NCBI GenBank assembly: GCA_002633005.1
Contig: NMRA01000096.1
Location: 1-64,000, forward strand
Reading direction: 5' to 3'
Source: Phoronis australis
Taxonomy: Eukaryota; Animalia; Phoronida
DNA: 64,000 nt
How positions within the stretch are numbered: the stretch's first letter is position 1; each line of letters opens with the position of its first letter. Of the stretch, positions 1-64,000 are shown one piece after another. The notes beneath the pieces were generated by a model, which worked only from the letters and a program-made list of their open reading frames with translations, ran no database searches and was not told the origin of the DNA. A program made the translations under genes and the position numbers.

Positions 1-2
1 CC

Positions 3-438
3 CTATCTATAGTCTATGGTGTGACCGAGGGCACGACTGTCGTCATGTCCAGTATTGGGGCTATCGGCGTTGATTTCGAAATCTCCGCCTCCGGTTTCAA
101 ACAAGTTGAGAGTTCTTGGGTGGGTTAACTTCTGTATCTTTCGCCGTGGAGTGCTAGAGACGCTAGTTTTATGAGGAAACTCCGTCGGAATGCTGTTCTC
201 ATGCGTCTTTTTTCCGCCAGGAAAATGTTCGTTGCACACACGATGGCCCCGCGTTGGTTTGAATGGCTGCGCTAAATCTCCCCTTATTCCCAGCTCTCCC
301 AATGTTCTTTATCCATTTTTCACGAAGTTCTTGGTTTGCAGGGAGCACATAAAAGCTCAGATTTTTATATCTCTTGTTGTTTTTGAAGCAGCCAGGAACA
401 CAACAAGTGTATCCGCCGTAAGTTTTCTTCGCGCTCAT
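3..438 (-). pseudogene. Frameshifted THAP (C2CH zinc finger) domain gene, probably a DNA-transposon relic
   Basis: MSAKKTYGGYTCCVPGCFKNNKRYKNLSFYVLPANQELREKWIKNI (ORF 199-573) continues in another frame as FKPTRGHRVCNEHFPGGKKTHENSIPTEFP (ORF 3-302). The joined sequence gives the THAP signature C-x4-C...F-x2-P...W...C-x2-HF...PT-x-F; frameshift near 260-275. Confidence 0.8.
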
Positions 439-539
439 ACCGCGTATTGTGCTTGTTACTATTGCCGCTTTCGGCATCCTGACCACAACACCCACAGTGC
501 ACCATTTTAACCTAATTTCAATATGGCGTTGCTGCAAAT

Positions 540-3500
540 CCGCAGCAAATCCGGAAGCAAGGTGGAATGGCATTTTACACGGCTTTGGTTAATGAAGCCA
601 TAACTCCGCTGTCTCTGGAAGAAGTTTTCTGAAGGTTTTTTTGTAGATAGATCATGTCACAAGCTAGGGTGGATGCGTGCTTTATCTTCGGCTGCGCTTA
701 ACGGATTTTTTTTTCAAAATTTGGTATGTGGATATATCTTTTCAAGCGTTATCTGCATCCTGAAACTCGTTTCTCGCCTTCTACGGTACACGACATATTC
801 TAAATTTACTTCTTAGGTGACTGTTCTTTTATTGACTAATTTTTAGCCATTCGTGCTAGAGATCGCATTTTTCGTCTGATTGACATGAAATTTACGCACA
901 GTGTTTGTCAGCTTGAGGACTTTAACTTATGGGCAAAATCAGGAATAGAACCAGTTGTTTTAGCTGTACAAAAAGATGTGAAAACTTACGGGGAAGTCCC
1001 CCATCATTCAATTTTGTTGCATGGGGCGTATCCTTGTCCCAGCGCTGGCAGTAGAAGCCGCTCTTCGTGCGTCGTTTTCCCCATCGGTATAACATCCCAT
1101 AGGGGTCATGAACTTGTCTGCAGTGCTTGTGAGCGCCGTCTGGAAGAAATTAAAAGAACATGCCGTTAACAAAATAGCTAATGAAAATATTCCGGATATG
1201 CTCGTCTTCACTGGTTACTTTTACGTTCTATGTCCTGCTTCGCTAACAACAACTTTATTGTCATCATTCTTCGTTAATATTTGGCGAAATGAATGTTCTC
1301 CAAGTATGTTAAAAGAAAAGGGTGCAGGTGGCCTGATGCCTTTTGCGGTACATCAGGCGTGCTTAGGCCTCAAGGCCGGGCCCATTACACTATTCACCTG
1401 ATTATGACTCATGGGGACACGATATCATCGGAATCTTCTAATCTGCATGTTTGTTTCAGAAAAACAGAAAGACTATTAAACCTGTATGAACTAAAAATGT
1501 GAACCAGGCGGGTTATGTGTCCATCAAGTAGTAGATTACTGTTACCATTGTGGGCAGGGCAAACCTCTACCAGATGTTGAGTGTCTCGGCCTCCAGGCCA
1601 TAGTTCGGACACAATGAACATGCCATGTGGCCTGTGATGTTACGGTGCCGAGCTAGCTTGCAGTGTCCAAGTATGTTGCTTTGTCGTGAAGTTTGTTTTA
1701 ACTTGGCGAAATTATTTTTCTCCAGACATGTCCTTTTTCAGAAATCGTTGTTTTTTTACCGCATGCTACAGGTTGCATTTCTTATCCGATCAATGTGAAG
1801 CTTTTTAATAACATGCGTCTCTTAAGGGAGGTAGATACACTGTTTGTTTTTCAATGTTCCACTTTAAAATGTGTTAACTTTAATATGTGTCGTCTTAAAT
1901 ATAACCCACAACTTGCGGAAAAGCAAAAAGATTGTTTTTGAGTGACATATTTAAATTTTCAAAAAAAGTCAATTTTTACTGGTGGCTTTTCCAAAAAATG
2001 CTGTCTCAGATTTCAAAATCTTCTAATAGTCTTATTTAAGTCACCAATACACAATTATGACAATAAAGACGTCATCACATACTGTTGTTGTACTTCGTTT
2101 TTGAGATTTGGCAAATACACAACATTCAGTTAAAATTCCAACTTCATATTAGAATAAGTTATAATCAATTTAAAGAAAATCCCTGGCATGGATTTTAAGT
2201 TTATTTGTGTTAGATTTCATTTTTTTTCGTAAAAATTGAGCGAGAGATAGCTGAGAAATAAACTTGAGCGTATTGCCACTATTGTGCAATAATGAACTGG
2301 GATGAACTTGTTTATAAAGTTTGCAATTATCATATATTACTTTTGGTCAACTTTCACTGAAAATCTTTGCATATAATGCTCCAGTTTGACTGGTAAAAAG
2401 ACACCAGAGAGTACTATCGCAAAATAACCAACTTTTTAGTAGATATATTCCAACAACTGAGCTTTTTTCTTAGAATATGAGTGTTTCTCATACCTATATG
2501 CAATAGGTTTGCTTGGTCTGTTGTGCATTTTGAGAATGGTGCTTTGTGTAGTGGTGTGATAATTGGCCAATTTGTGGTCCAAGCTCCTGGATTCTTAGAG
2601 GCTATAGGGAACGGAATTTTCATGATGTGCTTAAAATGACCACTAGACGCTTTTCAAGTCAATTTCATTTTGTCACAAACATGTGAATTACCAATCAAAG
2701 CTTTAAACATATAAAAATTCAAGAACTGTCAAAATTCCAGAGTTCAGAGTATACACCCTCCTTAAATACCTCGAAACTTGTTGCTTTTAGTTAAAATCAG
2801 GCACAAGATGGCGTTCTGGCAGTCACTTTCATTTTGTTGTTCCCAGAGTCATAGCTCTGGTGTCTCTGGAGGGATTTTTTTTTGAAATTTAGCACGCGAA
2901 TAGATCTCTTCAAGGGCTATATGACATGCTCATTTGTATATTTCCACGACTTATCATTCTTGCTTTATTTGAGATTTTCCGGTGGATGCTCTTTGATTGA
3001 GTTTTTGGGCCGCACTTTCGACGTCCCTTGGCGGATCGTTCTGAATTTTGCATGTTGATAAATCTCGTCAAGCGCTATCTGCAACATCCTACCTGTTTTT
3101 CACTCTCGATGGTTCCCTGGTAAGTAGCGGACACGCAGGGAGCCAACGAATTTTTCACTCTCACCTTTCTCCAGATATCCGAGATTTTCTGGTGGATAGC
3201 TGTACTTCTATTGACATGTCGTTGCTGCATTTTTGTTGGTCTATCATACTTGTTCTACGAGTCGCAGTTCTTGTCTTATGGACATGAAATTCTCACTCAA
3301 TATGCACCTTTTCAATAGCTCAAGGACATCTTTTAGCAATCGGACGTAGGTGCTGCAGTGGCGGTCATTTTTATATTATTTTTTTTGTTTGCGAAGCCAT
3401 AACCTCAGGAGGTGTTCTTTAACTTTGATATGTCGGTAGATCTTTTAAGAACTATCCGAAATGTCTATTAGTTTTTCTCTACGAATTACCGTTATCGAGT

Positions 3501-3830
3501 TCTTAGAGATTTTCCGATGGCTGCTCTTTAAGCAATTGATTTCTTGTGTCATATCTCCGTTGACGGATGTTTCTAAGATTTGATATACGGATAGATCGTG
3601 TCAAGCGCTATCTTTTACTCTTCAGAGCTCTTCTAATTGTACTGGTAAGATAACTGTACTTTTGTTGTGGTCTATCACACTTGGGCTTCAGGTAGCATTT
3701 ACAAATATTGCGTACATTACGGAAAGCTCGAGGCCAATTATTTGAGGCAGCATGGTACACAATATGGAGCTTTGGTAGCCTTTTAGAACAATTCCTTGCG
3801 GAATTGTATTGTGGCGAAGGTCTATTAGGA
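540..3830. repeat. Degenerate interspersed repeat built from ~150-bp related monomers, interrupted by a younger MITE
   Basis: Recurrent motifs such as (G)ATAGATC..GTCAAGCGCTATC at ~645, 730, 2900, 3060, 3435 and 3590; related pieces at ~31850-32130; hairpin CAATTCC-ttgc-GGAATTG at ~3789-3806. Confidence 0.45.
1826..2761. mobile_element. Non-autonomous DNA transposon with TTAA target-site duplication (Kolobok-like)
   Basis: TTAA at 1822-1825 and 2762-2765; imperfect TIRs GGGAGGTAGATACACTG and (reverse complement) GGAGGGTGTATACTCTG; RR termini. Confidence 0.65.
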
Positions 3831-4406
3831 AATTTTCTGAAATTTTGTGTTAGATAGAAGTCTATTTGCAGTGTAGGGACGGCTCATGTTGAAATTCTTC
3901 GAGATTCTCTGATTTTTTTCTGTGTTCGCATTTTTTGTCCGGTAGCCACTATGTATTTTTAAATAGCTCGAGGCTTACTGCTATTTGTCATGACCAGATT
4001 CAATATCCCAGCCACTGTCGAAGTACCCCCAGTGGCCCGTCTCATGAAAACTAGCTTTAATAAGACTTAAGACCAAAAATATGTCCAAGTTATGACCAAA
4101 ACGAAGTTTTCTAAAGACCGTTTCGTGAACATAAAGTAGGATTTTGGTCTTCCGTTATAACATGGACAGGAATTAAGTCGCGTTTTAGCGTAGCAAAAAG
4201 GTGTGTGAAATACGGTTTTAAGAATAAACTTGGTCTTGAAACTCTACATAGGATTTACTTACATCTTGGATACAACTGAGATCTCGTTTGCTTGAGAAGA
4301 CCTTGATATCGACATTTTAGGGGCATTAGATTGTGAAAAATATCAATGAAATTTGTTCTTCAACAGTTCATTGATGATAATCCTACATTTTGGTCACTTA
4401 GAGCAG

Positions 4407-4649
4407 GGGCTCGTTCCAACAAAACTGACTTACCTAAGACAAATCTTAAATTTTAGTAAATTTTAAAGTAAAAGTTAAATTTGTCTCAAAACCAAATTAA
4501 GAGATTTTAAGTGTGACTTAAGTGTATGACCTAAGTGTTGTCTTAATTTTGACTAACTTTCTAAATGAGGAAGTTTCAAAGTTTAAAGTTAAGACAAATC
4601 TCAGATTTAAGTCAAAAATGAATTTAAGTCAGTTTATTGGAACAGGCCC
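4407..4649. mobile_element. MITE with ~26-bp TIRs and CAG TSD (PIF/Harbinger-like), nested in an older MITE (~4030-4805)
   Basis: GGGCTCGTTCCAACAAAACTGACTTA ... TAAGTCAGTTTATTGGAACAGGCCC flanked by CAG on both sides; second copy at 6810-7045. Confidence 0.7.
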
Positions 4650-4956
4650 CAGGAGTCTAATCTTAAGCCTACTTCGCAGAAGGCTAATTTTCGGTCTTAG
4701 CTTAGACCGATTTCGGTCTTAAGAAATTTCGTGAAACGCTAACACATTTTGTTATTAATTTAGCCTAAGTTAGGGATAATTTAAGAGATAACGTTTCGTG
4801 AAACTTTTGCTGTCTTGACTGATGCCAAAATCGGGAAATATTTTGTCGATTTTGCGCGACATTTGAAGGGGACTGCAACGGAAACTAGCGTCATGTCGAT
4901 GAAGAAATCATCCACTGACTAAATGCCAGAACACAAAGATTTTTCCGCAACACGGG

Positions 4957-5040
4957 AGAGAGAGGGGGAGGGGAGGCGGAGGGGAGGGAGTGGGAGAAGG
5001 CGAGGGCGAGGGAGAGGGTGAGGGCGAGGGAGAGGGGGCG
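4957..5040. repeat. GA-rich / (GAGGGC)n simple repeat
   Basis: Run of GAGGGC/GAGGGA/GAGGGT hexamers; explains the spurious GE and SP repeat ORFs. Confidence 0.85.
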
Positions 5041-5702
5041 CATTTTGGTATAGTTGCATCGAGCTTCAAAAAATCGCTGACGGGTTTTTCTAGTGTGCAA
5101 TGTGTCTGCCATAGATCACTCAATGCTCAGTGTGGCAAGACTATTTATTTTATATCAGATGTGGCCGATGCCTCAAACATCTAATTTATTTTAATTTTGA
5201 CCCCTCCGTAAGGTTTCTCGGGACCAGACCACAGTGTTGACACTGGCAGACATCCATATTTCTCCACTCTAAGTGCTCCTGATATGCGATGTTGGTACCT
5301 TTTCAGAAGCAAGAAATATCAACGATTTTAACAAAAAAAACGAAAACGAATAAACGCCATTGTATTCTGAAAGTTTGGTGCAAACCTCGGGACTAAATTT
5401 CGTTATATTCTTCTTCTGTCAAGCAACCTGACACGGATCTGTTTTATGTCGCTGTATAACAATTATAAATATCAAACTAAGCTAAGCAAATTTTAAATTG
5501 AACAAAATGAAACAAGAAGCGTTTATCGATAATGTGCCGTAAATGCAATTGACAGTTAAGGACAGTACCGAAGACTTACCAAGGCTGCGTCCCAAAGCCA
5601 TCCCGATGACAAGTACTATACCCACAACTAAAAACAAATATTGCACATTACATGCAATAGTTGCGAAAACGGTACACTACAAGGTCATGAGCAGTTCTTG
5701 TA

Positions 5703-6071
5703 CCTGGATTTTCCGTAGATAAGCCCTCTCGATGAAACGCCCATGGGTTTTACAACTTCTGGTGTCAAGTCTCCAGATAGTGGGGACGTCCATTCGGAAA
5801 TTTCGTCTTAAAAGCCCACTCAACGTCAACTTTTTGTCACATATTCAGTTTTGCGGAGCATTTATCATTTATAAAAACGAACAAGGTGCTTGCGACTTAT
5901 ATATTTATTTACATAATATTTAAAAACACAGTTTTAAGTAAAAATATCAAAGTCAGCAAAACTATGACTTTCCTTTTATACACTCCTTTCCCGGGCGTTT
6001 ATTTGGTGTTACTAAAACGACTGAAAGTTTTCCGAATACACGCCCGTGGGCTTATCTACGGAAAATCCCGG
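5703..6071. mobile_element. Tc1/mariner-pogo-type MITE with TA TSD
   Basis: TA-CC(T/G)GGATTTTCCGTAGATAAGCCC at the left end and its reverse complement at 6048-6073; related fragment at ~18701. Confidence 0.75.
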
Positions 6072-6299
6072 TATATGTGCATGTCGATTGCCAACGGCGG
6101 CAGATGACTGATACTTCAGAAAGAAACTGTAAGAAAGAACTGGCGCACATTCGGTTTTTTCGTCTGTGAGAAGACAGTCTTGAAAAAAAATGCGCTGTGT
6201 TCAATTATGTTTGAAGGAAATTCTGGCAATTGAATTTTGTTGCAAGTGCATATTAGAAGTAAACAAAGTAATACTATGCAGATTATAGATTTTTCACAA

Positions 6300-7680
6300 C
6301 TTGGAATGTTTGAATCATTTTGTTGACTGTATGAAGACTACCGTCAAAATACATCTAGGAACCACAGTGACGTCGAAATTTCACACGGCCCGGGTAGTTC
6401 TGCTCTTCACCTCGTCATGAAACTTATATCAACATGTCAACCGATGGGGCTGCATGCAAAATCTGAGAGTCAACCGACACTCACCTTGCCCGTTGCAGCC
6501 GTTTAAATGAAAAAACAATCTAATGAACGTCACCTTCTTGCATAATTCTCCGCCTTTTGAAACAAAAAGAAGACTGCAGTGATTTGGAAACAGCTCGCTG
6601 GCGTTTCTGATTGGCTGGTCGAATTCTCAACAGGCAGCGCTTTACGAAAACAAACTGGCATGACTGATGGAGGAAGAGTAAATGTGGTCTGTTGTACAGA
6701 CAAATCGGTGCTTAAAATTTATGTTCAGGAAATGTGAATCCCAGAAATTGTGGTTGCGCCTTTTCTGAGTGCATCTGTCTACTGTCGATGACTTTTGTTT
6801 ACGATACAGGGGCCCGTTCCAACAAAATTAACTTAGCTAAGACAAATCTTAACTTTTCGTAAATTTTAAAATAAAGTTAAATTTGTCTCAAACCCAATTC
6901 AAGAATGAGATCTTAAGTTTGACTTAAGTGTTTGACCTAAGTTTTGTCTTAATTTTGACTAACTTACAAAATGTGGAAGTGTTATTAAGACAAATCTTAG
7001 ACTTAAGTCAAAAATTAACTTAAGTCAGTTTCTTAGAACAGACGCCTGTCCTGTATTCATACAATATGAATAACACACCGGTTAAATCAGCCAGGTATGT
7101 GTTTATCGTACATGTATGTGCTTCAAGCACGCGGCTATCAAACATTCCTGCAGAAACGAAACAGTTGCTGCTACGCCACTTGCATGACAAGGCTAAAAAT
7201 CGTTCATAGCCCGCCATTTTCTCATGTAGTTGTAAAGCTAACCAATGACTGCCGAGGTTACATCAACCAATACTAAAATTTTTGCGACATCTCTCGGGAG
7301 ACGATGGCAGCTTCCGAGCAGTAAAATTTGCTCTAAAATTCGATTTGCTGGTATTAAAATATTAAAAAAACATAACGAAATGAAATCAGTTTCGATATTT
7401 GTTGCGACATGTACGGAACCTCGTAGAAGAACAACGGGTGAAGGATCGACAGAAACTGACCAATAGGTGATGCTATAGTCTATGGCGCCGAAAGCCGACG
7501 CATAAGATCGCTCCACAATTCTATTAGCAGCAGAATAACAGTAGAACGCTCATTTTCCAACACCGGTAAATAATTTAGTTTACTCAAGGAACTGCGTAGT
7601 TTTTAAGGACACTAATTTTTATCAGTTTTTATTTGGTCAGTTTTTTTACCTACACCGGCAAAAAGCTGAATATTTAGCAT
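6300..7680 (+). mobile_element. Fragmented copy of the non-autonomous repeat also present at ~48200-50050
   Basis: Shared blocks such as TATGAAGACTA.CGTCAAAATACA.CTAGG, GCATGCAAAATCTG.GAGTCA.CC.ACACTCACCTTG and TGGCGCCGAAAGCC.ACGCA.AAGATCGCTCCACAA; reverse-oriented relatives near 10430-10850 and 39500. Confidence 0.65.
6810..7045. mobile_element. Second copy of the Harbinger-like MITE at 4407-4649
   Basis: Similar TIR (GGGCCCGTTCCAACAAAATTAACTTA) and body (AAGACAAATCTTAA...). Confidence 0.7.
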
Positions 7681-10600
7681 GCACAACTTAGCGCCAAGGC
7701 TACGTAAAGCTTAGTGTCATACATATCATACCCGAATTGTAGAACAAACATTAACCTGAAAAAGTCGAAACTGCGACCGCATATACACATTTTTTTCTGC
7801 AGAAGTAATGCGACGAATGCAACAGCATAGAAATCAAACCCTTCGCATACGCGCGCACAAAGGGAGGTTCGAACGAGCCCCCAGTTGGCGAAGTGGGCAA
7901 AAGGGTAACCCTCAGAGAAACAAAAACAACGAAAAGAGTAGAAAACGAGACGACAGCCCACTAAAAAGGCAGGGGCTCTGAACGTACCCCGTAAAGCTTA
8001 GCAAAAGGTCCACATTCGAAATTACTTTTATAAATACGGTGTGCTGATGCTCAAGATATTGGATATCCTGTATGAATTCTAAAGTAAAATAGGTCAAGAG
8101 GTAATGCCACAATATCAAGATTAGTGAAGAAGAAACTCTAGCTTGGAAAAAAATAGTGTGCAAAGGGTGTTTTTGTATTTTGTATAAACACTTTGTTATA
8201 TTGTTATGTGTGTTCCTGTTTGTCTTTGTAAGAATCAATTTTACTGTATATTTGTAGCCAATTGTTCACTTAATGATTGTAATGTAGGTACGAGAATACC
8301 AGACCCCTGTTACTCATTGGAACTGGGAAAATAAAAAAATGAAAATTGTCTATATTGTGTGTATTGTGCTGTCCTTCACTACCCGATTTGGTGTCGTTTC
8401 CGAAACGAAATCTGTTGGAAACAAGTGTAAATTTCACTCTGACAAACTATTATGTATTAAAAGAAATGGATGTTCAATAGTAAAAAATAACAAACAGTAC
8501 AAATGCTTTCTACCACAAGCGCAACTGTGTATTGTTCAGGTACAATTAGCAAAGAACGATACACAGGAGGTAATATCTTTCCTCGATCACCACTGCATAG
8601 CCGGTTGAGAAGTCTTGCCAGTGCTGCAAGATGAAGGTGGTTTTGTTTATCTGTTTTACTAGGTCTGCACAAATCACATGAAGGAATGGGGTGTTGGATT
8701 TTTCTAAGTAACTAGCCATTATCTTTCAATCCGAGTACATGCAAAATATCTGATAACCACTAAAACGCAGCTGACAGAACACCTATGAATACCTAAAGAA
8801 AATTAAGCATTTCATTCTTTCCTCTCTTGTTCTCTTTGATTTCGAATTTTGTGATATTTTGCTTCAGTTGGAGTTTTTTTTTCATGATATACAATTTTGT
8901 TCTTCTTACGTAGGCAAATTTACAACACTTAAAACTGCATTCCCTTCACTGTGTATAAAGTACAAATTAAATTTACAAAACTTGTACTGTAAAATTTTCC
9001 TTACGAACACTGAATATCTGTTGACGTGCAACATTTCAAAAACGCTAAATAAAATAACAGTGCCAACTGGTCCTTCCAGTTGAAGGTTACCTCTCCTCAA
9101 CTCAATATTGGAACTGATTCTATTGCTGCAAGTGAATATTCACGCCTAGTGTGATAGTGAAAATTACCTCAGTTACTTGTTTAAAAAGTCACAGAAGAGT
9201 CCTTGGAGAAGAGTTCATTTTCACAAAATCACGTTGCAGTTCCACATTACTTTACAGCTATTCCATGTATTTATTTTGTGATAATTACAATCTATCCTTT
9301 TTATTAAGAGCTTGTTCAGACACTGAAAGAGAGAAATGGACATTAGGTCTGGAAGTGCATGCCTTCCTTTATAATCATAAGTATGTTTAGAAGTTGTGTT
9401 AGAATGCACTTTTGGCCTATTGCATGGTGATAGCAAGTTTTTGACACTCAATGTTTGCAAATGGTATGCTAATGTCAGGTAGCCTTGGCCTTCCCCCTGG
9501 AACAAAGCTGTATAAATTAGACAAATATTCATTGTTAAACATTTTTACAGCTTCATTTTTACAGCTTCATTTTTTCCAGCTTCATTTTTTAGGTTAATAC
9601 TTGTGCTTATGTTTATGAGCTGATTCATACGGTACTGAACTTATGCAAACACTAATTCTACTTTTAGTAAAAAATCAGCTGATGCGGCTGCAAACACAGG
9701 AAATCACCTGAATATGTTTTTGGCACTATTAACTAATAGCATAACTGAATTACCCTGTGAACGTTTTTAAATGGTATGACAGAGAACGATATACACGTTT
9801 TCTTTTTACAAGTCTTAAAAAATAAAAAATGTAACAGTTCAACTATTCATATCTTCAAACGCGGGACGGCCGGCTGCAACATTTGTAAAACCGGAAGTTT
9901 TGTTCTTTCTTTACGCAGTGCAACCTCATCACCAGTGCTTATATCCTATGTCCGCATCATGCTCAACGCGCTCTGATGAGAGTCGGCAGTCCCTGTCATA
10001 GATATCTTAATACTCTGATGTCTATATAGTCCTTATCTATAGTCTGTGACATCAACTGAGAGTACAAGGTGGCAGACAATTTGATTCGTCGGTATTAGAG
10101 AAAGGTGAGAAGAAGTGAACTATAACCGGTAAGACCGTTTAAGATTCCCTAAATATGCCAAGACAATTCAGTTTAGTTACTAGGCCTACTAGCATAATCA
10201 ACAATTGAGTAGCGAACATTAGAACATCTCTTTTAAAAATAAGCCAAAGATTGGTTTCACGACTAAATCAACAAGTATTTTTCTCACATTGTTTTGATTT
10301 AAGTCCATTTCACAAATTTGTGAAAAACGTTTCGACGGCTCTTCAGCTCTGTTTCTCAGCTGAATACTGGGCTAAGCTGTATTTTAAAATGGTGTTCCAG
10401 CTACTTGACTGGCCAATATTTCAGTGTTTTGCAATTCGAGTGTGATATGTATGACACCAAATTCTGCACTTTCAATGTACGGATTTCTAACTAACAATAT
10501 GCATACAATTAATTTATCAGCAGTTTATGAATTAAGCGAATACTCAGTTTGACAGCTTTTTCACCATTACCCTCTAAACCACGAGATGCAAAAAATGGAG

Positions 10601-10904
10601 CAAGTGGCACGTGCGAATGACACTATGCTGTTTTGAAGTTGGCATCAGATTCCTCGAAAAGTAGGCGAGTAATGCAAGAAAATGATGTTTATTTTTTTGT
10701 TTTCACTTGAACGACTGACCTGCGAAAATTGAGAGTCGGTTGACTCCCAGGGCCGAGAGCTCTACATATTGATTAAGTTCCGTGGCCTATATAAATTTTG
10801 CTCATATCTTTCCCTTGGTGTATTCTGACGCTAGTCAGATGCATAAAGTTGGTTGTCTGGCTAGAAACACTGACTAAAGCTATTAGGCATAAGTCATACA
10901 TTTT

Positions 10905-12195
10905 CAGGAGATGTTACAAGTTCAATGCACAATTACCGTTGTTTTCAACTTTCTTATCTCTTTTCAAGTAACAAATCGTTACATATTAATAGAGGAAGCT
11001 TGTAACCTAACACGCAGGTACATACATATAGGTTGTAATCCGCCACGTGAAAAGTGTAGGTGAAGTATTTAAAACAATCTGCAAAAAGGTGGAAGAAACT
11101 TAGAAATTCAAATTCTATGAGATAATTTATCAAGGTCGATACGCGGAATAATGTCTCACGGCACATAACTTCATCTAAGCCAATGTCATCTAGAGGATTT
11201 TTTACCTGACGTTACCCAGATCATTCTCGTGGAAGCAAAGAATAAACGCTTTACAAGATGTGACATCTCGTCCACTTTCGCGGATGATGAGTCATAAACA
11301 GAGAATCCTACACTCGTCTCAGGTTTATGACATGCGCAAAACCTCTTGGAAATTTCGTAGGATTTGTTATCTCAAATGAACCGTAAAACATCCTTTTCTC
11401 CAAAAAACTCCACGTGTCAAAAACTTTCAACCACATGACGCAACTTTGTAAAAACACGCTTGGAAAGTAAACTCTTTGTTAAAAGTTTCATTTAAATTTA
11501 ACAATATTTAATTTGCATTCAGCTTTCGCAACAAATGTTCAAGTTAGAATCTAATGAATAGTCTTTGAACTTGTAATAAATGTTTATAAATAACAGTCAG
11601 CAGTCAACACTCACTGCTTCCCCACGCGTGAGCACCGAATTGACTAGACGGTCTCACCGCGTTTCTTGAGTTGGGGTCCGTCTCCGTTTGAATGAAGGTG
11701 GATATAGAATTCGCTGCCGAAGATGGGTCCGTTTAAGACGTTGTTTGCATAACCTTCCATCTTGGAGTACGTATTGTTGCGACACCCGATTTGTAAATCA
11801 AAACCTTGTCAGCTTCATGGAATTCCGGCATTGGCGCGAGTTTAGTTGTTGGTAGTTAGCGTTTTGCAGACGATAAATACACAAAACGTACATCGAGTAG
11901 CGTACTTGAAATAATATCTCTCTCGACATTATTCCGCATATCGACCTCGACCTCGACCTTTGTATTTATCCCATACGCATAGAGTTCGTTTTGTTTTCTT
12001 TCGGCAATTTATAAACACTTCACCCTGACTGTTTACTTGGCGAATCACAACCTGTTGTGTATGTACGTGCGCGTTATGTTGCTAACTTACTACAGTAAAA
12101 GAAAACAGTATTAAATCTCTAACGATTTATTACTTGAAATTGATAAAAGTGTGAAAACGACAGTTATTGTGCATTGAACTTGTATCATATTTCGA
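10905..12195. mobile_element. Foldback-type element with ~250-bp imperfect terminal inverted repeats
   Basis: 10919-10980 is the imperfect reverse complement of 12121-12180; the match continues inward (11000-11090 vs 12000-12080; 11130-11155 vs 11925-11950). Confidence 0.7.
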
Positions 12196-12819
12196 AAATA
12201 AATAAATAACAAGAATATTTATACGGCTAAATCACAATCAAGGTCTATATTTGAGAGTTAACTGTGTTACGGTCTAAAATAATTTGTTTGGTCACTTACC
12301 AAATGCCAACTGAATCTCATATGCAAAGAGTTATTTATTTGTGCAAATTAAAAAAGTGAATCATCAAAATCGGACAATGCTTGAGAAATTTATGCATGTT
12401 TTTGTCTATGAATTTCATGCATTTTTAGCGTTACGAGTGGCCATTTTAAAAAATACAATTTCAAACTGTCAACAGTTGAAAAGAAATTCATTTTATTAAG
12501 AAAGCAATTGCTTTGATATGACTGGAAATAACTTGAGTCAGTTTCAGAATCACTTAGACGAAGTTGATCTTAATCATTGAGAAATGGCAGGGTTCATCAT
12601 AAAACAGGCACTCGTTACGAAATTTGTGAATTCTGCGTTTCTAACCCTCACCTACTGTAAAGAAGGTTAAAAACTAAAGTTCACACTCCGTAACAAAAAG
12701 AACTGCAGAATACGTTAGCCTAGGCAACACAGCAAAATGTTTAATATCTAAACAATCAAAAGTTTGTATATTGACTGGGTTCTGCTATGGTGAAAATGGG
12801 CCAAAAAGGCTAACAAAAT

Positions 12820-13490
12820 GTAATGTACGTACCCTCATGTGGAATTCAATAACTCAAATGGTCATTGCAAATGTAATTAGTGCCTTTTAAATAACAACAT
12901 GGTGATTATTATCACCAAAGAAAAATAAATGACTATACAACATTATGTTACCATGTGATGCAGAAACAGTGATGTACTGTACGTACCCCCTTTTGTAGTG
13001 CACGTACCCCCATGTTTACAAATGCCATGACATTAAAATATCACTTGGTAAATGAGCAAGTTTGGTCATAGACAGTTTCCTTCCTTAAAAATGTTTGGTT
13101 AAAAGGGTGTTTATCGCAAATACATTTGTTTTGAGTGAAATATTACCATTTGTGTAGTGTACACACCCCGATATTTTAATTTGAGCCTATCTTCAAAGTA
13201 TGACAATGCTGTGGTTTTTATTTTTTCTCTTTGAATTGATTTAGTAAATCAACTAACTCTCAGTAGGTTCTTTGCAAACCTGACCTGTCATTGAAATGTA
13301 GTGTACGTACCGATGTGAACAAATACCATGAAACAAAAATATTACACAGTAAGTAAGACAGCTTCCTCCATTAAAATGCTAGGTTAAAAGGGTGTTAATT
13401 ACAAATGCATTTGTTTTGAGTGAAATATTAGCATTGTGTAGTGTACATACCCCTATATTTTAACATGTGCCTGTTTTCAAAGAATGACAG
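12820..13490. repeat. Repeat with six GTAGTGTACGTACCCC-like motifs and a ~170-bp internal duplication
   Basis: Motif at ~12821, 12974, 12995, 13155, 13298 and 13438; 13020-13205 resembles 13320-13490. Confidence 0.55.
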
Positions 13491-14329
13491 ACAGATATAA
13501 ATTATTTAAGTATTAAATTATTTTATGTAGGCTATACTGCTTCGTCCTCATTATCATATTGATTGGATTCTCGGGTCAGTGACCCTCTTTGTTCTACGAT
13601 TATTGGTTTAATTGTACCGCGTGATCTCTTTGTCTCGTCGCAACACTGGGCCATCGTCCACAATTCTCTCCAAATTTCAGTTTTCACTCAATTTCTCTTT
13701 CCCTCCCTCCCACAAACCAATTTTAAGGTCATTAAGTAGTATACTTTAAGAATCTAAAAAGTTCCCAAGGTTTGATTTGCACGTTTTCGAGAAATTTGAC
13801 CTCAAAAATCTTTTTGCAAAATTTGACACAGAAAAAATCCAACAACACTGGACAAAAACTGAATGATAAGCTGATTGGGTTTTGTTCATTTGAAGTTAAT
13901 GAACAAGGAAAGTGATAAATATTATGACATTAGGCGGAAAATTGCTCAAAAAAGGTTAAATTTTAGCAGCGCCTCCTGTTGGCCAGAAAACATACTACTG
14001 TATTCTGAACTCCTGCAAAAAGAACTATAATACTGTTAACCATTTGGAACTTGATAAAGATTTGACATCACAACCTACATGTAAACACCATACATTTCCA
14101 ATTCTTTTGCAACAAATTTTCTGTCATCAATTTCATTAATTGTCATAATTAATTAACGTTATCCCACATTGCAGTTCACTGTCAACTGTCACAGGAAACG
14201 ACACCGAGTAGCATGTCATGAGCATGATAAAATGGCATATTTTCCATTAGGTTGAAAATTTAAAGTTCTTTAACAACATAACATACACTTATTATGTTTC
14301 TTCATCCAGTCCATCATCATTTATATCAT

Positions 14330-16330
14330 CATTATTGTCATCAAAAGTTGTTTTTTGACTGAGACACCGTGTTCACACAGTCTGGACAGTCACACAACTT
14401 AGAACATGGCATGCCTGACTCCAAACAAGAGCACATTTTTTTTACTACAACCACTTCTTTTACACTTACCATTAACATTTTTCATGGCTTTTTCTGGGGC
14501 TAAAGGCAGAGTCATCCAGTGGAGCATCATACTACCCCGGTCCAAAAGCCACCCATTAGCAACTTGAACTGGAGATGGTACACTGACATGCTGTTGCAAG
14601 GCTCGTTTGTGAATGGCACACTGGTAGTTTTCTCTTTTAGCATGTAGCAGCAAGCAATCATTATAACGAGGCAGACCACAAATTTTAACCTGAATATGTG
14701 GTAGCGTGCTTTATTAAGTGTTGATGACTCGCCGAACAGCTTGCATACAAACGGTTCAATGTCTTCCATGAGTTAACCAGGAAACACAAATTTTGAGCCC
14801 AACTTTAATGGCAAAGACATAGGTAAAAAATATCTCTGCAAGCCTGCACCCTACCGAAAATAAAAAAAAGTTTTAGAAAAACACGAATACCGTTTCATCT
14901 AAACACCTTGTTACAGTAATCCTATTTAACTGAAATAGATACCCGGTAACCAAAATAATCTTCACTTTAGCACACAGTATGGCCAACAACTGAAATTTCA
15001 TTTTGTCTAAGTGCTCCGCAAAAATAAGCATTAAGAGAAATGAGCATCATTACAACCACTGATTGCACTGTGCAGCTGCCTTCAAACAATTTAAAACATA
15101 GAAACATTTTTATCATCCTTAATACAGTAGTTCAGCCTTTGAAAATAGAGGAATGGTCATGTTGGCAATAGTTTTTGTTTGAAATTGAAAAGCGTCTTTT
15201 TTACTGTATAGCTAAAATTTCATTTGACGCTTCCTGTTTTAAATAGCAAATAATTGGAAAATTTCCTTTGCTAAAAACTCCAATTCAAGAATCTTCAAAC
15301 TGTGAGATACTGAAATCTGTGCAGCATTTGAATTTTCAAGATAAATAAATTACAGAACACAGGCAATATTTCCATTTTTATATTTCTCAAATTCCAAACA
15401 CTGCTCATGATTTTACATAAAAGGATTTCAAAATAGGCTTAGAAGTTCATAAAAAGCAGTGCCGATCACTTACATGTAGATAAAAACTACTGCCAGTATA
15501 ATTGAGATTGAGACCACTATTACTACAAATTTATCAAGCAAAATAATTTTTGTTCTGTGACTTAAACTAAAAATTATTTACCACAAATGACACCTTTTCA
15601 AATTAAGAATAGGTAGGCGTATTTACAATTGAATGTTTGGAACTGGGATAGGTTTTCAATTTTTCTTTTGTCTGTGAAGTTCCCCTGTGATGAAATCTGA
15701 TTTGTTGCAAATGGTTCATTGTGGTTGCAATACGGTATATTTCTTTGAGCACTGTTACATGAAAATGTAATTTTCTAGTTGGCTCAACATTATTTCCATC
15801 ATCAGCTTGGTCTTCTTCTTTTTTAAGAGCTCTTTCAATTTTTGTTACATCCGTTCAGTGTCTGTAACACTGCTTGTGATAGAAGCATGCACGCATCAAG
15901 CCTAAAACTCAGGGGCTTGAGTTTTTGAGAATGTGGGCATTTATTACGATTCACGGGTGCTTCAGAGCTACAAATTGTGCTTTCGTCGAATTTTGATAGT
16001 TGCTACCTTTTTAGTGAACTTTTGTCTCATTTTCTACTTTTTCGGAGTTTTTGTTTCTCTGAGGCAAACAATTTTACCCATTTTACCAAATGGAGAATGC
16101 TCGTTCAAGCCCCCGAGCCCCCACCCCTGGATGCGCGCATGACAAGAGCTCTGTTTTTTTCACAAACACTTAAAAACTCCATGCACTCAATGTTGATCCG
16201 TTTGTTTGTAGTAGCCTTACACCAGGTACTATCTGAAAATTCCAGCTCAGAAATTTGAGCAGAAGCTGAAACGTGAATGCAACAAGGGGCAGATATCTTG
16301 CCAGTCTATTGTGAAGTCGCACACTGGTTC
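14330..16330 (-). mobile_element. Degenerate AcademX-like DNA transposase relic
   Basis: Frameshifted C-terminus EPFVCKLFG..STLNKARYHIF...LLHAKRENYQCAIHKRALQQ..PSP..NGW...HWMTLPLAPE...KCKRSGC followed by a Cys-rich finger (XPG-like tail plus Cys8 finger); N-terminal-like piece FYHKQCYRH*TDVTKIERA at ~15830-15885. Confidence 0.6.
15886..16141. mobile_element. Short MITE (hAT-like termini) inserted in the Academ relic
   Basis: TIRs CATGCACGCATC and GGATGCGCGCATG; no clean 8-bp TSD. Confidence 0.5.
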
Positions 16331-16464
16331 AATAATTCATGGTTTCAGCAGAGTCCTAGCTGTCCCAAAACTGTTCTTTGTCAAACACAAAATGATTCAG
16401 GAATGTGCCAAGAATTGTTTCAGTATGATGACACTGTGGCCACTTGATTTGGCTTTCCTCAATT

Positions 16465-16634
16465 CCTAACTGCTGCCTGCTGGTTTTTGAACCTTGGCCC
16501 TTGGTAATTGCCTATTACTTGCACACCCATCCAAGAATTAATACAATCCAATGTAGTCAGTTAGCAGTAAACAAGCTAGCTAAGCCAGCAGGATAACATA
16601 GATCGCGCGTGCTTTACCACTGCACCACCAGGAC
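16465..16634 (-). mobile_element. tRNA-derived SINE head
   Basis: Minus strand GTCCTGGTGGTGCAGTGGTAAAGCAC (A box) and GGTTCAAAAACC (B-box-like); related head at ~60297 on +. Confidence 0.45.
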
Positions 16635-19600
16635 TTCAATCGTAATTTGTTACTAAGAGACCTACTTGTTTATGGTCCACAGCGTTTCCGCGCAAAACCT
16701 ACTGCTTTTTGTAATGCTTATTATACTTTTTATGTTTTGTGCAATCAGTATCAGTTCGTAACAAATTTGTTGTATTTAAAATAGTCTTCAATTGCCCAAA
16801 AGACCAAATCCGTTTTTTGTGTTAGCATTAATGACGCGATTGCTTTGGAAATTATGAGTTTCTGAGTGATTCACTAAGGCTTCGATTAAAATTCACATCT
16901 TACCAGCAGCTTCTGTTTTTTCATCGTCACTCAGATTCCATTTTCTTTAAAAAAAGAAGTAAATTTTCTTCATTGCACAGTGAGGCAGACGACGGAAACG
17001 GAGTCGTAGTGCGCAGCGCCACTGCCGGTCGCCTGGGATATCGCGGGAGAGCCTATGCTTAGCCATAGTTCCATTACGATTGCACCGTGTTCCGAATCTG
17101 ACACTTGAAATTAGATCTGAGCCCCTCCCCCCAAACACACTAAAACTGCACACATTTAAATCTTGTTTCAGCTGTATAATGTTAATTACCGGGGTTAATT
17201 AGTAAACTCAACATTTCCCTACGCTCTTGCTGTTTTTATTTTTTATTTGCGGCAGCCAAGGGGGGGGGGGGCGGGCCCCCAGCGCTCCCCTTAAATCCGC
17301 CTATGTTATAAATGAAAATTTGTAATATTTTGACGCCCAGATATTATGCTTCCTATCGCTTTCTAGGCAGCACCTGGCCCGGTGCCTAATGTCAGATTTA
17401 AACTCGAACTCAGACTCGAAAATTTCTACTCGAAATCTGTCTCAGTCGAGTAGAAACGAAATCGCGTGCCTAATGTTCATTTTCGACTCGAAATCGGGTT
17501 TACTCCACAGGCGTTCTCAGCTTCTGATCGTCCCCAATACGTTATATAACACTACAAGGTATGACACTCGGGACTAGAAATTCCACGGGTGCTTCGATTC
17601 CGTCGTCCATATCAAACACACAACTCAATAAATTTACATAAAATAGGGGTTCAACAAACCATGAGAAATTGTTCTTTCATAAAATAAAATTCACGGTGTC
17701 CTCAGTGCTCCAGCGAGTTCGCAAGAAATTCGCTGTCAAAGCACAAAAATGTTCCCAAAAAGCTCAAACACACTTTGCACTTTGTCAGTTAGAGGTCAAG
17801 GGAGGTACGGAAATTAAAAACCCAATCCCGTATTGCGTCGTTTAGAACAGTGCATAAATCGAACTGTCTGAAAGTTCGTTTGAGTCCGATTATCCATTTC
17901 AAAGTTATTATATTTCCAAATATAGCAAAATATGGATATTTCCGTTGGGTTCGTAACATGTTCAAAACCCAGTTAGGAAAACTGTGCTATGTTGCCATGG
18001 TTTTAAATCACATACTCCAGTGGCGGATGGGTTCAGGGGGTTTAACCCCCCCTTGGGCCAGGACCCAAAAATAACAAAAAAAAAACAACAAAAACGTCTC
18101 CAGCAAAACAAAAACCACACCGCTAGTGTGTGTAAACCCCACGTAGGAAAAAATTGAGGATTGACCGCTGAAATCGCAGTTCTATAGCTGATTTCTTTAG
18201 GTAACTAGCTTCTTTACTCTAAGATATGTTTTGATTTGATTAAGGGAAATACTGTGGTGCCGCAACCCTAATATTCAGGCGAATTGACGTGCAACGTTTT
18301 TACCTCTCTGTCATGCCGTGTGATTCTATTACACTCCACACGTTTGTAACTGATGTATAGTAAAGTTGTCTTGCGCAATATCTTACAGTGTACATGAAGA
18401 CGTAATATTTTTGAAAAAAAAATCTTTTTCCGAAGAATTGCTGTTGTGGCGGGCGCCGTGGTCTGGTCGCGAGTCCGTTTGAAGATACACCCTAACAAGT
18501 TATGTCTATACAAAGAATGACCAAGGGGATAGTCACATTGACAAACATGACCGCATTCGGCGCGAACAGTGTACAGTAATACAAATTGCGTTGAGTCTTG
18601 CGGGACTCGTGCGATGTTCAATAGGCCTCCTAAGGAGTCCTAGTTCCGACCTCAACACCTCCCGTCTTTCTACCTGTAATAAGCACACTGCCGTCTTCTA
18701 TACTGGGAATTTCCGCAAAAAGGCCCACCCGATGAAACGCTCATGCCCATGGGCATTTATTTGATGTTAGTACTTCGGGTTTCAAGTGTTCAGACATTTT
18801 GGTCTTTTTGTGATTGCTTGGACTTGTTTATGAGTCAGAGAACTGAGTTTAAAGGTCATGAGTGTAGAACTACGTTCATCCGTAGCCGCCTTGTTAAGGT
18901 AGAATGCAGCAGTGTCACGCTAAAAACAAAAACAAACCCAGTTCACGATTTTATATTTACTAAATTTATTTTAATAACTTAGTCTTGAGCTGAGCAATAT
19001 AGCACCATCTAATCAATACAAGCAGTAACAGCCGAATTTCGCCCAGTTTAGCTGCCAATGTTGAATTCTTAACCGAAGCGCTAAGGGGTTTACAATGCTC
19101 TCACCATCTTGAATTGTTGTCAAATAGCCGGCAACTTGGGCTACAGGGCAATGAGCATGTGCATTATTTTCGAAATTATTTTCAATTCTAATGTTTGCCA
19201 ACCCCGAAAACTCCCTGTGAAGCGTTTTCTTAAGTCACAGGAGGTTTCCCTGTTCTTGTTGATAATGGACATAGATAGAATCCTATCATCATAAGAAATA
19301 GTATGAAACACAATAAATGAGAGTAAAAGCGAGTTTTCGTTTGTTTGCCAGCTAAAAACGGGGCGAAATGCAGTTTTCCATGAGAAACAAGATAGTCTCC
19401 CACACTATGCCCTAGAAAAACACTGGAATGATTTACAGTGGTGATAGTAATTCCAACAGCAATCGGGAATATCCACACAACATTTCAGTTGTTCATTACT
19501 GGCTCCCAAAAATGAGAAAATAGTTAAGAGTCTCACTCCTTACAAAACTTTGATCATTTCTTCATCAAGTAAGAAGTTAATGGAGATGTGGCATTGGCCA

Positions 19601-20973
19601 CGTTAACTTCTTACTTGATGATGGAAAACAGAGTTCAGGCAGTTTGTTCTAACTCTAAAAATAACTTTAAAAACTAGATACTCAGCACAGATGGCCAGTA
19701 GTATTCACATTTGTTAGTTCCTGTAAGCACGTTTTGCAATACTATCAAACACACTTTGCCTCTTGAAATCAAAAATATTTCTGAATCCTGAATACTGTTA
19801 CATTGTTGGAGTCTACTGTCCCAAAAATGTGACTCCCAAATTGAGAGGGATAATCTTATAAACAAGCCAAACAATAAAACATAACAATGATAAATCATGA
19901 AAAGTATTGTCAATCAAACCCTGTTGAGGAAGAAGCACTGACAATTTGTTATGTTACAAGTGGCTCGATGGAGAGCGTCACCAATGCCAAGTTTGATGAG
20001 TGACATTACAGTAAACTCCCAGTACCATTTTGCTACAACAAGGTACTGGTCAAGAGGAATACCACAATAACAAAGATCCTTCTATGTAATAGTTATAGAA
20101 CTGATGAACCATCTATGCTTGATCCCATTCCTCACAGATAGCACCCTACATTAATTAAACCACTTAGCATTCAAAACAGGGAGAGTCATTTTCCTACTCA
20201 CTACCAAGTATGCAGCTGTAAGACTATGGAATAAAGGAGGCTAACACAAGTTTATCGCAAAGTCCCATGCAGTGTCATCTTTGAAAACCATTTGCTTCAT
20301 GTTTGTGGTGGAACCCTTTGCTTTTATTTTGAACATATCCAGTTAGCATTCCTAATATACATGATGAGGACCAAATGGGATTCACTGAGTACACTAACGA
20401 AAAGATACATCACCGCAAACATCATTTATTCCCGTTCAGAGTTAGCAATTTCAGCTTGACCAACTAAGAGCCGAGTGGGAGTTTAGTTTTTATTCCAAAA
20501 ACATGGATCAACGTGGTTGGTAAGAAATGGACACCACACAACCATGTGTCGACCCCATTTCAATGCTTATTGCTCATCTAAATATTTAATGACTAGATGT
20601 GACATAGCGTACAAATTACAACTATCTTCTCAGTTCAACTGTGACCCTTGCCATAAAGGTGTTTAGTTCGGATCCCTTAATTGCACCTGAAGAATTCCAT
20701 CTTCCAATAATTTCTAACCTTTTGCAGAAATTATGTACACGTGAATGAACACACAAATATTATCCTCAAGCCAAAACATTTTGAAAGTATTTTTATAAAG
20801 TATGTATTTTCCTCAACTTCCAGGACATTAACTTGAATTGATTGTTAGGGTACATACTCAATCCACATTTTCCTCAAAGCCAGATTAATGCCCACGTTCG
20901 GTGCAAGTACCAACATAAACTGTACTCTCTCTTGGAAGCCCAAAAAAAAATCGTAAATTTGTCTTCGAGCATT

Positions 20974-52011
<31,038 letters not shown>

Positions 52012-53029
52012 CTGCAAAGATAAAAGAAGCCAAGAGCTATGAATGACGTAAACAAACCCTGAGCTCAGGCCACTGACTTTACTGAAGACAGAATGATAAA
52101 GACAACCAATTACATTGAACAACTGCAGTCGATTGTCATCATGTTTATCTGTGCGTAATAGAAACTGGACTGATAAGATGACAGGTGAAATTTATACTTG
52201 TAATTTTTACAATATCTCTGGCAGTAGCAAAAGTCATCATCAGATAAAGTGGACAAGAACTAGTCGGGATTCACCAGAGGAAACTGAAAGGGTAGAAGTG
52301 TATCTAGGATATCATTGCACATCCAGGAAATATTAATAATTAAGACGATAAAAATGCCACCATGCACAGCAATTTCCCAGTTACATTTTGAAAAAAGAAA
52401 TGGGGTTAGGGGAAAAACATAGCACTAGTTAAAGACAAGTCTATGTTCCACAGTTGTAGTTGAGATTTATGTCTACAACAAAAAACTGATTAAGATGCTG
52501 AAAGACATGACAAATTGGTTACTGAGGAATGTAAATTAATTTCATGGTACCTAAAATTATGGAAGCGTTGCTACAAGGGATAATTATACTTTTAATGGCT
52601 TCATTTTACTAAATTATATTAAGAGTCTTGTATACAACAGACTAAAATAAAGAGTTGTCACAAATTTTGCTGGTTTAAGCTTTATTAAAAAATCAAAAAT
52701 GAGATGGGAAATACATTTAACCTTTCTATATTTTTTGAAAAGGACATTACGTACACTTCAATTTCATAAAAGAACGTTTCATTTTATTTTACTGCGCTTT
52801 ATCAACAATATTTCGTTGCTCTTACCATTTCTCTACTTTCAGTGTAAAAAATCCAACAGATCTTTTATGAGTAATTCCGAACAAATGAACTGCTAAAATT
52901 ATGAACTACGCAGCTGTGTGTATGAGGAATGTCAAGGTAAATCACTGGGAAGCAATGTTTACAGTGTCATAACTTACATTGCCACTAGCACTGGAAACAC
53001 AGTGAGTGTCTTACCACAATTAAGAGATC

Positions 53030-53700
53030 TTATGCAACAAGGGATATTATTAGGCAAGATGTCACCAAAACCTGGGGAACGGAAATGAGGCAAGGATGTC
53101 TTCCAATTCCTGTTTACAAGTCAACTAGTACAGGCAGCCAGAGCAAACCAAGAAAATCTGCATGACATGCCCCATTATTACTCAATCAGGCCTGCCAAAG
53201 AAATCAAACGCTATCCTATTACAAGTACAAGGCATCCAGCTCATAATCTTTGAACTTCAACCCAATTTACAACTTTACTTCATTCCACCAAGATGAATTA
53301 ATTGGCTGATATCGGGACCAATCGAAACAAGTAAATGAGTGATTAATGACATGACATCACCAACACAGCTGAGGTAATTGTTATTTATGGCTTACTAACA
53401 TAGATGCAACACTTTCTAAACTTTTTGACATCAGCAATATCTATTATTGAATCTCCGCCTGTCAATAACTTCACCAGATTGACCAATGATAGGTCACAAC
53501 ACCAACAGGATCAGGGGGAAGGACGTTTTGAGGGAATTTCCTCAGTGAATAGAAAGAAAAACTATGTATTGGCTATGCTTACCACAGGACTACAGGAAAA
53601 TGGGACCATCGGGGGAATTAGGGCTTAGAACTAAGCAGTGCAGAGGTGTACAGCATGTATATAACATGGATCAACCACTTGCTGCTTCATTCATTCAAAC
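53030..53700 (+). promoter_or_regulatory. Promoter of the nested secreted-protein gene: kB site, TATA box, Inr-like element
   Basis: GGGAATTTCC at 53532-53541; TATATAA at 53658-53664; TCATTC Inr-like ~30 bp later; TGACATCA at 53352 and 53426; TTATGCAA at 53030. Confidence 0.6.
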
Positions 53701-53754
53701 CTTGCAAAGGCATCAAGAGAAGACCAGTGCAAGAGACAGACATACAAGAACAAG

Positions 53755-53779
53755 ATGAAGACCACCACCATCAACACAA
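53755..53779 (+). CDS. Nested gene exon 1 (MKTTTINT)
   Basis: caagATGAAG...ACAA|gtaagt, phase 1. Confidence 0.75.
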
Positions 53780-56700
53780 GTAAGTTGCAAAGATACAGAA
53801 CATATTTCCAACTTCAAATATTTTTTGGTTCCTTTCAAATGGGACAGTGAAGCTTGAGAAAAAGGATGCATTTTTATTTTTTATTTCTTGAGAGAAAATA
53901 GTATAGTTTTAAAATTTTTAATTAGAGAATGCCATATTTCACATTGAAGTTTCTCTTGTAATTTTGAACAGCTACTACTAAGCCTTGGTATTTTAATCAT
54001 GGACAACTTTTAAGGAAAACAATTACTCAGTTACGTGGCACTCAAAAATTTACTTTCACCACAAAAATAGTCTGTGAGTGAGAGAAGTGCAAATAAAGTA
54101 GATCAATTTTCAAAACGTCGACAAATTTTACTGAAATTCAACTGACGGAAATCTGACAAAAAATCAACTTACATTATATCACCTGAAAATTAGCCAGAAA
54201 TTTTTAGGTCTTACATTTCACCAATTTTAAACAAGAACAATGTCACTTTTGAAAACCATTACAGAACAAAAATGTTTAAAAATCCTTGTCGAGTAAAATA
54301 TCTTTTTAATAAATACGCAAGGTCATCCATTCACTTTGAATGAATTCTCTTTGTTGATGACATTCAAACAATTTACGATTTCCTTTCACAATTTTTATCA
54401 GTTTAAGCCACTGTACTCCTCTGCACTTCAGGTCAGCATCAACTATAAACACGTCAGACTTATGAGTTATGTATGTTTCATAGCATCATAACAAAAATAG
54501 GGAAATTAGATCATAGTTCCTGTAATAGCAACAAAAATATTACATAATGTGCTAAAATAACTAGACATTAGGAGGGTGATCCAAGGATAAATGCTAAAGC
54601 AAACTTGGAAAAATGTGTAAGATTAATTGAAAATATGTGCTTTAAATCGTCTACATTTTCTTTTTTAATTCTAACCTCTCAAGACATTCATTCTGTGACA
54701 ATTTTGAATAGCAGAAGTTTCAATCCGCTTGAAAAGATTTTTATAAGAATGCGAGTTGCAAAAACACAGCACGGTTGTCAGCAACCTTAATTCATTATAT
54801 CTTGTGACTGTTATAAAAAAACATACATCACGGTTGTCAGCAACCTTAATTCATTATATCTTGTGATTGTTCTAAAAAACATATATCACGGTTGTCAGCA
54901 ACCTTAATTCATTATATCTTGTGAGTGTTATAAAAAAACATACATCTCTCAAATCTAGTTGCTTTTATTGTAGACTGTGTAGCCATATTGGTCTTCCTGA
55001 GCCTGTATGTGGCGAGCCGAACCACTGCTATGCCAACAAGACGAACATCAGACATTCCAACAACATTCCACCACAGAACTCCATCAACAAACCATGACAT
55101 TACTCTGACAACCGGACCGATGTTAAGAAGAACTGACAGTGATGCAAGGGAGACAACTGTCCATTCGTCAGACTTTACTTTGTTAAAAGCAATGTCCTCT
55201 GGCACAAGAAACCAGACAACCCGAACTGTTGCGACAGTGAATGCAGCCACGTCCCTTTTGGATACACTCTTTCCCAAAGATTCGACCAATCAGCACCAGG
55301 CAACATCCCGCTCAACCGTAATTACTTTGAATGGCGGCGCAACCAGTGAGGATGAAGATTTGGTCGATACACTGGCATGGCAAATGAAAACGGAATTGAT
55401 TACGCGGAATGGAACAGCATTTAAAGCTCTTCATAACTACGTAAGTGCACTGCTGTTATGTATTAAAAACTGCTGCATCAGGAATACATTTCACCATATT
55501 ATAAACAAAGCAGAGTCCATTTACCCTGGTCATTTCTAAATATTATATGTCTTTTTGTCGTGATGTAAGTTTCTTTACAAGTAAATGTTTGTCAAGTTTC
55601 ATTCCTCAAATGCTCCGATTTAATGACACCAAAAATCAATTAGTAAAATCAATGAGTTTTAATTAGAGTATATAAACAAACTACTTCACAAGCACTGTCT
55701 TTAACTTTTACTGATAGAAACAATGTTCCTAATTATCAATGGTAGGGAGTTTCAACTCACACTTTTGATATTTATTAAGACACATATTATGAGACACGGC
55801 TAAATGTTACAAAGAAAAATGAAACAAAACAAAATGAAACAAAACAACTGATGTGAACTGAACAACATTTTCATTTCCAGGTAAAGGAATACAGCAGTCT
55901 CTTCACCAGTAACTCTATTTATGAGTCTCTCCAAACTCAGATAAGACACTGGGCTAAAGAACCAGACTTCCAGCTGCCAGCGGTGTCTTCGTCTCTCATG
56001 CCTAGAGCAAGCAAACAGGTGTGTTGACAAATTTTCATGAAATATGGCAGAAAATTTTCCTTAATACCTGCTTCGTTAAACACTCTAACACACTGATTCT
56101 TTGAAACACAGGCGCTTGAGTTAATCTATTCCTCGATCGCAAATGACGTCACTCAATACTAATCGGGAAATTTGAGCACCTGTGCATTGAATTTGTAAAT
56201 CTTGAACCCGAGTGGAAATACAGATCACAAATATTTTTAAGTCTGCTCTGCATGCCACCTGTTAGCCACCTCATTTATGGGCATTATGTCACGTGATGTG
56301 ACCAACAGGTGGCGTGCTGACCACACTTAAAAATGTTGGCAATACTGATTCCAATCAACCGCTGATTTTTCTCAGTCTCTGAAAAGTCCTAAGTTCTCAT
56401 TGTTACAAACCTCACTGAAAAGTCTCAAGTTCTCAGTCAATAGATTGTGGCTTTCAGAGACCTCTATTATTATGTAATCAAATGTAAGCATGTATAAAAA
56501 TAATTATTTTAATGATGATGACGATGATGACAATAAAGATGACAGTGATCCTGTCTGCAGTTACTATTAGTTTTTAAGGACCACAAAACTTGAGGGATAG
56601 ACCTCTATTTAGTTGTTATGTCCAGTGTGCAAGGGACAAATATCCAAGTATCAAACAATTCAGTGTGAATTGTAAGTAACCCTCAATACCCTGGGAAGCC

Positions 56701-57974
56701 CGCTGTTCTTCACAAAAACCCGCTGTTTCATTTCATCTCCAGACGACAGCTGATTCCAAATACAAGCTAAACTTATACATCAGTCTAGTCCATTTTTAAG
56801 CGTTCCCAAATCCATTTAGGCTAATTTTTTATCTATTTTTGGGAGAAAATGATCCCAACATAACTTTTCACAAAGCCAAACAGTTCTAAAAATCACCAAT
56901 TTTAGTCCAGGATACATCAGTTTATTTTACCCAGTGTTTTATTGGCCTGACATCATCGCTAATACCCTAATACCATAATTATCTGCTGTTCCACACACAA
57001 GGACCTTAGATCAGTGATCCCGATAAACAGGCTTCTTGACAACAGAAGCACCAGTGCAAATCTATCAATGAACTGCAAGGTGTCTTAAAATGGACTGAGT
57101 TTCTAATGTCACTCTGTTTCAGGCAATTCTTGACAACACCATAGTTATATGGGCCAAACTGAGCTCCATCATAAAGTACGCACAGCAGAATGAGATAAGA
57201 TACATCTGTGAGAACAGCCATCGCTGGGATATCACTCGCGGACTCCAGCTCATCTGCAAATACCCCGACGACCTGAGCCCGTGTAACTACGCTGACCAGC
57301 GTTACCTTATGGGGATTGTCTGCGACATGGAATATCTGGCTCAACCAGTAAGGATTAAATCAGAAATGCTCTTCATATTTGGATCCGTCCACATATTTTG
57401 TTTTCCTCCCAAATGTATAAGTACAACCACTGCAAAATCTAAAATGAAAACTGAGTTTTGACACCAGATCGCACAGTGAAAACCCAAAGGCAAAGGATTT
57501 GTTAGATAATCACATACAGTTACTCACTAATTTAAACAAGTTTTCAGTAATGGGGCCTTTTGTTCCTTACGAATACGTCATTGAAATATAGAAAACAGAA
57601 TTTATTCTGTTCACTTAAAACAAGCCAGCTTTTACTCTAAGTTTTAAACCCTTCATTAACTCCACTCAATAACTCAATAATCAAGTTATGGTAACTACAA
57701 ATTACTACGGACATTTGCATGATTTATGCCATCGAGTAAATTAACACGACAAATAGGTCGTGTAATTGAACAGTGTTTTATTGGCTTGACACTTTCCTTT
57801 CAGTTAACATTTTACATGTCCAATGAGGTCTCCACTCAGGCCCCTCAGCCAGACATTGAGAATTCTGTGGAAGGAAGATGGTACGTACTGTCCAGCCTCT
57901 ATCTGACCATGAGACAGGCAGCTCAGTCGGTGGAGGATATCAACGCCATGGCTAACATGGTCAAGGCAAATTAA
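53755..57974 (+). CDS. Nested 5-exon secreted protein (341 aa), candidate long-chain four-helix cytokine (IL-6/G-CSF/Unpaired-like)
   Basis: Exons 53755-53779, 54974-55440, 55881-56018, 57123-57347 and 57804-57974 (1026 nt), all GT-AG, one open frame ending TAA; signal peptide MKTTTINTNCVAILVFLSLYVASRTTA; intron phases 1,0,0,0. Confidence refers to the gene model; the family call is less certain. Confidence 0.85.
54770..54946. repeat. 58-59-bp tandem repeat, 3 copies
   Basis: CACGGTTGTCAGCAACCTTAATTCATTATATCTTGTG at 54770, 54829 and 54887. Confidence 0.9.
54974..55440 (+). CDS. Nested gene exon 2 (signal peptide end, Thr/Ser-rich stalk, helix A)
   Basis: ttttattgtag|AC CVAILVFLSLYVASRTTAMPTRR...EDEDLVDTLAWQMKTELITRNGTAFKALHNY|gtaagt. 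Confidence 0.85.
55881..56018 (+). CDS. Nested gene exon 3 (A-B loop)
   Basis: tttccag|VKEYSSLFTSNSIYESLQTQIRHWAKEPDFQLPAVSSSLMPRASKQ|gtgtgt. Confidence 0.8.
57123..57347 (+). CDS. Nested gene exon 4 (helices B and C, 4 Cys)
   Basis: tgtttcag|AILDNTIVIWAKLSSIIKYAQQNEIRYICENSHRWDITRGLQLICKYPDDLSPCNYADQRYLMGIVCDMEYLAQP|gtaagg. Confidence 0.85.
57804..57974 (+). CDS. Nested gene exon 5 (C-D loop, helix D, stop)
   Basis: ctttcag|LTFYMSNEVSTQAPQPDIENSVEGRWYVLSSLYLTMRQAAQSVEDINAMANMVKAN TAA. Confidence 0.85.
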   Translation, partial: LTFYMSNEVSTQAPQPDIENSVEGRWYVLSSLYLTMRQAAQSVEDINAMANMVKAN

Positions 57975-58616
57975 ACAACCGATTGTCCAAGAAATCTTCA
58001 GTAAATTCCATAGAGTTGCTGCATCTATTATTTATATTGTTTTTGTTTTTAAGTTAATTGTTTTAATTTATTTTTTCTTCAGTATTATCTTTGAAGTGTT
58101 GCACTTTCAAAAGGTCATAATGCATGTTAAGTGGACGTTTAAGTAATGCATGTTAAGTGGCCGTTTAACAGACTTACTTATAATGCATAATGTTAATTTT
58201 GATTTTTATGGGAGTAACGTAAACTAAAAACTACATTGTTAAAAGCTAACTGCAACTGTCATTAGATTCATTTTACAATAATTTTTACTGATAGTGAAAA
58301 ATAGGCGTATAAAAAATCATATCATTACCTTTACTGGCTATTGCTTGTAAAAAAAAGAGATTGCTGTATGTGACGCTTTTTAGTCACAGTTTCTTGACTT
58401 ATTTATTGCATAAAGTTAGATGTGGATATATTTTATCAAGCATAATAATCCGAAAGAGTATAACTCTCTAGTCATGGTGATGAACTGTTTATGTTGAATG
58501 AGTGTCATGAAATGGCAATATTTTGTGTCTGTATTAATTTATGTTGTGAACGAGAATATAAAAGCCAAGTTGAAATCAAAGCTTTATCTTTTCAAAAAAT
58601 CCCAATCCAAACATAC

Positions 58617-60273
58617 AACAAGAGCACTGCGGAGCATTGGAATGTGCCCACGAATGCACCGCAAACGGGATGCTTCTAGGGATGCTTATTTGTATCATAA
58701 AAATGGACACTACATGGTGCAATGTCCAATCCATCCGAAAATGGAAACATGATAACGCTTCTTTAATAGAAAGCTATTTATCAAATTTCATAAAATCTGT
58801 TAAAGAACCTCAGAGAAACAAAAGGAAACACAAAAACAAAATTGCCACACGGGCACACAGCATTCGTTGAATCCACCTAAAAGTCGTCATCTGTTGTTAG
58901 CTTCAAATAAAAGCACTTGCTAAATTTAATAAAGATCCTGCTGTGGGTTTAGGAGAAACAGTTATGGACCAAAACAAAACTACCACTAGAAGGCACCACA
59001 GTAGTCAAAGTCGTTATCGTGAACAGTCCTCTTCACACTGAAAACATAAACGCCACGTTTCAAAACCATCTTTTGAAAGATTTGGTTGATAGAGGGATGG
59101 ACAACAAAAAACAGACTCGAAAACAGCAAAAATGGAGGACACTAGATGGCGCAAAATTCTTCGGTTCCATCCAAAAACAGGAGGATAGCATCATCTCACC
59201 AACAGATGCCTGTATTCAAAATTATATGAAAATCCGTTGAGGATCCTTGAAGATACAGAGGTAAACGTAAAATCTAAAATTGCCACCAGGGGGTACACCA
59301 GTAGTCAGATCTGTCCGAAAGTCGTCGTTCTTCTTTGTCAACATCATATAAATACACTGATTAAATTTAGTAGAGATCCTGCAAACGGTTTAAGAGATAC
59401 AGCCATGAGCCTAATTTTCAAAATCATCCTCAGAATGGTTTGGTTGATAGAGCGTGGACTCAAAAATAACAAAAATGGCCACTAGGTGGTGTAAACTACA
59501 CCGAATCCAGCCTAAAACACAGGATAGCGTCATCTCGCTAACAGATGCCTATACGCCAAATGTTACAAAAATCCGTTGAGGACCTTTGAAGATACAGAAG
59601 TAAGCGTAAAACACTAAAATTGCCTATAGGGAGCACACTGGTAGTCCGATCCATCCGAAAGTCGTTGTCATCCGTTGTCAACATCATATAAATAAACTTT
59701 TTAAATTTAATAATGATCCTGCAAAGGTTTAGGAGATATAACCATTGATGCAAAAAAATAACAAATCTGTCACTAGGTGGCGCCACAGTAGTCAAAGTCA
59801 TTGGAAAATCATCATGAGTCGTCCTCTTCATAACAAGAACATACGTACCAATTTTCACAATCATCCTTAGAGCAGTTTGGTTGATAAAGGGGTGGATGCC
59901 AAAAAACACACTCGAAAACAGTAAAAATGGCCATTAGGTGGCGCAAACTATGTTGAATCCACCCAAAAGCAGGGGGATAGTGTCATCTCAATAATAGATG
60001 CCTATATGTCAAATTTTATGAAAATGCTTTAAGGACCTTTACACAGGTGAGCGTAAACAATATAATTGCTACTAGGGAGCACACCGATAGTCGGATCTGT
60101 CCGAAAGTTTGCTCAGGCAGTCCCATCCAAGAAAGGAACATGCTCGCAAAATTTCATGAAAAAACTTCAACGGGTTTTGGAGATAGAGTAGCAGATGCCG
60201 GACAGACGCCAGACGGACGGAGACGACGGCATAATCTGTACAGTGCACATATAAATATGTGGGCACATAAAAA
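58617..60273 (+). mobile_element. HINE-type non-autonomous Helitron/Helentron with internal ~150-bp tandem core repeats (copy 1)
   Basis: 5' AACAAGAG...ATGTGCCCAC (58642-58651) inverted to 3' GTGGGCACAT (60259-60268); (GGAC)n microsatellite at ~60200; terminal hairpin CACATAT-AA-ATATGTG; ends in ATAAAAA. Confidence 0.7.
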
Positions 60274-60296
60274 TTGGTTAACTGACTTATTGGCAA

Positions 60297-60527
60297 GCCT
60301 CGGTGGCGTAATGATAAAGGTATATGACTGTCTATCCTGCTACCTGGTCAATGCTCAGCTTTGTCATGCAGTACATTCAGTCTTGTAAGAGTGGGGACAT
60401 TCCAGGCTAAGGATGAGTACGTACAGTGAGGATATCCCAGGCCAAGGATGAGTACGTAGGGTGGGGACATCCCAGGCCAAGGATGAGTACACACAGTGGG
60501 GACATTCCAGGCCAAGGATGATTGCGT
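60297..60527 (+). repeat. SINE-like head followed by a 35-bp minisatellite (4 copies)
   Basis: A-box-like GGTGGCGTAATG; units GTGGGGACATTCCAGGCCAAGGATGAGTACGTACA starting at 60391, 60426, 60461 and 60496. Confidence 0.75.
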
Positions 60528-60999
60528 AAAACGACCATCCACACTCTGCGATGGTTTTAATCTTGTTGAAGTTTGCAAGTATATAAACTCTAGGTAACTA
60601 CCGGTAGTTAGGAGGCAAAACAAAAGCAGGTTCAGTACAGAGAATTGATTCATGTTTAATGGCAAGACACAATTTGTCACAGGGAATCCATTCTCCATCG
60701 GTGGTTTAAAACACAAAGGAATTCAAGGCCAGACAAGTTTTAATGACTGTTCGATGCTTTAGTTCACAATGGAATATTTCAAACCGTCAAACACCTAAAT
60801 TAATTTCCACTCACAATTACAGACACAGTAAGCATGACATGGCAATTAATGTGATTGATAAATGCAGTCCTAAATGACCATGCATATATGTCAAATAAGT
60901 CAAATTTAGTGAGTGTGTAATAAGTAATTATGTTTCAAAGTACCTAATGAGACGTCATTATGGAAAATGAGAGCAAAACAGGATTCACACTGAAAATGG

Positions 61000-61043
61000 A
61001 CTGCATCACACTGCACTGCACTGCACTACACTGCACTGCACTA
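61000..61043. repeat. (CTGCA)n pentanucleotide microsatellite
   Basis: Direct reading. Confidence 0.85.
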
Positions 61044-61075
61044 GAACATTAAAAGCTCTGAAGCACAAGAACACG

Positions 61076-63399
61076 AATAAGAGTGACGCGGAGTGTTGAA
61101 ATGTGCTCACCAATGCATCACAAACTGTGTGCTTTTAGGCTTGTTCATTTGTGTCATAAAAATGGCCACTAATAAGATGGCACAAAAACATACAATCCAT
61201 TCGAAAATGAAAACATGTCGTAGCTTCCTTAATAGAAAGCTATTCACCAAATTTCATACAAATCTGTCACGGAATTTCAAAGAAAAAAAGGAAAACAGAA
61301 TAAAATGAAATTGCCACTAGGGGGCACAGTGTTCATTGGATCCGCCTGAAAGTCGACACTGGCTGTTGTTAGCTTCACATAAATACACATACTAAATTTA
61401 ATAAAGATCCAGCAGTGGGCTTAGGAGATACAGCTATGGGCGCAAAACAAAATAAAATGATTGGAGAAGCCACAATAGTCAAAGTCGTCATCGTCAACCA
61501 TCCTCTTCACCCAGAGAACATAATTTTTAAAACCATCCTTAGAATGATTTGGTTGACAGATGGATGTTCCCAAAAAACAGACTTGAAAACAGCAAAAATG
61601 GCCACTAGGTGGCGCAAAATTCCTCGATTCCACTCAAAAAGGAGGATAGCGTCATCTCACCAATACATGCCTATATTCAAAATTTTATGAAAATCCGTTG
61701 AGGACCTTTGAAGAGGCAAAAGTAAAATCTAAAATTGCTACCAGGGGGCACACCAGTAGTCAGATCCATCCGAAAGTCGTCGTTGTTCTTTGTCAACATC
61801 ACATAAATACACTTATTAAATTTGGTAAAGAACCTGCAAATGGTTTAAGAGATACTGCACTGGGCACAAAAACGAAATTGCCACTACGAGGCGCTACAGT
61901 AGCTGATGTCATCAGAAAATCATCGTCAGCTGTCTACTTCATAGTAAAAACATACATGCGAATTTTCACTATTATCCAGAAAGCGATTTGGTTGATGGAG
62001 GGCTGGAGGCCAAAAACAGACTAGAAAACAGTAAAAATGGCCACTAGGTGGCGTAACTAAGTCAAATCCATCTGAAAACGGAAAGATAGCGTCACTACAC
62101 TAACAGAAGCCTGTACGCCAAATTTTTTTAAAATACGTTGAGGACCTATGAAGATACAGAGGTCAACGTAAAAAAAAATAAAATTGTCACCAGGAAGCAC
62201 ACCAGTAGTCAAATCCGTCCGTAAGTCGTAGTCGTCCTTTGTCAACATCATATAAAGGCACTTACTAAATTTAGTAATTTAAAAGATCCTGCAGATGGTT
62301 TAGGAGATACAGCCACAGGCGCAAAAAAAACAAAGCTGCCACTAGGAGGCGCCACAGTCATCAAAATCAGCGGAAAATCATTGTCAGCCGTTCTCTGCAT
62401 AGTAAGAACATATATGCCAATTTCCATAATCATCCTTAGAGCACTTTGGTTGATGGAGGGGTGGACGCCTAAAAACAGACTCGAAAACAGTAAAAACGGC
62501 TACTAGGTGGCGCAACTAAGTCGAATCCATCTGAAAACGGAAAGATAGCGTCACCACACTAACAGAAGCCTGTGCGCCAACAGCAACACCACCAACAACC
62601 GTCAGACAGAGCCTGATCAACTCTGTTGTCCCATTTACTAGAGATGGTCTTGGTTTAGAGACGAAACCATTAAGGACAGCAAGAGACCAACTGAAGATGG
62701 CGGTTGAGCACAGTTCCATCAAGTGTTTAAAGTAAGTTTGAAATACGTTGAGGACCTTTGAAGATACAGAGGCTAACATAAAAAAATAAAATTGCCACCA
62801 GGGGGCACACCCGTAGTCAATTACGTCTAAAATTCGTCGTCGTCCTTTGTCAACATCATATAAATGCACAAAGCTGCCACTAGGAGGCGTCACAGTTGTT
62901 GAAATCTTCGGAAAATCATTGTCAGCAGTCCTCTTCATAGTAAGAACATATATGCCAATTTCCACAATCATCCTTAGAGCAGTTTGGTTGATGGAGGGGA
63001 GGACACCTAAAAACAGACTCGAAAACAGTAAAAATGGCCACAAGATGGTGCAAATTATGTCGAATCTATCCGAAAACGGGAGGATAGCGTCATCTCACCA
63101 ATAGATGCCTACATGCCAAATTTTATGAAAATATGCTAAAGACCTTTGAAGATATAGAGGTAAGCGGAAAAAACTAAAACTGCCACTAGGGGGGCACACC
63201 GGTAGTTGGATCAGTCCGAAAGTTTGCCCATGCCGTCCCATTTATAAAAGGAACACCTGCAAAATTTCATGAACATAGGTCAAACGCTTTTGGAATTAGA
63301 GCAGCAGACGCCAGATGCCGGACGGACGGATGTCGCCCGGACGGACGGACGAAGATGAGGGCATAATTCATCCACATATAATTATGTGACGCATAAAAA
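61076..63399 (+). mobile_element. HINE-type element, copy 2 (longer core array, with a foreign insert)
   Basis: Same 5' end (AAGAG...AATGTGCTCAC), core monomers, (GGAC)n at ~63320-63352 and 3' hairpin CACATA-TAAT-TATGTG followed by ATAAAAA. Confidence 0.7.
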
Positions 63400-64000
63400 T
63401 GCAAGTGCTACACAAAAAAAACAATGTACTCCCAGTTGACACACTGCAAACTCAAAGCTCACTGGGTGCTCACAATGCCGAACTTCCAGTAAAATTGAAA
63501 TTTGCAGGGGGTGCAGTGCTAGTCATCTGAAATTCGACAGGTGCTCTCCTCTCATTACCGAAATACAGTGACTATCTCAATCGTTTAACTTCAAAAACAT
63601 CAATCTACCAGTCTGACAGTTCAAAAGGTGGAAATTAAACAATTATCAAATTGCCTCCAGTAGGCACTTTTCAAGCGTGAATTTGTTCGAAAATAAGCGA
63701 ATGCAGTCTTCGCGTTACTAAAAACATTTAGCAAGCAAACTAACCAGCTTACTTCCACTAAGATCAGGGAAGCAGTTTTTCAGAAAAGGAAAGGTAAAAA
63801 TTACTACATAACAAAGCAAAATAGACAGCTCCATCCACAAAACAGAAAAGTACTGACTGATCCTTGAGAGGAGCACATTTAGTAAACTATCACAAAAGTC
63901 TATCAGGAAACTTGGTAAATATTAATTTAAAAGTAAAAAAGAAGTAAAATTGACACTTGGTGGCAAAACAAAAGTTACGAGCACCCAATCGGTTGAAATC

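Follow-up and report, generated by a model that had tools for sequence, protein, structure and literature searches.

A spliced five-exon gene antisense to GCN2 in a phoronid encodes a candidate long-chain four-helix cytokine

Results

A spliced gene lies antisense to GCN2/EIF2AK4

The window, i.e., the whole 64-kb stretch of DNA analysed, carries a candidate gene of five exons in which all four introns are GT-AG and the joined exons form an open frame of 341 amino acids followed by a stop codon. The features at the locus are as follows.

51860..52018, minus strand: first kinase-domain exon of GCN2/EIF2AK4, the host gene
53352..53433, plus strand: two putative CRE/ATF-like octamers, TGACATCA, at 53352 and 53426
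53532..53541, plus strand: predicted consensus NF-κB site, GGGAATTTCC, which precedes the TATA box by ~126 nt
53658..53694, plus strand: TATA box (53658-53664) and initiator-like TCATTC; predicted transcription start
53755..53779, plus strand: exon 1, coding part (25 nt: 8 complete codons and 1 nt); opens the predicted signal peptide
54974..55440, plus strand: exon 2 (467 nt), in frame; read depth 0.1-2
55881..56018, plus strand: exon 3 (138 nt, 46 aa); end of proposed helix A, proposed A-B crossover loop
57123..57347, plus strand: exon 4 (225 nt, 75 aa); predicted helices B and C, Cys-containing linker
57804..57974, plus strand: exon 5, coding part (171 nt, 56 aa + stop); C-D loop, predicted terminal helix D
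57975..58450, plus strand: 3′ UTR; reads extend to ~58450, with a contig at 58167-58318

The recomputed frame agrees with an earlier, sequence-only reading of this DNA, which had proposed five GT-AG exons, a 341-residue product and intron phases of 1,0,0,0, the phase-1 intron being the one that follows exon 1. Only one of the nine in-frame acceptor combinations yields 341 residues, and it is the predicted one. The GC content of the exons is 44-49%, versus 30-38% for the introns.

We read ~18-19% of each of three raw-read RNA runs (X1, X2 and X3), with a threshold of three reads from two starts for a splice joint to be listed. Two of the four predicted junctions were found at the predicted bases, i.e., 53779>54974 (five reads, one from X1 and four from X3) and 57347>57804 (four reads, X3), but 55440>55881 and 56018>57123, where the local depth was ~0.3-2, were absent among the listed joints. 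The two ambiguous acceptors of the 341-residue model are exactly those chosen by the reads; alternative acceptors at 54959, 54983, 57828 and 57840 had no support among the listed joints. Sense-strand depth fell on exon bins and was zero in most intron bins. The transcript was seen in two of the three runs (X1 and X3, not X2), at a very low level as judged by read depth. Four of the five coding differences listed were synonymous third-position changes (p ~0.016-0.045); those in exon 3 comprised two synonymous changes and one missense change.

The five-exon gene is real, transcribed and spliced. A non-coding origin, i.e., chance splice sites or an antisense transcript within the GCN2 intron, is highly improbable. 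It would suit the low read depth, the two junctions missing from the listed joints and the lack of homologues (see below), but the two junctions at predicted bases, the exon-restricted sense depth, the 341 open codons, the synonymous bias, the GC contrast and the TATA-initiator pair all argue against it.

The antisense relation to GCN2/EIF2AK4 is a point absent from the sequence-only reading. Later GCN2 exons reach down to ~24000 or beyond, and because GCN2 residues 1 to ~570 lie outside the window, the candidate gene likely sits inside an intron of GCN2 that measures at least 12 kb. Among the joints listed from reads on 44100-64000, there was none of GCN2 that spanned the gene. The host GCN2 kinase grouped weakly with Lingula.

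Promoter and 3′ UTR elements

The predicted transcription start, an A at 53689, is 31 nt from the start of the TATA box, and an initiator at such spacing accompanies 2 of the 82 TATA-like sites in the window. An upstream ATG at 53666 would fall outside a transcript starting at 53689. The NF-κB site is one of eight NF-κB-type sites in the window; when the 500-nt promoter was shuffled 1000 times, 3.6% of the shuffled sequences contained such a site. The two CRE/ATF-like octamers are among 11 in the window. STAT, AP-1 and IRF sites were not found within 1 kb upstream of the gene.

In the 3′ UTR, AU-rich nonamers (TTATTTAWW) occur at 58028 and 58399; of the three plus-strand copies that the window contains, these are two (300 shuffles, p = 0.017). 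The count of plain ATTTA in the 3′ UTR was not enriched (p = 0.41), and no canonical AATAAA was found in 57975..58450.

The predicted protein has a signal peptide, a Thr/Ser-rich stalk and a 205-residue domain

Residues 10-22 form a hydrophobic core (13 residues, mean KD 2.7), whereas the best 19-mer after it reaches a hydropathy of 0.98, i.e., there is no later membrane-spanning stretch. On hydropathy, the protein fits a predicted N-terminal signal peptide with no membrane anchor, in agreement with the earlier prediction. Exon 2 encodes the remainder of this peptide (to ~55029), then the stalk (~55030-55356) and, starting at 55357, the larger part of proposed helix A, whose end is in exon 3. 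Two other features of the sequence-only reading were also borne out: the stalk is Thr/Ser-rich, with 37 of 107 residues (35%) being Thr or Ser at positions 29-135, and exon 4 contains four Cys, at residues 239, 255, 264 and 277. There are no tandem repeats in any exon, the stalk being non-repetitive, and N-glycosylation motifs occur at residues 88 and 154.

The domain after the stalk (residues ~137-341) comprises 205 aa. In class I long-chain cytokines, the helices are expected to span ~20-30 aa, with the A-B and C-D crossovers being long and the B-C loop short. Within predicted limits, the proposed helices A, B, C and D are 32, 27, 17-21 and 33 aa long, and the A-B, B-C and C-D loops ~42-45, 25 and ~23 aa. 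The C-D linker, described earlier as long, is just ~23 aa. All eight prolines of the domain fall outside the four proposed helical segments, although this observation is partly circular. The four segments had also been described as amphipathic; none proved significantly so against shuffles (p = 0.12-0.35 each; Fisher-combined p = 0.086 and 0.19 on two scales). The peak for segments A and B lies at 105-110 degrees. Windows 150-172 and 176-189, chosen afterwards, were amphipathic at p < 0.01, and the second of these is proposed to be a short helix within the A-B crossover loop.

Exons 4 and 5 are predicted to be helical

Because no homologues were found in the databases searched, there was no alignment to build for structure modelling; exon 4 and the exon 4-intron 4-exon 5 read-through were folded with AlphaFold2 as single-sequence, low-confidence models. 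Exon 4 alone was all-helical (pLDDT 52.6, pTM 0.33), with helices at residues 214-240 and 266-282 and a nine-residue helix in the B-C linker. The two long helices (pLDDT ~50) coincide with the B and C proposed earlier. Helix D, in exon 5 (residues 307-340), was helical at pLDDT ~50 inside an otherwise unusable read-through model (pLDDT 35). When the exon 4 model, which is no more than a two-helix fragment at pLDDT 53, was used as a query in fold searches, the matches listed were 14-3-3, FF domains and other generic bundles, with no cytokine among them. The gene model, the exon plan and the predicted helices of exons 4 and 5 support the original cytokine reading, but its defining feature, a four-helix bundle of up-up-down-down topology, was not obtained from these pieces.

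Homologue searches and a glycoprotein alternative

For a phmmer search of 1,835,955,588 representatives, the query was the in-frame read-through from exon 4 across intron 4 into exon 5, with stops set to X and the 152 codons of the intron retained; helix A and exon 3 lay outside it. This search gave no match at E 0.001, at a sensitivity that relatives near 25% identity would escape. Exon 4 against longer proteins gave three candidates, none at E 10, the exon 5 region gave no candidate, and the ESM Atlas gave no usable match to exons 4 and 2. PDB sequence matches to beta-glucuronidase (E 0.17) and BaiE (E 0.03-0.16) were noise, and there were no others. No paralogue was found in the window, where the gene is single copy.

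Pfam IL6, IL11, GCSF, LIF_OSM, CNTF, IL12 and Unpaired did not match single exons or read-throughs at E up to 10, in a scan whose HMMER filters discard weak matches; Pfam matches of these pieces were at chance level only. The Upd-like character that the sequence-only reading had suggested for motifs in helices C and D is therefore unconfirmed.

A search with the host GCN2 exon brings up relatives at 51-68%, whereas the candidate read-through brought up none among the 1,835,955,588 representatives, and this difference fits the fast sequence divergence reported for the IL-6 family (PMC13081863). The lack of homologues or family matches would also suit a lineage-specific secreted glycoprotein, i.e., a mucin-like stalk on an unrelated helical, disulfide-bonded domain. 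Such a protein might be, e.g., a component of mucus, of a shell/tube matrix, of an adhesive or of gametes, with an IL-6-like exon layout by chance. The Thr+Ser content of the stalk and the generic helical bundles returned by the fold searches are in line with this, as is a ~3% chance of phases 1,0,0,0, given generic phase frequencies and a gene that the earlier reader had selected for that pattern. Nevertheless, we consider this alternative unlikely. The non-repetitive stalk matches no mucin or matrix family; a mucin or shell-matrix match, named earlier as evidence against a cytokine, was looked for and none appeared. Moreover, the very low expression, κB site and AU-rich nonamers favour an inducible signal over a bulk structural protein, and the helix-to-exon register agrees with the cytokine plan.

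The gene plan is that of long-chain class I cytokines

In vertebrate long-chain cytokine genes, introns 2-4 are in phase 0, the first of these three lying at the end of helix A, the next behind the A-B loop and the last behind helix C. The exon layout and phases of the candidate conform to this long-chain class I plan; with generic phase frequencies, 1,0,0,0 would arise by chance at ~3%. PMC3271213 gives the expected position of the first IL-11 intron as 7 bp past the start codon, i.e., in phase 1. The screen in which IL-6 was discovered used lengths of 150-280 aa (PMC13081863). The candidate domain without its stalk (205 aa) lies within that range, and the whole protein (341 aa) outside it.

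Genes for GH and PRL likewise comprise five exons, the first of them tiny. This shared plan would favour a helical ligand of another branch, i.e., a growth-hormone/prolactin/leptin-like hormone or a class II (interferon/IL-10-like) cytokine, as would the five or six helical segments obtained when both mini-helices are counted. We regard such a ligand as improbable, since the κB and AU-rich elements favour immune over endocrine control, and the first intron, inside the signal peptide, is in phase 1, unlike the five-exon 0-0-0-0 pattern of interferons. In 10.64898/2026.05.30.728932, interferon genes are described with phases 0-0-0-0 and five helices, and a structure screen found none outside chordates.

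The circumstantial case for a cytokine holds because of the IL-6 exon plan, the ~205-aa domain, the predicted helices of exons 4 and 5, the restriction of prolines to the proposed loops, the κB site, the AU-rich elements and the lack of a mucin or shell-matrix match. The product is probably a long-chain four-helix cytokine of the IL-6/IL-11/G-CSF/Unpaired type, and a candidate JAK/STAT ligand for a gp130/Domeless-type receptor.

Discussion

We propose that infection or injury would act through NF-κB to induce the gene, with the AU-rich elements keeping its mRNA short-lived. The signal peptide would send the protein out of the cell, and the stalk, which may be O-glycosylated, could tether or space the ligand or be trimmed off. 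Residues ~137-341 would fold into four helices, of which exon 2 encodes A, exon 4 both B and C, and exon 5 D, with A-B and C-D crossover loops. On blood or epithelial cells, this ligand would dimerise a class I cytokine receptor and activate STAT.

An IL-12p35-like protein has reportedly been described in oyster. Searches of open PMC and bioRxiv listed no account of a cytokine with the IL-6 plan from brachiopods, phoronids, nemerteans or annelids. A 2026 survey including brachiopods, annelids and molluscs reported JAK, STAT and IL6R-like receptors in invertebrates, and IL-6-family ligands, insect Upd apart, in vertebrates only (PMC13203501; BLAST E 1e-5, 30% identity). Lamprey IL-6 was itself found only in 2026, via structure (PMC13081863). 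The chances seem evenly balanced that the candidate is the missing gp130/Domeless ligand of the brachiopod-/phoronid-side lophotrochozoans, i.e., a true IL-6/G-CSF homologue that has kept the 1,0,0,0 plan and NF-κB/ARE control since the bilaterian ancestor and added a mucin-like stalk. A lophotrochozoan ligand with the IL-6 gene plan would, if true, trace that plan to the ancestor of bilaterians, and would provide a concrete molecule for STAT-activation tests in lophotrochozoans. The value of the candidate hinges on its predicted fold.

Like vertebrate IL-6, IL-11 and G-CSF, and lamprey and hagfish IL-6 (PMC13081863), the candidate has five coding exons. With the vertebrate proteins it also has in common an intron within the signal peptide and three in the domain, secretion and a ~200-aa helical domain (both predicted here), an AU-rich 3′ UTR, and being undetectable by sequence search. 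It differs in its lophotrochozoan host, in having no measurable sequence similarity to them, and in its extra 107-aa Thr/Ser stalk and longer, Cys-rich B-C linker. Compared with the Domeless ligands, i.e., Drosophila Unpaired 1-3 and Aedes Upd-like, the candidate pieces lack a Pfam Unpaired match at E up to 10, but all are protostome proteins with a signal peptide, N-glycosylation sites and a disordered region beside a cytokine-sized domain. In the Aedes Upd-like ligand, as described in 10.1101/2025.09.21.677592, that disordered region adjoins the cytokine domain.

Results

Gene model and transcript

Joining five exons by their coordinates reproduced the 341-aa open reading frame claimed in the sequence-only reading, with intron phases 1,0,0,0 and GT-AG introns of 1194, 440, 1104, and 456 nt.

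Exons of the candidate gene, spliced by coordinates
53755-53779, plus: exon 1, coding part
54974-55440, plus: exon 2
55881-56018, plus: exon 3
57123-57347, plus: exon 4
57804-57974, plus: exon 5, coding part

Exons 2 and 5 have three possible acceptors each, which were settled by RNA joints at 53779>54974 (5 reads) and 57347>57804 (4 reads). The first mate of these junction reads lay on the minus strand, signifying plus-strand RNA in most stranded libraries. Junctions 1 and 4 were thus seen in reads, while 2 and 3 had no joint among those listed, at a local depth of ~0.3-2 and a threshold of 3 reads. With about one-fifth of each raw-read run covered, the transcript was present in runs X1 and X3 and absent from that portion of run X2; a further RNA dataset (X4) held a 3' UTR contig only. 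Four of five listed coding differences in RNA reads (the table has 16 further rows) were synonymous (p ~0.016-0.045), the sole missense change falling in the proposed A-B loop, and GC content was 44-49% in exons versus 30-38% in introns. The candidate is a real gene; that it is non-coding we regard as very improbable. Intron 1 carries a 59-nt tandem repeat (3.1 copies, 54766-54946) that stops 28 nt short of the acceptor of exon 2.

Protein anatomy

Near the N-terminus, aa 10-22 form a hydrophobic core, which fits the signal peptide claimed earlier and, with no membrane stretch further on, indicates a secreted protein. Residues 29-135, the claimed Thr/Ser-rich stalk, are indeed 35% Thr+Ser and non-repetitive. 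The remaining 205 aa contain four Cys, every one in exon 4 as described, and eight prolines, all outside the four proposed helices (A-D). The claimed amphipathicity of these segments lacked statistical support, their hydrophobic moments not exceeding those of shuffles (p 0.12-0.35; combined 0.086 or 0.19).

AlphaFold2 modeling of exon 4 alone yielded helices at aa 214-240, 247-255, and 266-282, and in fold searches this single-exon model (pLDDT 52.6) matched only generic helical bundles. In an otherwise unusable read-through model, aa 307-340, encoded by exon 5, came out as a helix and scored best of all regions (~50). The proposed order is thus helix A where exon 2 ends, exon 3 (46 aa) as a loop, helices B and C both encoded by exon 4, and exon 5 supplying a further loop before the terminal helix D. 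The aliphatic spacing in D is, we assume, like that of IL-11 helix D, and the end of A is presumably like CNTF/LIF/OSM.

Queries with single exons and read-throughs found no homologues in protein collections, no Pfam family relative, and no relative among PDB sequences or in Atlas. The main rival reading, an unrelated secreted glycoprotein specific to the lineage, seems to us unlikely though worth weighing, and a helical hormone or cytokine of another class less likely again.

Control elements

Fifteen motifs were scanned; p-values are single-test values.

Motifs flanking the candidate
53658: TATA; an initiator lies at the canonical distance of 31 nt, an arrangement found at 2 of the window's 82 TATA-like sites
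53532: consensus kB site (3.6% of promoter shuffles contain one)
Promoter: two TGACATCA octamers (motif scan)
3' UTR: two AU-rich nonamers (p 0.017)

Plain ATTTA was not enriched in the 3' UTR. Together with low resting expression, these elements fit an inducible, short-lived mRNA.

The host gene and the rest of the window

By best PDB match, the gene opposite the candidate is GCN2/EIF2AK4.

Host gene
21290-52018, minus: GCN2/EIF2AK4, kinase domain through HisRS-like and C-terminal domains, ~18 exons; first 570 residues beyond the window

Of seven GCN2 proteins retrieved, four were aligned to the window, the match starting at residue ~570 (52018) and running downward. Because residues 1-570 of these four had no match in 52036-64000, the candidate most likely lies antisense within a GCN2 intron measuring 12 kb or more. 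No read joint among those listed spans the candidate, so a break in the assembly or the gene, instead of a long intron, is possible. Low-depth reads of opposite orientation (first mate plus) covered the candidate promoter and intron 1 (52068-54059) in X1 and X2, as would GCN2 pre-mRNA. The closest GCN2 relatives were from Lineus, Tubulanus, Lingula, and Mercenaria (66-68%). In an eight-row tree of the window and all seven retrieved proteins, which has no annelids, chitons, or cephalopods, the window grouped with Lingula (support 83/89, under the starred threshold). The source animal is a lophotrochozoan and may belong to the brachiopod/phoronid side.

Other features of the window
202-588, minus: open frame with a THAP domain (Pfam PF05485, E 2.8e-8); probably a gene of transposon origin or a THAP zinc-finger gene
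8339-8608, plus: 89-codon frame, hydrophobic at its start and with several Cys, resembling a small secreted peptide; without a Pfam match; may be a chance occurrence
44947-45955, plus: two open frames within a GCN2 intron; no Pfam match; they appear to correspond to the C-terminal portion of a reverse transcriptase of LINE type
~48100-49980: near-identical duplication, spacing 840 nt, containing the only N in the window (49030); possibly an overlap in the assembly, or a tandem copy of a repeat element
58629-63400 (and 40959-41310): array of related 300-850-nt repeats (67-87% identity); many RNA reads from other loci match it, and its longest frame has no Pfam match

Discussion

We favor the reading that the candidate is a long-chain helical cytokine, a probable new one in a lineage for which no ligand has been described. 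NF-kB would induce the gene, the protein would be secreted, a glycosylated stalk would hold or space the ligand, and the ligand would activate JAK/STAT through a gp130/Domeless-type receptor. What is observed is the gene with its expression and motifs; the cytokine fold, induction, receptor, and signaling we infer. The sequence-only reading is borne out as an observation, and its interpretation is supported in part.

A survey that took in brachiopods, annelids, and molluscs reports IL-6-family ligands from vertebrates only (PMC13203501); another source defines the family by up-up-down-down topology and reports no invertebrate matches (PMC9601804). An Aedes Upd-like protein is described as carrying disordered regions as well as a signal peptide and as acting in a Dome-dependent manner (10.1101/2025.09.21.677592). 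The interferon exon plan has phases 0-0-0-0 (10.64898/2026.05.30.728932), the first intron of IL-11 is expected 7 bp past the start, and fish IL-6 has five exons and four introns (both PMC3271213).
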